This document shows, piece by piece, positions 1-64,000 of a stretch of 64,000 nucleotides of DNA; position 1 is the stretch's first letter, and every line of letters begins with the position of its first letter. The notes under the pieces were generated by a model. The model did no database searches. It was given only the letters and a program-made list of their open reading frames with translations, and was not told the DNA's origin. The DNA comes from a virus: the IMG/VR virus record IMGVR_UViG_3300031578_000017. The stretch is one strand, 5' to 3'. The position numbers were made by a program, and so were the translations under genes.

Positions 1-224
1 ATGGCTTCACCAGTTCCCAACGTTTGGCAAATTCCTGCCAAAAGTTCGGCCTCAGTTTTCCAAGGCTCATCTCCACACGAAAACTTTTGCATGAGTTCGA
101 AGCCGTCTCCGTAGTATGAAATGGTTGTAGTGCCAGAGTCCTCATGAACAATGGCATGGCCCATTTCAGTCTCCACTACTTTCATGGTGCATGTACTGAA
201 CTGCAAGTTTTTGAACTGTAACAT
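1..224 (-). CDS. hypothetical protein, runs off the window edge
   Basis: ATG at 224 with AAGGGG RBS; MLQFKNLQFSTCTMKVVETEMGHAIVHEDSG... open to position 1; promoter at 269-301. Confidence 0.6.
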   Translation of the reverse strand, partial: MLQFKNLQFSTCTMKVVETEMGHAIVHEDSGTTTISYYGDGFELMQKFSCGDEPWKTEAELLAGICQTLGTGEA

Positions 225-268
225 GTTTTGACCCCTTTATTCAGTGGGCACCCTATGTACCCAAATAC

Positions 269-301
269 AGTTTACCTTCCAAAACACCTCTAGGCAAGTC
301 C
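269..301 (-). promoter_or_regulatory. sigma70-like promoter
   Basis: GGAC-TTGCCT-N17-TAAACT; near-twin at 1033-1065. Confidence 0.6.
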
Positions 302-354
302 TAAACAGTTCCTATTTTAAATGCTTAGAATTCATTCAGATTCTATAATAAAAT

Positions 355-383
355 AATGGAGGTGGTTGTTAGCCACCTCCATT
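355..383 (-). terminator. intrinsic terminator
   Basis: 11-bp stem AATGGAGGTGG/CCACCTCCATT followed by ATTTT on the minus strand, just after the 403-963 stop. Confidence 0.7.
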
Positions 384-402
384 TTCACGACCCAAGGGTT
401 CC

Positions 403-963
403 TTACTGGCCCTTGGCCTTCAGGTTGGCCTCGACTTCGGCAAAGATGCCCTCAGTGCCGGTAGCGTTCACGCTACCAGTCTTTCCGTAGTACGCGAACA
501 CGCTTGCCGCGAAGGGCAGTAGCGTTTCCACCTTGCCGTGGTTGTCACCGCTGAGCTTTGCCCACCACGCCTTTTCAGGGGCGATATAGCCTGTACAGCC
601 CTTTTCCTCCTTGACCTCACCCTTCAAGGCATCCTGCGTACTGTGGCAGAACGCACCACCGGCGAACACAAACGCCAATGACGCGAGGCGTTGGGCCATC
701 TTGTTATTGGGGTTCACTGGCACCCCAATGACGTTACAGGCGGTTTCGTACAAGGCGACCGCCAGAGCCCGTTTGTTGAGTCCACCCTTGTTGTGGGTAG
801 GAACGGCAACCTTTTCGGTGCCAAGTTCCAATTCCGCAATAGGCAACTGCTTCGCGACTGCAAGCAGCACCTTGGAAGCGACTACCGGAGTCGATTCCGA
901 GTTGACCTTGGCCTTACGGCTCTTTTTGGCCTTGGTTTCCAACATGGCTTCCTGTTCACTCAT
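403..963 (-). CDS. early hypothetical protein with Lys-rich N-terminus (probable paralog of 15205-15732)
   Basis: 186 aa ORF, RBS and own promoter; KRALAVA motif shared with 15205-15732. Confidence 0.75.
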   Translation of the reverse strand: MSEQEAMLETKAKKSRKAKVNSESTPVVASKVLLAVAKQLPIAELELGTEKVAVPTHNKGGLNKRALAVALYETACNVIGVPVNPNNKMAQRLASLAFVFAGGAFCHSTQDALKGEVKEEKGCTGYIAPEKAWWAKLSGDNHGKVETLLPFAASVFAYYGKTGSVNATGTEGIFAEVEANLKAKGQ

Positions 964-1032
964 CCTACACCTGCCTTTCTTTTACAAACCTCACAGCGGT
1001 TTGGCTCGGCGCATTGCCTTGCCTATGTTTAC

Positions 1033-1065
1033 AGTTTACCTTCAACAGATTTTCATTGCAAGTCC
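1033..1065 (-). promoter_or_regulatory. sigma70-like promoter
   Basis: GGAC-TTGCAA-N17-TAAACT. Confidence 0.65.
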
Positions 1066-1319
1066 TTTATTGGGTTCTACGATAGGTTGTTTGAATTCGT
1101 TCAATCAATTCTTTTGAATCACACTATTCTATTAATCACTTGCCATCCCTTATGATAGAAATTAAAAATGAAATCAATTTTCTATAAACAACCAATAGAT
1201 AAAATATCCAAACCAGAATAGAATGTATGTGATTCCAAATATATACACGATTTCTCTAAAGATATTTTTGATGTTACTCCATTCACCACTGAATTTATAA
1301 TTTCTATTCATCAGTTTCC

Positions 1320-1595
1320 TCACTCACATTTATTTTTCACTCGTTTTCCCAATGTCTTCTCTAAGTCCTTATAAGTCTGTTCGTTACATCCTATTCCTAA
1401 CGATACTGACCACGGATCATCCATCCGAATATGATCTTCATAAACAGAAATGTATCCTGCAGAAATGATTTTTCTACCATTAGCCATACGAAAATGAGAT
1501 AAACCGAATTCTGTCACAAGTTCAAATTCAAATTCACAATCTTCTAATTGAATGAAACGGTAAAATTCTCCAACTTCTAACTCATTAGCCTTCAT
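1320..1595 (-). CDS. hypothetical protein
   Basis: 91 aa, ATGA overlap with upstream gene. Confidence 0.65.
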   Translation of the reverse strand: MKANELEVGEFYRFIQLEDCEFEFELVTEFGLSHFRMANGRKIISAGYISVYEDHIRMDDPWSVSLGIGCNEQTYKDLEKTLGKRVKNKCE

Positions 1596-1984
1596 TTCTC
1601 ACTCTCCTCAAAACAAGTATCACCAGATTCCTCGTCATATATTGCTTCATCTTCCGCTACATCATTTTCAAGTTTGTCTTGATCAGCTCTGTCATGTTGT
1701 ATATCAGGCCAATACACAATGATTCCACGCCCCATCGAGTCCTGGCAAGTATTCTGAATCATAGTTTCCATATCTTCAAGCAAAAATTCTTTAGTTTGAG
1801 CGCTTGCCTTTTGTGTCATTAAGAAAATGACATTCAACACCTCACCCATATTATCACAAACTAATCCAAGACATTCCTTTCCAAACATACACCTACCACT
1901 ATATGATCTGACACTTACACGTTCAAGATCAATTTCTTTAACAACTTCAAACATCAGCTTTGCCATGTTGCTTGCCATGATCAA
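1592..1984 (-). CDS. conserved phage hypothetical protein (YSGRxMFGxxCLG motif)
   Basis: motif recalled from small phage proteins; AAGGAGG RBS; coupled to neighbours. Confidence 0.7.
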   Translation of the reverse strand: MIMASNMAKLMFEVVKEIDLERVSVRSYSGRCMFGKECLGLVCDNMGEVLNVIFLMTQKASAQTKEFLLEDMETMIQNTCQDSMGRGIIVYWPDIQHDRADQDKLENDVAEDEAIYDEESGDTCFEESEK

Positions 1985-2412
1985 TCCTCCTTCTTAAATG
2001 GGGTTTCTTTTTGGCTGTGGCGGGTGAAATCAATATCAAAAAATTTCACTCCACGTGTGTAAGTACCATTGAGGCTTACCTTTACAATGACTCCAACAAA
2101 AACTTCAACACCATTATGCTCATCAATTTCAAACGGTACAAAGCATTCCCAACTCACACCCAAATGCCATTTTTGTTTCTTATTCTTATAAATCTTTGCC
2201 AATTCGGCACAAGCATTGTGGATAATCTTCTGTACATTTGGGTTTTCACTTAAAAGTAACCCAACATCACATGAATCAGGCCAAATTTGTTTCTGCTGCT
2301 TTGCCAAATCTTCGAGAACACAAAGTGCTTCTTTACCTGGAAACATTTGCTCACCCCTTTCTGCGGCAACCCTATGTTGCCTAAAAGGTTTATACTTTCT
2401 AAATGTATTCAT
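1981..2412 (-). CDS. hypothetical protein
   Basis: 143 aa, AGGAG RBS, ATGA overlap. Confidence 0.65.
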   Translation of the reverse strand: MNTFRKYKPFRQHRVAAERGEQMFPGKEALCVLEDLAKQQKQIWPDSCDVGLLLSENPNVQKIIHNACAELAKIYKNKKQKWHLGVSWECFVPFEIDEHNGVEVFVGVIVKVSLNGTYTRGVKFFDIDFTRHSQKETPFKKED

Positions 2413-2442
2413 TGCAACTCCTATTAAAACTATTACGAACCA

Positions 2443-2688
2443 TTATTTCTTAAAATTTCTAATATAACTTAATGTTCGTGAATTTCTGGCATGTTCTAAA
2501 GCTCTCATCCTAATAAAAACTTCAATATCTGTTTGATTCCATACACGAAATGGTTGTCTAATTCCTGGTATACGAATTATTGGTAAACCGTTTTTTCTCG
2601 CAAAGTATGAACATACATTAATTCCTACTCCAGTTTTATTAGAAACTTGTCCTGTTGTAAACAAAAGATTCTCGTATAATTTAGCCAT
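2443..2688 (-). CDS. MerR/excisionase-like HTH DNA-binding protein
   Basis: FTTGQVSNKTGV...Y....GL P..R..G...R.WNQTDI pattern. Confidence 0.6.
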   Translation of the reverse strand: MAKLYENLLFTTGQVSNKTGVGINVCSYFARKNGLPIIRIPGIRQPFRVWNQTDIEVFIRMRALEHARNSRTLSYIRNFKK

Positions 2689-2694
2689 TTTATT

Positions 2695-2997
2695 TCACTT
2701 TCCTGATTGTTTTCCCATTCTAAATATTAATGCTCTTTCGTGTTCGATAATAAAATCTGAAAGTTGTCTTGGCACTCTCATAACAGATCTTTCTTGATAA
2801 ATACCTTTCTTATATCTGTATCCATAATAATATCCACCAATAGGATTATACCAGAATCCCATTACTTGATTTTCATCAATCTGTATTTCTTTTAAAGGTT
2901 TATTCCTTTCATTCCATTCTTTATTATTTTTCTGTTCAACTTCAGATAATTCGTCCATGACACTAGTCCACTTTTCGTACCATGTTTCTTTTGCCAT
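2695..2997 (-). CDS. hypothetical protein
   Basis: 100 aa, GGAGGTG RBS. Confidence 0.65.
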   Translation of the reverse strand: MAKETWYEKWTSVMDELSEVEQKNNKEWNERNKPLKEIQIDENQVMGFWYNPIGGYYYGYRYKKGIYQERSVMRVPRQLSDFIIEHERALIFRMGKQSGK

Positions 2998-3046
2998 TCC
3001 ACACCTCCTTAAACACTTTTAACCCCTACCAGTACACCACTTTACA

Positions 3047-3484
3047 CTATTTGAGTGTCGTAGACGCATCTGTGCAAATGTGTTTTAGTTCCTGGCTGCT
3101 GGTTACACCACTACTTACTAACAACTCCCAAGTTTTGTGGAGTTCACTGAGCAAACTAATCACTTCTACGATTGGATCTTTTCTTCTTTCAACTATAGCG
3201 TCAGAAAGTCTATCTTGTACATATTCATAGATTTTTCTTAAGTTATTTGCTAGATCTTTTGTAGAATTATCTTTTGCATTACAATTCAAAGACTGATTTA
3301 AAACATTAATGATATATCGTGCATATGTAATATGTTGAAATCCATCAGCATAAGATTGTGCATCAGTTTTATCAAATAAATCTGCTGCTATTTTCAAATC
3401 TTTAAGTGCTTTGTCATAAAGCAGTTCAATTAATTTTCCTGGTGATGCATTATCAACCAGAGTTTTTATCTCATCGTTTGTCAT
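3047..3484 (-). CDS. fliS: flagellin export chaperone FliS homolog
   Basis: ASPGKLIELLYDKAL..L..A; YARYIINVLNQSL; LANNLRKIYEYVQDRL; PIVEVISLLSELHKTW match the FliS consensus along the whole length. Confidence 0.85.
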   Translation of the reverse strand: MTNDEIKTLVDNASPGKLIELLYDKALKDLKIAADLFDKTDAQSYADGFQHITYARYIINVLNQSLNCNAKDNSTKDLANNLRKIYEYVQDRLSDAIVERRKDPIVEVISLLSELHKTWELLVSSGVTSSQELKHICTDASTTLK

Positions 3485-3879
3485 GCATCCTCCCAGTATT
3501 TTTCAACTAAATCTTTGGAAGACTTCAAACACAGGTTGGTCAAAGAACGAATTTCTTTAATTGCTTGAATCTTACCACTGTGCATGTTTGTATGAGATCT
3601 AATTATTCTTTCATTACACTTACAAATTCTAACAATAGTTTTCACAACTTCAATTGTATCAAGACGTTGAGGTGGAATTATTTCTTGATATGTTTTAATT
3701 CCTGGAACATCTTTCTTTTCGAGACTAACAATTCTCTCTTCAACTATTTTTAAATAACTGTTCATCTCATCAATAGTGTTTTGTAAATCCATCAACTTAC
3801 GCTCAGTAGGACCCATTTCTATCTCCTTTGTAGCCCTTGCTGCACTAAAGGTATATAACCATCTGCGAAATTCTAACAC
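3481..3879 (-). CDS. coiled-coil protein with C-terminal ribosomal protein L7/L12-CTD-like domain
   Basis: KIQAIKEIRSLTNLCLKSSKDLVE resembles the bL12 motif KIxVIKxVRxxTGLGLKEAKDLVE; start codon uncertain. Confidence 0.7.
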   Translation of the reverse strand: MLEFRRWLYTFSAARATKEIEMGPTERKLMDLQNTIDEMNSYLKIVEERIVSLEKKDVPGIKTYQEIIPPQRLDTIEVVKTIVRICKCNERIIRSHTNMHSGKIQAIKEIRSLTNLCLKSSKDLVEKYWEDA

Positions 3880-3885
3880 AAATCC
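3848..3885 (-). promoter_or_regulatory. phage early promoter, ACCT family
   Basis: GGAT-TTGTGT-N17-TTATAT-ACCTT. Confidence 0.6.
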
Positions 3886-3902
3886 TTTATTGTTTTGTAA
3901 GA

Positions 3903-4121
3903 TTACATAACAACAGGTGAGATTCTTGTGAGATTTTTGCCTGAAGGCCAGTCTTGAACATCAATAGACTTTTTCTCTTTGAGTACCATATCACACAATT
4001 TCTTTTCTAATTCATATTTATTGTTTGCTTCTATATAATGGCCTTCTCTTGCTGTGACATCATTGTGTCCCAAACTACCTTCAGGGTAGAAATGAGGAAA
4101 CGTTACTCTTGCTTTAACCAT
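3903..4121 (-). CDS. hypothetical protein
   Basis: 72 aa with AGGAG RBS. Confidence 0.6.
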   Translation of the reverse strand: MVKARVTFPHFYPEGSLGHNDVTAREGHYIEANNKYELEKKLCDMVLKEKKSIDVQDWPSGKNLTRISPVVM

Positions 4122-4131
4122 GCCCCTCTCC

Positions 4132-4392
4132 TTAGTATCCGTACCTATTGTAAGGAAATGCTTTTCGAAGCACTTCCTTTCTTTCTTCTTTTTCTAAAAC
4201 CCTGAAAGCTGCAACTGCTTCTTCATCATCACCATACATACTAAAAGAATCTGCATCCAATACAACTTCAATGACAAGTTCTCTAGTTATGTCTTTTTTA
4301 CCATTAGCTTCTAAGATGTCAGCACCAATTGCATCCCATGTATTATTTAATGCATCTATTATACGACTTTCCATTGTTGAATCTAACTTCAT
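4132..4392 (-). CDS. hypothetical protein
   Basis: 86 aa with GGAGG RBS. Confidence 0.65.
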   Translation of the reverse strand: MKLDSTMESRIIDALNNTWDAIGADILEANGKKDITRELVIEVVLDADSFSMYGDDEEAVAAFRVLEKEERKEVLRKAFPYNRYGY

Positions 4393-4557
4393 TTATCCCT
4401 CCAATTCTTTAAGTTCTGACTGAGATTTCTTAAGAATTTCTTGCCTTGTTTTTATCTGTAATTCTAATACACGAATTTCTTCTTGTAACATAATAATCCT
4501 ATCTTCACGCTTTGTGTCTTTCAACAAACTTTCTGGCATCTTGTTCTTTAAATCCAC
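4393..4557 (-). CDS. small coiled-coil protein (not in ORF track)
   Basis: GGAG RBS plus GTG; 54 aa; TAA abuts the next ATG. Confidence 0.55.
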   Translation of the reverse strand: MDLKNKMPESLLKDTKREDRIIMLQEEIRVLELQIKTRQEILKKSQSELKELEG

Positions 4558-4568
4558 GATTTTCTCCT

Positions 4569-4784
4569 TTATCTCTCAACTATGCAGTAATTATCACTTC
4601 TTCCTGTTTCTGCCATGTATTTTTCAAGTTCAGGTATACGAGATTCACATTCTGCAAGAGAACCAAATCCACTCCAATCTCCATAATGACAAGTAATTAA
4701 GAAATTATAATTATTAACTGGTCCATTAGGTTTTCCAATCTTAACCATTTTGCCATCACGCGAATGCCAAATCGTATTTCCCAT
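4569..4784 (-). CDS. hypothetical protein
   Basis: 71 aa, GGAGG RBS. Confidence 0.6.
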   Translation of the reverse strand: MGNTIWHSRDGKMVKIGKPNGPVNNYNFLITCHYGDWSGFGSLAECESRIPELEKYMAETGRSDNYCIVER

Positions 4785-4785
4785 A

Positions 4786-5061
4786 TTACCCTCCTAACAC
4801 AATGTCAATGTGGCGACAATGCCCACGGTAACGGAAACCTGGACAAGAACACCTTACTTGTCCTTTTTTATCTGTAGAAACTACTTGGTAAGTTCCAGGT
4901 TTAGAACTACTTTCAACACGACCAAGGATTTTAGGTTGAAACAACTGTGGTTGTGGATTTTTAGCTTTTACTCTTTCGCGCCAACCAAGAGCAGCTTTCT
5001 GAAACATCGCCATCACTTGCGCATGGCGTTCCGTACTAATTGTAGAACCGATGGTTTCCAT
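4786..5061 (-). CDS. SWIM zinc-finger protein
   Basis: CSCPGFRYRGHCRHI = CxC-x7-CxH SWIM signature. Confidence 0.75.
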   Translation of the reverse strand: METIGSTISTERHAQVMAMFQKAALGWRERVKAKNPQPQLFQPKILGRVESSSKPGTYQVVSTDKKGQVRCSCPGFRYRGHCRHIDIVLGG

Positions 5062-5081
5062 TACCTAAACCCCTTTGCCTA

Positions 5082-5119
5082 AAGGTATAATATAATCTTG
5101 CCACATTCTAAACAAATCC
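5082..5119 (-). promoter_or_regulatory. phage early promoter, ACCT family
   Basis: GGAT-TTGTTT-N17-TATTAT-ACCTT; AAGATTATATTATACCTTT identical to the copy at 14926-14960. Confidence 0.7.
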
Positions 5120-5139
5120 TTTTACAACTCATTTGACAA

Positions 5140-5406
5140 TTATTGAGACATACTAATAAAGAAATCTTTAATCATTTCCCAACAACCAATTTCATACAAA
5201 TAATAGATTCCACCAGCAACCATTGTCATTAACAACATCTGAAATCGTGAATGTCTACGATGATACTTATCCATTGTTTCGTTGAGCTTTTTGGTTTTAG
5301 CTTCTTTCACCATATCTGCGATAATTAATCTTTCTGCATATCCATCAACTCTTGATGGTTTTTCATCAAAACTATCTTCAATTTCTAACCTAGTGTCTAA
5401 AGCCAT
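5140..5406 (-). CDS. small membrane protein
   Basis: one hydrophobic segment FQMLLMTMVAGGIYYLY; AAGGAG RBS. Confidence 0.6.
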   Translation of the reverse strand: MALDTRLEIEDSFDEKPSRVDGYAERLIIADMVKEAKTKKLNETMDKYHRRHSRFQMLLMTMVAGGIYYLYEIGCWEMIKDFFISMSQ

Positions 5407-5486
5407 GATTATCTCCTTTACCTATAAGCGGTTAACCTTAATCTAGTCGGCCCCGATAGCACCGCAAGGTTCTGAGGCGACAATCC

Positions 5487-5663
5487 TTACTCTTTAACTT
5501 CTTCCTTCGGATAGCGACGGTCAATTTCCTTCTTATTGCAGAAGCAACAGGTGGACTTTGAAATGTTGTGTCCATCAACAGAGTTTTTGATGCGAGCCCT
5601 TGTGAGACTCAAACCACACTTGGTCGTGGTTGCATTCTTCAGAACAACATGTTTCCTATTCAT
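5487..5663 (-). CDS. small Cys-containing basic protein (not in ORF track)
   Basis: MNRKHVVLKNATTTKCG...CCFCNKKEIDRRYPKEEVKE, 58 aa, GGGG RBS. Confidence 0.5.
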   Translation of the reverse strand: MNRKHVVLKNATTTKCGLSLTRARIKNSVDGHNISKSTCCFCNKKEIDRRYPKEEVKE

Positions 5664-5720
5664 TTTCTACCCCTTTGTTGATCGCAGCCTATTCTGCGAT
5701 GCCTTTACTACCCAAATACA

Positions 5721-5900
5721 CTATACAGTCTTGGGTTTTTCTTTGCTACTCTTTATTTGCTTTCTAATTAAGTTTGTAAGAGTGTTTTTCATTACAGTCT
5801 TATGGACTCTGATTTTTCCAGGTTCGTTTTTAGTCGGAATTTCTAGCTCTTTTTCTTTCTTGGTGATTCGTGGATAATGTAATCCTGAAAATCTGCGCAT
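5721..5900 (-). CDS. small basic protein (not in ORF track)
   Basis: 59 aa, AAGGAG RBS. Confidence 0.5.
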   Translation of the reverse strand: MRRFSGLHYPRITKKEKELEIPTKNEPGKIRVHKTVMKNTLTNLIRKQIKSSKEKPKTV

Positions 5901-5920
5901 GAGTTTTCTCCTTTATATTA

Positions 5921-6157
5921 TTACTTATTTCTACAATCTTTACACATATCTACAAAAATCAAATTTTCTAATAGTTCTCCTTCATTTTCTAATTGTTTTA
6001 CCTTTTCTAATGCGTCTGTAAATTTTTCATATTCTTCTCTATCTTTATCATAGAAATATGTATGATTGAATTCAATCATACATACACTACATTCAAATTT
6101 GATTGTTAATGGTGGATATTTCTTTAATAACTTAAAGAGTTTTGCATCCATTATCAT
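5921..6157 (-). CDS. small Zn-finger protein
   Basis: CSVC...CKDC. Confidence 0.55.
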   Translation of the reverse strand: MIMDAKLFKLLKKYPPLTIKFECSVCMIEFNHTYFYDKDREEYEKFTDALEKVKQLENEGELLENLIFVDMCKDCRNK

Positions 6158-6195
6158 ACAAATATAACTTTAGGAGATTATCTTATAAATAAAGC

Positions 6196-6225
6196 GGGAC
6201 CAGGAGCATAGGGTCTCCTGGTCCC
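6196..6225 (-). terminator. intrinsic terminator
   Basis: 11-bp stem GGGACCAGGAG/CTCCTGGTCCC then GCTTTATTT. Confidence 0.65.
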
Positions 6226-6259
6226 TAACCTACAGTCTAGTGCGAGGAGGAGGGGTGTC

Positions 6260-6544
6260 CTACCGCACTCTACTGTAGACTTCCATTGTGCCACGCATTT
6301 CAAGTTCTGCGATGGCTTGCTGTTTCAACCAAGTCCAACGCAACTGAAGTTTTGCAACGACTATCGGTCGGAACTCACCCTGCTCCAATTGCTGCTTAAT
6401 CGTTTGGTCAACGAGTTTCTCAATCTCAACATGCTTCCACATTAACAATTCCTCATCAGAGGTTTTGTTATTTATTCGCTGCCCAATCTCCTTTACAATA
6501 AATTCCGACTCCACGTTCTGGTTAACTAACTGGTTGACTGTCAT
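6260..6544 (-). CDS. hypothetical protein
   Basis: 94 aa, GGGG RBS, upstream promoter TTGTGT-N17-TAAGCT (6601-6633). Confidence 0.65.
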   Translation of the reverse strand: MTVNQLVNQNVESEFIVKEIGQRINNKTSDEELLMWKHVEIEKLVDQTIKQQLEQGEFRPIVVAKLQLRWTWLKQQAIAELEMRGTMEVYSRVR

Positions 6545-6651
6545 GGCCCAACCCCCTATCTTTTTAAGGGGTTCCTATTAACCCCTTACCCTACACTTGC
6601 AGCTTACAATCTAAAAACACTCAACACAAATCCTATTGCAAGTCTTTTGAA

Positions 6652-6930
6652 TTAGCTATTGTGTGCTGTTTCTATTTCTTTAAGTTTCTTTGCCTTTTCA
6701 ATTCCTAGTTCAGTCAAACAGATGGTTTCGCTTGTAGATTTCCAATAATTCATCATATCACCAATTTCCATCAGTTTATTAAAGTAATCAATATTATGTC
6801 CTTGGTGCATGAATCCTAAATACATTGGTCCCTTGGGAGTTGGTGTTGTGCCTTTATCAAGTTCATAGGCAGTAGAAAGAATAACAGATAAGTGAAGCAT
6901 TATTCGCTGTACTTCTGCATCTCTTGACAT
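6652..6930 (-). CDS. hypothetical (winged-helix-like C-terminus)
   Basis: ICLTELGIEKAK wing-like motif; promoter GAT-TTGCAA-N17-TATACT at 6979-7010. Confidence 0.55.
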   Translation of the reverse strand: MSRDAEVQRIMLHLSVILSTAYELDKGTTPTPKGPMYLGFMHQGHNIDYFNKLMEIGDMMNYWKSTSETICLTELGIEKAKKLKEIETAHNS

Positions 6931-7205
6931 GACTTTCTCCTTTCGTGTTAATCCTTGACAACCTTACTGCACAACCTAAGTATAAAATCTAACATTGTTC
7001 ATTGCAAATCAAATATAAACTTTTAAGACTAGATTTTTCCCGTAAAAGTTACCGATAATCAAATAATAAAGGTATGTATATAGCGATTGTTATGAGCATA
7101 GGGGAATTTTTATTTCTTCTCTTTTAAATATGAAATTATGAAAATATGGATATTGTATCGTAACTAGTCTGCATTGTCTTTCTCCTTTGCTTGGTCCACG
7201 GAAAA

Positions 7206-7709
7206 CTACTCCCTGATTGCGTTCTTCATGGCGTGTTCAATGGCTCGATTGCCTAGCCCGATGGCCGACAACTGTGCGCCCAACTCGCTCAACTCCTCAC
7301 TGACAACAGACTCTATGTACGAATCTTCACTGTCTGATTCAATTCCCCATAGGCCACCGCTTCGGATGGTTTGACATACTCCGCCTATTACAACTGTTGC
7401 CTTTGCGACGATTCCGAGAAAGCACCACCCGCCATTTTGCAAAGATTCCATGCGTGAAAAGTCCTGTTTCCCGTACGTGATGTATTCTTTTGTACCCGGC
7501 TTTTCTCCTCCCGCGTAGGGTATGAAGAACCGGTATTCCCGGCCCTTGTCTGGCGTCTCGTGTTCATCTCCGCATAGCGATAGGTACTCGCCGCAATGCC
7601 GGCAGATAGCCCAGTCGGACGCGGTATCCGTGTATTCCCCGATGTAGGATACGTCCGGGTCAACGTCCGACTCTGTTACGACTCTCACTTCGGTAATGTG
7701 CGCTTTCAT
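7206..7709 (-). CDS. conserved phage hypothetical protein
   Basis: 167 aa, AAGGAGG RBS, CxxC and GLWGIESDS motif. Confidence 0.7.
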   Translation of the reverse strand: MKAHITEVRVVTESDVDPDVSYIGEYTDTASDWAICRHCGEYLSLCGDEHETPDKGREYRFFIPYAGGEKPGTKEYITYGKQDFSRMESLQNGGWCFLGIVAKATVVIGGVCQTIRSGGLWGIESDSEDSYIESVVSEELSELGAQLSAIGLGNRAIEHAMKNAIRE

Positions 7710-7763
7710 CCGGCCTCCTTCGCGACTTTAACGCCCTGCGTCCCCTTAGCCTTTGTCGAGTCC

Positions 7764-8003
7764 TCACTGACAGCACTCGGCTTGATGTGGGCATCGGCGC
7801 TTGATCTTGTACGCTTCCGGCTGGCACGTTAGCCAAACAACATCGTCGGTGTGCTCAATCTTATCCAGCACGCAGCACCCGTGGTATCGCCAGTAAAATA
7901 CCGTGCCGTCTGCGGCTACATGTACCCTGGCTATCCCTTGATCTGCGCTATTGTGCCAGTGAATGTAGTCCCACCCAAACAGAAAATGAAGTAACCGCCA
8001 CAT
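7764..8003 (-). CDS. hypothetical protein (start MWRLLHF)
   Basis: AAGGAG RBS 6 nt before ATG at 8003. Confidence 0.65.
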   Translation of the reverse strand: MWRLLHFLFGWDYIHWHNSADQGIARVHVAADGTVFYWRYHGCCVLDKIEHTDDVVWLTCQPEAYKIKRRCPHQAECCQ

Positions 8004-8074
8004 CGCTAACTCCTTTCGGAGGTAATTTCGCTTTCGTTCCGACGTGCAACCGCTGCACGTCCGCGTGGTTCCTC
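8004..8074 (-). repeat. structured intergenic element, copy A (GAGGAAC-hairpin-AAAGnGAAATTACCT-hairpin/SD)
   Basis: 49/55 nt identical to 12785-12839; 8-bp stem GACGTGCA/TGCACGTC; CTCC-GAAA-GGAG hairpin contains the SD. Confidence 0.8.
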
Positions 8075-8077
8075 TGG

Positions 8078-8275
8078 TTATCTTAAACACCTGAACACTT
8101 TTGGAATGCGAAATCTACTCGGCATGTCGCTGTAAAGAGGCACGTCTCGTTCGTCGAAAAGCCGACGACTGAAACACCAGTCTGCAAAATCGAATCCGTG
8201 CCACGATCCGCAAGTAAACCATCTGTGCATCCACATTTTATTGCGGCGCTTACGTCTGGCTGCATTCTTGCCCAT
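8078..8275 (-). CDS. small basic hypothetical protein
   Basis: 65 aa, AGGAGG RBS. Confidence 0.6.
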   Translation of the reverse strand: MGKNAARRKRRNKMWMHRWFTCGSWHGFDFADWCFSRRLFDERDVPLYSDMPSRFRIPKVFRCLR

Positions 8276-8290
8276 GTGTGGTTCCTCCTA

Positions 8291-8498
8291 TTAACTTGCG
8301 CACGACGAAACGAAATGCACACCCTCGTCATCGAGAGGTATTTCAGTCAACGACCAATCTTCCTTTTCAGATTTCGGAAGCTCGTGCAGGGCCAAGCCCA
8401 AGGCCACGCTTTCACTTGTAGCCACAATCACAAACTCTTTATTCTCATATCCTCCGTACTTCAACTGACTGCTGTACGAGGCGTTAAACACTTTCATC
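8291..8498 (-). CDS. hypothetical protein (start MKVFNASY)
   Basis: GGAGG RBS before ATG at 8498. Confidence 0.6.
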
Positions 8499-8531
8499 TG
8501 GCGTCCTCCCTGACAGTTAATTGCATTTATC

Positions 8532-8807
8532 TTACATCCTATGTATACCAGATAACTCTCCAGCATACTTGCGCTCTTCTTCAAGCATTGCCTGTTCTTT
8601 GGCAACCTGATCTACGGTCTTAATAATCGGACCCTTAATAAAGGTTTTCATATATCCTGACTGCACCAAATCAGACTTAGTCAACGCGAATCTGCTACGT
8701 CGAAATCCAAACACTTTGGTAAGTTTAAGATCTGCTAATTCTGCCTTTTTCTTTCGTTGTGTAGCCAAGTCCAGATGAGAGAGTTTCGGTCTTCCACGTT
8801 TAGCCAT
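8532..8807 (-). CDS. basic hypothetical protein (AT-hook-like KRGRPK N-terminus)
   Basis: 91 aa; promoter GAT-TTGCTT-N17-TATATA-CCTT at 8851-8886. Confidence 0.6.
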   Translation of the reverse strand: MAKRGRPKLSHLDLATQRKKKAELADLKLTKVFGFRRSRFALTKSDLVQSGYMKTFIKGPIIKTVDQVAKEQAMLEEERKYAGELSGIHRM

Positions 8808-8891
8808 TTTCTTACCCCTGACTTGGACAACCCCTATTGGTTGCCGCTAAAAGGTATATACATTCTTGCACATCTTTAAGCAAATCTGTTT

Positions 8892-9164
8892 TTACTTTGT
8901 TTGAATTTTATGTACCTTTCCTTTGAATTTGACTTCCAACAATCCCTCAATTGGTATCATTCTATATCCAACTTTGTGCATATCAAATACTCCAATGAGA
9001 TCGTGTTCACTTGGCACATAATTCAACTTCTCACCTTTTGTGTATTTTCTCACACCAAGGCGTCCAACAAGAACACGCCTTTCTCCTGTGCTACGTTTGA
9101 TAAATGTAGCACGGAAGATCTTGCCGTGTGTACTACGGATTACGTCGGGAAGTGATTGTTTCAT
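8892..9164 (-). CDS. SH3/WYL-like beta-barrel phage protein
   Basis: IFRATFIKRSTGERRVL...VFDM.K.GYRMI pattern. Confidence 0.55.
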   Translation of the reverse strand: MKQSLPDVIRSTHGKIFRATFIKRSTGERRVLVGRLGVRKYTKGEKLNYVPSEHDLIGVFDMHKVGYRMIPIEGLLEVKFKGKVHKIQTK

Positions 9165-9382
9165 TTGTCACCCTTTCTTTGTATTTCACTACTCAAATCT
9201 TTTCTAAGTCTTCCATTTTCTTCCATCAATCTTGTTTTTTCTTCAAGCAATTCTGCAACAAAAACAGCTAATTCATATTCACAATATTCAGGATCGCTAA
9301 TTGCACCATCTGCTATAAGAACCATATTCTCCATCACATACCTTTTACTGTTTAATGTGAATGCAAAATTCGCTTTATCCAT
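9161..9382 (-). CDS. hypothetical protein
   Basis: 73 aa, coupled to the next gene. Confidence 0.5.
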   Translation of the reverse strand: MDKANFAFTLNSKRYVMENMVLIADGAISDPEYCEYELAVFVAELLEEKTRLMEENGRLRKDLSSEIQRKGDK

Positions 9383-9387
9383 TTTTC

Positions 9388-9636
9388 TTATCCTTTCAAA
9401 TCGCCCATTTTGTCTAACACCACCACATCGCCGTAAATCAACATTCCAACCAAATCAGATGCTTTTGTGTTTACTTCTGGATGAATTTTAAGTTTAGCTT
9501 CCTCATCTACAAGCATAAACTTTTTCTTTGGAAGTTTAATAACTTCGACGTAACCTTTCACAATACCTTGAGCTTCTTTCAAAGTAATAGTGTCTCCAGT
9601 TTGTACTTCACCACTTGTTTTTAGAATCCTATACAT
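9388..9636 (-). CDS. DUF3846-like protein
   Basis: TLKEAQGIVKGYVEVI...MLVDEEAKLK...VN..AS...IYGDVVV. Confidence 0.65.
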   Translation of the reverse strand: MYRILKTSGEVQTGDTITLKEAQGIVKGYVEVIKLPKKKFMLVDEEAKLKIHPEVNTKASDLVGMLIYGDVVVLDKMGDLKG

Positions 9637-9644
9637 TGCTCCTC

Positions 9645-9959
9645 CTAGAAAAATGGCAAATGGTTTTCCTTAGAAATCTTGTGCAACTCTGCAAACAATT
9701 TGCAGGACGCTTCATTCCTCATATCACAGTAACCTTTTTCATATTGATCTGCATAAAACGATATGATTTTCTGTATAAATCTTGCCATACTTTGTTGGTG
9801 AGTAGGATGTTGCCTGTTAATCATTTCAAAAATTTTAGCTAACGATTCGCTATCACCATTCCCAAAATTACGTATAGCACATTGATCAAACAGAATCTTA
9901 AAAGCTATCTCTGTTTGGTTCGCTGGTGTTAAATCATTTAGTGCTTTTTCCAAATCCAT
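9645..9959 (-). CDS. hypothetical protein
   Basis: 104 aa, AAGGAG RBS; promoter GAC-TTGTGT-N17-TTTAAT-ACCTA at 9988-10023. Confidence 0.65.
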   Translation of the reverse strand: MDLEKALNDLTPANQTEIAFKILFDQCAIRNFGNGDSESLAKIFEMINRQHPTHQQSMARFIQKIISFYADQYEKGYCDMRNEASCKLFAELHKISKENHLPFF

Positions 9960-10090
9960 GTTGCTCTCCTTTAAACCCTTAACCCATAGGTATTAAACAC
10001 TCTACACCGTTTCAACACAAGTCTTAAGTTAAATTGTTTGAAATTAAGGTCACGCCAGCAGCCTAATCGAAGCGACTAGGGGCAGTAAAC

Positions 10091-10381
10091 CTAGTCCCTA
10101 CTGGCGTGACCACTCTCCCTTGGGTAATGAAAGGGTCTAGAATCGGTATCGTTTGGATCTTCTAACTTTATATCACTTCCAGGAACTTGTTGCCATTTTT
10201 CACCACCCAATAATTCTTGTAAGACTATAACTGTTATCTTTTCATTATTTGTTGTGTCTGCCATCATTCTAAATATACGCAAAACTCCTTGGTCACAACA
10301 CATTTCATCACACAAGGTTGGTTTATCTTCAGAAGTATATGTTAAACCATCTTCCGTTTGATACATATAAATTGTTTTCAT
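10091..10381 (-). CDS. hypothetical protein
   Basis: 96 aa, GAGG RBS. Confidence 0.6.
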   Translation of the reverse strand: MKTIYMYQTEDGLTYTSEDKPTLCDEMCCDQGVLRIFRMMADTTNNEKITVIVLQELLGGEKWQQVPGSDIKLEDPNDTDSRPFHYPRESGHASRD

Positions 10382-10697
10382 TTTGCCTCTCCCATTGGTT
10401 CCTAGACAACTTTAAACCTTGCACTACCTGCCATACACAAACGGTTTAGAATATACTCCACGACACAGCTAAATAGTCGTTGATAACCATTTTATTGTTA
10501 GGCACAGCACATATAATGTACAAATTATTTCATTTTCCATCTTAAGCAAGAATGTGTTTCTACGTGAACTTTATTCGTGATCTTGCATTTTATCCAATTA
10601 ATGGGTCTATTAAACCATTTAGGATCAACATATCCAACAACATCTTTGTGATATTTGCAGTATCTACATATTTTTCTCATTTCGTTATTCCTTTAAG

Positions 10698-10770
10698 TGC
10701 GTTCGGTGGGGTTCGAACCCACGACCAACGGATTAAAAGTCCGCTACTCTACCAACTGAGCTACGAACGC
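10698..10770 (-). tRNA. tRNA-Lys(UUU)
   Basis: cloverleaf; anticodon arm GCGGA-CTTTTAA-TCCGT; GGTTCGAACC T-arm; no encoded CCA. Confidence 0.95.
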
Positions 10771-10776
10771 AGAACT

Positions 10777-10852
10777 TGGCATCCTCGGCAGGACTCGAAC
10801 CTGCAACCTACAGATTAGAAATCTGTTGCACTATCCATTGTGCTACGAGGAC
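10777..10852 (-). tRNA. tRNA-Arg(UCU)
   Basis: ACAGA-TTTCTAA-TCTGT; ends in GCCA. Confidence 0.95.
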
Positions 10853-10854
10853 AC

Positions 10855-10926
10855 AGCCACCTTCAGGACTCGAACCTGAAACCCCCGCATTACAAATGCG
10901 GAGCTCTACCATTGAGCTAAGGTGGC
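10855..10926 (-). tRNA. tRNA-Thr(UGU)
   Basis: CCGCA-TTTGTAA-TGCGG; GGTTCGAGTCC T-arm. Confidence 0.95.
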
Positions 10927-10928
10927 AA

Positions 10929-11231
10929 TTAATCTTCTTCCTCGTCGTTATCTTCATTATCTACAATTTTCTTTCTACAATCTTCTACAACATTCTTATC
11001 TTCTGTCTGTTTTTCAACTTCTGTCAAATCTTCATATTGTCTCAAAAAATCTCCTAAGATAGGAGCTAATTTAATTGTTTCATTATAAATAAGATCTTGT
11101 TCATCTTCTATATCTAATTTATTTATAAGTTTCCTAACTCTGAATTTAAAATCTGCTTTTAATGCTGAAAGTTTAGTTAAATATTCTGTTCCATTTATAG
11201 ATTTGTATCTTACAACTTTAACAATTTTCAC
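10929..11231 (-). CDS. hypothetical protein, acidic C-terminus
   Basis: 100 aa, AAGGAG RBS plus GTG. Confidence 0.6.
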   Translation of the reverse strand: MKIVKVVRYKSINGTEYLTKLSALKADFKFRVRKLINKLDIEDEQDLIYNETIKLAPILGDFLRQYEDLTEVEKQTEDKNVVEDCRKKIVDNEDNDEEED

Positions 11232-11253
11232 TTTCTTCTCCTTCTAAATTTAA

Positions 11254-11321
11254 GGGACCACACACCTCGGATGACTGTGGAGGAGGGGTTTCCAGGGACG
11301 CCATCCTTAGTGTGTGGTCCC
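11254..11321 (-). ncRNA. candidate structured RNA with apical anti-SD-like loop
   Basis: 12-bp outer stem GGGACCACACAC/GTGTGTGGTCCC, inner GGATG/CATCC, loop contains ACCCCTCCTCC. Confidence 0.45.
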
Positions 11322-11395
11322 AATCTTGTATTCAAAGAACAACCTACCCTACTTACATACAACATTTCACAACCCACTCAACATAAATCCTTTTA

Positions 11396-12061
11396 CTAAA
11401 ACAAATAATCTTCAAGATATTCTGGATTATCATGATGTTTTGACATTCTTTCTTTTACTCTCAAAGTCAAACCAGATTTATTATCAAATTTTGAATATGG
11501 AATTTTTATAAATATATCTATAAACATTATATAAGAAACAATGAAATCAATATTTCTATATTTAATATTTTCTAAATTTGAATGTTTTGTTCCATTTATA
11601 CTTACTTTTTCTCCATCAAAATTACAATTCTTACATTGTATAATTTCAAAACTCCCATTAATGCTTGAAATAAAATCTACTTCAGAACTTTCATTCAGTG
11701 GAATAAATATTTCATATCCTAACTGTATAAATCTACTCTGACATTTAGATTCTATAAAACTTCCAAGATGAAAAGTAGTAATTTCTTTTCCAACTATAGA
11801 CTTTAATATGTTCCAATTTTCAAATTTTCGTTTTTCTTCTTCAGTCAACAATTTTCGTTTATCCCAACCCCAACAAGATTTTTCATCTATATCTAGAATA
11901 TATCTTAAACTTTGTATCTTTTCTACAGATACGCCGTAAAAATCAGCAACTTCTTGAAATGACATAAATTCAAAATCTTTTATCAATTGTTCTTTTATAA
12001 TTGGTCTATTTTCATTATTTAATTGATCAGATCTTAATTTGATTAATTCTTTGATATTCAT
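11396..12061 (-). CDS. free-standing PD-(D/E)xK homing endonuclease (I-Ssp6803I/PDDEXK_5-like) with N-terminal HTH
   Basis: GSFIE...F..LGYEIFIP...EVDFI...IIQCK; N-terminal FQEVADFYGVS HTH; GGAG RBS before ATG 12061. Confidence 0.7.
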   Translation of the reverse strand: MNIKELIKLRSDQLNNENRPIIKEQLIKDFEFMSFQEVADFYGVSVEKIQSLRYILDIDEKSCWGWDKRKLLTEEEKRKFENWNILKSIVGKEITTFHLGSFIESKCQSRFIQLGYEIFIPLNESSEVDFISSINGSFEIIQCKNCNFDGEKVSINGTKHSNLENIKYRNIDFIVSYIMFIDIFIKIPYSKFDNKSGLTLRVKERMSKHHDNPEYLEDYLF

Positions 12062-12076
12062 GATTTTCTCCAAAAA

Positions 12077-12155
12077 TGGTTGGAGCGGAGAGGATCGAAC
12101 CCTTCTACGGACAGGTGTTTATAAGACACCTCGAGTCAACCAGACTTTCGCTCCA
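12077..12155 (-). tRNA. atypical tRNA-Ile(UAU)
   Basis: TGGAGCG/CGCTCCA acceptor plus ACCA; GGTGT-CTTATAA-ACACC; GGTTCGATC T-loop; short D-loop, long variable region. Confidence 0.75.
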
Positions 12156-12214
12156 ATGTACCTACCTTATGTACACTTGCTCTAACCGTCTTAAAATAAT
12201 ATTTCTATACAATT

Positions 12215-12301
12215 TGGTGCTCCGGGAGGGAGTCGAACCCTCATGGTCGTAAGACCAACGGTTCTTAAGACCGTTGCGTATCCCAATTCCGCCACCGGAG
12301 C
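12215..12301 (-). tRNA. tRNA-Leu(UAA)
   Basis: ACGGT-CTTAAGA-ACCGT, long variable arm GGTC-TTAC-GACC, ends in ACCA. Confidence 0.95.
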
Positions 12302-12307
12302 AACAGA

Positions 12308-12508
12308 TCAACTCACATCAAACCATTTCATGCATGTCTGCAACAAATGATCATAATCACCATTCATTGCTTCTTCAGTAAATTCATCAATTTGTTCTTT
12401 AGTCAATCCTGCTTTCTTTGCTGCCGATGTACATGCTCCCAAAACAACAAAAGCGTTTCCATTTTGACCAACCAATTCTACTTCAACATGTGGAAACTTA
12501 ATTTCCAT
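12308..12508 (-). CDS. conserved phage hypothetical protein
   Basis: LVGQNGNAF..LG...GDYDHLL motif widespread in phages. Confidence 0.75.
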   Translation of the reverse strand: MEIKFPHVEVELVGQNGNAFVVLGACTSAAKKAGLTKEQIDEFTEEAMNGDYDHLLQTCMKWFDVS

Positions 12509-12537
12509 TTTATTCTCCTTTGGTAAGGTAACTTAAT

Positions 12538-12753
12538 TTATCTTGACTGCATTCGTTTTACGGCATCGTGGGGAGCCTGCATGTCAACGCTAGTTGGATG
12601 CTCCAATTCCGCGACGCGGGCCTCCAGTTCCATGATTCGTTTATCCCTCGGGTCTTCGGGTGCAGTCAGAGATGGATCATCCGCGCACGGACACCCTTTT
12701 TCGTGTAGATGTGAGTAGAACATGTCGCCAACGCCACACTTGCACTTTCCCAT
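12538..12753 (-). CDS. small Cys/His protein
   Basis: CKCG...HEKGCPC; AAGGAG RBS. Confidence 0.6.
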   Translation of the reverse strand: MGKCKCGVGDMFYSHLHEKGCPCADDPSLTAPEDPRDKRIMELEARVAELEHPTSVDMQAPHDAVKRMQSR

Positions 12754-12839
12754 CGGATTCTCCTTTTACGCCACTAAAGGCGTCAGGTAATTTCTCTTTC
12801 CGTCCGCCGTGCAACCGCTGCACGGCCACGTGGTTCCTC
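12754..12839 (-). repeat. structured intergenic element, copy B
   Basis: 49/55 identity to copy A with a compensatory A-U to C-G stem change; second hairpin ACGCC/GGCGT before SD. Confidence 0.8.
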
Positions 12840-12878
12840 ACTTTACATTGCACTCCCCGCGTTGCGAAATACAGGATC

Positions 12879-13115
12879 TTACGCCCCGTACCCGTCCCCG
12901 TCCCCGGACCCGTCCCCGTCCCCGTCCCCGTACCCGGACCCGGACCCGTACCCGTACCCGTACCCGTACCCGGACCCGGACCCGTACCCGTCCCCGTCCC
13001 CGTACCCGTACCCGGACCCGTCCCCGGACCCGTACCCGTACCCGTACCCGGACCCGTACCCGTCCCCGTCCCCGTACCCGTACCCGGACCCGTCAAGCGT
13101 TACTTGCATTTCCAT
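12879..13115 (-). CDS. Gly-Tyr/Gly-Asp/Gly-Ser dipeptide-repeat protein
   Basis: hexamer repeats GGGTAC/GGGGAC/GGGTCC at about 12885-13094; overlaps the end of the DUF6948-like gene, a pairing recalled from other phages. Confidence 0.65.
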   Translation of the reverse strand: MEMQVTLDGSGYGYGDGDGYGSGYGYGYGSGDGSGYGYGDGDGYGSGSGYGYGYGYGSGSGYGDGDGDGSGDGDGYGA

Positions 13116-13372
13116 TTCGATTCCTCCGATTCAATGACTGCAATCACCGCACGCATAGGAATTCGCACCGTAGTGATTGGATCAAGTTTGGTTTTTTTGG
13201 TCGGTCCGTTCTGCGCCAACTCGCCAAGCCCATTCGTGGTGCCCCAATATCGCACGTTGTTCGCGTTCGTCACAATGCACCACTCGGGCGTAATTTCTAA
13301 ATTCCCGACGTAGACGAATCCACGATCAGCGACTACGATCCCGAATCCTGCCAACACTTTTTTCTCGGTCAT
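13100..13372 (-). CDS. DUF6948-like protein
   Basis: IVVADRGFVYVG...NANNVRYWGTTNGLGELAQNGP. Confidence 0.7.
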   Translation of the reverse strand: MTEKKVLAGFGIVVADRGFVYVGNLEITPEWCIVTNANNVRYWGTTNGLGELAQNGPTKKTKLDPITTVRIPMRAVIAVIESEESKWKCK

Positions 13373-13474
13373 TACTCACGTCCTTTCCGCGCCTCGTAGG
13401 CGCAAGGTAATTTCCTTTGTAACCCCATGAAGTATAGGGGGTTGACCCCTGATACTTCATGGGGTTAGTTCCTC
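13373..13474 (-). repeat. structured intergenic element, copy C
   Basis: GAGGAAC + perfect 16-bp stem (13420-13435/13452-13467) + CAAAGGAAATTACCT + GCGCC-TACGA-GGCGC + AAAGGA. Confidence 0.75.
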
Positions 13475-13483
13475 CGGTTGACT

Positions 13484-13636
13484 CTAGTCGTTCACATCTG
13501 TATCTTTTGCCAATCGCTCTGCCCATTTACGGATATTTGGTTTCCTCTTTGGCCGTAACGCACATTTTAATAACATGGTTACTTCAGTATACTTCACTAA
13601 CCGCTTTCGTTTGCGAAGCCGATCCAAGGCATCCAT
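13484..13636 (-). CDS. small basic protein (not in ORF track)
   Basis: MDALDRLRKRKRLVKY..., 50 aa, AAGGAG RBS. Confidence 0.55.
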   Translation of the reverse strand: MDALDRLRKRKRLVKYTEVTMLLKCALRPKRKPNIRKWAERLAKDTDVND

Positions 13637-13674
13637 GCAGGCTCTCCTTTCGTAAAGGTAATTATGATTACCTT
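13637..13674 (-). repeat. reduced copy D of the structured element
   Basis: AAGGTAAT-CATA-ATTACCTT palindrome; CCTT-TACGA-AAGG hairpin over the SD. Confidence 0.55.
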
Positions 13675-13921
13675 ACATGTGAACCATCACCTGTCTTGCT
13701 GCTTCTCCACCTTTACCTGTGACTTTGCAAATCCCATCTTCAATTTCAACATAACCATAGTCTTTTAGAACATGTACAATTTTCAAACTCTCTTGAACTG
13801 TGCAATGCATTTCTCTTTTCAAAGTTATATATAAGTCCCTTAAAGATATAGATTTAGAAGATTTTCTATAAATTATTACAAGTATTGAAACAGTTGTGTA
13901 CATCATTTCTTCTGGTTTCAT
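13673..13921 (-). CDS. winged-helix protein
   Basis: SISLRDLY...LKDYGYVEI...CKVTGKG. Confidence 0.6.
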   Translation of the reverse strand: MKPEEMMYTTVSILVIIYRKSSKSISLRDLYITLKREMHCTVQESLKIVHVLKDYGYVEIEDGICKVTGKGGEAARQVMVHM

Positions 13922-13922
13922 T

Positions 13923-14165
13923 TCATGTACTCCAAACTATTTGGTTTTCATTATCTTTCAATATCTGTTGTTTATCTAACAAACTTAAGAAGTTAATTTC
14001 TGACTTAGCACGAACAGTTGCTTTCAAAAATTGTTCTGGTGTGATAACAGGATCCTCAGTATTCAACTGATTATTAATTTCCTCAATGACCCCAAGAACT
14101 ACTAGACACGAATCTATGTAGTTATCGTGTTGTATTTTGCTCTGGTCTATTCTTAATTTTATCAT
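13923..14165 (-). CDS. hypothetical protein
   Basis: 80 aa, coupled. Confidence 0.55.
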   Translation of the reverse strand: MIKLRIDQSKIQHDNYIDSCLVVLGVIEEINNQLNTEDPVITPEQFLKATVRAKSEINFLSLLDKQQILKDNENQIVWST

Positions 14166-14166
14166 G

Positions 14167-14895
14167 TTACCCCCTATGTGTTAAATCTTTACTGACACCC
14201 AAATCTACTTTTTCAGCCTCACGTTGGCCGTGACGGTAAGCATCACCATTCCATTCTCCACCGCTACACCTAGCCTTAGATTTTCTAAGATGTAACACGT
14301 CTTTACCATATTTTTCAATGGCATTTTTCTTTTCAAATATAACCATTTCATACTTTTGATTACCAGTAGTTTCTTTCTTAAAACTATCAATTTGTTCTTT
14401 AACACGATGATAAAGTCTATTAACAAATCCTTCCATAAAGCATCTTTGGGACGGCATATCGCTTCCATAAAATTGCTTAGACATTTTATAAATCTTTTCA
14501 TGAAGATAAAGATAGAGCTCTTTAGCAATTGACCTATCCCATTCAGTTCCGATATAACCTACTTGCCATAGTATAGAATTACCACTTCTATATACCTTAT
14601 TAAAGTATCCATTTGTTTCTGTTGCTGTTCCGATCACAACTATTAATGTCTTTTCCCAAGATGACATACTACTACGTTTCAATTCAAACACAATTTCATT
14701 TTCAATCTCAATACCAACCACTTTTTCTTGAGTATTGTCAATCGCAATCTCTGACATATCAAGATTGTGTTTTTGTAATAATTCCTGTGCCTTCTGCAAA
14801 GCTGCTTCTGCTTCTGATTCAGAAGAATTGCGGTCCTTGTTTCCAAGGTTAAACAACTTGCGGATTAAAGCAATTACTTCTTCTTTTGACTTCAT
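14167..14895 (-). CDS. DUF2786-domain protein
   Basis: IRKLFNLG...SESEAEAALQKAQELLQKHNL; F.EGFV..L; AY..G..E. Confidence 0.8.
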   Translation of the reverse strand: MKSKEEVIALIRKLFNLGNKDRNSSESEAEAALQKAQELLQKHNLDMSEIAIDNTQEKVVGIEIENEIVFELKRSSMSSWEKTLIVVIGTATETNGYFNKVYRSGNSILWQVGYIGTEWDRSIAKELYLYLHEKIYKMSKQFYGSDMPSQRCFMEGFVNRLYHRVKEQIDSFKKETTGNQKYEMVIFEKKNAIEKYGKDVLHLRKSKARCSGGEWNGDAYRHGQREAEKVDLGVSKDLTHRG

Positions 14896-14925
14896 TATTA
14901 CACTCCTTTAAACTTTTACTGCCCA

Positions 14926-14960
14926 AAGGTATAATATAATCTTAGGTATTCTAAAACAAC
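14926..14960 (-). promoter_or_regulatory. phage early promoter, ACCT family
   Basis: TTGTTT-N17-TATTAT-ACCTT. Confidence 0.7.
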
Positions 14961-14964
14961 TCTT

Positions 14965-15177
14965 TTAATTATTCATTTGACTGTTAATAAATTCTTCATA
15001 GATTTCTATCAAAAGTTTATCTTGTTGTTCTTGTGGTTGTGATTTAATTTCTAAAAGTCGTTCATTAGCGATCTTTAAGGCACTATCTATTCCTATCTTA
15101 TCTATTACTTCTTGAAACCTGCGTTTATATTCGTTCTTCATTTTTCCCCACGATGGGTGGAGTATGGTATACTCCAC
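14965..15177 (-). CDS. hypothetical protein
   Basis: 70 aa. Confidence 0.5.
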   Translation of the reverse strand: MEYTILHPSWGKMKNEYKRRFQEVIDKIGIDSALKIANERLLEIKSQPQEQQDKLLIEIYEEFINSQMNN

Positions 15178-15204
15178 CCATCCATTAAACTCACTGAAGA
15201 AATC

Positions 15205-15732
15205 CTATTTAGTTACCTCCTTAGCAATTTCTTTTTGTGCTTCGATCTTAGCTTCTTTCTGCTTGGCCCGTTCTTCCTTATAGGCTTGCAAGAGTTCGTG
15301 TGCAAAAGCCTTACATTTTTCAACTTTCTCTGAAAACTTTTCCATATACACCTTACCTTCAGACGTGTTCGTTACGAAACGCACATAAGGTCGACCACTC
15401 CATTCAGATTGGGTAAGTGGATTGGTCTCTGCGTTTTCCTTATAACCTGCCTTAAACAAGATACCGCTAGATCGTACCATCAATCCAGCACGCACTTCAT
15501 CAAACTTACCGTCGCGTGTACATTCGGCAACGATTGCAACTGCCAGAGCACGTTTCAGACCTTTTGATTCGATCAGTGGGTTCGGAACATCTTTGAGACT
15601 GATTGGCGGTGGCGGAGGAGGAGTGAGAAGAATACGCTCACCACTTTTCTCTGCCTTACGCACTTTCTTGCGTTCCTTAATGATTTCCTTACCAACTTCT
15701 TCCTTTGTTACATTCCTCACTTCGCTTGACAT
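15205..15732 (-). CDS. early hypothetical protein, Lys-rich N-terminus with poly-Pro linker
   Basis: AGGAG RBS before ATG 15732; KRALAVA motif. Confidence 0.75.
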   Translation of the reverse strand: MSSEVRNVTKEEVGKEIIKERKKVRKAEKSGERILLTPPPPPPISLKDVPNPLIESKGLKRALAVAIVAECTRDGKFDEVRAGLMVRSSGILFKAGYKENAETNPLTQSEWSGRPYVRFVTNTSEGKVYMEKFSEKVEKCKAFAHELLQAYKEERAKQKEAKIEAQKEIAKEVTK

Positions 15733-15801
15733 GGTAAATCTCCTAACCATAATTTTCTGTAAGAAGGGTTAATCTGCATCTACAAATTACACCCAACCCA
15801 C

Positions 15802-15840
15802 AAAGGTAATAAACACTTCAAAGATAGTAACCGCAAATCC
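15802..15840 (-). promoter_or_regulatory. phage early promoter, ACCT family (leftward arm of divergent region)
   Basis: GGAT-TTGCGG-N17-TTTATT-ACCTT. Confidence 0.6.
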
Positions 15841-15992
15841 TTTTTATCTAACGAATATAAATTGTTTGAACTTATCTAAATATAGTATCGTAGAAACATA
15901 AAGACAATATTAGTAGTTGTTCTTTTAATACTTGTGGGGTTATATAAAGGTAGGCATGTAAGGGGTTTAACGATACAAGGAGACAAGACATC

Positions 15993-16181
15993 ATGGGATT
16001 GATTTTTACTACCCTTATATTACTTTTGGCTTTACCACTCATAATCTGTGCATTTTGTACAATAATCTGTTTAGTGATAGGACTTTCTAGAAATACACAG
16101 CACGTCGTAGATACAACAGGCAGAAATGAAGCTGGTAAAGCATGGACAATTAATCAATTTTTTGGAATAAAATTATGGTAA
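15993..16181 (+). CDS. small membrane protein
   Basis: long hydrophobic N-terminus; AAGGAG RBS. Confidence 0.65.
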   Translation: MGLIFTTLILLLALPLIICAFCTIICLVIGLSRNTQHVVDTTGRNEAGKAWTINQFFGIKLW

Positions 16182-16492
16182 CTGAACTGACTAAATATTG
16201 GAAAATGCGAAATAAAATTCCATATGGATTTATTGAAAATTCTGATCCAAAAATAACAGTCTATGTAATAGCTATATTTAGATTCAATAAAAAGCAAGCA
16301 CTACTTTCAAATAAAAACTTAGACATAATTGGTCACATGGAAACTCGTTATGCACAAAAACTCATAGATGAAGCGAAAGAAAACGGTTGGATCACTGTAG
16401 AAATGGAAGACACTAAATATGGACCACGCGATTGCGACTACCCAGAAATAGCTGATTATGTATGTTGGGTAGAAATCAAAAAACCCAATTAA
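16175..16492 (+). CDS. hypothetical protein
   Basis: 105 aa, overlaps the upstream stop. Confidence 0.6.
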   Translation: MVTELTKYWKMRNKIPYGFIENSDPKITVYVIAIFRFNKKQALLSNKNLDIIGHMETRYAQKLIDEAKENGWITVEMEDTKYGPRDCDYPEIADYVCWVEIKKPN

Positions 16493-16493
16493 T

Positions 16494-16530
16494 GATTTGT
16501 GTAAACCGGTCTAAGACTGTATATAACCTA
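16494..16530 (+). promoter_or_regulatory. phage early promoter, ACCT family
   Basis: GAT-TTGTGT-N17-TATATA-ACCTA. Confidence 0.65.
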
Positions 16531-16551
16531 TAGGTAAACAAGGGGGTTTGT

Positions 16552-18561
16552 ATGAACAATTTGGTCAAAACATCAACATTTCCAAACATGGGTTACAAAT
16601 TTTCTGAATTTAATCCATTCCAAAGCCAATTTTATCCGCATAAGGATGATGATAAAAATGTCGTCATAGCGGCACAAACAGGAAGTGGCAAATCTGTTAT
16701 AGCAGAACTCTGTATAAATAGTTCTATAACTAATGGTGCAAGAGCTATTTTTCTTGCTCCAATGCGAGCATTGGTTCAAGAAAAATACGACGATTGGACA
16801 AAAGAAGGCCATACCTTTAAACAATATGGCGTAAGCATTCTTTCAGGCGATTACAAACTTACGGACGCCAAAAAGAAAGAGTTGCTTGAAAACAAAATCA
16901 TTGTCATGACATCTGAAATGTTAGACAGTCGTTCACGGCGTATGAAGACAGAAGGTAATGTATGGTTGCTCGAAACGACTACACTTATTATTGACGAAGC
17001 ACACATTATTGGAATGCTTAACCAAGGTGAAGATTCATTAAAAGCGAGAGGTCACAAACTTGAAGCCGCAATCATGCGGTTTACTAATCTTAACCCTAAT
17101 TGCAGAATTGTTTTGTTGTCTGCTACATTGCCAAATCTACCTCAACTTGGTGAATGGTTAACTAAACTCAACAACAAAGAAACGATAACTATTGTGTCAG
17201 ATTGGCGTCCTCAACCTCTTGAATGGCATGTAGAAACGTACCAAGAATCTTCTGGTTACGGTTCGTACCATATAAACAAATCAAAAATGTTCCAAAAGGC
17301 AGAAGATGTGATTAAACAATATCCTAAAGATATGTGGTTAATTTTCTGCCATTCTAAAAACGATGGTAGAAGATTTGTAAATCAAATTTCCGATAGTAAA
17401 GTAATTAATCCAGATGGTGAAACAATACCTTTCCATTGTGCTGATTTGGAAAAAGGTGAACGTGTTAGTTTAGAAAATGGTTTTAGAACTAAATCTGCGA
17501 AGATTATGGTTGCTACCTCTACACTTGCCTATGGTGTTAATCTTCCAGCGAGACGTGTCATGATTCTAGACGATAAACGTGGCCTTTCCCCTGTACACCC
17601 TTACGACATCAAACAAATGGGTGGTCGTGCTGGTCGTCCTGGAATTGACCCACGCGGTGATGTCCATTGGATTGTTGGAGATAGGTCTGCAAGTGAAGCA
17701 GATTTCCTCATTAACAATATGCCTGAAGCAAAATCTCAAATGTTTGATTTGGATACCTTTGCCTTCCATGTTGTTGCAGAAATTGCTGAAGGTGATATCA
17801 CTAATGCACAAGGTGTATGGGATTTCTACAACCGTTGCCTAGCTCGTCATCAAGGTGCAGAAGTAAGTAAAGAATGGGTTACGCAACTAGTTGAAAAACT
17901 TATTGAAGTTAATGCAATTAAAGTTTTAGAAGATGGGCTTACACTGAAAGCTACTGGTTTAGGTCGCGTTGCTTCTTGGCTTTACTTTAGTCCTTTTGAT
18001 ATTTGGCATTGGTACAACAATCTTAGGATTTTAGTAGAATCAAAACGTACAGATGATGCTGCTATTGCTTGGATGTGGAGTTGTGTGCGTTCAAATGGTA
18101 TGAATTATATACCTAAGGATTGCCAAGACGAAGTACGTAATTTCCAAAACGAACTTTCTAATCTTGGACCTTGCCGTAGTGCTGAAACAATGGCACTAGG
18201 AATTTGGTTGCAGTTGAAAGGTACAGAAAACAAAGATTTCCCAAGTGGTTGTATCGCTATGGCTCGTAACTATATTTATGATACAGAGCGTGTAGCACAA
18301 GCTCTTATATTGATTGATAAAATGTATGCCAAACTTGATGCTGATAATTTCATCAAACAATGTGCTATTCGTGTTTCTTACGGTGTAGGTTGGGATGCAG
18401 CAAAACTCTGTATGCTTCCCGGCATTGGTAAGAAACGTTCCGAAAACTTGATTTCTAATGGTATTAAGTCTCGCGAAGATTTGATGCAAAAAGAAAAAGT
18501 TGGCAGAGCTGTGCTCGGTGATAAAATTTACGAAAAAGCATTGGAGATAGAAAATGGGTAA
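16552..18561 (+). CDS. Ski2/Hel308-like SF2 helicase
   Basis: AQTGSGKS, IIDEAH, LSAT, STLAYGVNLPAR, QMGGRAGRPG; winged helix/ratchet region; C-terminal HhH LPGIGKKRS. Confidence 0.9.
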   Translation: MNNLVKTSTFPNMGYKFSEFNPFQSQFYPHKDDDKNVVIAAQTGSGKSVIAELCINSSITNGARAIFLAPMRALVQEKYDDWTKEGHTFKQYGVSILSGDYKLTDAKKKELLENKIIVMTSEMLDSRSRRMKTEGNVWLLETTTLIIDEAHIIGMLNQGEDSLKARGHKLEAAIMRFTNLNPNCRIVLLSATLPNLPQLGEWLTKLNNKETITIVSDWRPQPLEWHVETYQESSGYGSYHINKSKMFQKAEDVIKQYPKDMWLIFCHSKNDGRRFVNQISDSKVINPDGETIPFHCADLEKGERVSLENGFRTKSAKIMVATSTLAYGVNLPARRVMILDDKRGLSPVHPYDIKQMGGRAGRPGIDPRGDVHWIVGDRSASEADFLINNMPEAKSQMFDLDTFAFHVVAEIAEGDITNAQGVWDFYNRCLARHQGAEVSKEWVTQLVEKLIEVNAIKVLEDGLTLKATGLGRVASWLYFSPFDIWHWYNNLRILVESKRTDDAAIAWMWSCVRSNGMNYIPKDCQDEVRNFQNELSNLGPCRSAETMALGIWLQLKGTENKDFPSGCIAMARNYIYDTERVAQALILIDKMYAKLDADNFIKQCAIRVSYGVGWDAAKLCMLPGIGKKRSENLISNGIKSREDLMQKEKVGRAVLGDKIYEKALEIENG

Positions 18562-18754
18562 ATGTAAAGATTGTAAATATTGGAATGTAGATTTAACAGA
18601 AGAAAATAGTTGTGATAAGGTAAATCATTATAGAAATAACTTCTTCACAATTAAAGCGACTGCTGATGATGATTCAGGATTAACTGCTAATCTTATCACT
18701 TCACCAGAATTTGGTTGTAATCAATTTGAAGCTAAGGAGATAAAAAATGGATAA
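18554..18754 (+). CDS. small Cys-rich phage protein
   Basis: CKDCKYW...C...PEFGCNQFE. Confidence 0.65.
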   Translation: MGKCKDCKYWNVDLTEENSCDKVNHYRNNFFTIKATADDDSGLTANLITSPEFGCNQFEAKEIKNG

Positions 18755-19838
18755 CAAACAGTTTCTCACTGAGTACGCAAAACAACGGAGCAGCCATTAC
18801 TTCGTTCAATTTTGGGGGAACGACACAGCACATTCTGGATTAACCATCAAGAAAGATGACGGTTCAGAAATTGTTGTGTTACCTAAAGACATTTACTGCA
18901 CTGATCTTGGTGCAATGTGTGGTCAATGTAGATGCGGACATGCAATTCGTTACGAATACTGGCTTAACGAATATGGACCAATTGGTTCTAGTTGTATTAA
19001 AACACTCACTGGTCTTGATGGTGCTGATTTGCGCAATCTTCTTCGTGGTGGACAGTTTGTTAAAAAAGATTTAGAAGATTTTACTAAGCTTCAAGAAGAA
19101 TTTGCTACTCTTAATGAACAGCTACTTAAAGATAATGTACTAAGAACAAGATTAGATTTTCTCAAAGAACAAAACCAAATTCCTCCAGAAGTACAACTCT
19201 TCATCGATAACAATAAACCTATTCCTAAAAACATCGCTCTTCTAATTTACCGTCTTGTAAACAAATACGACAAGAAGTCTAAGATTGCTGCAACCTATGG
19301 TGCTCTTGTAGCAAGAGCATTTACTGTTTATCCTGAACTTTGTGCTGAAGTAAAAGATATAATTTCTGTTAGTGATGTTTCTGACATAGATGTCGAATCT
19401 AAAATCTATAATACAGTTCGCGACATTGGTAGTAAGATCGAGAGTTTACGTGCTTCCCCTAAAGCAGTAGATTTCTTCATCAAACTTGTAACAAGAATGG
19501 AAAACCCACAGTTTATTGATGCACTGAATGTACTTGTTATCCTCAATAAGAATAAACAAAACTTTGAAGATTTCTGGCGTGATATAATTACTAATCAATT
19601 AAAGACAGCTCTTGTGTATGGGCTTACAGAAAAACAAATTGCTATGGTCATAGACAAGACTTCTTCTGGAGGACCAGGACTTTCTACAAGATTTAACGAT
19701 TATATTATCGGACAGATGTCTGGTGAAGACTATAAAAAACCCACTCCAGTTATCATTTCTACAATTTCTAAATCCATACCAGAAGAAGATAGTGACAATA
19801 TACTTGATTTAGATCCAGATATGCCTCCAGATTTGTAA
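18747..19838 (+). CDS. hypothetical protein with N-terminal Zn-binding motif
   Basis: CxCGHAIRYEY...IGSSCI; 363 aa. Confidence 0.7.
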   Translation: MDNKQFLTEYAKQRSSHYFVQFWGNDTAHSGLTIKKDDGSEIVVLPKDIYCTDLGAMCGQCRCGHAIRYEYWLNEYGPIGSSCIKTLTGLDGADLRNLLRGGQFVKKDLEDFTKLQEEFATLNEQLLKDNVLRTRLDFLKEQNQIPPEVQLFIDNNKPIPKNIALLIYRLVNKYDKKSKIAATYGALVARAFTVYPELCAEVKDIISVSDVSDIDVESKIYNTVRDIGSKIESLRASPKAVDFFIKLVTRMENPQFIDALNVLVILNKNKQNFEDFWRDIITNQLKTALVYGLTEKQIAMVIDKTSSGGPGLSTRFNDYIIGQMSGEDYKKPTPVIISTISKSIPEEDSDNILDLDPDMPPDL

Positions 19839-19947
19839 AATATTTGAATTTTTAGTATGTAAGCCATTAGCTTTAGAACTGCTACTGTGGTATGGTGTAT
19901 ATAAGCATACAGCGTATGTATGCGAAACAAAGCGAAAGGAGAATCAC

Positions 19948-20385
19948 ATGTCTTGGGAAGAAATACCGGCAGGACCAAGTGGTGGATTTGCAACAAGGAT
20001 GGCAGATGACGAAGTTGCAATTGTAATGTCTAAGGTGCGCGAAACACCTGTCTACAGGATTAATATGGCTCGTTCCTTATTTCCTGAAGGTGTGGTTGCT
20101 ATCATCATCAAAATTGACAAAGAAAAGAAACGCATTGGTTTCTTCCCTGCTAATGGTAAGAGCGATAGAAAGTTGAGCAGCTATGGCAAAAATTCACGTC
20201 TTGTTTATGTGTGTCTGCCAAAGAGTATTGCAGAGCTTGGATTTATTAAAGGCAGATATAAGTTCAAAAAGTTGGAAAAGGTGCCTGAATTGTATTTCAT
20301 GGTTCGCCCAGATGATAAAGTTGGTGATTTCCCAACAGAAGAAGAATTGATTAAAAAACAGAAAGCTGCGCTTGAGGCAAAATAG
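19948..20385 (+). CDS. hypothetical protein
   Basis: 145 aa, AAGGAG RBS. Confidence 0.7.
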   Translation: MSWEEIPAGPSGGFATRMADDEVAIVMSKVRETPVYRINMARSLFPEGVVAIIIKIDKEKKRIGFFPANGKSDRKLSSYGKNSRLVYVCLPKSIAELGFIKGRYKFKKLEKVPELYFMVRPDDKVGDFPTEEELIKKQKAALEAK

Positions 20386-20408
20386 GAATTAATATCTGAG
20401 CGTTTGGC

Positions 20409-20897
20409 ATGGTTATTCTCGTAGGTAAGGGGATAATCATGCCAAACAAAGAACCTAAAAAACGAGTTTTATTTCCTTGGCTTAAAAAACACCAAGGTAG
20501 AGCTTTCAAATGTTCCTTAGCTTTAGTAGCTGAAAAGGAAGGTTTTGAAAAAGTCATTAAAGGTGATATCGCTTTTAATGCACAATTAAAGATGATCGTA
20601 GATAAAACTAACACAATTTTCCCTTCAATGTACAGAATGGTTCGCAAATTTTACAATAAACGTGGACGTGAATTAAGTAAAAAAGAATTCATTATGGTTG
20701 CTGTAGCTAGGTTGACTTTTATGTTCAAATATGATAAAGAAACTAAATCTGTTATTCGTCTTTCTGAACATCCCAACAACGCAGAAAAGTTGAAACCAAT
20801 AGTTGGATTTTGCGAAAGGTTAATCAAAAGTGAAAAAACTTACAAAACGTACAGGACAGAAACAGAACCACCTGCGAGTCAAGTTACAAAAGGGTGA
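20409..20897 (+). CDS. basic hypothetical protein
   Basis: likely start MPNK after GGGG RBS. Confidence 0.6.
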   Translation: MVILVGKGIIMPNKEPKKRVLFPWLKKHQGRAFKCSLALVAEKEGFEKVIKGDIAFNAQLKMIVDKTNTIFPSMYRMVRKFYNKRGRELSKKEFIMVAVARLTFMFKYDKETKSVIRLSEHPNNAEKLKPIVGFCERLIKSEKTYKTYRTETEPPASQVTKG

Positions 20898-21234
20898 TGT
20901 TATACTTCTAGATTTTGATGGAACAATAACCGAATACGATTGTTATCCTGACATGGGTCCTCCTAAAAAAGGAATACGTGATTTCTTAATTAAATGCAAA
21001 GAAAAAGGAATTACAGTTTTCATTTGGGCAGCAAGATGTAACAATCACATTGGAATTAAAGAAAAGTATCCTATTTATGGAACAAAAGCTATGCACGAAT
21101 TAGAAGAATATATGCGCTGTTACGATCTTCCTTATACAGATATAGCTATTTTCAATAAACCCATTGGTGGACATTTCGCAAAATATTTGATAGATGATAG
21201 ATCTAGACCAGATCATTCATACTTTACATTCTAA
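20830..21234 (+). CDS. HAD-superfamily phosphatase (PNK-phosphatase/5'-nucleotidase-like)
   Basis: LDFDGTI motif I, FIWAAR motif II, KP...YLIDDR motifs III/IV; start uncertain. Confidence 0.75.
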   Translation: MKKLTKRTGQKQNHLRVKLQKGDVILLDFDGTITEYDCYPDMGPPKKGIRDFLIKCKEKGITVFIWAARCNNHIGIKEKYPIYGTKAMHELEEYMRCYDLPYTDIAIFNKPIGGHFAKYLIDDRSRPDHSYFTF

Positions 21235-21541
21235 GGAGATGACTATAATGTTTATTCCATTTACTCCACATAGCGTTTGTTTAAAATCTGAATTATTTAC
21301 AGAATTGACCAAACAAGATATTTTGGGGAAAAATATAACATGTACACATTTTCCCGTCATTGCTATGGATATAAAGACTAATAAAGAAAATGTGATTGAT
21401 AAAGAAAAATTTGATGAGGATGACGAGGACGATGTTCCATATAAAGAAATAGAAGTTGCAGAAATAATGCTACTTATAGGAATTCAAAATTATGGATATT
21501 ATTGGGTAGACCAAAATGAAACTATATTTTTTGTTCCTTAG
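21194..21541 (+). CDS. hypothetical protein
   Basis: likely start MTIMFI after AAGGAG. Confidence 0.6.
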   Translation: MIDLDQIIHTLHSKEMTIMFIPFTPHSVCLKSELFTELTKQDILGKNITCTHFPVIAMDIKTNKENVIDKEKFDEDDEDDVPYKEIEVAEIMLLIGIQNYGYYWVDQNETIFFVP

Positions 21542-21619
21542 CCATTTACTTACCCTACCAACATACCACCTGCTGCATTTAGAGGGTCGTAGACGCAATA
21601 GTGCAAAGGCAAAAAGGCT

Positions 21620-22621
21620 CTAAAAACCTACAAGTAACCGCTTTGTGGGTTTGGACTTAAATATCTTCCATAATTGCTCACTGTTGCAGACAGCAGGGTC
21701 TTTTCCTGGATATATAAATTGTGACATCTTATACGTTTGCATGTATTCTGTTAAAAGATTGTAAGCAGAATCTTGTCCATCTAATCCAGCTTTATCGTGA
21801 TCAAATAAGATATAACATGCACCAAACATCTTGCTTAATATTGATGCTCTTTCTTCAGTAACGTCTGTACCCATATTACTCACAAAAGCGTAATCTGTAA
21901 TATTATTCCTAATTGCAAAACTTTTCAATTGAAATACATTAAATGGACCTTCAACTAAGAAGCATTTCTTTTCACCATCTGTCTCATACAAACCATACAA
22001 ATGATTTGTTGCATCACTTCCCTTTTCAAATATATTTTTCTTTCTCCAAGATTGTGTTGCCCTATTTGTGAAGTATACAAACTTTCCATCTTTAGAACGT
22101 AATGGTAATATAATCCTATTCATGTATCTTCCAGAATCACAATAGTAAAGAGCATATTTGCTAACGATATATTTTACCATCATAATCCCATGTTGTTGTA
22201 ATCTATTTCTAGTATTTAAGTATTCAAACATTTGGTCTTCATTGACTGCTTTTGGTGGCATTTCCAGATTAAAAATATTTTCAATTTTATCTGGGCTTTT
22301 AAACTTTTTCATCATATCTTTTAAATATACTAATGAAATATCTGTCAGTAATGTTCGTTTCTTAAAAAGTTTTTCTGCCTTTTTGTATGTACAAGAATTT
22401 AGATGTGAAATTAACTTTATTACGTCACCTTTTTCTTTACAAGAAAAACATCTAAACCCAAATCCATTATCTTTATTAAATGAGATACTGAAAGCATCTG
22501 TGTTGTGTTTGGGCCAATGGAATGGACATTGACATCTAATATTTTCACCCACTATATGGATATTTTTACATCCAGCATTTGATAAAAGGTCTTGCATAAA
22601 TTCTCTAGGTTCTTGTTTCAT
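21620..22621 (-). CDS. dnaG: DNA primase (CHC2 Zn finger plus TOPRIM)
   Basis: CPFH...CFSC; LVEGPFN; FDHDKAG. Confidence 0.9.
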   Translation of the reverse strand: MKQEPREFMQDLLSNAGCKNIHIVGENIRCQCPFHWPKHNTDAFSISFNKDNGFGFRCFSCKEKGDVIKLISHLNSCTYKKAEKLFKKRTLLTDISLVYLKDMMKKFKSPDKIENIFNLEMPPKAVNEDQMFEYLNTRNRLQQHGIMMVKYIVSKYALYYCDSGRYMNRIILPLRSKDGKFVYFTNRATQSWRKKNIFEKGSDATNHLYGLYETDGEKKCFLVEGPFNVFQLKSFAIRNNITDYAFVSNMGTDVTEERASILSKMFGACYILFDHDKAGLDGQDSAYNLLTEYMQTYKMSQFIYPGKDPAVCNSEQLWKIFKSKPTKRLLVGF

Positions 22622-22763
22622 TTTTCAATACTTTAACTCCTACTGCTTTTTTATTTTCATCTTCCAATACTTTGTATGTTGTCTTGCAGACTTTACAAAT
22701 ATAAACATGTTCTCCTAATTTTTCTAAATCAAAACTTCTACAATATACGTGATTATTCGTCAA
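22605..22763 (-). CDS. small Zn-finger protein
   Basis: TTG start after AGGA; HxxC...CKVC; overlaps the primase start. Confidence 0.5.
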   Translation of the reverse strand: MTNNHVYCRSFDLEKLGEHVYICKVCKTTYKVLEDENKKAVGVKVLKNETRT

Positions 22764-23094
22764 ATTTTCCTGTATTGAATTGATGATTTTTAATCTTTTG
22801 GATAGTTTCTTTATCTTTGTACACGACTTTTTCTCGCTGTTCATCTTGTTCTTTCCTTTGTCTCTTAATCCTATTTGCTTCTGCATTTCTCCAGTAACTA
22901 GAAGGTTTTGCGCTGAACTCATCACCAGTTTCACCTACAATTACTCCTGGCATACCAAAAAGCATTTGCATCTTAGATTTACATTTGGGACATTGAATGT
23001 GGTCTTTATTTATTGATAGATCATCCGAGTCTTTGAACAGTAATTCTTGTTCAAAGCTGCACGATGTGCACTTAAAGTCTGAAGTTCGTGGCAT
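22753..23094 (-). CDS. FmdB-family zinc-ribbon protein
   Basis: MPRTSDFKCTSCSFEQE...CPKCKS.M. Confidence 0.8.
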   Translation of the reverse strand: MPRTSDFKCTSCSFEQELLFKDSDDLSINKDHIQCPKCKSKMQMLFGMPGVIVGETGDEFSAKPSSYWRNAEANRIKRQRKEQDEQREKVVYKDKETIQKIKNHQFNTGKFDE

Positions 23095-23264
23095 AATTTT
23101 TGGACCTCCTAGTCTTAAAAATGGTTGCGGTCCTGTGTAGTAGTCAACAGAGGTCAAGATTCCCAACAGACAGACTGGTACTACCTAGGATTTCCCAGTC
23201 GCTGCCCTGACGTGTCACACATGGCCGGATTCTCGGGCACTCTGGCACCGCAACCTATGGCTCT

Positions 23265-23891
23265 TTATTTCTTGTTCCCAACAGTTTCTTCTTCATCGTT
23301 TGTAACTTCAACATCTTCAGCAACCTTGCTATTATTCATTGGGATAAGCAAGTTTTCACCTTCATCTTCAGCATTGTCCAGAGGGATAAAATCATTTGCA
23401 TCCCTCTTTAACAATCCTGCCGTGCTATTTTCAAAAGAGAAAATCTCAACACGACACATTCCTTGTATATGTCGAACCACATCTAAATAATTTCCATTTC
23501 CAGAAACTAAAGCAATGCAATCCAATTTAGGTGCCCATTTGATCATATCAATTACAATACCAATTTCCCAACTAATTGTATTAACTTGTGTCTCAATACC
23601 AGTCGTAGGATTTTTACGTGATTTAAATTCCATAAATTTCTTTTTAACATCAAACCCATTTTCATAAAGCATATTCGTAAAATCAGAAACATTAACTTCT
23701 GTCTTAGATAGAACATAAGCATTAGCCACAATAATCGATCTTCCATTTGCAATGAATGGAAGAAGACGATTGTAGTTTAGCTTACTTTCATAAAGCGATT
23801 TGGCAGAATAATACATATTCTGCACATCAACAAAAACACCAACCCTAGTCCCACCGTTAAAATCTTTGATGTCCAAACTTTTTTCACCCAT
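23265..23891 (-). CDS. NYN/LabA (DUF88, PIN-like) domain protein
   Basis: VFVDVQN, GIVIDM, LVSGNGNY, GxxVEI, L...AN.FI.L. Confidence 0.85.
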   Translation of the reverse strand: MGEKSLDIKDFNGGTRVGVFVDVQNMYYSAKSLYESKLNYNRLLPFIANGRSIIVANAYVLSKTEVNVSDFTNMLYENGFDVKKKFMEFKSRKNPTTGIETQVNTISWEIGIVIDMIKWAPKLDCIALVSGNGNYLDVVRHIQGMCRVEIFSFENSTAGLLKRDANDFIPLDNAEDEGENLLIPMNNSKVAEDVEVTNDEEETVGNKK

Positions 23892-23935
23892 GACTATCTC
23901 CTTGCTAGATGTGCCATGTAACCCTTACATAGCCA

Positions 23936-23972
23936 TAGGTATATAACTATTCCTATAAATCTAAAACAAATC
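23936..23972 (-). promoter_or_regulatory. phage early promoter, ACCT family
   Basis: GAT-TTGTTT-N17-TTATAT-ACCTA. Confidence 0.6.
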
Positions 23973-23974
23973 TA

Positions 23975-24337
23975 TTACTTTTCAATGACACTATTATAAA
24001 TTTCTTGAGATACCTTACCCTCTTTTAAATAGTCTGTAAGTTTTTCTTTTGTATTATTGTATGCTTTCGCACCTTTTGCTATCTTCGCAAAATCTTTTTC
24101 AAAAACTAAAATATATTCTGGTCCAATTTCTATTTTGCCTGCTTTGGATTCTTGATTAGGTCCATTATCTAATGCTACGGTTATTTTCTGTCTCTTTGCT
24201 GGACGCAAAGATCCTTTTGTATCTTCTGGAACTTTATCTAAACGAACTTGAACATATTCGACCTTATTACCCAAGCAACTTGTCAATAGCATCATTGTCA
24301 AGCAAACTATCATCAGTTTCTTCGTAAATGTTACCAT
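23975..24337 (-). CDS. lipoprotein (o-spanin/Rz1-like candidate)
   Basis: basic N-terminus, hydrophobic core, lipobox LTSC. Confidence 0.6.
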   Translation of the reverse strand: MVTFTKKLMIVCLTMMLLTSCLGNKVEYVQVRLDKVPEDTKGSLRPAKRQKITVALDNGPNQESKAGKIEIGPEYILVFEKDFAKIAKGAKAYNNTKEKLTDYLKEGKVSQEIYNSVIEK

Positions 24338-24382
24338 CTTTCACCTCCACTGTTTCGCTAGAAGAAAACAATTTCGTAAGAA

Positions 24383-24414
24383 ATTCGGGGAGCTGTTTAA
24401 TCAGCTCCCCGAAT
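24383..24414 (-). terminator. intrinsic terminator
   Basis: 13-bp stem ATTCGGGGAGCTG/CAGCTCCCCGAAT plus TTCTT. Confidence 0.75.
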
Positions 24415-24455
24415 ATCATTGTTAACAACTGAAGAAGAAACTGCATGACTTACCT

Positions 24456-24959
24456 CTAAGCAGGAGTGGGCGTTCCAGGAACTTCTACTGCCTTGATTGC
24501 AGCCTTATCTTTGTTGCGTTTCGTCACAATGTCTCTAATCTTGGCAAATGCAATTTCCATGCCCCACTTGCCAAGAACTTTAACACCACCTGAACTCGCA
24601 ACCTGCTTCGCTTTAGCCCATGCCAATTCACGAAGCTGTTTCTTCTCTTCTGCTGTAAGTGAACCATCTGCAGATTTCTCTTTGAAAGATCTACCAAGCT
24701 CATTCCATGCAGCTTCAACACCAGCCTCAAGAGCAAGGATGGCGTCCTTAGTAGCCTGATCTAATGTAGATTTGGAAATAATCCAATTGACAAACCAAGC
24801 GAATACAGCAGTCAAGGTGGCGACAATAACTTCCATCAAATGGGAGAGTATTGTCAAAAAAGTAGAACCCTTTTCTTCAACCTTTACAACAGTGTCTTCC
24901 CCGAAAGCTACGAAGCATCCGAGTAGAAGAACCGGAACCAACCAAACAAACTTTCTCAT
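24456..24959 (-). CDS. membrane protein, holin LL-H-like candidate
   Basis: signal peptide, TM helix, then ALEAGVEAAW...EEKKQLRELAW; GGAG RBS before ATG 24959. Confidence 0.5.
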   Translation of the reverse strand: MRKFVWLVPVLLLGCFVAFGEDTVVKVEEKGSTFLTILSHLMEVIVATLTAVFAWFVNWIISKSTLDQATKDAILALEAGVEAAWNELGRSFKEKSADGSLTAEEKKQLRELAWAKAKQVASSGGVKVLGKWGMEIAFAKIRDIVTKRNKDKAAIKAVEVPGTPTPA

Positions 24960-24994
24960 TTTACTCTCCTTTTCAATGGACCTACTTCGTAAAC

Positions 24995-27253
24995 TTACAC
25001 AGAGCATCTATCACCATCACAAAACTTTTCACCTTGTGCTTGGTATTTTGATAATTTACTCCAATCAAATGGTGTTACTATCTTTTTCCAATTTTGATAT
25101 TCATCTTCTGTCATTTCTTCTTCTGGCATTTGCTTATAAACACCTTTAGAAGTATGGGGCAACATAGATATAGATTTTGTTAATGGAGCTATTGAAGACA
25201 GCACAGATTCTATTTCATCTTCTTCATTCTTTGTATTAAATTCATACAACTTAACTATGATTCTCTTATCATCAATATCTGATATCATCTTGTAAGAACA
25301 ATCGTGATCGAATGTTTCCCATATACCATAAAAACTATCAGGTTCTGCAACACCAAATTCTGTAACCATTTCTTCTAATAGATCCATAATATCTTTAATA
25401 TCTGGATTCTTTATACATGTTTCTTTTAGTAGAATCCACTTAGGTTTGAAACAAATTGTATTTGAAACTGCATTGTCAGCCCATTCACGCTGAACTAAAA
25501 CTATATTCATAGCCTGTTCCCAAATAGAAACATCTTTAGCTTCTTTTGGGCAATCGCTTTTTATTGCAAATTCAAATACTTCTGTGTTATCAGAATATAA
25601 ATCTTTTTCATGTGGGACATTATGCGCAACCAAGAATTTATGTATAGGAGAATTCATTTGTATTCTTACACGACGTTTCATTATTTTAAAGTTGGGATAA
25701 CCAATACCACTAGATTTTCCTGTAAGTTTAGGAACTGTTCCTCCAGGCTTCACTGTTGTCTTACGTATACTTTCGCGAATACCAGCTTCTATAGCTAATT
25801 CTTTATTTGTTTTTTCTACTATTTTATATCCTTCACGCATCCATCTTGTTGTTTTACAAACTCCATATGCATGTTTCCAACCAACAAAATCCATTAACGC
25901 AACACCAATCCTTCTATTTTTAAACATTATAGAATTTGTTTCTTGTCTATGCGTTGGAAGCAAGTTGACTGTAGAACAATAAAATGTTGCGTAGCGACAA
26001 GCATCATACCACTCTTCTACGTTTCTACATCTTGTTGGTATTGATTCTGCAAGATTACAAAGTTCATAACTTTCTAGCGGAATTTCGCCACATGGATTTA
26101 ACCCTTCTGCTTCATCGATTTGCACCCTATCATCTTTTCCTACTCTACCACAATTTCTGACATTCATTAAATTCAAATATCCAGGTTCTCCTCGTTTTAA
26201 TATAGACTTAGCCACATCATCTAATTTTTCAAAATCTTCTGCAGATTCAAGCCTTACTGTATTGTTGGACATCCATCCATGTTCTTTTCTATAATCAAAT
26301 TTTTCATCTTCATAATTCTTTAAATTTAAGAAATCTGTATCATCAATTGAACCTATAGCTATTTCAGCAGATCTTCTGACATTTCCAGCTACAACACAAC
26401 ATCCAATAAGGTTAGCCAAATCTGCTTTCAACATTGTGGAAGAATAATTATGACTGTTTGAACATAAATATCTAGAACAATATTTTCTTATATTTTCATG
26501 AAGCTTTATCAAAGGTTCTGGTCCAGAAGATATACCGCCGAATCTTTTAATTGGTAATCCAACTTTTCTTATTAATGAATAGTCAAATTTAACTGTTGGA
26601 TGTCCTGGCATTGTATAACTTTCAAGCAATATTTTTACAGAATCACACCAACCTTCTCTCGAATCATCGATAATAACTCTTATGTTTGTATCAGTAGGCG
26701 TCACACATGTTATTCTTGAATTTTTTGTGATTCCAAATCCGACACCTACTCCATTCATTAATGCATCCATCATCCAATGTAGGTTATTGGGAATATCGTT
26801 CAATGTTACAAACCCACAATTGAATAATGACATGCTGCCAGTATTATAAACATAATCAGTACCCATTGACCAAAGTCCACGTCCAGGTGGGAGCCAATGC
26901 ATATTAAACATACTAAATGAAAGATGTTTAGCAAAACCTTGCCATTTGATTTCATCCCAAAAGATATTATTCTTTATATACCAATCTTTACGAATAGACA
27001 TTACACCATTCACTACACGAATAACACAGTCTGCCCAATTTTCATTTGAATTGTCATCTTTTATTCTACTGTATGTTCTATAAAAAAGAAATTCACCAAA
27101 TCCATCATAACCAAAATTAGGTTTCAATGCTCTTAATAAATCAACAGTTTTCTTTTCTAATTCAAATCTTTCTTTAACGAAACAAGTTTTTTGTGGAGGA
27201 TTTGTCTTGAATAAATGATCACCTACATCTTCACATTTTTCAAAATGAAACAT
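24995..27253 (-). CDS. nrdJ: class II (B12-dependent) monomeric ribonucleoside-triphosphate reductase
   Basis: RTYSR, PPGRGLW, LFNC, GGISSGP, GNVRRSAEI, NPCGEI..LCNL, TTVKPGGT. Confidence 0.9.
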   Translation of the reverse strand: MFHFEKCEDVGDHLFKTNPPQKTCFVKERFELEKKTVDLLRALKPNFGYDGFGEFLFYRTYSRIKDDNSNENWADCVIRVVNGVMSIRKDWYIKNNIFWDEIKWQGFAKHLSFSMFNMHWLPPGRGLWSMGTDYVYNTGSMSLFNCGFVTLNDIPNNLHWMMDALMNGVGVGFGITKNSRITCVTPTDTNIRVIIDDSREGWCDSVKILLESYTMPGHPTVKFDYSLIRKVGLPIKRFGGISSGPEPLIKLHENIRKYCSRYLCSNSHNYSSTMLKADLANLIGCCVVAGNVRRSAEIAIGSIDDTDFLNLKNYEDEKFDYRKEHGWMSNNTVRLESAEDFEKLDDVAKSILKRGEPGYLNLMNVRNCGRVGKDDRVQIDEAEGLNPCGEIPLESYELCNLAESIPTRCRNVEEWYDACRYATFYCSTVNLLPTHRQETNSIMFKNRRIGVALMDFVGWKHAYGVCKTTRWMREGYKIVEKTNKELAIEAGIRESIRKTTVKPGGTVPKLTGKSSGIGYPNFKIMKRRVRIQMNSPIHKFLVAHNVPHEKDLYSDNTEVFEFAIKSDCPKEAKDVSIWEQAMNIVLVQREWADNAVSNTICFKPKWILLKETCIKNPDIKDIMDLLEEMVTEFGVAEPDSFYGIWETFDHDCSYKMISDIDDKRIIVKLYEFNTKNEEDEIESVLSSIAPLTKSISMLPHTSKGVYKQMPEEEMTEDEYQNWKKIVTPFDWSKLSKYQAQGEKFCDGDRCSV

Positions 27254-27300
27254 TGGTTTCCTCCAGACGCAACCCATTGTACATCAGACATTTATATTAA

Positions 27301-28365
27301 CTACGTCTTACATTCGTCTATACATTTATCAATTAATTCTCTGCCAGTATCTTTTTCTTTGAAAATATTTTTATGAACCCAATAATCACACGCGACTTTT
27401 AAATCTGTAAAAGATATCAGTTTCATTATATCTTTCCAAGTATCTTTTGAAATATCTCTCATCATATACCATTCAAGTAAATAGTATATCTGTTGTAGAT
27501 CTTTAAATTCAGTATAATATCTATTTTTATTATCACACAATACATCGCAACAATTTTCTATAGCAGATAGATAAATACCTAATTCTACTCCTTGTCTAGC
27601 AAACTCGAATGTTGGAAGATTAGGTAAATCTATATAATTTTTCAATAAATTTTTAGATTTTTCAATTCCTTCGAATCCATTAAAGTTTTCATAAACATGC
27701 ATTGAATCCGACATATGAAAATATTTACCAACATTTATGTTCAAACAATTCGCTATAATTTCTTGAATGACTGTAAATTCATATACATTAATCGCACTCA
27801 TACCAAAAATTAGATCATTTGAGCGAATCACAACACAACAATCCAATACATTATTTCTAACCATAAAATGTATCCAATTAGAACAACAATAATCACGAGT
27901 ATTATCAATCGTACATTCTTTAGCAGGATCCCAAATAGATATAACGGCTTGTCTAGAATTGAAATCTTTAAGTAATTGCTTTACCACAAATTTGATTTGA
28001 TCTACTTCTATAATTTCATTTTTATCATTAAATCCTTTCCAATTTCTAAGACGTGGGCCATATCCGGCACGCCAATCTAACCCATTATCACTGAAATCTT
28101 TAGCTCTAGGAAGAAATTTAGATAAAAAATCCATATCATTTCTTCCAGCTAACACCCATAAAGTCTCAGCCAAAGTCGCAAATGGATTATTTCCTCTTTT
28201 CGGGAAAAGCAATGTTCTTTTTCGGGGATTATTGATTTGGATAAAACAAGGATGAAGTTCTAATGTTTTTTTCTCTCTTACAATTATTTCACTTCCTTCT
28301 GTTAATAATTTTTTAAGAATCAGTTTGATACTTTCCTGTAAATTTTCCGCAATTATTGTAAACAT
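27301..28365 (-). CDS. thymidylate-synthase-fold pyrimidine hydroxymethylase (dUMP type)
   Basis: YGPRL, DQI, SRQAVISIWDP, catalytic C (YCCSN), RSNDLIFGMSAIN, SMHVYE. Confidence 0.8.
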   Translation of the reverse strand: MFTIIAENLQESIKLILKKLLTEGSEIIVREKKTLELHPCFIQINNPRKRTLLFPKRGNNPFATLAETLWVLAGRNDMDFLSKFLPRAKDFSDNGLDWRAGYGPRLRNWKGFNDKNEIIEVDQIKFVVKQLLKDFNSRQAVISIWDPAKECTIDNTRDYCCSNWIHFMVRNNVLDCCVVIRSNDLIFGMSAINVYEFTVIQEIIANCLNINVGKYFHMSDSMHVYENFNGFEGIEKSKNLLKNYIDLPNLPTFEFARQGVELGIYLSAIENCCDVLCDNKNRYYTEFKDLQQIYYLLEWYMMRDISKDTWKDIMKLISFTDLKVACDYWVHKNIFKEKDTGRELIDKCIDECKT

Positions 28366-28377
28366 TTTATTCCTTTC

Positions 28378-28869
28378 TTATCTCTGATTGTAATTAACAA
28401 TTCTACAAACTTGAACTCTACTAATTCCATATATTCTCATTAATTCACATTGTTTATAAATTTTATTTTCAAATAAATCTCTAATTTCAGAAACAAATTT
28501 GTTAGAAATTTTACACATAGGATTCAATTCATTACTTAACCTACTACATCTTCCCTTGTTTTTCTTATCTTGCATATTATCTAACGATGTTCCAATAAAT
28601 AAATGTTCTGGATTAAAACATTTAGGATTATCACACTTATGACAAACTAACGATTTGGAATCTAAATCGAATCCCAACCAAAGATGAGCGGCAAAACGAT
28701 GGATTCTTAAAACTTTTCCATCAAAATAATATGCTCCATAACCAGAAGAAAAACATACTCCAGTCCAATACCAACAATCTTGAAATTTACCATCAGGAGA
28801 AGGTTTAATAATTCTATTATCAAAAATCTTATAAAGATCCTGTAGTGATTCAGCCACTATGGTTTGCAT
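28378..28869 (-). CDS. HNH homing endonuclease (HNH_3 type)
   Basis: CWYWTG...GYG...IHR...VCHKCDNPKCFNPEHLFIGT..DNM.DK..KGR plus C-terminal HTH. Confidence 0.9.
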   Translation of the reverse strand: MQTIVAESLQDLYKIFDNRIIKPSPDGKFQDCWYWTGVCFSSGYGAYYFDGKVLRIHRFAAHLWLGFDLDSKSLVCHKCDNPKCFNPEHLFIGTSLDNMQDKKNKGRCSRLSNELNPMCKISNKFVSEIRDLFENKIYKQCELMRIYGISRVQVCRIVNYNQR

Positions 28870-30122
28870 TTGTCCTCCCTCACGCATTTGAACCTTGGGA
28901 ATCTTAATGACCCATCTGGGGTCACTGAATCGTACTCAATCTCAATCACCTTGCCTACATATAACTTTTGTGCCTCTTCTAAAGATACACGCTCATCATC
29001 TTTCAAACCACTCCCAACATTAATTGTTACTCCTTCACGTTCTACAATAAATGCTCCCAACTTGCCAGCATACTTACCTCTTCCTTCTTGAATTTCTGTC
29101 ACCTTTAGATCTATTGTGTCTGAAGGTTTCATCTTGATCCAGCTAACGCTACGTTTAAATTCATATTCACCTTCTAGATCTTTTATAATTATTCCTTCAA
29201 AACCTTCACCAACACAGCTATCATAATATGCCATCAATTGTTCTTCATTATAACACTTTACTCCGACAACTATGAATACACGCTTAGATTCTAATTCTGT
29301 TATTGTACATAATTCATCAAGATAGCTAGTTCTGTTTGTCTGTGTTAATGTTGTAGCTTGTCTTACAAAGTGATGCATTGGCATCCAATCAAACACATTA
29401 AAATTCAAACCTTTTGGTTCTACATCAAATTTCCTACGACACTGTTGCATAATTCCACGGAAATCATCACCTCTTGGACCAATAACTTCTCCATCAAACA
29501 TCTTAGGTTCTTTGTGTGCTAACTGTAGAAGTTCTTTATCAAAACAACTAAAATTCATAAACTGTTTTCCATTACGTGAATAATATGTGACACTATTTTC
29601 TTGTGGTTCTACTAGAGCCACTACTCGTACTCCATCATACTTCGCTTGTACAAGACAAGGATATTTTACACGTTTCAAAAACTTCGATGGTTGGGCAAGT
29701 TGAATTTCAAATTCAGGAATAAGTTTGGGGAAAACTTTGTTTACAATTCCCTCAGCTACTCCACATTTTAAATCTTTCTTGAGAATCTTATAAAATACTT
29801 CTTGTTCACTTTCTATCATAGCACTTGACAACAATCTAATTCTATTTCTAGCTGCATCACCCGTCACTTCACGTTTCATCAACGCATCGAGCAAATCAAA
29901 CATAGCTTCATATCTTTGTTGTTCAGTAGTACATACTTTTCCAAAATCTAATGGTTCTACAAACTCAAACTGTTTTATCCCAAAGACTTTAAATGGATCA
30001 AGAGTATAATTTAGAATTTTCTTCAGTTCTTCCGTACCGTTAGCCGCAAGTATGGCTTGCTTGGCAATGGTAGAGGTAATCTCTGAACATTGCCTTAGTG
30101 TCTCTGACGGTTGTAGTGGCAT
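28857..30122 (-). CDS. ATP-dependent DNA ligase
   Basis: KYDGVR, FDGE, FNVFD, EGIIIK, WIKMK, LRFPRF. Confidence 0.95.
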   Translation of the reverse strand: MPLQPSETLRQCSEITSTIAKQAILAANGTEELKKILNYTLDPFKVFGIKQFEFVEPLDFGKVCTTEQQRYEAMFDLLDALMKREVTGDAARNRIRLLSSAMIESEQEVFYKILKKDLKCGVAEGIVNKVFPKLIPEFEIQLAQPSKFLKRVKYPCLVQAKYDGVRVVALVEPQENSVTYYSRNGKQFMNFSCFDKELLQLAHKEPKMFDGEVIGPRGDDFRGIMQQCRRKFDVEPKGLNFNVFDWMPMHHFVRQATTLTQTNRTSYLDELCTITELESKRVFIVVGVKCYNEEQLMAYYDSCVGEGFEGIIIKDLEGEYEFKRSVSWIKMKPSDTIDLKVTEIQEGRGKYAGKLGAFIVEREGVTINVGSGLKDDERVSLEEAQKLYVGKVIEIEYDSVTPDGSLRFPRFKCVREDKCKP

Positions 30123-30186
30123 GGTTGCCCCCTTATGCACCTAACCTATTAACCAGTCTATTTAGCTTCTATGCTAATCTTTTGAT

Positions 30187-30846
30187 TTAAAAAGGTTTAT
30201 AGTTTGAATCAGTATTACTTCCAGCCCAATTCTTTAAACAATCTTCTATTGCTTGTGTTGATAATTCAAAATGTGAAAATAAATTCTTATAATGTTCTAT
30301 ATTTCCAAATTCACAAATATGATATTTTATTTTTCTAATTTTCAGAAATTCAATTGATTCATCACAATTTTCTTCCCATATTTTACCCAATTCTAAAAAT
30401 TTATCTGAAGAATTATATATCCTGTCGTCATACTTTTTCAACCACATTGGTCTATTTTTTCTATCTACATATATTTGTGCATGACTATAAATACTCGCAC
30501 TCTTTACCCAAGATTCTACTGGACGTTTACAAATTATAATTTCTGAAAACAAAATTAATTCTTTTCTAAGAAAACAAAGTTGAGGTTGTTTGTACATAAC
30601 TTCTGTATCGTCAGTTTTATCTTCTTTCCAAATTTCAGGAAGAGCTTGAAATAGATTTATCAACAAATAACCTTCAATTCCTCTATGGTAAGCATAAGAA
30701 ATTGCTTCTGCTTCATTAGTAGACCATGAACTATTAAAATTTGTATTATGACAATATATCTTTGGTTTCATATCTTTTCCATATTTGTTAAACATATTGA
30801 GCAGATATTTTGTTCCACTTCTAGGCATTCCACAAATTAATTTCAT
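30187..30846 (-). CDS. sulfotransferase-like P-loop protein
   Basis: ICGMPRSGTKYL (5'-PSB-like), KQP, RPVESWVKS (3'-PB-like). Confidence 0.6.
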   Translation of the reverse strand: MKLICGMPRSGTKYLLNMFNKYGKDMKPKIYCHNTNFNSSWSTNEAEAISYAYHRGIEGYLLINLFQALPEIWKEDKTDDTEVMYKQPQLCFLRKELILFSEIIICKRPVESWVKSASIYSHAQIYVDRKNRPMWLKKYDDRIYNSSDKFLELGKIWEENCDESIEFLKIRKIKYHICEFGNIEHYKNLFSHFELSTQAIEDCLKNWAGSNTDSNYKPF

Positions 30847-31508
30847 CGTTTTATCCCTACATAATTCAATCCCCACCCAAATGTTAGATGTTCTCCATTT
30901 TTATTAGAAGGAGGTGAATAAAATACTGTTATTTTTTCTAATTTATCAAACAAAGATACTAATCCTTCATGAGTAGATCTCCAATAATCACCTCCCATAT
31001 TTTGTCCTTCTCCACATGTAGGATGGTAAGGCCAACAGGCTGGAATACAACAAAACAATATTCCATCTTTAACCAATATTCTCTGTATCTCTTCTGCAGC
31101 TTTCCAAAATTTTGGTATATGTTCTAATACAGAAAAACAAGAAATAAAATCAAAACTTTCATTTGGAATTATTTTTGCATCACAAATGTCTACTCTATAA
31201 TCTATATCAACACGAGGATCGTATAAATCTAATACCTTAGAATTATAAAAAAATCTACCATTCCATCTATAACCAATTTCTAAATTTCTTTTATTTTTAA
31301 ATTTTTCTTTAAGATAAGACATTAGAAAATTGTGTTTCTTCCAATCTGTATCAAAATTAGGATGCCAATGTAACACAAAATTATCTTGCATATTTTGCGA
31401 TACATCTTCAGGAGCACCAATTTTTATTTCATCTACTAACATAACCACCTCGTTCTTTATATGTCTCTGTGATTTCAAATTCAGAATCTGTACTAAATCG
31501 TGACACAT
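30843..31508 (-). CDS. class I SAM methyltransferase (type 11)
   Basis: LEIG, SFDFISCFSVLEHI, EIQRILVKDGIL, YHP..DYWR; start uncertain. Confidence 0.8.
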   Translation of the reverse strand: MCHDLVQILNLKSQRHIKNEVVMLVDEIKIGAPEDVSQNMQDNFVLHWHPNFDTDWKKHNFLMSYLKEKFKNKRNLEIGYRWNGRFFYNSKVLDLYDPRVDIDYRVDICDAKIIPNESFDFISCFSVLEHIPKFWKAAEEIQRILVKDGILFCCIPACWPYHPTCGEGQNMGGDYWRSTHEGLVSLFDKLEKITVFYSPPSNKNGEHLTFGWGLNYVGIKR

Positions 31509-32199
31509 TAATTTTCATTGCATCTTTTGGATCTTTGAATATAGCAATAAACATTTGATATCTACAAGGATGTGGAGCTATTGTATCGTATGTCCATACA
31601 ATATTAGGATATGGACTTACCCAACTCATTATGTCTTTTACATTGAAGACCCATAACTGTTTCGCAAAATTTTCTATATTTGGAAACTGTGTAAGTTTTT
31701 CATGATCTATGTCTGTACAAAAGAATAAACATTTTCTTGCTTTTGCAAGTGCCGCTTCTACACATTGACGTGGATCTTTAACATATTCTAACACATTCAT
31801 AATGCTAACATAATCATATTCTCCACAATCTGGAACTATTTTTCCATCTTCAAATCCGCCTATAATTGCCTTGAGTTTATTGCCATACAATCCTCTATAC
31901 ATTCTATAATCTTCACTATAATCTTCTAATGGTTTGCCATATAGTAAAGGATTTACTGATTCGTTTTTATTTGTCCAATCTGGATGTACATCTAATCCAA
32001 ATGCTTCTCCACCACTCTGTTCAAATCTATGCATGAAAACTCCATTACAACATCCAATATCAAGATAAGTTAAACCTTTTGTATTCATTGGTACAATTCT
32101 GTTCCAACATGCATCGTTCCAAAATTGTACTTGTCTCACAAAAGGATCATCATTTTTAAATAATCTCTTACCATTCGTATCGTAACCACACTGAAACAT
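31429..32199 (-). CDS. class I SAM methyltransferase
   Basis: YLDIGCCNG, FGLD, YDYVSIMNVLEYV. Confidence 0.75.
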   Translation of the reverse strand: MFQCGYDTNGKRLFKNDDPFVRQVQFWNDACWNRIVPMNTKGLTYLDIGCCNGVFMHRFEQSGGEAFGLDVHPDWTNKNESVNPLLYGKPLEDYSEDYRMYRGLYGNKLKAIIGGFEDGKIVPDCGEYDYVSIMNVLEYVKDPRQCVEAALAKARKCLFFCTDIDHEKLTQFPNIENFAKQLWVFNVKDIMSWVSPYPNIVWTYDTIAPHPCRYQMFIAIFKDPKDAMKINVSRFSTDSEFEITETYKERGGYVSR

Positions 32200-32208
32200 T
32201 TTTATCTC

Positions 32209-32547
32209 CTAGTTCTCTTTTTCTGCCTTAATTGCAGATTCATCGGTTTTCCAATTTAAATCACCATTATCTTTTTTATATAGATGGTTCCATTCATGTC
32301 TTAGTAATTCCTTATTTCTTTCTAAACCTTGATCTAATATAACAATTCTTCTTTCCTCAACAGGATCTTCACACCAAGCTGATGCATCAGCTCTAACAAC
32401 CCAAACTAATGTTTTCTTTTTTAAAGGATATTTCTTCATCAATTTTTCTATCTCTGGTAATAACTCTCTAGTATTGGATGGATTTACTGTTTCTTCACAG
32501 TATCCAAATAAAGAAATAAAACATAAGAATAATATTATCTTTTTCAT
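32209..32547 (-). CDS. exported zincin-like protein
   Basis: signal peptide; LRHEWNH (HExxH) plus distal E. Confidence 0.55.
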   Translation of the reverse strand: MKKIILFLCFISLFGYCEETVNPSNTRELLPEIEKLMKKYPLKKKTLVWVVRADASAWCEDPVEERRIVILDQGLERNKELLRHEWNHLYKKDNGDLNWKTDESAIKAEKEN

Positions 32548-34931
32548 TTTATCAACACCATGCGAATCTCACCTGGAGAATATTCTCTGCCATTAAACGG
32601 TTGACAATATCTAAATCCAATCTTTCTGCTTATATTTACTAACGTCTTTGAATCTAAACAAAGGTTATGAAAATTCGCAGCATAAGTCTGTCCACTAAAT
32701 AATTTCAAATTTGCCCACATACTTGGACTTAAATCTCCATAATATTTCCTTATATTTGTTTCGTCGTCTGGATGTTCTTTTGAAATTTTATTATTTCTAT
32801 ACATGTTTGCAATATATTCAAGATTAGGAGTGCGAATAAATAATTTTCCATTGGTACAAAGTAAACGATACCAATCTTCTAAAACTGGAATCAATTTTAA
32901 CCAACCCAAATGTTCTATAACATGATTGGCTAATATTTCTGAAACTTTTTGATCGCCTATAGGAATCTTTTTACTAATATCCCAATTTATTTCTAAATGA
33001 GGTAGTTGCCCACGTTCATCTATACTTTGTATATCTACATGTATGTATCCTTTATTTGGATCAAACCCAGAACCAAATTCCAAACGATAAGGTGGAAAAA
33101 TTGGTACATTAAATTCTCTTTCACAATATACAGGCATTTCGTTTATAAATTTATCTTTCCATTTTTCTTTCAAAAGGTAAACATTGTTTTGATCAAATTC
33201 TTTTTCTAATCCATACGTTATTCCTTCATAATGAATAAATTCTATACGATTATCGTAAATAACTGCTTTGTTTTTTTCAAAACACATACGCAAACAAAAA
33301 TCTGTATCTTCAGCAGATTGATTAAATCTTTCATCAAAACCGTTTAAATCTATCCAATCTTTTTTACGCACAGCTATGAATGCACCTGTGACACAATCAT
33401 AATTTCTTCTTTCACAAGCATACTTATAATTTCTTGGAAGATGTTTATAGATATGCCTAAAATGTTTACCATCACAAACACATCCAGCATGTTGAATTGT
33501 CATGTTTGGATACAATAACTTAGCTCCCACTATACCAACTTTTTCATCTTCCAGATTTTCCCATACATACTTTAACCAATCTTTAGTTAATAATTCTGTA
33601 TCGTTATTTAATAGAATTATTGTCTCACCTTTTGCTTCTTTTACTGCTCTATTACAATTCTTTGTAAATCCTACTTTCTCTTCATAATATTTTACATTGC
33701 ATAGCTTGTCAAATATTTTTAATCTATTTCTTGTATCTTCTTTAGAAGAATCATCTGCTATTATTATTTCAGCACAACTCATCCACTCGCTTTGCATCAA
33801 AATTGACATTATGCATCTATAAGTATACTCGTATTTATTGTACGACGGGACTATAATTGAAAAATTTGGTCTAATGTTTCCATAAAATTCTTTGATCTTT
33901 GTATGTATAAGTTTGCTATCTAAATTTTTCATATCATCAATACATTCTTGTATATTTTTAGGTTCAAATTCAGATGGTATAGGATTCAAATGGTGGATGC
34001 CTGAGGTATGTCCATCATGTTGTGTAGCTAAAGGTATCCACCTTTGAGGCAATCTCTTGTTTGGATCTGTGATACCAAATATAGAAAACACTGGCTTATT
34101 CAAAGCGACACCTAAATGCATAATTCCAGAATCTATACAGATTAATCCTTCAGAATGTTGGATAATTGCAGCTATTATACGAATATTATTATGCTTCAAC
34201 ATTGGTATATTCAATTGTGAAAACTTTTGTTCACCTCTTCCAACCTCTATAATATTATAATCTTTAAACATTTTTTCTGCCATTATTTTCTTTATAAGAT
34301 CTTCCCAATTGTGCCATCTTCTTGTCAACCAATCACATTCTGTATGAATGACAAAAAATTTTTTATGATTTATTTTATTCAATATCATGCTTGCTTCTTT
34401 TAATTCTTGTTCTGTTAAATAAAGTTCCGGTTTATAATCATCTACATCTATTCCAATTCTTTCAGCATAAGCCTTTACTACGTGTACACTTGGATTAAAT
34501 TCATAAGATAAAAAATATGTTCTATCAAATTTAGAATAATCTTCTTTTATGGGAATAATATTGTCAACGTTTGGATTATTTTGTAACATCTGTGGATGAT
34601 CTGTAGATACAGTTATATGAATGTCCTTATATATTTCTTTTATCTTTTTAATGATAGGCGTTACAAGTAACACATCTCCTCTTGCACCATATCTAACTAG
34701 ACATATTTTTATATTTGAATCTTTTTTCTCTTCATAAAGTTTTGGAATATCTTTAATAAAATCTTCTATTTTAAATCTACAAAATGATTTCTTTAAATCA
34801 AGCAAATGTTTTTCTAAACAGATATTGAATTTTTCACCCATAATATTTTTCCCTACAAATAAAACATGGGCTGACGTTCTGTCAACCCATGCTTTTGAAT
34901 AATCAAAATTATTACGCTGAATGTGCAACAA
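32544..34931 (-). CDS. tri-domain glycan enzyme: GT9 (heptosyltransferase-like) + GT2 + SAM methyltransferase
   Basis: RYGARGDVLLVTP and IDSGIMHLGVAL..P..SIFG (GT9); IIVPSYN, DDSS, LLNNDT, VTGAF, EDTDFCLR (GT2); LEFGSG, NHVIEHL, WYRLL (MTase). Confidence 0.85.
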   Translation of the reverse strand: MLHIQRNNFDYSKAWVDRTSAHVLFVGKNIMGEKFNICLEKHLLDLKKSFCRFKIEDFIKDIPKLYEEKKDSNIKICLVRYGARGDVLLVTPIIKKIKEIYKDIHITVSTDHPQMLQNNPNVDNIIPIKEDYSKFDRTYFLSYEFNPSVHVVKAYAERIGIDVDDYKPELYLTEQELKEASMILNKINHKKFFVIHTECDWLTRRWHNWEDLIKKIMAEKMFKDYNIIEVGRGEQKFSQLNIPMLKHNNIRIIAAIIQHSEGLICIDSGIMHLGVALNKPVFSIFGITDPNKRLPQRWIPLATQHDGHTSGIHHLNPIPSEFEPKNIQECIDDMKNLDSKLIHTKIKEFYGNIRPNFSIIVPSYNKYEYTYRCIMSILMQSEWMSCAEIIIADDSSKEDTRNRLKIFDKLCNVKYYEEKVGFTKNCNRAVKEAKGETIILLNNDTELLTKDWLKYVWENLEDEKVGIVGAKLLYPNMTIQHAGCVCDGKHFRHIYKHLPRNYKYACERRNYDCVTGAFIAVRKKDWIDLNGFDERFNQSAEDTDFCLRMCFEKNKAVIYDNRIEFIHYEGITYGLEKEFDQNNVYLLKEKWKDKFINEMPVYCEREFNVPIFPPYRLEFGSGFDPNKGYIHVDIQSIDERGQLPHLEINWDISKKIPIGDQKVSEILANHVIEHLGWLKLIPVLEDWYRLLCTNGKLFIRTPNLEYIANMYRNNKISKEHPDDETNIRKYYGDLSPSMWANLKLFSGQTYAANFHNLCLDSKTLVNISRKIGFRYCQPFNGREYSPGEIRMVLIK

Positions 34932-35217
34932 CTTTGCGAGGCGGACCCCACAGACCGGCAGACATCAGATAACAAACAGAGCTCGCTTCAATGTAGAAGT
35001 GAACCATGCCATTTTGATCTGCCACAAGACCGGCAGTCTTGGCAGTCTGACTAACTGCATCACCTTCTGCGCCAGTTAACGGAGCCATCGCCGCAATTGT
35101 AGCAAGACCAGTCGCAGCATGAGCAAGAGCGTTTGCATATGTATCGTACACGTTCACAGTCTTGCCTTCCATAAATTTGTTCGGACCAACAAAAACCTGA
35201 ACGAGAACCTTAGCCAT
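34912..35217 (-). CDS. small Ala/Thr/Gly-rich protein, virion-like
   Basis: 101 aa, AAGGAG RBS, codon usage GC-richer than neighbours. Confidence 0.7.
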   Translation of the reverse strand: MAKVLVQVFVGPNKFMEGKTVNVYDTYANALAHAATGLATIAAMAPLTGAEGDAVSQTAKTAGLVADQNGMVHFYIEASSVCYLMSAGLWGPPRKVVAHSA

Positions 35218-35288
35218 TTTACATCTCCTTTTCTGAAAAAATGAGGGTTGACATGTCCCCTCAACAAAGAATATATCATTCTATAATT

Positions 35289-36380
35289 CTAAACTAAAGT
35301 AAATCTCATATTAAAGCTATCAAATACTTTTTCACAATTCTTAATCCATTTCATATTGTAATAAATTGGATTATCAAGATCATTATGTTCAGCCCATTTT
35401 CTTATATTGCTGACTGCATTATATAAATTATTATCAAATTCAAACATAATGTTTTTAAACAATTTAGAACCATCTGTCCTATATGTTCTGATATCTTTTG
35501 GCATATCATATCTTGCCTTTACTGGAACATCCAAAATTCCAGCTATTTGCAATCCTAATTCAGACATCCTATAATTACAACCGACTACATTGTATATTTT
35601 CCCCTTGCTAAATTTGTTATATTCATTTTCAGACATCATCACGATTTTCATATACAGGCGCACAGCGTCTGATACGTGAACTAAAGGTCTCCAATTTTCA
35701 CCACCACCCCACAATTCTATTTTCTTGAATCTTACAGCATTAGTAACCATTGTGTTGATAGCAAGATCTAATCTCATCCTAGGTGATACACCATACAGTG
35801 TTCCTTTCCTTAATATAACTGGTTTTAATCCTTTCTTATTTAGAATATATTTTTCGCCCATAGCTTTGGATAAAGCGTAGTTTGATTTAGGACTTATTGG
35901 ACCATCTTCTATACAAAGATTTTCTTCCATGTCTCCATATACAGAAGCGGAACTAGCAAACACAAATCTCGGTACACCAAACTCGACACACCTATCAACG
36001 ATCATTTCTGTTTGTAAACAATTCATGTCTTTATTTGCTATTGCATCATAATCTGCCATTGGATCATTAGATAAACCTGCTAAATGAATAACAATTTTTG
36101 TCTGGCTCAACAGCTTTGCCATAAGAGTTCTGTTAGCAGTAAAAGATCTAACAGAAGTCTTATATAAATTTTCAGGATGAGCACATTTCTTATGAACTTC
36201 ATTGAATCCAAACAATCCTTGATCAACACAAATAAGATTTTCTCTTGTGAAGTGTTTGTTTTGTAATTCTTGGATTAGGAGCGATCCAACAAATCCCGCT
36301 CCGCCAGTTACTATTATCTTCTCTCTTTTTTCTTTCATTTGTTCTGTGTCTCCCATACTCCAGCGCCGTATGTATCCCAA
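35289..36380 (-). CDS. NAD-dependent nucleotide-sugar epimerase/dehydratase (extended SDR)
   Basis: TGGAGFVGS, HLAGLSNDP, ASSASVYG, YALSK, RPLVHVSD. Confidence 0.9.
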   Translation of the reverse strand: MGYIRRWSMGDTEQMKEKREKIIVTGGAGFVGSLLIQELQNKHFTRENLICVDQGLFGFNEVHKKCAHPENLYKTSVRSFTANRTLMAKLLSQTKIVIHLAGLSNDPMADYDAIANKDMNCLQTEMIVDRCVEFGVPRFVFASSASVYGDMEENLCIEDGPISPKSNYALSKAMGEKYILNKKGLKPVILRKGTLYGVSPRMRLDLAINTMVTNAVRFKKIELWGGGENWRPLVHVSDAVRLYMKIVMMSENEYNKFSKGKIYNVVGCNYRMSELGLQIAGILDVPVKARYDMPKDIRTYRTDGSKLFKNIMFEFDNNLYNAVSNIRKWAEHNDLDNPIYYNMKWIKNCEKVFDSFNMRFTLV

Positions 36381-36829
36381 GGAATTCTGAATTCATCTAA
36401 TCCAAACGCTTTATTCTCCCCCTTATATAGTGTGCTTGCGCCAGAAATAAGAATAGTGCCAATGTCTGCCTTCCAACCATGGAATACACCTGTAGGAACT
36501 GTAATTAATTGCAATCTTTGATCTGTAACATTTATAATTTCCATATTTTCAAATGTCTTCGAATCTGGTCTGTCGTCTACAAAAACGAATTTACCATTTC
36601 CTTGAATGATACAAAAATAATCAACAAGCCTATCATGTTTATGAAATGCTCTAACCGCCTTTGTCTTGTTTGCAACAAGATAAATTTGTTTCAAACTTAT
36701 CTTATTAAAATATTCATCACACCAATCGTCACGCATAAGCTCAACAAGAATTCCTCGATCATCTACATTTACATGTAGATCTCGAACGTGTATCCCATCA
36801 ATTTTACCTACCTTAAAAGTTGTAGTCAT
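36335..36829 (-). CDS. rmlC: dTDP-4-dehydrorhamnose 3,5-epimerase family (cupin)
   Basis: DDRGILVEL, VRAFHKH, FVDDRPDSKTF, VPTGVFHGW. Confidence 0.85.
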   Translation of the reverse strand: MTTTFKVGKIDGIHVRDLHVNVDDRGILVELMRDDWCDEYFNKISLKQIYLVANKTKAVRAFHKHDRLVDYFCIIQGNGKFVFVDDRPDSKTFENMEIINVTDQRLQLITVPTGVFHGWKADIGTILISGASTLYKGENKAFGLDEFRIPWDTYGAGVWETQNK

Positions 36830-37607
36830 TGCCCAAAATTCCTTTCATTTTTGTCAAATCAAAACTTGTATCGCGAGGAACATCTGAACCTTCTTGTATC
36901 TTGTTTGGTTTTACATCTGGTTTGATATTCTGTGCTAATTCATAAAAACTTTTTCTTTCTGTACCAACATGCAAAATACCACTCCACAATTTATAAAGCA
37001 AGGAACAATGTACTATCAATGGAACTATTTTTTTAACCGTATCTCTTGAAGAATATTTATCTTCATACGCAAAATCGTAAGGCCAAGTTGGTCCACAGAA
37101 ACTTGTGCGTATAACTCTATGTCCGCTAGATAAAAATATTCCTTCAGCGTACCATTTTGTCTTAGCATAAAATCCTAAAGGATTTGGAACATCTCCTTCA
37201 CAATAATTTCCAACAGTACCATCAAACACATAATCTGTTGAAATATAAATTATCTTTACATCTTTAGCTTCTCTACAAACTACAGACGGTGATTCACAGT
37301 TGACAATATAGGTTTTGTTACGTCCATATTTCTTGAATCTTTCTTGAGTATACGATGCAGCATGGATTACAATATCAAGATTGTATTTGAAAAATGAATT
37401 CGATAAATCTATTGGTGAATTAAGATCACAGTCTGAATGATATGGGAACATAACCATCATATTATCATTTTCTAATATAGTTCCAAATGGATATTTAGTT
37501 TCTCTCAAATTAAAGTTTCTAACAAAATAATTCTTTATTTCCGTTCCTAATAAACCTGTACCTCCTAAAATACCAATCCTCATGTCTTTATTTCTCCTCC
37601 AATGCAA
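36813..37607 (-). CDS. rmlD: dTDP-4-dehydrorhamnose reductase family
   Basis: GGTGLLG, HAASYT, ISTDYVFDG, YAKTK. Confidence 0.85.
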   Translation of the reverse strand: MHWRRNKDMRIGILGGTGLLGTEIKNYFVRNFNLRETKYPFGTILENDNMMVMFPYHSDCDLNSPIDLSNSFFKYNLDIVIHAASYTQERFKKYGRNKTYIVNCESPSVVCREAKDVKIIYISTDYVFDGTVGNYCEGDVPNPLGFYAKTKWYAEGIFLSSGHRVIRTSFCGPTWPYDFAYEDKYSSRDTVKKIVPLIVHCSLLYKLWSGILHVGTERKSFYELAQNIKPDVKPNKIQEGSDVPRDTSFDLTKMKGILGNDYNF

Positions 37608-38566
37608 CCGCTTACATTACCGATAACTTTAACACCCAATCTACGTAATACCGTTGGAATATTAACTAATTTAATTTCCAGATCACTATTAATTCTCATG
37701 ACTTTTTTAACTTTGATTTGATTTTGTTGTATTGCTTTATCTACCAAACCCTTTAGCAATTCTTTTTCCCAATCTTCATACATTTCTTCTTTAGTTCTAA
37801 TCCTAGCCAATTTGTAAGACATCATTATATTTTTTCGCTTTTTTTTCAATCTATCTTTCCACTTATCTATCGTACAATTATCTATTGCATCTGCTAAATT
37901 TTTCTTTCCATCTAATACCTTCTTGGCTGCTGCTTCACCAAATTTGCATTTTATAAGTTTCATATTTGTTTCATCGACATCCAGACAACCTGGAATAAAA
38001 TCGCTATCTTCACCCATTAATGCTTTCATTCTGATCAATTGTTTTGGATTCACACCAAACTCTTCCATAATATCACGTTCTGTTTTAAAATGATCCATAA
38101 TTGGCCTATAGATTCTAATATCTTCTTTCTTTAAAACTTGATAAAAATCTTTATCGTTTGAAATTATTACTACTCTATGCCCTTGATTCTTTAATGACCA
38201 CGCTAAATATCCCATAACATCATCTGCTTCAATACCTTTAGCAATACACTGATTGATCCCGAATATTTCAAGATACTTACGCGCAGAATCTAGTTCGGCA
38301 AAATAATCTTTCATATCTATATATTTTCGATGTTTCTTGTAAAGAGGATATAATTTTCTACGATAATAGGATCCACTTACGTCCCAACAAATAGCTATCC
38401 TATCGAATTCTGTTTTCTTTACTAACGCATCTAGTGTGCGAAGTAATCCAAAGATAACAGTGGTGGGAATACCCATTGAAGTTTTGAGTAACCCACCCCT
38501 GCTCTCTTTAAATTGAGAATAGATGGCGAACGACATATTGTTGCCATCTAAAATTGCCACTTTCAT
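37580..38566 (-). CDS. 5'-3' exonuclease / RNase H (PolI N-terminal-like)
   Basis: ILDGNN, YRRKLYPLYKKHR, GIEADD, SNDKDFYQ, LMGEDSDFIPG. Confidence 0.9.
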   Translation of the reverse strand: MKVAILDGNNMSFAIYSQFKESRGGLLKTSMGIPTTVIFGLLRTLDALVKKTEFDRIAICWDVSGSYYRRKLYPLYKKHRKYIDMKDYFAELDSARKYLEIFGINQCIAKGIEADDVMGYLAWSLKNQGHRVVIISNDKDFYQVLKKEDIRIYRPIMDHFKTERDIMEEFGVNPKQLIRMKALMGEDSDFIPGCLDVDETNMKLIKCKFGEAAAKKVLDGKKNLADAIDNCTIDKWKDRLKKKRKNIMMSYKLARIRTKEEMYEDWEKELLKGLVDKAIQQNQIKVKKVMRINSDLEIKLVNIPTVLRRLGVKVIGNVSGCIGGEIKT

Positions 38567-38895
38567 TTTTTTCTTTCTTTATCTATGTCTTGCCTTCGTT
38601 TGTACACTGGATCACCATGTGTGTCTACTGCAACTGGCAAAAGTTCTGACTCTTCAATTTTATCTTTATCTTGAAAAACTTTAATGATTGAATTTGTTAA
38701 TTCTTTTACATCGGCATCTTCCTCTTTTGTCATTTTTACATCGAGCCTTATTTGAAAATCAAAATTTTCATCCTGCTTGGCTCTTTGTCCAACCATTAAT
38801 TCGATGTTTTCAAAAACTTCAACTAGGTTTTGCTTAATAGTCTTGTCTCCACACATTGTGTACAAGAAAGTTTGTACGTCATGGATTTTTGGCAT
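38563..38895 (-). CDS. hypothetical protein
   Basis: 110 aa, AGGAG RBS. Confidence 0.6.
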   Translation of the reverse strand: MPKIHDVQTFLYTMCGDKTIKQNLVEVFENIELMVGQRAKQDENFDFQIRLDVKMTKEEDADVKELTNSIIKVFQDKDKIEESELLPVAVDTHGDPVYKRRQDIDKERKK

Positions 38896-38979
38896 TCCCT
38901 TCTCCTAAAATGGTTGCCTACCTGCACTTATAAAGTAAACAACTATAGATAAATCTAAAGCAAATCAATTGACATTTTA

Positions 38980-39615
38980 TTAATGTCTTTTGATTTCTCC
39001 ATCTTGTATCTTCGACATCGTATATGCAAAACCTTCTTCTAAAGATACATTAAATTTATTCGCAAGTCTGCAACAACAAAACATTATATCTGTATACTGT
39101 CCAACAAATTCTTGTTCATTCCAACGCTTAGTTCTGCCCATATGTTCATAAAGAATCCATCGTTGATATTTAAACATCGCTTCACTCAATTTTAAAAGAA
39201 TCTCATTATATTCATATGCATGATTAGAACAATTTAATATTCTACAAAGTTCAGACCATTTTCCATGACTACATATTATTTTTATATTCTGTGTTCCTCT
39301 TCCAGTCATTTCGTAAGAAGCTATTGTGTGTAGCAAAATACTTGCCAATCCCTCACTCATAAATTTATAGAAAGCATCATCTTTTTTCATTTCAACATAA
39401 TCGAACAAATATCCTATCTGGTAAGCAGCTATCACACATCTTTCTAATGGGATTCCTACATCGCTTAACAATCTATGATTACCTGAAAATTTTTCTGCCC
39501 ACTCTATAACATTAGTTATTGAATTACAATTTATTTTATAATTCCAATCTGCTCTATGGTGTAAACCACTAATTTCATCTTCTCTCCAAGCATAGACAAC
39601 AGGAAGTTCTACCAT
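38980..39615 (-). CDS. all-alpha NTP pyrophosphohydrolase (MazG/dUTPase-like) candidate
   Basis: two helical repeats; C-terminal DIMFCCCRLANKFNVSLEEGF resembles MazG-type D..(I/L)A....IDLEEA. Confidence 0.45.
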   Translation of the reverse strand: MVELPVVYAWREDEISGLHHRADWNYKINCNSITNVIEWAEKFSGNHRLLSDVGIPLERCVIAAYQIGYLFDYVEMKKDDAFYKFMSEGLASILLHTIASYEMTGRGTQNIKIICSHGKWSELCRILNCSNHAYEYNEILLKLSEAMFKYQRWILYEHMGRTKRWNEQEFVGQYTDIMFCCCRLANKFNVSLEEGFAYTMSKIQDGEIKRH

Positions 39616-39642
39616 TTTATGTCTCCTTAGCTACTATAATAA

Positions 39643-40284
39643 CTACACTTCTAAGTCTGCAGATAATGTACAACTTACTCTACCAGAATCTGTTAACCTA
39701 AAATAATCTTCATTAGATATATTCATAATCTTTTGTACTAGCGGCCAGATATAACGAACACGGATAACACTAATGTAGCTTGCCGAGAATCCCAATTCTT
39801 GAGCAATTTCTATATTTGATTTTCCTTCTATAATATGCAAAAATATTTCTCTATGTACTTCGCGTTTTAGAGATCTAGTAACTGCTTCAACAATATCTTT
39901 AGATTCTATACTACTCAAAGGATTAGTTTCACGTTTTGTATCTATTGCAATCTGTTGAAGAATAGTATGGTCGTCGTGCGAAAAATCTTGTCCTGGAAGA
40001 TTAAAACTTGCACTTGAAATCGTTACATGAAATTTATGGAATTTTATTTCTTTTTTACGTATATCACGCATCAAATTTTTAATAACAGAAAACATAAACC
40101 TAAGATATTGTTGGTCGTCATTATAATAGTCAAAAAGTTTAATGAATTTTGCTTGAGATTCATTCATTATTTCATCAGTATCGTAATATAAACCCAACTG
40201 CATCTTAAGGGTTATAATAATCTTACGTACCTGCGCCTGTAATCTTACGTAAACTTTTTCTGCAGTTGAACCTCTGGTTGACAT
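39643..40284 (-). CDS. ECF-like RNA polymerase sigma factor
   Basis: region 2 (DEIMNE..F..F...VIKNLMRD..KKE) and region 4 HTH (EGKSNIEIAQELGFSASYIS); promoter TTGCAT-N17-TATAAT at 40321-40349. Confidence 0.75.
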   Translation of the reverse strand: MSTRGSTAEKVYVRLQAQVRKIIITLKMQLGLYYDTDEIMNESQAKFIKLFDYYNDDQQYLRFMFSVIKNLMRDIRKKEIKFHKFHVTISSASFNLPGQDFSHDDHTILQQIAIDTKRETNPLSSIESKDIVEAVTRSLKREVHREIFLHIIEGKSNIEIAQELGFSASYISVIRVRYIWPLVQKIMNISNEDYFRLTDSGRVSCTLSADLEV

Positions 40285-40364
40285 TTATAAAACCCTTTCT
40301 TTAATGCCCCCACTATTTTAATTATATAGTCTGCTGGCAGTCTATGCAACTGTTTAAAAAACAA

Positions 40365-40392
40365 AAAAGAGTAGGTTTTACCCTACTCTTTT
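40365..40392 (-). terminator. intrinsic terminator (bidirectional-looking)
   Basis: AAAAGAGTAGG/CCTACTCTTTT stem with T-tracts on both strands. Confidence 0.7.
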
Positions 40393-40426
40393 GGTGTACT
40401 TCTCTTAAGTTGTAGGACTTTTTAGA

Positions 40427-40975
40427 TCAACCTTCTTTTTCTTTCTTAGAAGGCTTCTCTCCATCAACTTTCTTTTCTTTCTTGTCTCCTGCAACCTTTT
40501 CCTTCTTGTCTGCGGCTTCCTTACGGCGTTTCTCACGAGCCTCTTCAGCCTTCTTCTTCTTCGCTGCCTTCTCTTCTTCCAGTTTCTTAGCAGCTTCCGG
40601 ATCCGGCTTAGGCTGAGCAATCATCTCAACTTTACCGTTATTGTAGACCTTAAACATCTCAGGATGAGTTGCGTAAACGTAGTTCAGGTAGCCAGCGTCC
40701 AAGCTGAACTTTGCGCCCTTTTCCTTCTTGGTGCCAGCAAGAATGGCACGAATGTCTTTGGCATTCTTACCTTCCTTGACAGCGTTGGCAATGATCTCGA
40801 AAGCCACCTGTCGAGCCGATCCCGGCTCAAACCTTGTACCAGTCGCCGGATGGATAGCTGTCTTGGAGTTAGCCTTGGCTGCTCTCAAGATAACTTCCTT
40901 TACCTCGACCACTTTCTCCTTCTTGGGTTCCTTCTCAGCCTTAACTTCACCTTTGGGTTCCTTCTCGTCAGACAT
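40427..40975 (-). CDS. Lys/Glu-rich nucleoid/histone-like protein candidate
   Basis: folded core flanked by KE-rich tails; biased AAG/GAG codons. Confidence 0.65.
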   Translation of the reverse strand: MSDEKEPKGEVKAEKEPKKEKVVEVKEVILRAAKANSKTAIHPATGTRFEPGSARQVAFEIIANAVKEGKNAKDIRAILAGTKKEKGAKFSLDAGYLNYVYATHPEMFKVYNNGKVEMIAQPKPDPEAAKKLEEEKAAKKKKAEEAREKRRKEAADKKEKVAGDKKEKKVDGEKPSKKEKEG

Positions 40976-41144
40976 TTTGCTTCTCCTTGCCTATGGGGTT
41001 TCTCTCTTACCTACACATTTAACCACACTATCCGATCAAGCGTTTACGATCTTTTTACTTTTTTATCCTCCTTTCTTTAACCAGATAGACAACTTACCTA
41101 CATACCAGTATAACATATCTAGAAAATTTTAAACAAGTCTTTTA

Positions 41145-42305
41145 TTAAGGTAAACTTTCAGCGATTGAATTAATTCTTTCAGCTATCTTCGCACATTCAA
41201 AATTTTCTTTTGTTCTAACAAAAGCCTTTTGTCTTATTCCTTCTTTGTCTTTTTCTGGCAGGTCTATAAAGTCGTTGATTGATTTAGTAACATCTGCCAC
41301 ATCTATAGGCCAATATTCTCCATCAAAAATGTGGTTATATGGTCCCTGTCTACATTCTTCTGTGCAAAGAAGAACACATCCATATAAGCTACATTCATGA
41401 TGTGTATAGTTCTGGTAAGTACGAGTAGTCATATCTATACTACCTAAAGATTTTTTGTAAACACTCTTAATCACATCATAAGATTGAAAACCGTGATACT
41501 CATGCTTGTTTTCTTTTGTGACATAACAATCTTCTACCCAATCAACTCTAATAGAACTGTTCCAATCAGAAGTCCATACAAGTTTGTGATATTCCATGCC
41601 ACCATTATAAAAATGAATTGGAACCTTTATATCGTTACCAGTTTCAAGGATCATCATGTGGTTTTTCCACTTGATCCACTGTGGACACATGCACAATCTT
41701 TGTTCTCTTTGTATGTCAGGATAATTTGTAGCACAGTTATCTGTATCTATTGGGAAATACAACCAATCTGTTAGAATCTTTTTTCCAGGAAGATTGGCAT
41801 AACTTTCCACAGATTCTATAAAATTATGCTGTGCAGCAAGTATAACATCTATATAATCGTGAACTTCTATAAACCATTCATTAGTCTTGTGCCATTTCTT
41901 ATCATGGAAGATAACAACTTTTGGTTTGTTACATAAGGTATATAAATCTTTCCATTCTGACATTCCTTCTGCTGCAAGATTCCCTTTTGTAGGGTGTGGT
42001 GAAGGATGAACAAATATTACGTAATCATAGTTTTCTAACAACTGCACATAATATTCTTTATTCCAAGCACCTTTAAATCCTAAAGATTTAGAAGGCACTT
42101 TTTCTCCACGTTTAAACTTATCACCTATAGGTGTAAAATCTGTTTCTGAACATTTAAATCTGCCTGTTCGTGTAGCATAATAATGATCTGCCTGCCACCC
42201 AATTTTTTCAAACCCCTTAACTATTTGGTGGGACCATGTGGTAATCCCACCAACATCAAGAAGTACCCAATTAATCAACAAAACTCTTTTCTTTTCTAAT
42301 TTCAC
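41145..42305 (-). CDS. DNA alpha-glucosyltransferase-like GT-B (T4 AGT family)
   Basis: GGITTW, VVIFHD, WIKWKN, NYTHHECSLYG parallel T4 AGT GCGVTKF, VVYQHD, TTTWKG, EYTHLELGACG; promoter GAC-TTGTTT-N18-TATACT lies downstream at 41107-41139 and serves the next gene. Confidence 0.75.
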   Translation of the reverse strand: MKLEKKRVLLINWVLLDVGGITTWSHQIVKGFEKIGWQADHYYATRTGRFKCSETDFTPIGDKFKRGEKVPSKSLGFKGAWNKEYYVQLLENYDYVIFVHPSPHPTKGNLAAEGMSEWKDLYTLCNKPKVVIFHDKKWHKTNEWFIEVHDYIDVILAAQHNFIESVESYANLPGKKILTDWLYFPIDTDNCATNYPDIQREQRLCMCPQWIKWKNHMMILETGNDIKVPIHFYNGGMEYHKLVWTSDWNSSIRVDWVEDCYVTKENKHEYHGFQSYDVIKSVYKKSLGSIDMTTRTYQNYTHHECSLYGCVLLCTEECRQGPYNHIFDGEYWPIDVADVTKSINDFIDLPEKDKEGIRQKAFVRTKENFECAKIAERINSIAESLP

Positions 42306-42317
42306 TTTATCATCCTT

Positions 42318-42929
42318 TTAAATTTCTTCCACATTAAAATAACTGTGTAGCTTTGTCCTAAGAGATAGTAGTTTTGAATTAAATTGTGCTGTCTCACCTT
42401 TTTCATAACCCATACATTCCATAATATCTTTCTTATCTAATTCTGAATCGAGATCATACAATTCTAATACTACTTCCATATATTCCCTATCCCACTCTGT
42501 AAAGAAAGTATACAGTGGTGGAACTTTAATTTTTTCGTACATATCTTTCACATTATCTATTGTTTCTTTCAATAATCTATTTTTTGTTTCATCGTTTACA
42601 GTCTTATGTTTAATATATTCATAAGTCTTTTCATCTACATTAAAATCAGATTCATTACCATGATCTTCTTCATTATCTTTTTTGTTACCAGAAGGGAATA
42701 CTAACTTTTTGTTTTTTCTAATATAAGTTGCTACATAGTGCAATACTTTTCTTCTAATCACACATCTTACAACCCAATCAAAATCTGTATATTTATTTCT
42801 TTTATGAAAAAGTGCTATCAATTCTGTACAAACAAAAGAATCCATATCTTCAAATTGATTCTTCAAAAACTGTTTTTTCTCACAACAGAATTTTATATAT
42901 GGTCTATATTCTTCTAAAAATTCTACCAA
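42318..42929 (-). CDS. second, divergent sigma70-like factor
   Basis: FLEEYRPYI...EDM.S...LI.LF...DW...VIRRKV (region 2-like); C-terminal HTH-like segment. Confidence 0.5.
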   Translation of the reverse strand: MVEFLEEYRPYIKFCCEKKQFLKNQFEDMDSFVCTELIALFHKRNKYTDFDWVVRCVIRRKVLHYVATYIRKNKKLVFPSGNKKDNEEDHGNESDFNVDEKTYEYIKHKTVNDETKNRLLKETIDNVKDMYEKIKVPPLYTFFTEWDREYMEVVLELYDLDSELDKKDIMECMGYEKGETAQFNSKLLSLRTKLHSYFNVEEI

Positions 42930-42930
42930 T

Positions 42931-43164
42931 TCATTTTGAAACTTGGTTAATTTCTCTACGAAAAAAGTCGGCTACCGTGCCAGTCCCTCCTATACCAAAT
43001 GTTTGTGCAGATAATCCAAATAATCTTTTCCCCAGATTGACAATACTTTCTTCATCTTTTGATATTGCTAACACTATAGATTTTGTACAATCATCACAAA
43101 TAGTTAATTCTTGCTCTGTGTTGAATTGAATTTTACAAACTCTACACACTTTTATCATTTTCAT
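42931..43164 (-). CDS. small Zn-finger protein
   Basis: CRVC...CDDC. Confidence 0.55.
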   Translation of the reverse strand: MKMIKVCRVCKIQFNTEQELTICDDCTKSIVLAISKDEESIVNLGKRLFGLSAQTFGIGGTGTVADFFRREINQVSK

Positions 43165-43197
43165 TCTCCTTGTGTGATATAACTTGAAACTACTTCA

Positions 43198-43563
43198 TTA
43201 TAAAATTCTTTTGGTGTACGAATTGTTTAACTTTTTTCTTAATCTTTGTTCGTTCTTTTCAATTTTGTCTTGCAGTAATGCTTTCATGTTTCCTAATTTC
43301 CCGTGTACACCTTCGTTTCCAGTATGGTGTGTTTCACATAAAGTGATTAAATTATTTGCAGAATTCTTTCCACCTAAACTTTTATATATGACATGATGTG
43401 TGTGGTCACCTTGCATACCACACATTTGACACAAATCATTATCTCTAGTCAAGACATAATTTCTTAGTTCTTTCGTTATTTCAAGATATTCTTTGTTCGG
43501 GTTTAAAGTTGAAAGACTAGTAACACTCATTGACATTCTTCTACTAACTTTTCTACTGCCCAT
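43198..43563 (-). CDS. HNH endonuclease
   Basis: RDN..CQMCG...HTHH.IYKS.GG.N...NLITLCE.HH. Confidence 0.85.
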   Translation of the reverse strand: MGSRKVSRRMSMSVTSLSTLNPNKEYLEITKELRNYVLTRDNDLCQMCGMQGDHTHHVIYKSLGGKNSANNLITLCETHHTGNEGVHGKLGNMKALLQDKIEKNEQRLRKKLNNSYTKRIL

Positions 43564-43985
43564 CTTGTTTTTCCTCCTATCTTAAATCTACCCATTTCTG
43601 TTGTGTGATTTCTAAAATCTTCTATTGTTAGTCTATCTGACATCTTTTTCTCTTCCATATACCCAATCTTACTTGGAGTACAAATGAAAGATGTTTCATG
43701 TTTTCTAAAACAAATAAGAAAGAATGCTTTACCTCCAGCCTTTTCTACACCGAATAGGCATGGAATTTGATGAGGTCTAACATCATTAACAATGTTAAAT
43801 GAATTTCCATCTGACAATTTACATTCTATAGCTATAAAAATAGAATTGTAAACAAAAAAGAAATCAAATGGTTTTTTACCTGTTCTACGCATATCTGGAA
43901 GTAACTGAACGAAACACTCATCACCATAAACTAATTTTAATTCTTTTCTTACTTGTGCAGAAAATATTGATTCAGTCTTTGCCAT
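43527..43985 (-). CDS. Holliday junction resolvase (RecU/PD-(D/E)xK type)
   Basis: E..FS...PFDFF...AIECK...HQI..L...GGKAFFLI. Confidence 0.75.
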   Translation of the reverse strand: MAKTESIFSAQVRKELKLVYGDECFVQLLPDMRRTGKKPFDFFFVYNSIFIAIECKLSDGNSFNIVNDVRPHQIPCLFGVEKAGGKAFFLICFRKHETSFICTPSKIGYMEEKKMSDRLTIEDFRNHTTEMGRFKIGGKTRWAVEKLVEECQ

Positions 43986-44571
43986 TATTAATGCTTTCTA
44001 AATCAATCCTTTTAGAAGCATATTCAGTTAATTCTTCACTATGTGTAACAATTATCAATTGAATTCCAAACTTTAAACATATTTCGCTTAAAAACCTACT
44101 CATCAATTCTTGACGCTCTCCTTCAATGCCACCAGTAGGTTCATCGAGGATAACTATTTTTCTACTATTCTTGTCTAGTTTAACTAATACAATCCTAAAT
44201 ATTGTACCTATAATTTCTTGCACTGATCTTCCTTGACACATCTTTATATCTGTCCACATATCACATGCATCGGTCTTAATTAAAAAATCACATGAAGAAG
44301 AATTTCCTCTAGTCTTCATATCGAATTTAAAATCATAATCATCGCTAAAAAGATCTTTAAGTCCTGCTGCTATAGTGTGTTGAAATAATTCTATTATTTT
44401 ATCTTGATTAAGGTTGCTTATGAATGTTAATAACTGTATACATCTTTCCAACTCTTCTTTATCTTTTTCGTGCAACCTATATTCTACTTCATTTTCTTTT
44501 ATCCTACCTTTAATTTCATTCTTTCTACCACGCAATTCTGCTACTTTAGTTTTGATTTCTTGCAAGTACAT
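43972..44571 (-). CDS. SbcC/Rad50 C-terminal ATPase half
   Basis: coiled coil, signature position CQGRS, Walker B ILDEP, H-loop IVTH. Confidence 0.85.
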   Translation of the reverse strand: MYLQEIKTKVAELRGRKNEIKGRIKENEVEYRLHEKDKEELERCIQLLTFISNLNQDKIIELFQHTIAAGLKDLFSDDYDFKFDMKTRGNSSSCDFLIKTDACDMWTDIKMCQGRSVQEIIGTIFRIVLVKLDKNSRKIVILDEPTGGIEGERQELMSRFLSEICLKFGIQLIIVTHSEELTEYASKRIDLESINNGKD

Positions 44572-44788
44572 CTTCTGCCTCCTTTAATACTTTTTCTAAT
44601 TCTTTTTCTAATTTTTCTTTTTGCTCCTGTTTATCATTAATTGTTTTTTCTAAATCTTCTATCTTAACCCCCATAACATTTAATTCTACAATAACTTCCT
44701 CTTTTGATTTCTCTGCAGAAATTTTCTGTGCTTTCAAATTATTTATCTTTTCTTGAATCTTACGTATGCGTTTCGCTGGATCTTCCAT
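44546..44788 (-). CDS. short coiled-coil protein within the SbcCD cluster
   Basis: heptad-rich 80 aa. Confidence 0.65.
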   Translation of the reverse strand: MEDPAKRIRKIQEKINNLKAQKISAEKSKEEVIVELNVMGVKIEDLEKTINDKQEQKEKLEKELEKVLKEAEDVLARNQN

Positions 44789-45808
44789 TTATGTCTCCTC
44801 GCCTAATGCTGCCACCTTATCTTTACAACGTTTAATGATTTTCTCTGTTATTATTTTTTTTAAATCAGTTGGAAGCTTGTTTATATCAAAGTTGTCTAAA
44901 ATAGAAAGTATATTTCCTGCCATAATCTCATCGTCTTTCAATGAATCTAATGCATCAATAAATTTTTGTTTTTCTTCTTCTGAAGAATTAATTTTGTTTT
45001 TTGAATCTATATTAAACACATCTTTTTTGTATGGTAAATCTACATATCTAATGTCTATCTTGCCAGAGTCTATGTTTATTAATGCAAATTTTGGAACACG
45101 ATTCATTTCTATTTTTGATGCTTCCAACCTTACCATAGATCCTGGATTAACAAAATAGGTTCCTAATGAATTTTGTTTTATATCAAAACCTGGATGATAA
45201 TGTCCTGTCATTACTATATCTACAGCAGTTTGTATTGAACACCAATTAACAGTCTTACTTTTTCCATTCACAATTACTGCATTGTCATCTGTTATCATAC
45301 TGTGAACTATTGCTATTCTAATCTTTTTTAATTTTATATCTTCACAAGGTATATGTTCTGGACACTCTAATTCGCGTGAAAAATCATAACCTTCTACTAT
45401 AACATCGTCTGTTTCTATTGGATTAGTGGCCAAGAATTTAAACCAAGAATAATATTTGAAAAGTCCCAATTTACCTTCTTTGTAAGACGATTCAATATTA
45501 CCTCCTATACAATCATGATTCCCTATTAAGAAGTATGTTGTTAGATTATATTTTTCAAATAGTTCTGCAACCCTTACTGCAACGAAATCTGGTTGTGAAG
45601 GCGTGTGCCAAAAATCTCCACCACAAATCGGTATACATCCTTCAGACTTAGCAAACCTTAATATAAATTCCATCTTACTTAACGCAGTTTCTAATATATC
45701 ATCTGTTCTATTTAAAGGTGTCCTATGGCGAAAATGACAATCAGTAAAAAACAATAATTTTGTCATTGCTTTACCCCACACAAAGGACAAACACCTAATT
45801 CTTTCCAT
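44789..45808 (-). CDS. SbcD/Mre11 metallophosphoesterase nuclease
   Basis: DCH, GGDFWH, GNHD, VHSM, GHYH, NPGS. Confidence 0.9.
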   Translation of the reverse strand: MERIRCLSFVWGKAMTKLLFFTDCHFRHRTPLNRTDDILETALSKMEFILRFAKSEGCIPICGGDFWHTPSQPDFVAVRVAELFEKYNLTTYFLIGNHDCIGGNIESSYKEGKLGLFKYYSWFKFLATNPIETDDVIVEGYDFSRELECPEHIPCEDIKLKKIRIAIVHSMITDDNAVIVNGKSKTVNWCSIQTAVDIVMTGHYHPGFDIKQNSLGTYFVNPGSMVRLEASKIEMNRVPKFALINIDSGKIDIRYVDLPYKKDVFNIDSKNKINSSEEEKQKFIDALDSLKDDEIMAGNILSILDNFDINKLPTDLKKIITEKIIKRCKDKVAALGEET

Positions 45809-46854
45809 AAATCTTTCAATTCTTTTTTAACCAATGGCATATGTGTATTTACTATTTCCAATTCTATTTCACTATCATTCAATTTGCTTCTTTGTCTTTT
45901 AAGATTTTCACATTTATCTTTTAACTCTGAAATCTTTTCCATATTGTCTACTGCTTTTGATAAATCAATATTTGGTATTTCTGCAACTTTTATTGATTTG
46001 TCGTATTTAAATTTCAAGTCTTTACAAATTTTTAGATTAACCGAACAATCTTCTAATCTTTCTTTTAATTTTATTAACTTATCTGTATCTATGTGTTGAT
46101 CATCAATTTTTTTAATTAATTCAATTGCAAGTTTATATTTATCTTTCAATGTTCTTAAACTATCGATTCCAGATTTTACTTTATCTAATTTTTCTTGTAT
46201 TACTTCTGCTTGTTTTACTAATTCATTTGCTTTTTTCAAATCTGGTAAAGATTCTAATAAACTTTTGTCTTCATCGATCTGATCAGAAAGTTGTTTGCTT
46301 AGTTTTGAATTTTCTAATCGTTCTTTATTAAATTCGGTAATAGATTTCTGTAATAAAGATACTCCAGTTAACACGTCTATGACACTAGCTTTAACTGGAC
46401 CAGTTTCGTGGATTAAAAATGGTTGGTCATCTTGCATGAATATATTAAGTGGAAATTCAAACTTATTAGTTTTGAATTGGTGTACGTTTAGAATTTCTTT
46501 TACTCTTTGTGGTACACCATAACCAAAGTTTTCAAACTCTTCATCATTCACCACATATTTATTTAATCCTGTACCTTTTATTCTTTTAACAACGTCTCCA
46601 TTGAAGTATGTTATCTTTACTAAAGTTTCAAGCATTTCTCCATCTTCTATTCTACGCATCCAATCTCCAACAGGTTCATTATAAAATGCCCAATATAAAG
46701 CTCTAATGATAGAACTCTTGCCAGCATTATTGTGTCCAACAATGACATTAAATTTTTCATCAAATTCTATTGTAATCTTTTTGTGTATTTGAAAATTGAT
46801 TAATTTTAATTTCTTTATCATCACACAAACTCTGGAGTAGTAGCAGACAACCAC
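45763..46854 (-). CDS. SbcC/Rad50 N-terminal ATPase half with zinc hook
   Basis: NFQIH, Walker A GHNNAGKS, Q-loop MQDD, coiled coil, terminal CPLCG. Confidence 0.9.
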   Translation of the reverse strand: MVVCYYSRVCVMIKKLKLINFQIHKKITIEFDEKFNVIVGHNNAGKSSIIRALYWAFYNEPVGDWMRRIEDGEMLETLVKITYFNGDVVKRIKGTGLNKYVVNDEEFENFGYGVPQRVKEILNVHQFKTNKFEFPLNIFMQDDQPFLIHETGPVKASVIDVLTGVSLLQKSITEFNKERLENSKLSKQLSDQIDEDKSLLESLPDLKKANELVKQAEVIQEKLDKVKSGIDSLRTLKDKYKLAIELIKKIDDQHIDTDKLIKLKERLEDCSVNLKICKDLKFKYDKSIKVAEIPNIDLSKAVDNMEKISELKDKCENLKRQRSKLNDSEIELEIVNTHMPLVKKELKDLWKELGVCPLCGVKQ

Positions 46855-47171
46855 ACCCTAAAATCAACCTTCCCGCCACACTTAGGACAAGTGACCTCAT
46901 CACCTTTATTAAATTTCTTGAAATCAATTTCATATTCTTTACTTCTAAATTTACAAACTTCTGGATACCAATGATCTTTAATAACTTGTTTTTGTATTAT
47001 TCCAAATTTACAAGTCAGCATATTATAAGAAACTCCAATAAACTTTTTTTCTTCAATGCAGAAAATAGCAGGCCATCTTTTATTTTTACTATTTCTTTTT
47101 TTAGACAATTTCTTCTGTTTCTTTTTCTCTCTATCTAGAGATTTGAGTTTCTTTTTCCATTCGCGCTTCAT
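46821..47171 (-). CDS. basic Zn-ribbon hypothetical protein
   Basis: Lys-rich N-terminus, CPKCG. Confidence 0.6.
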   Translation of the reverse strand: MKREWKKKLKSLDREKKKQKKLSKKRNSKNKRWPAIFCIEEKKFIGVSYNMLTCKFGIIQKQVIKDHWYPEVCKFRSKEYEIDFKKFNKGDEVTCPKCGGKVDFRVWLSATTPEFV

Positions 47172-47665
47172 TTTTTATCACTACTCCCAAATCCTTTTTC
47201 ACCACGTTCTGTCTTTGTTAATTCATCTAAAGTTTTAACATATTCAACCAAAGGTTCATCATGATTCAATATTAACATCTGCGCTATTTTATCACCTTCT
47301 TTAAATTCAGGTTCCTGCAAGTCTTCAATTGTAGACATCTCACGTGTTAAGTCACAAAAGAACATTGCACTTCTTTGAAGCAATACACAAATTTGACCAC
47401 GATAAGGAGAATCTATAACTCTACCTAATATAGAAATTCCTCTACTACCTAATCCAGATCGTTCTAAAACAATGCCACATTTTCCAAGAGGAATTTCTAC
47501 ATACAAACTCGTAGGTATCTTATACACTACATGTTGTCTAATCCTAATTGGACCTTTCACTGCTATCTTCAAATCCAAACCAGCATCACCTGTATTGGCT
47601 ACAGATGGCATACATATTCTTTTATCAACAAAACCTTTAATCATTACCTTAAACCCCTTAACCAT
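47168..47665 (-). CDS. dut: trimeric dUTPase
   Basis: AGLDL, RSGLG, VIDSPYRG, GDKIAQ, ERGEKGFGSS. Confidence 0.9.
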   Translation of the reverse strand: MVKGFKVMIKGFVDKRICMPSVANTGDAGLDLKIAVKGPIRIRQHVVYKIPTSLYVEIPLGKCGIVLERSGLGSRGISILGRVIDSPYRGQICVLLQRSAMFFCDLTREMSTIEDLQEPEFKEGDKIAQMLILNHDEPLVEYVKTLDELTKTERGEKGFGSSDKK

Positions 47666-47723
47666 GCCTAACTAACTGTAGGCGAGCCATTTTGTGTTTG
47701 CACAATTTGTTCTACGAACACGT

Positions 47724-47769
47724 TTTTAGGGTGGGTGGTATGTTGGCACCACCACAAAACACCCTAAAA
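47724..47769 (-). terminator. hairpin/terminator after recA
   Basis: TTTTAGGGTG/CACCCTAAAA outer stem, GGTGGT/ACCACC inner stem. Confidence 0.5.
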
Positions 47770-47781
47770 CTACAGAACACG

Positions 47782-49959
47782 CTAATCGACATCATCACCT
47801 ATTTCTTTTGCTTCAGTTGTATCGTCACTGTCTTCTTCAGAAGCTGGTAAATCACCACCCTCTTTTATTTTATCTATTATGAAATCATATATACTTTTTT
47901 CACCATTTTCTTTTGAAGATTTTTCAAATTCTTCTATGAAACTGATAGCAGAATTTTTTCCTACTCCTAGTTGCATTTTATCTTCCTTAAGACCTGTAAT
48001 TGAGTATGTCTTACCTTCCTTAACTATTACTCCCATCAACAATCCTGTACTTAATAAATTTCTTGCAAGATCGAATCCTTTACTAAAAATTAAATCTGCT
48101 TCACAAATTCTAAATGGTGGAGCAACTTTATTTTTCTTAATCGTAAGTTTAGTTGTACATCCTATTGATTTACCTTTAGTTCCTATCTCACCAGTTCTAC
48201 GTACATCTACACGAACCGATGCATAGAATTTCAAAGCTCTTCCACCAGAAGTTGTTTCAGGTGAATTGTGAACTATGACACCATTTGGTCCACCGACAAT
48301 ATAGTTGTGATTATCTTCAATTTCTAAATCATATTTATATCGTTTTCTACCTTTGGTATGTCTATAATTTATTTCTTTTTTAAGAATTTCTACTGGAATG
48401 TTTTCATTCACAATGTCTATTTCACACTTATTTTCTAATTTAGGAATATTGCAAAATTTTGAATGTAATTTATAATGCATACATTCAGGCACATATTTGG
48501 ATATTGCTTTATGAAAAGAAAATGTTTGTTCACCACCATTAAAATACAATCCTTTTCCAATTTTTACCTGTGGTTTTTTAATTCCTAAAGATTCTATCCA
48601 ATTTGCTGCACAATTTAATTGTTCTTCATTCATCAATTTAGAACAAATTGATGTTCTACCAGCACCCCACAATTCTTTAGTTAGTACATAAGTTCCATCG
48701 TCTAAATACCAAATAGTCAAAGCTAATAAACCACATTCTTTAAATCCAAACCAATCGTTTTTAAATTTATAATTCCCATTACAAATTTCTTTTCTATATT
48801 TTTCTAATCTGATATCTGCATTAGTATCATATCTAAAATTTGTTGTATTGTTTTCTTGCTTTACTTCTCCACCTAAAATTGGTTTAAATAAATTTGCTTT
48901 CCATCTAATATATCCTTCTTGTTCTTTACAATGACCCAACCTAAATCCAGATTTATGATAACTAATTTTTCTTAAAGAACCGTCTCCCAACATAGAACCT
49001 ATAAGTAAATCTTTAAAATATTTACAATCTTTATGTGAATCATAACTTAACAAAAAATCTCCAACTCTAAAATCACCAGCATTTTTTTCTATATATTTTC
49101 CATTGTCACATAAAATCATTTTATGATTAGATGTTACTCTAAATTTAGAATATCCACATTTATTTGGAGCAGTTGTTTTGAATTCTAAAAAATTATCTTC
49201 TACACCATTATTAAACCATCCAATTATGTTTTTAGATTCTATAGTATTTGATTCTTTATTTAAAGATAATACCTTAACGTCTTTTTTCTGATTTACTATT
49301 TTACCGATTTTTTCAGTAGTACCATCTGCTAAACAAATTCGCGAATCATAATCAAAACATCCCCATCGAACTCCAATCTTTTCACGTATTTGATTGATGA
49401 ATATGGCGGTACATTCTGTGCGTGAAATTATTGAAGTCAGTTTTCGCATTGCCTGTGACATTAATCTTGCTTGTAACCCCATATGTGACTCGCCATACTC
49501 ACCTTCTAATTCTGCCCTTGGTACTAATGAAGATACTGAATCTACCACAACTATATCAATTACACCACTTTCAATAAAATGCTGTGTCAATGTTAAACAT
49601 TCTTCGGCATGAGATGGTTGACTTAAAAGTAACTTATCTAAATCCACACCTAATCGTTTACACCAAGCTGGATCTAAAGAATGTTCCATATCACCATACC
49701 ATGCCCAAGCTCCCTGTTTTTGTGCTTGTGCAATCGTAGTCAAAGCAGCAGTTGTCTTACCTGAAGATTCAGGTCCATAAATTTCTATGATACGTCCTTT
49801 AGGAAAACCTCCTACACCTATAGCTAAATCAAGTTGAGGTATTCCTGTTTTCCAAGCTGGTACTATCTTAATAGCCTTTTCTGTCAATTTCATTACTATC
49901 GAATTCTCACTGAACTTTTCGCGAGTCTTCGCAATTAAGTCGTCTAACGAAATTCCCAC
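47782..49959 (-). CDS. recA: RecA recombinase (intein-containing)
   Basis: [55 protein letters not shown]. Confidence 0.95.
48265..49359 (-). mobile_element. 365-aa intein with LAGLIDADG homing endonuclease in RecA
   Basis: begins CFDYDSRI after GVRWG, ends VIVHN before S; [11 protein letters not shown] and IWYLDDG motifs. Confidence 0.95.
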
Positions 49960-49982
49960 AGTGAACTCCTTTTTATCTACAA

Positions 49983-50014
49983 AAATGTGCTGTAATCCGA
50001 AGACTACAGCACAT
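49983..50014 (-). terminator. intrinsic terminator with C(UUCG)G loop
   Basis: AATGTGCTGTAGTC-TTCG-GATTACAGCACATT-TTTG. Confidence 0.8.
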
Positions 50015-50028
50015 TCCTGCCCACCACA

Positions 50029-50481
50029 TTACTTCTCTTCTGTCTTAGGTCTCGGACGCTTGATTCCATCAATGACCTGATAGCGTGGAGCTGATTTATC
50101 TTGATTCTTTTTCTTGTCACGAATCAGAATACGAAACTTATCACCGTAAAATGCTGTGAGATCGTAATTCTGACCAATCTTGGGTTCTTCATTAATCATG
50201 ACTTTCAACCATTCCCACAGTTTCTTTCCAGGAGAAAGGTTTGCATCAATGATTGTTTGCATCTGAACGCCTTTGGCAGATTCAGAACTATTCTCAAGTT
50301 GACCATCGATCAACTTAAAGAAAAACTTGATGTAAGGTCCGTAGTTACCAGATCCAGGTTCTGCCTTTTCCAAGGTAGCTTTGTACCATTCATCTGGTTC
50401 AACGTACTTACGAGGTTCTGCGTCTGTAGCTAACAGGCTGCTCACAGAAACCTTTTTCACCTTCGTCTCTTTTTCTGGCAT
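50029..50481 (-). CDS. OB-fold ssDNA-binding protein candidate (DUF669-like)
   Basis: PDEWYKATLEKAE...YIKFFFKL pattern; sits upstream of recA. Confidence 0.55.
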   Translation of the reverse strand: MPEKETKVKKVSVSSLLATDAEPRKYVEPDEWYKATLEKAEPGSGNYGPYIKFFFKLIDGQLENSSESAKGVQMQTIIDANLSPGKKLWEWLKVMINEEPKIGQNYDLTAFYGDKFRILIRDKKKNQDKSAPRYQVIDGIKRPRPKTEEK

Positions 50482-50532
50482 GTTTATTTCTCCTTTGCCT
50501 TGTTTTAAAACTAAAATCGCAATCCTAAAACG

Positions 50533-51174
50533 CTAACTACCTATTCTTAAATTTGTTATATCTAAACTTTTAGTTTCTTTTGTTTCTATTTCCAAAGTTG
50601 GCACATCTGTTATTGGCATCTTTGTATTTCCACCTTGAATTATATTTCTTAATGTTTGTAACATCTTTCCTTTGGTTACCAAAGAAGCATGACATGCATT
50701 ACATAACAATCTATATCTATATTCTGCATCTCTTAATTTTTTCTTCTTTCTTTCCATTATTTCTTTATACTTAAAAGATATTCTAGCTTCCACTTCTTTC
50801 TGTATAGGTTTGGGTACGCCATTCATTTGTAATTCATTAAAGCATCTTGAATATTTTGATTCATACCACCAATTGAATTTATCTTGTTCTAGCATTAATT
50901 CATATCTTGATTTTTCAGCAATCGCCGACCAATATGATTCTAATGTTGCTTGTTCGTCTACATGTACAGCAAGTTCAGGGAGGGGCATTTCTCCTCCCTG
51001 AACTTTCAGTATGTCTAAACTGAAACCTAAGTGATCGAGATCAGAAATAATTTGTTTGTTTTCATAAACAAATTTTATACCTGTCCTAGTTTTTTCCATT
51101 TCTATCCCAACTGACTTCAGTTGAGATTTTGCTATTATTTCTTTTTTTACTGGATCTCTTTCAGAAATTGCCAT
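50533..51174 (-). CDS. helical recombination-mediator-like (UvsY-like) protein candidate
   Basis: coiled coil with KPIQKEVEARI; context next to SSB and RecA. Confidence 0.4.
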   Translation of the reverse strand: MAISERDPVKKEIIAKSQLKSVGIEMEKTRTGIKFVYENKQIISDLDHLGFSLDILKVQGGEMPLPELAVHVDEQATLESYWSAIAEKSRYELMLEQDKFNWWYESKYSRCFNELQMNGVPKPIQKEVEARISFKYKEIMERKKKKLRDAEYRYRLLCNACHASLVTKGKMLQTLRNIIQGGNTKMPITDVPTLEIETKETKSLDITNLRIGS

Positions 51175-51183
51175 TTGGTTTCC

Positions 51184-51936
<753 letters not shown>

Positions 51937-52012
51937 CTCGATTCTCCTTGTTCGTTGACCGTTTACCTGCACTTTACTACAACTGTTTTCTGACAAAAAC
52001 TAACAACTCCTT

Positions 52013-55000
52013 TTAAAGTCCTAACTTTATTACCTTTGATTTTATTGGACCTCTATCTACATATAAAAGGTTATTTCCACGATTTTTCTTAGCGAGAACT
52101 ATGTAACAACAATTCTTAGTGATTTCGTTTTGCAGTTTTTCCCATGCACTTGCAAAAACTGTCATACTACAATCGAACTCTCCATCCGATAAATCGACAA
52201 ATGCCATTTCTCCACCTTTCTTATCTGTCCACTTTTTTATATTCTTAACATATGCTGCGACAACAAGCATAACATCATTTTCGTAATCATCTATTGCGCT
52301 TAAATATTCTGCATCATAATGTGAAATAATATCTACATATCTTTTCAAAGGATTATCCATTACAGCAAAACCATAAATTTGATTTTGAATAAAAATCTTG
52401 TTGAATAAAGATTTCTTAGACTTTTCGCTTTCGAAATCAAAAGTAACATCTCCACTTCCACAATTACTACAAGCAGCAGTTTCTAAATCTTCAGCCTTTA
52501 TTACGCAAGGGAATCTAAACTTACAGTCTGGGCAATAGTATTGTCTAAACACTTTCTTCTCATTTCTACTATCTATAAAATCACTATATATTTCTTCAAT
52601 AGTCTTTTCTTCAATATTGTTGAATGTTCCTGCTAATATTAGATTAACCAAAACTCTAACATTGCAAACCCTTAAATCTATTCTACCCATAAAATCTTCG
52701 AAAGATTTAAACTTACCATTACCTCTTTCTTTTAAGATTTCTGTTATTACTTTTTCTCCCACATTTGATACAATAGAAAATGGTTGTATCACCTTTTGTT
52801 TTCCTAAAACAAAGTTTACATCTGAAAGATTTATATTAGGTCTACTAATCTTTATCTTTAATTTTTTACATTCTTCTAGATATTTAGGCATCATATCTTT
52901 ATCACCAGAATTATAAGACATTAATGATGCCATGTATTCACGTGGATAATATGTCTTTAACCATCCGGTCGTATAAGTTATCAATCCATAAGCTGTTGCA
53001 TGGCTGATGTTGAAACCGTAACCTGCCCACTTTATACACCACGCCCAAAGTTCTCTAGCAGTAGATTCATCAACCTTATTCTTTACGCATCCTTCTATAA
53101 ACCTATTTTCCCACTTTTTAAATTTTTCTAAATCTTTTAACTTTGTTGCCTTTCTAAAATTATCTGATTCTGATCTTGTCATTCCTGCTGCGACAACACC
53201 AATTTCCATTAACTGTTCTTGGAATACTAGACATCCTAACGTATCTCTTAACACTGGCTCTATAATTGGATGCATGTAATCAAAATTTCTACCATTACGC
53301 CTATTAACGTATTCGTCTGCCATTCCTGCCTTCAAGATAGCAGTTCTATATAAACTAATCAACATAACAATATCATAGAAACATTTTGGCTGTAATTTCT
53401 TGACAAGCTCTGCCATTCCTTCTGAAGTTTCTAATTGGAACATTCCTATAATCTTGCCTTCACAAATAGTCTTAAACACTTCTTCATTTTCTAAATCGTT
53501 TAAACATGTATTCCATATATTATCTATTTTCTTTTCACCAACATTTATCATATCTACAGTTGTCTCAATGACATCTAATGTTTGTAATCCTAAAAAATCT
53601 ATCTTTAATATATTTAAATCTTCAAGACCATACATATCCCATTCTGAAACTTTAACAGGCTTTCTTTCATCTGATGCAGTTTCGATTGTAAATGCTGTCG
53701 GAACCCAGTCTTCTAGTTTTGTTGGTGTCAATATCATTCCAGATGCATGTACACCCTTTGCTCTATTAACACTTTCTAACTTTAATGCAGGTTCATAAAT
53801 TTCTTTATTCTCACCTAACCAAATCAATGTTTCTGGACTCATAGGATATTCATCATCGTTAAATTTTCTTGTTTTATCATTAATCTTTTTAGTTACCGCA
53901 TTCATCTCTTGGAAATCGTGTCCTAATACTTTACCTATGTCTTTAATAAGGTTACGTGGTTTCCAATCTTGATATGTTATGATCGCTGCAAATTTTTCTT
54001 CACCATATAATTCCTTAACTGCATTCTTCACTTTTTCTCTGCCGTCTCTACCAAAGTCCATATCGATATCTGGCAATGAAAGTCTATCTTCTGTTAAAAA
54101 TCTTTCAAATATAATGTTAAATCTTATTGGATCTATTTGTGTTATATCCATTAAGAATGCAACTAAACTTCCACAAACTGAACCACGTCCCGGACCTACT
54201 GGTATTTTCATTTCTCTTGCTCTTCTAATAATATCAGCACAGACTAACATATAAGATTCCATTTTTAACTTACCAATAACTCCTCTCTCCATTTTCAATC
54301 TATCTTGATATACATTAGAACATTGTTGTACTGGAGTTAATTTCTTCTGCCAACCAAAATCTATTAACTTATCAAATTCTTCGTGAGGCTTTGCACAAAA
54401 TTCTGGTAAACAAACCCTATCAGTAGGTGTTAAATCTACTTTTTCAATTTTATTAGAAATCTCCACTGAATGTTTCAAACCTAACAACACATCTTCTTCA
54501 CTTAAATAATCATCGTGAAACGCTTGCCATGAGTTATAATTTTGTTCTCCACTCTTTAAATATACTTCATGTGTAGGATAAGTACCATTGTTTTCTTCAG
54601 ATAATGTTTTCTTTCTACTGTAACACTTTACTATATCATGTTCGTGAAAATCTTTTCTATAAATATAGTGGCTATCACAAGTTATAAGCAATTTCCCATT
54701 AAACTTTTTGCAGAGTTTCACAATATACTTATTCAGCTTTCTTTGTATTTCTAAATCGTTTAATGATATTTCAAAATAGAAATCTTCGCCAAATAAATCG
54801 GTAAAGAATTTTATTCTTTCTAAAAGTATTCTCTTCTTAACATCTTTATCTGTATGGAATTTATCCATTTCTTCAAGGTGATTCCAGCCTATCAATCCTC
54901 CTACACATGCAGTAGAACATATTAGCCCTTCTCTATGATCTTTCAACATTTTCATATCTATTCTTGGTTTTTTAAAATAGCCTTTCTCCCACGATAATGC

Positions 55001-55345
55001 TTGCAATGTCTTTAGGTTGAACCAACCTTGATTATTCTTGGCAAGCAAAACTGTGTGAGCATAATTGTATGGAATTGATGATGCTTGGTTTTCTATGTCA
55101 TCTACGTAATACGCTTCTAAACCTGCGACTGGTCTTATGTCTTTACCTTTACATTCTTTAAATAATTCATACACACCACCTAATGTTCCGTGATCACATA
55201 TAGTTACTGTTTTTCTTTTTAATTCTATGGATCTCTTTACAAGATCAGATATTTTTATAATACAATCTCCAACGCTAAAATGGGTATGACAGTGGTGTTC
55301 ATTATACTCAAGATTTTTCACGCAATGCCTTTCCTTTATTGACAA
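52013..55345 (-). CDS. dnaE: DNA polymerase III alpha subunit (family C)
   Basis: PHP HCHTHFS/DHG/DSHY, GPGRGS, PDIDMDF, HASG, LKIDFLG, YGFNISHA, OB fold. Confidence 0.95.
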   Translation of the reverse strand: MSIKERHCVKNLEYNEHHCHTHFSVGDCIIKISDLVKRSIELKRKTVTICDHGTLGGVYELFKECKGKDIRPVAGLEAYYVDDIENQASSIPYNYAHTVLLAKNNQGWFNLKTLQALSWEKGYFKKPRIDMKMLKDHREGLICSTACVGGLIGWNHLEEMDKFHTDKDVKKRILLERIKFFTDLFGEDFYFEISLNDLEIQRKLNKYIVKLCKKFNGKLLITCDSHYIYRKDFHEHDIVKCYSRKKTLSEENNGTYPTHEVYLKSGEQNYNSWQAFHDDYLSEEDVLLGLKHSVEISNKIEKVDLTPTDRVCLPEFCAKPHEEFDKLIDFGWQKKLTPVQQCSNVYQDRLKMERGVIGKLKMESYMLVCADIIRRAREMKIPVGPGRGSVCGSLVAFLMDITQIDPIRFNIIFERFLTEDRLSLPDIDMDFGRDGREKVKNAVKELYGEEKFAAIITYQDWKPRNLIKDIGKVLGHDFQEMNAVTKKINDKTRKFNDDEYPMSPETLIWLGENKEIYEPALKLESVNRAKGVHASGMILTPTKLEDWVPTAFTIETASDERKPVKVSEWDMYGLEDLNILKIDFLGLQTLDVIETTVDMINVGEKKIDNIWNTCLNDLENEEVFKTICEGKIIGMFQLETSEGMAELVKKLQPKCFYDIVMLISLYRTAILKAGMADEYVNRRNGRNFDYMHPIIEPVLRDTLGCLVFQEQLMEIGVVAAGMTRSESDNFRKATKLKDLEKFKKWENRFIEGCVKNKVDESTARELWAWCIKWAGYGFNISHATAYGLITYTTGWLKTYYPREYMASLMSYNSGDKDMMPKYLEECKKLKIKISRPNINLSDVNFVLGKQKVIQPFSIVSNVGEKVITEILKERGNGKFKSFEDFMGRIDLRVCNVRVLVNLILAGTFNNIEEKTIEEIYSDFIDSRNEKKVFRQYYCPDCKFRFPCVIKAEDLETAACSNCGSGDVTFDFESEKSKKSLFNKIFIQNQIYGFAVMDNPLKRYVDIISHYDAEYLSAIDDYENDVMLVVAAYVKNIKKWTDKKGGEMAFVDLSDGEFDCSMTVFASAWEKLQNEITKNCCYIVLAKKNRGNNLLYVDRGPIKSKVIKLGL

Positions 55346-55658
55346 CTAAAGATCTATTAACCAAACTCCTCAAAGAAGAAGATGCTTTAAATTTCACAGA
55401 ATAAGAAATTGGTATTTCTACCATTATTCCTTTGAAATTTTTAAACTTAGCACGTTTCCTCTTACATATATAAAACCTGCCGAACTTTCTTATATTTACT
55501 ACCCCATTTGTCTCTAGATTCTTTTTAATACCATTCATTATATAATCTATGATTGTCTTTACTTCTTGTACTGGTAATTTCATAATCCTAGATAATTCAG
55601 ATACCAATTCTGGATCAGTCTTAGATCCTAACCCTTTTTCTATCTTATAATTTTTCAC
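55308..55658 (-). CDS. HU/IHF-like DNA-binding protein
   Basis: VNIRKFGRF...KFKASSSLR. Confidence 0.85.
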   Translation of the reverse strand: MKNYKIEKGLGSKTDPELVSELSRIMKLPVQEVKTIIDYIMNGIKKNLETNGVVNIRKFGRFYICKRKRAKFKNFKGIMVEIPISYSVKFKASSSLRSLVNRSLVVNKGKALREKS

Positions 55659-56725
55659 TTCTTTTCTCTTTCCATTTTTTCTATTATTTCTTTCTTAAAA
55701 CCTCCATTCTCCATGGAATCTAAAACATCTTCTATGTAATTTTGATAATTGCTTTCGCCATATTTTAACAAACTGCATATCAAAATTGTCTTTCCAAAAT
55801 CTTGCCAGAATGCATCTTCAATTGGATCTATAAATTTATCCATTAACATCCTACAATGATTTTCCAAATCAATCTGTTCTGAATGTACAGATTCTTTGAA
55901 AACAGCACAACGAAGATGTTTTTCAAAATCATATAATCTAAATATATTATCCCAGAAAGCATCTATCAAAAAATCTTGCGGCATTAAATCATTACATTTA
56001 TAATTGTAATCATAAAATTCATTTTTTTCTTCACCGAATTTTGGATTAGCTATACAGAAATAGATAAACCCTTTCTTATTCATCAATGAACACATGCAAG
56101 CATGAAGCAAAGATAAGAAGAAATAATCGTTTACAAATTCTCCATCCAATTGCACTGTTCCAAAATTAGCTATCATATCTAATCTATCGCCAATACGTTT
56201 GAATGTTATGGAAATCAAATCAGGTATATTATTACTATCTTCAAAATCTAATGATGGATCAAATATAATACAACTACTTGTTTCTATGCCACCAGATTCT
56301 AAGTCTTCAAAACATTTCTGCAATTGATCTACGCCCATAGGTTTAACAAAATCTTCAGGATCATCTATTCTAGAATTTGTATTTATTGCTTCTTGCAATT
56401 GATCTGCACCAATCCAAAATCTCATCCTTGGCCCATATGCTCCACGCAATGTTATGTTGTCGTCTGTAAGATTGTTGACATGTTTACTATAATAGCTTAG
56501 TGGAGCCAACATATTGCTACCCTTCAAATTCCAAAGAAAATAAGCTAATCTAAATCCAAGATTTGTATGTTTTGAATTTACAAAACAATCATATATTCCT
56601 AAAGAACCATTTTTCTTAAAGATTATAGGTTCTCCACAAACATAATCTAAATTTTTTGTTGCCAATTTCTTATGCTGTTCATAAGAAATTATTTCTTTAA
56701 TGTTTTCAATCGGAACCACTATCAT
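55655..56725 (-). CDS. degenerate thymidylate-synthase-fold protein
   Basis: LW.LKGSN, GAYGPRMRFW, DQL, IFDP retained; PC changed to PD, RSxD absent. Confidence 0.7.
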   Translation of the reverse strand: MIVVPIENIKEIISYEQHKKLATKNLDYVCGEPIIFKKNGSLGIYDCFVNSKHTNLGFRLAYFLWNLKGSNMLAPLSYYSKHVNNLTDDNITLRGAYGPRMRFWIGADQLQEAINTNSRIDDPEDFVKPMGVDQLQKCFEDLESGGIETSSCIIFDPSLDFEDSNNIPDLISITFKRIGDRLDMIANFGTVQLDGEFVNDYFFLSLLHACMCSLMNKKGFIYFCIANPKFGEEKNEFYDYNYKCNDLMPQDFLIDAFWDNIFRLYDFEKHLRCAVFKESVHSEQIDLENHCRMLMDKFIDPIEDAFWQDFGKTILICSLLKYGESNYQNYIEDVLDSMENGGFKKEIIEKMEREKK

Positions 56726-58122
56726 GTTTTTATGTTTCCTCCTATTTCTTCTTTCATTTTTACTTCAACCTTGTCCTTACTAGCACTGTTTTTGCTTGTC
56801 CTAATAAAAGTCATTTTTGACTTATCTGCCTGTAAAACAAATCCTTTAGCTGCAAAGTCTCTGGTTTTGATAAAATCTATATTATAAATTTCATCTTGTT
56901 CACTTTCATCTGTCAATCCGATACTTATACCAACGTCAATATTGTCAATAATATTCTTTGCAAACGCCAAATCTGATGCTTTCAAATGTTCTTTTTCAGC
57001 TTTTGCAACTGCCATCTGATTAGCTGACCATGTTGGAATTTTGAAATAACGCGCTATTTCTTGCTTGATACCTACAGCTATTTCTAATTGTTTCTGCCAA
57101 TCATATCCACCTTTTAAAATATTCATGTAATCAATCACTATTAATTTCGGCGGCTTATTTTTCTTAATAAATGATTCTATTTCATTCTTCAATATTGTAA
57201 CTGTACAAGATTGAGGAATATCCATTACGTTAAATTTGTATGGATGTTCAGTCATGAACTTATTTACTTTTCTTTCTAAAATATTAAAATGATCTGTAGA
57301 TAATGTGTAGTCTCTAAAGAATTTATAATTGATTCCAGATAATCTGCAATACAATCTTATCATGACCTGACTGGCTGGCATTTCAATAGTCACATACAAT
57401 GCGTCTCCAAAACAAAGAAAGCAATTGTAAGAAAAATCTAAAAGCATTATAGACTTACCACGACCAGGAGGTGCAGAAATTAAACCAAATTCTGATGGAC
57501 GCAAACCACCCATAACATTATCTAATTGTTCTATTCCAGTTTTAATACCTAAGTATTCTCTTGGATTTAATTGTATTTTCATATGTTCTTTTTTGAAATC
57601 TTGGAATTTAGATATAGGATCAGACAATGTGATGAACATTGGTTTTTCTTCTAGATTGCCAGTTATTGACATATAATCTTTAACTGCATAATCAATATAT
57701 TGTTGTCCACCCTCTAGAGCTTTGGTTAGATTATTAAGTATTCTAGATATAGTTGCCTCCATAGTTCTTGCTTTTTCAAGTTTAGCAATTTTCATAATCG
57801 CTGCCATACAAGTTGTCAAATTTGCTTTCTTTTTTAACAACAATGTGCTTTCCCATAATCTTAAAAAAGATTTTCTTAATTTTAATGGTTTAGATTCTAA
57901 GTGAATTTTGAATGCATCTGTATTTAAAACTAAATCTTGACTTTCATAGAATGATATTATTTGTTCATATATCCATTTTAATTTACTGCTACTAAAGAAA
58001 TCAGGTCTTATATTTTCTTTACACTTAACTATTACTTCACTATTTCTTAGACATCCAGCAATTATAATTTTTTCCGATTCTATATCTCTAAAATCGGAAA
58101 CTTTAACTTCACCTTTTTTCAA
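56722..58122 (-). CDS. DnaB-like replicative helicase
   Basis: TGIEQLD...APPGRGKS, TIEM, VIDYMN, ANQ. Confidence 0.9.
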   Translation of the reverse strand: MKKGEVKVSDFRDIESEKIIIAGCLRNSEVIVKCKENIRPDFFSSSKLKWIYEQIISFYESQDLVLNTDAFKIHLESKPLKLRKSFLRLWESTLLLKKKANLTTCMAAIMKIAKLEKARTMEATISRILNNLTKALEGGQQYIDYAVKDYMSITGNLEEKPMFITLSDPISKFQDFKKEHMKIQLNPREYLGIKTGIEQLDNVMGGLRPSEFGLISAPPGRGKSIMLLDFSYNCFLCFGDALYVTIEMPASQVMIRLYCRLSGINYKFFRDYTLSTDHFNILERKVNKFMTEHPYKFNVMDIPQSCTVTILKNEIESFIKKNKPPKLIVIDYMNILKGGYDWQKQLEIAVGIKQEIARYFKIPTWSANQMAVAKAEKEHLKASDLAFAKNIIDNIDVGISIGLTDESEQDEIYNIDFIKTRDFAAKGFVLQADKSKMTFIRTSKNSASKDKVEVKMKEEIGGNIKT

Positions 58123-59054
58123 TTGTATCTCTCTTTCATTCTTTCTACTAATTCTTTATCGCAACTAATGTTTGATTTTTCTAATTCACATTTTTCATCC
58201 TTCATATAAGAACAAAATATATTGTTGAATTTACAATATTTTAGATCCACAATTTTACACCCCTTACCATCTAAAAATTTCCTTATAGAAACTGGTTCCA
58301 ACAACATGCTTGGATTAATTAAAGTTTTTAATTCTACACATTCATTCATCCTTTTTGAAATATAATGTTTAACCACATAACGCCATTTACTCTCACGAAC
58401 CTTCTCTCTAATAAGCTTCATTAGCTTCTTCATATTTAACCTGATCGATAACATTTCTGTTTGTGCTATTGCATCTGGAAAATGAATTTTAAACTGCTCC
58501 ATGTAGAATAATACAAAATCTTTATAGGACCATTCGTTAATATCATCTTTTGTTTGTCCACCTTTTCCTATATTACCACGCAAATTTTCTAACGCATTAA
58601 TTTCTTCATATTCTTGTTTCATTAAATTACAAATTCCATGTCCTATTCTATATTTATCATACAAACATTTTATCTTTTCTAGACCACATAAATATATTCC
58701 TTTATCTACACTAGAATATTTACATTCATTACATGGTTCTATAGAATTATATCTTTTACTTATAATTAAACGAACACTATTATTTGTCTTATGTCTCATT
58801 CTTTTAACAAGACCTCTTTCTATTAATCTAGTTAAAGATTTTTGTAAAGTCTTAACACTTATTCTTAAATTAGATGTTATCGTTTCTTCATCTAACATAT
58901 TAAAATTTAAAATCATTAACATTATTCTAATATCCATCTTTGTTTTTAATCTTAATAATTCATCAAACATATCACTTCCAATAACTATACCCATTTTAAC
59001 CTCCGAACACTTAACTATTTTCGCCACACAAAAGGCTAACATTACACAAGCCAC
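58119..59054 (-). CDS. winged-helix replication/initiator-like protein with Cys clusters
   Basis: N-terminal wHTH (ISVKTLQKSLTRLIERGLV), Cys-rich segments; directly upstream of dnaB; start uncertain. Confidence 0.45.
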   Translation of the reverse strand: MACVMLAFCVAKIVKCSEVKMGIVIGSDMFDELLRLKTKMDIRIMLMILNFNMLDEETITSNLRISVKTLQKSLTRLIERGLVKRMRHKTNNSVRLIISKRYNSIEPCNECKYSSVDKGIYLCGLEKIKCLYDKYRIGHGICNLMKQEYEEINALENLRGNIGKGGQTKDDINEWSYKDFVLFYMEQFKIHFPDAIAQTEMLSIRLNMKKLMKLIREKVRESKWRYVVKHYISKRMNECVELKTLINPSMLLEPVSIRKFLDGKGCKIVDLKYCKFNNIFCSYMKDEKCELEKSNISCDKELVERMKERYN

Positions 59055-59118
59055 ACAGTTAAACGGTCGTAGAACAATCTATGCAAGCGCCGACACTATT
59101 TTTAAACACACACCAACC

Positions 59119-60960
59119 CTAAAAGGTTGGTTTTTTATTCAGTATGTTCAACATATCTTCTAACGATAGTGTTGGCTTAGATCCTAACGATGCACCTAGG
59201 AATTTTTCGAATATCTTTCTCTTAAAACTTAATTTCTCTAGAATCATATCTTCTATAGTACCCTGTGTTACAAGATTAATAACTGTCACTGTATGCTTTT
59301 GTCCTTTCCTATATACACGTCTTATTCTTTGATCTATTTTTGCAGGATTCCAAGGAAGATCAAAATTAACCACATATCTTGCAGCCTGCAAATTTGCTCC
59401 ATACGCCATACTATCGCTACAGATTAAAAATTTATAATCTTCAATTTCTATAAATTTTTTCTTTATCTTTTCTGCTTCTTCTGGTCCAGTCTTACCAGTA
59501 ATAGAAAGACACTTACCATATTTTTCCATCTCTCTTATAATAATTGGAATCATCTTATTGGCAAAGAAACTAAATATAAGAATCTTGTGCTTTTTCCCGA
59601 TATCATTTTCTACTTTATCTTTCAATACTTCTAATTTACCACTCTCTTTTATTTCTGGATCAACTGTTTCTGTTGAATCGCATATTTGAATCAGATAAAT
59701 TAACAATGCTCCTATCTCTGCCATATTAATTTTATTCTGTTTAGATTTATCTTTCAATTCTGCAAGCATACCTTCTCTTGCATCAAGATAAATTTTTCTT
59801 TGCATTTCCGTCATTGGACAAACTTCTGTCATTTCAATAAGTGGTGGTCTATCTTTCCACACTTCATCTACCGATCTTCTTATAATCCAAGATTTAATTA
59901 TCTTCTTTAATCTATTTTCGTTTCTGTGTCCAACCACATTACCAAAGTAATCACGAACCAGATAATTGTTTTGAAAACTATGGTACTCACCAAGCAAACC
60001 TTTATGAACAAAAGTTAAAGAAGGATATATCTCGTCAATTTTGTTCTCAATAAATGTACCTGACATTGGTATGACAATTCTATCTCTAGGCATTTCTTCA
60101 GTGATTTTTATAATTGCTTTTGTAGTGATTGCTTTTATATTCTTAACTCTAGATGCTTCATCTATAAATATTCCTTGAAAATGTTGCCCAATTATTATAT
60201 CTTTAAATTTATCAATAACTTCAAAATTAACTATTGCTATCATTTTATCTACTATTTGTGAACGAAACCTAACAAGAGGATCATACCTTTCACGTTTACA
60301 TTTTTCATTTCTATCACAATTCTTGCAACATATGGTCCTTAAATTCAATGTATTTGTTATTCCCAGTGGACAAACAAAATCTTTATAAGAATCAAATACA
60401 GATACTTGCTTAGGATCAATCTTTGTAAAACTTAATATTTCATCTCTCCATTGATATTTTAATCTATTTGGACAAACAATTAAGAATTTCTTATAATCAT
60501 CTTCTATTGCCTTACATATAATTCCAATTGCTTCAATCGTTTTCCCTAATCCCATATCATCACCTACCAGATATCTCTTTGCTTCAATACACACATTTAT
60601 AGCCTGTGCCTGATAAGATAAAACTTTTTTTGTTTCATCATCTGTCCATAGTTTAGATTCAAATTCAATATTTTGTTTTGCATTTTCTATTCTTTTCATT
60701 TTACCTTTATATGTCTTTTCTGCATTTAATACTTTTTCTGAAAAGAATAATCTTATATTGGATTCTAAACAAATCTTACGCAATTTATCTATATGATGTA
60801 TAAAAGTTACATATTGATCCCTTCTTTTTTCAACAGCAGAGATTACTGGCATTTGCCTTAAACTATCTACTAATTTGTCTTTCATGTGAGAGTTCTTGCA
60901 TTTAGCTGTTAACAAAAGCTCCCAATTTGGATTTAAAGTTGTGTATATTTTTGATGCCAT
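59119..60960 (-). CDS. SNF2-family helicase/ATPase
   Basis: DDMGLGKT, IDEASR, SGTFIEN, GANLQ, FDLPWNP..DQR..R..R.GQ. Confidence 0.9.
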   Translation of the reverse strand: MASKIYTTLNPNWELLLTAKCKNSHMKDKLVDSLRQMPVISAVEKRRDQYVTFIHHIDKLRKICLESNIRLFFSEKVLNAEKTYKGKMKRIENAKQNIEFESKLWTDDETKKVLSYQAQAINVCIEAKRYLVGDDMGLGKTIEAIGIICKAIEDDYKKFLIVCPNRLKYQWRDEILSFTKIDPKQVSVFDSYKDFVCPLGITNTLNLRTICCKNCDRNEKCKRERYDPLVRFRSQIVDKMIAIVNFEVIDKFKDIIIGQHFQGIFIDEASRVKNIKAITTKAIIKITEEMPRDRIVIPMSGTFIENKIDEIYPSLTFVHKGLLGEYHSFQNNYLVRDYFGNVVGHRNENRLKKIIKSWIIRRSVDEVWKDRPPLIEMTEVCPMTEMQRKIYLDAREGMLAELKDKSKQNKINMAEIGALLIYLIQICDSTETVDPEIKESGKLEVLKDKVENDIGKKHKILIFSFFANKMIPIIIREMEKYGKCLSITGKTGPEEAEKIKKKFIEIEDYKFLICSDSMAYGANLQAARYVVNFDLPWNPAKIDQRIRRVYRKGQKHTVTVINLVTQGTIEDMILEKLSFKRKIFEKFLGASLGSKPTLSLEDMLNILNKKPTF

Positions 60961-61001
60961 ATATATATAACATTTGGATAGCGCAATTTAATTAATCATT
61001 T

Positions 61002-62051
61002 TTATGCAATTTGTTTTTTCAAAATCCTACCAAATGCACACAGATATATATAATTTCCACAAGTTATAAATCGATGAGATCCACTATATGGAGCTCTAGC
61101 ACCTTCAGTAATAAATAAACTGTCTACAACAAAAGTCAAACCATCCCATTTGTATATTATATGTTCATAACTACCAGCATAGGCAGAAATATATAAATAC
61201 GATCCATATCCATAGCAAGATTGAAAATATGTACCCAATCCTGTATCTGTAATAACCCACGCAGAATCTAAAGAAGGAAGTTTCCATAAATCATCATTTA
61301 AAGGTGAAGCACCGTTGCATGTATATAATTCGCCATTAAAAATACCCATATTTTGACCATTAGGTGCATATCCAGAAACATATTGATTCTGTGTTAAAAT
61401 ATTATCATCTCCTGTATAATACCGACTTCTTGCCATTATAGCATTTTGGAATCTTTGATCTAAAAAAGAAGCACAAACCTCATTATAATCTGATGGCGGT
61501 ATTTCAAAAGTTTCTTTATCCCAATTTGATTGACTTATTCTTCGAAAACGATTTGTATAATGCATTGTTGTGGGTGAATAGGTTAACCAATTATGTGAAT
61601 GCATCCAAAATAAATACGTTCCATTATTGACAAGACCAGCATAACCTTGTGATGTAAATTCAGCATCTGGCATTTCTTCTAAAGTTAGTGTTCCATCATC
61701 ATCCAACTTGTAAACTTTATCTCTACCTGAATGTTGAGAATCTATTAATAATTGACCATTATCATTGCCAAGACTCGGAATAGTAGAACCTGCCATACTT
61801 AATCCGGTTTTTATTGTAGAGTAATTTCCAGCAGAATCTCTTTTTATTATTGAACTATTTGACATCTGCATATAAATACTAGAACCAATTGCCAACATAA
61901 ATTGTGGATAAATTCCAGTACCATAAAAATCATGATCTATTTGCCATTCTGGATTAATATATTTAGGACGTCCCCTCATACCTGCTGGAGACTTAATAAA
62001 TCCCCCTCTTCTTGTTCTATAAAAACTGCCGTATGGAAATCCATCAGCCAT
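61002..62051 (-). CDS. virion-associated beta-rich (propeller-like) protein
   Basis: repeated ..LY/..IY strand motifs; follows the fibre gene. Confidence 0.55.
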   Translation of the reverse strand: MADGFPYGSFYRTRRGGFIKSPAGMRGRPKYINPEWQIDHDFYGTGIYPQFMLAIGSSIYMQMSNSSIIKRDSAGNYSTIKTGLSMAGSTIPSLGNDNGQLLIDSQHSGRDKVYKLDDDGTLTLEEMPDAEFTSQGYAGLVNNGTYLFWMHSHNWLTYSPTTMHYTNRFRRISQSNWDKETFEIPPSDYNEVCASFLDQRFQNAIMARSRYYTGDDNILTQNQYVSGYAPNGQNMGIFNGELYTCNGASPLNDDLWKLPSLDSAWVITDTGLGTYFQSCYGYGSYLYISAYAGSYEHIIYKWDGLTFVVDSLFITEGARAPYSGSHRFITCGNYIYLCAFGRILKKQIA

Positions 62052-62062
62052 TTATATTATCC

Positions 62063-63988
<1,926 letters not shown>

Positions 63989-64000
63989 TTGTCCTTTTTT

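Follow-up and report, generated by a model that had tools for sequence, protein, structure and literature searches.

To our knowledge, all characterised members of the TS superfamily are cysteine-dependent C5-pyrimidine enzymes, namely ThyA, the dCMP, dUMP and CMP hydroxymethylases and the 5-hydroxy-dCMP synthases. The Cys, Glu, His and Tyr residues have been described as 'extremely conserved' across the Streptomyces rimofaciens CMP 5-hydroxymethylase MilA, T4 CH, SPO1 dUH and TS (PMC5175136). A 2026 survey of phage TS homologs likewise regards Cys146 as a conserved residue of the 5-hydroxy-dCMP synthases that it set beside E. coli ThyA, the signature of these enzymes being Asp169Asn together with Cys146 (PMC13326640).

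Here we describe a phage gene whose predicted product has the TS fold and none of this catalytic apparatus. The gene (55655..56725, minus strand) lies in a 64,000-nt stretch of viral DNA (IMG/VR record IMGVR_UViG_3300031578_000017), referred to below as the window, and is an open reading frame for a Cys-less TS-fold/MilA-type protein of 356 residues, P0001. Among the phage MilA/SPO1-gp29-type pyrimidine hydroxymethylases, the P0001 family forms a monophyletic branch that lacks the cysteine and has not been described so far.

P0001 is a distant TS-fold paralog of an intact hydroxymethylase

By sequence comparison, P0001 is a distant paralog of the intact, predicted dUMP hydroxymethylase P0002, which is encoded in the same window (27301..28365, minus strand). 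The initial annotation had already aligned the two products by eye through the motifs LW.L.G.N, YGPR.R.W, VDQ and I(W/F)DP; all of these motifs are present, and both BLASTP and hhalign agree with the alignment. BLASTP matched the N-terminal 130 residues (E = 3e-11), and profile–profile comparison (hhalign) of two alignments, A1 (27 members, relatives of P0001) and A2 (24 members, canonical phage hydroxymethylases together with E. coli ThyA and SPO1 gp29), gave a probability of 99.9% (E = 1.5e-35) over 259 columns, extending into the C-terminal domain. The best PHROG match of P0001 was 'thymidylate synthase' (1.3e-14) and its best PDB sequence match was MilA (E = 2e-4). A Pfam search of P0001 with E values up to 1 matched no family, the PF00303 gathering threshold not being reached, whereas P0002 matched PF00303 with 78 bits (7e-22). 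Four distant members of the P0001 family carry a precomputed PF00303 match, and P0001 relatives are labelled 'thymidylate synthase' in some sources, an annotation to be read with caution.

A search for a cultured relative returned none: the best phage tblastn matches to P0001 were canonical TS or hydroxymethylase enzymes with 25–27% identity in the N-terminal part. No phage record matches the DNA polymerase III alpha protein of the window at more than 30% identity. Literature searches on phage TS folds that are cysteine-less or pseudoenzymes, and on the classical 'inhibitor of thymidylate synthetase', yielded nothing relevant.

The AlphaFold2 model of P0001, built on A1 (pLDDT 87.4, pTM 0.89), matched MilA both in Foldseek (E = 5e-13, probability 1.00) and in VIA-align (Z = 27.8, rmsd 3.0 over 289 residues, covering model residues 4–355), and aligned with ThyA chains in VIA-align with a Z of about 17 over about 238 residues. 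An ESM Atlas look-up and BFVD gave the same fold outcome. Following the TS core, the model contains the C-terminal five-helix domain of the MilA/SPO1 gp29 type (helices 254–355), which aligns with MilA through residue 329 and with the canonical phage relatives through column 346. Prediction thus confirms for P0001 a TS/MilA-type hydroxymethylase fold, that is, a TS alpha/beta fold with a central sheet. The initial annotation had proposed an AlphaFold monomer model as a check and had named the absence of a predicted TS fold as evidence against its reading; the model shows a confident TS fold.

Residues lost, kept and gained in the P0001 family

To map the active site, we used profile and multiple alignments with E. 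coli ThyA (MG1655 record), T4 gene 42 and SPO1 gene 29 as residue references, and took family column counts over 75 full-length members. Asp169 of P0001 (checked codon 56219..56221, minus strand), which follows the conserved Pro168, aligned on the catalytic Cys of E. coli ThyA (C146), T4 gp42, SPO1 gp29 and P0002, and Cys was found in this column in none of the 75 members. Tyr62 takes the place of the catalytic Glu58 (Tyr in 57 of 75) on the LW.L.G.N helix, which also carries the family-specific Arg59 (Arg in 63 of 75; Arg59...Tyr62, 56540..56551, minus strand). The Arg21 position is occupied by Lys37 (BLASTP alignment) in a column that is variable in the family, and the Arg126' position by Glu148, with Arg in 0 of the 75 members. 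Phe188 stands at the Arg166 position (Tyr in 44 and Phe in 29 members), Gly189 and Val191 at the Ser167 and E. coli Asp169 positions (both columns variable), the NFGTVQ of P0001 being aligned on E. coli Q165-R166-S167-C168-D169, and the 3′-OH ligands His207 and Tyr209 are replaced by Lys229 and Gly231, again in variable columns.

Because none of the residues that define TS-type catalysis on a mononucleotide is left, P0001, as judged from the alignments, cannot act on dUMP or dCMP in the known way, be it by methylation, hydroxymethylation or hydroxylation. The initial annotation had reported that the catalytic Cys is replaced (NIPDLIS) and that RSxD is lost (NFGTVQ), and the alignments agree on both points. 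The resemblance that it saw between FVNDY and the FRNDY of T4 gp42 also holds, the multiple alignment pairing the two at E. coli N177. Its description of P0001 as a catalytically degenerate TS paralog is supported: by alignment the protein lacks TS-type chemistry, and it is under purifying selection. Losses at Glu58 (now Tyr62), Arg21, Arg126' and His207/Tyr209 come in addition to those that it had listed. As a separate matter, P0001 was considered as a 5-hydroxy-dCMP synthase of the RB69 gp48 type and rejected, the Asp169Asn signature being absent (Val191, in a variable column) along with the Cys.

The initial annotation had further proposed that conservation of the Pro-Asp motif be followed across homologs and had offered new Asp-based chemistry as one possible function. 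The Pro is kept in the family, but the Cys146 column holds Asp in only 54 of the 75 members (72%), with Asn in 8, Glu in 6, Ser in 4, Thr in 2 and Leu in 1. Such a degree of conservation argues against Asp-based catalysis at this position and weakens the proposed chemistry.

Other parts of the protein are well preserved. P0001 shares with the hydroxymethylase branch an N-terminal framework of motifs (LW.L.G.N, DD, GAYGPR.R.W.G, DQ and FDP..D...S..[IV]P). In the family as a whole, 15–20 positions hardly vary; G98, W104, Q134 and P157 are the same in all of the 75 members, and K128, P129, G131 and D160 in nearly all. At the Asn177 position P0001 has Asp200, part of the Asn199-Asp200 pair (56126..56131, minus strand) that corresponds to E. 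coli F176-N177 and T4 gp42 N178-D179; the family has Asp in 58 and Glu in 15 members, making the position acidic in 73 of 75. The YGPR.R.W motif is followed by a family-specific insert of about 20 residues (residues 105–131; 56333..56413, minus strand) that the canonical relatives lack in the hhalign comparison. With G106, D108, E112, N117, K128, P129 and G131 near-invariant, the insert is the best-conserved family-specific element: N117, K128, P129 and G131 are 95–99% conserved, compared with 72–84% at the old catalytic-centre positions. A second family-specific element is the His270-x-Arg272 pair (FEKHLR; 55910..55918, minus strand) in the first helix of the C-terminal helical domain, with His in 68 and Arg in 60 of the 75 members.

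An old branch under purifying selection

A word-indexed search returned 39 relatives of P0001, and an exhaustive HMMER search of 1.8 billion representatives returned 53 at E < 1e-10. The family comprises about 75 metagenomic relatives, all full length and with an uninterrupted frame, at identities down to about 28%; A1 retains 26 invariant columns among its 27 sequences, which are 30–83% identical. Comparison of the same contig pairs gave identities to distant relatives of 32–39% for P0001, 32–41% for DnaB and 30–40% for HU. Selection was judged from conservation counts and neighbouring genes, the closest relative with available DNA (L016) having 64% protein identity and saturated synonymous sites. 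By these measures, P0001 is shown to be under purifying selection, and the relaxed selection that the initial annotation had named as a sign against its reading is not seen.

In the maximum-likelihood tree, the P0001 sequences group as a single clade (SH-aLRT 100), set off by a stem of 1.4 substitutions per site. This clade branches within the phage hydroxymethylases without being the sister group of the enzymes encoded by the same phages, which form a separate group (support 99). The topology indicates that the family arose once, long ago, and was conserved thereafter. The possibility of a recent duplicate of the window's own hydroxymethylase is ruled out, as the tree sets the P0001 family apart on its long stem.

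The family is uniformly acidic, with a median pI of 4.8 and a net charge of −19 (range −5 to −38), as against a median pI of 6.1 and a net charge of −4.5 for the canonical relatives. The neighbours of P0001 in its operon have pI values of 9.1 (DnaB), 10.4 (HU) and 9.2 (o58119).

P0001 is encoded in a conserved replication operon

The initial annotation had placed the TS-like gene between hu and dnaB, far from the active copy; Pfam confirms both neighbours, and the active-type copy lies 27 kb away. The gene directly upstream encodes a DnaB-type replicative helicase (56722..58122, minus strand; PF03796, 2e-20, and PF00772), the stop codon of which overlaps the start of the TS-like gene (ATGA), with AGGAGG located 12 nt upstream. 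Downstream, the GTG start of a gene for an HU-family DNA-binding protein (55308..55658, minus strand; PF00216, 5e-14) overlaps the TS-like stop (GTGA), and the next gene, conserved in this place in all loci, encodes a DnaE-type DNA polymerase III alpha (52013..55345, minus strand) with PHP, NTPase, finger, HhH and OB domains. The first gene of the apparent operon is o58119 (58119..59054, minus strand), which encodes a conserved basic protein without Pfam or PHROG match and has a homologue upstream of DnaB in 13 related loci. A consensus scan placed the only terminator-like hairpin of the block (59112..59131, minus strand) between an SNF2 gene and the run of o58119, DnaB, TS-like, HU and polymerase genes, and detected no internal terminator within that run. 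PHROG searches of five neighbouring unassigned genes gave no match.

Next, synteny was assessed by searching 5 IMG/VR loci, 21 metagenome loci and one MAG contig with the window's proteins as tblastn queries. The order DnaB, TS-like, HU-like and polymerase III alpha was the same in all of the approximately 20 loci with flanks, DnaB always being directly upstream of the TS-like gene, and the wider conserved run comprised SNF2, o58119, DnaB, TS-like, HU, polymerase, two small genes of unknown function, RecA, dUTPase, Rad50 and Mre11. Where BLAST missed HU, an open reading frame of 105–160 codons with an HU-like N-terminal motif followed the TS-like gene. The HU-like frame overlaps the end of the TS-like gene in 7 of 8 listed loci, the other (L023) having a gap of 28 nt. 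Gene order and overlaps show the TS-like gene to be a fixed and, on this evidence, translationally coupled member of a replication operon across an uncultured phage clade. A role as a replisome factor, one of the options raised in the initial annotation, gains real support from the invariant synteny and the translational coupling with DnaB, HU-like and polymerase III alpha genes.

An intact hydroxymethylase accompanies P0001

P0002, which also matches MilA (7.6e-23), keeps the Cys, Glu58, Arg126, Arg166-Ser167, Asp169, Asn177 and His207/Tyr209, and has Asp at the Leu143 position. An intact, Cys-bearing dUMP hydroxymethylase is encoded away from the TS-like gene on all five long contigs, which are the window, three IMG/VR contigs and a phage contig binned in a Bacteroidales MAG. 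These enzymes keep Glu58, Tyr94, Arg/Lys126, Cys146, Arg166, Ser167, Asp169, Asn177, His207 and Tyr209 and carry Leu143Asp, which is the signature of dUMP hydroxymethylases (signature residues from PMC13326640). The phages of the clade are predicted to replace thymine by hydroxymethyluracil. The distance between the hydroxymethylase gene and the TS-like gene differs between relatives, whereas the position of the TS-like gene is tied to DnaB and HU.

Possible functions of P0001

We tentatively favour, with somewhat less than even confidence, the explanation that P0001 is a co-opted binding (pocket) protein, non-catalytic in the TS sense, that works with replication proteins; more generally, the enzyme fold has probably been given a new task in DNA replication. 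Such a binding protein is favoured by several observations: the catalytic need is met by the intact enzyme, the gene is tied to those of replication proteins, the new loop is better conserved than the catalytic centre, and the family is strongly acidic next to basic DnaB and HU. According to this model, an ancestral hydroxymethylase would have lost its catalytic role and been preserved as a protein that binds but does not catalyse, keeping the cofactor-side half of the old cleft, with an acid at the Asn177 position that reads the base, and carrying the new conserved loop. P0001 would then act with basic, co-translated replication proteins, the likeliest being the HU-like protein and/or DnaB and polymerase III alpha. 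Several points count against this explanation. SPO1 also has an active hydroxymethylase gene beside its replication genes. In phage replication modules, gene order is frequently a matter of inheritance and does not have to reflect physical contact between the products. Finally, conserved polar residues are found in the old cleft (R59, Y62, Y97, D169 and D200) and in the new loop (N117 and K128), and these would also be consistent with ligand binding or with a new active site.

The main rival explanation, which we regard as less likely, is that the fold has been rebuilt into an enzyme for a substrate other than a 5′-mononucleotide, such as a pyrimidine flipped from (hydroxymethyluracil) DNA, a nucleoside or base, or a folate-like ligand. 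Catalysis would then involve Arg59, Tyr62, the new loop that carries Lys128 and the two acids that stand in place of Cys146 and Asn177. The lost residues are exactly the clamps for a free 5′-phosphate and a free 3′-OH, as a switch to a polynucleotide or non-phosphorylated substrate requires. The cofactor-side half of the cleft and the loop that leads to the nucleophile retain nearly all of their motifs (FDP..D...S..[IV]P[C>D]), and the near-uniform acid at the base-reading position would suit an enzyme too. New C5 chemistries have also evolved within the superfamily, for example in the 5-hydroxy-dCMP synthases (PMC13326640). However, conservation of the catalytic centre is below what is usual for catalytic residues, with Asp in 72% and Asn, Ser, Thr or Leu in 20% of members at the Cys position, Tyr62 in 76% and Arg59 in 84%. 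In addition, the net charge of about −19 is unfavourable for an enzyme acting on DNA, and Pfam and PHROG searches recognised no cofactor-binding or metal motif in P0001.

Rather unlikely, in our estimation, is that P0001 serves as a dedicated replisome subunit, which together with a TF1-like HU would tie hydroxymethyl-dUMP supply or hydroxymethyluracil recognition to a fork of DnaB and polymerase III alpha. A tether has long been postulated for the T4 dNTP-synthetase complex, and a subunit of this type, if real, would be a genetically defined tether of that kind.

An improbable alternative is that P0001 is a dead partner subunit that uses the canonical TS interface to pair either with the phage hydroxymethylase, for regulation or fork tethering, or with host ThyA, so as to poison the synthesis of dTMP that a hydroxymethyluracil phage needs to suppress. 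Enzymes of the TS fold, among them MilA, are obligately dimeric and build their active sites from both subunits (PMC5175136), and dead paralogs that regulate active ones have precedent (PMC3663545). The beta-strand framework is intact in the predicted model, the intact hydroxymethylase co-occurs in 5 of 5 long contigs, and a heterodimer missing Arg126' would have no complete active site, as a poison subunit needs. The same missing residue limits the idea, since without Arg126' only inhibition or tethering is left for a heterodimer. The initial annotation had suggested a heterodimer that changes specificity; the family lacks the trans-arginine, so that a canonical heterodimer would cripple the active subunit rather than retune it, and the intact hydroxymethylases of the same phages keep Arg/Lys126, as homodimers should. 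For the phage enzyme, the prediction is accordingly inhibition, not activation or retuning. Moreover, the P0001 family is not sister to the hydroxymethylase of its own phages and sits on a long stem, meaning that compatibility of the interfaces is not given, and its gene keeps to DnaB and HU while the hydroxymethylase gene lies at a variable distance. With ThyA as the partner, host dimers formed before infection would presumably escape the poison subunit.

We exclude a functionless, decaying relic of a duplicated hydroxymethylase gene, as might be suggested by the loss of all catalytic residues and the lack of a Pfam match, on the basis of the open frame in about 75 relatives to 28% identity, the many invariant columns, the conserved insert, the fixed position and the translational coupling.

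A branch without the catalytic apparatus that is kept as tightly as the adjoining helicase would be either a new kind of pseudoenzyme or new chemistry in a fold that is among the most thoroughly studied of all enzyme folds. The P0001 locus is also a concrete candidate for how the supply of modified nucleotides, or the recognition of modified DNA, connects to the replication fork.

Comparison with known systems

MilA (PDB 5JNH, 5B6D and 5JP9) is the best whole-length structural match to the P0001 model, including the C-terminal five-helix domain, and both proteins have an acid at the Asn177 position. However, MilA keeps Cys155, Glu68, Arg31, Lys133', His216 and Tyr218 (PMC5175136), none of which is present in P0001, and P0001 differs further in its conserved insert of about 20 residues after YGPR.R.W. 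SPO1 gp29 and P0002 belong to the same superfamily branch as P0001 and share its N-terminal motif framework and C-terminal domain; all three come from phages of the hydroxymethyluracil type, predicted as such in the case of the window, and the genes of gp29 and P0001 both lie among replication genes. SPO1 gp29 and P0002 are nevertheless complete enzymes, whereas P0001 belongs to a separate clade, removed by a stem of 1.4 substitutions per site, in which the catalytic set has been erased.

The dCMP hydroxymethylase of T4, gp42, has in FRNDY the same Asn-Asp pair at the base-specificity position as P0001 has in FVNDY. Unlike P0001, gp42 possesses the nucleophilic Cys, the RSND motif and the His/Tyr pair, and it ends without a C-terminal helical domain. 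The Asp at the Asn177 position that marks the cytosine-specific enzymes T4 gp42 and MilA is present in P0001, but is insufficient to place it among them, as the Cys is absent.

Enzyme folds with a structural role in a polymerase that is independent of catalysis are exemplified by E. coli thioredoxin, which works with T7 DNA polymerase, and by the vaccinia uracil-DNA glycosylase D4, which works with the polymerase E9. We take these two as the working analogy for a TS fold in a replisome operon, with the difference that both are still active enzymes whose roles were shown biochemically, whereas P0001 has, by its alignments, lost catalysis and its role in the replisome is a proposed one.

Turning to the HU neighbour, we know of no TS-fold partner for TF1, the HU-family protein of SPO1. 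TF1 is cited as preferring hydroxymethyluracil DNA (Grove et al. 1996, in PMC3969353). The window, whose phage is predicted to make hydroxymethyl-dUMP, has an HU homolog that is apparently co-translated with P0001, and this neighbour is suggestive as an analogy to TF1 rather than as evidence.

Inteins and interrupted genes in the phage clade

The RecA gene of the window (47782-49959, minus strand) is split by an intein that includes a homing endonuclease of the LAGLIDADG type (PF00154, PF14890 and PF03161), and this insert of approximately 365 residues is absent from the RecA of relatives. An intein-like insertion of approximately 365 aa was found inside the intact, Cys-bearing predicted dUMP hydroxymethylase of the complete relative IMGVR_UViG_3300009529_000001 (L007/L011, approximately 46.5-48.8 kb). 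This insertion starts with CLSG, ends with VHN|S and is located four residues ahead of the equivalent of Asn177 (E. coli ThyA numbering), that is, within the active site.

The PolIII-alpha match is broken in two near residue 780 in several related loci (L002, L003, L023, L025 and L030), with a gap of 0.4-1.4 kb between the two pieces; L023 has two HNH-endonuclease-like ORFs, beside and within the polymerase region. PolIII-alpha of the window (52013-55345) is a single 1110-aa frame without interruption. The gene directly downstream of it (51184-51996, minus strand) encodes 270 aa; its product is highly acidic (pI 4.05) and weakly matches a SAP domain, and BLAST revealed no counterpart of it in the relatives.

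A possible host, and neighbours of the TS-like gene

A 49.5-kb phage contig of the clade (L037, CAZJYD010000014.1) was binned into an uncultured Bacteroidales MAG that has its own ThyA on a separate contig (G006:C40), providing a weak clue to the host.

Upstream of DnaB, and always between SNF2 and DnaB, is a conserved gene (58119-59054, minus strand) whose 311-aa product is basic and contains stretches rich in cysteine. This protein had no match in Pfam or PHROG and may serve as an initiator or a helicase loader. On the other side of DnaB, the ORF that follows the TS-like gene in the window (55308-55658, minus strand) and in all related loci encodes a member of the HU family that is extended at its N terminus by a segment with the motif D-[EP]-E-[FL]-[IV]-[SA]-E. 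By analogy, this protein may be a counterpart of SPO1 TF1, an HU homolog for which work cited in PMC3969353 gives a preference for hydroxymethyluracil DNA.
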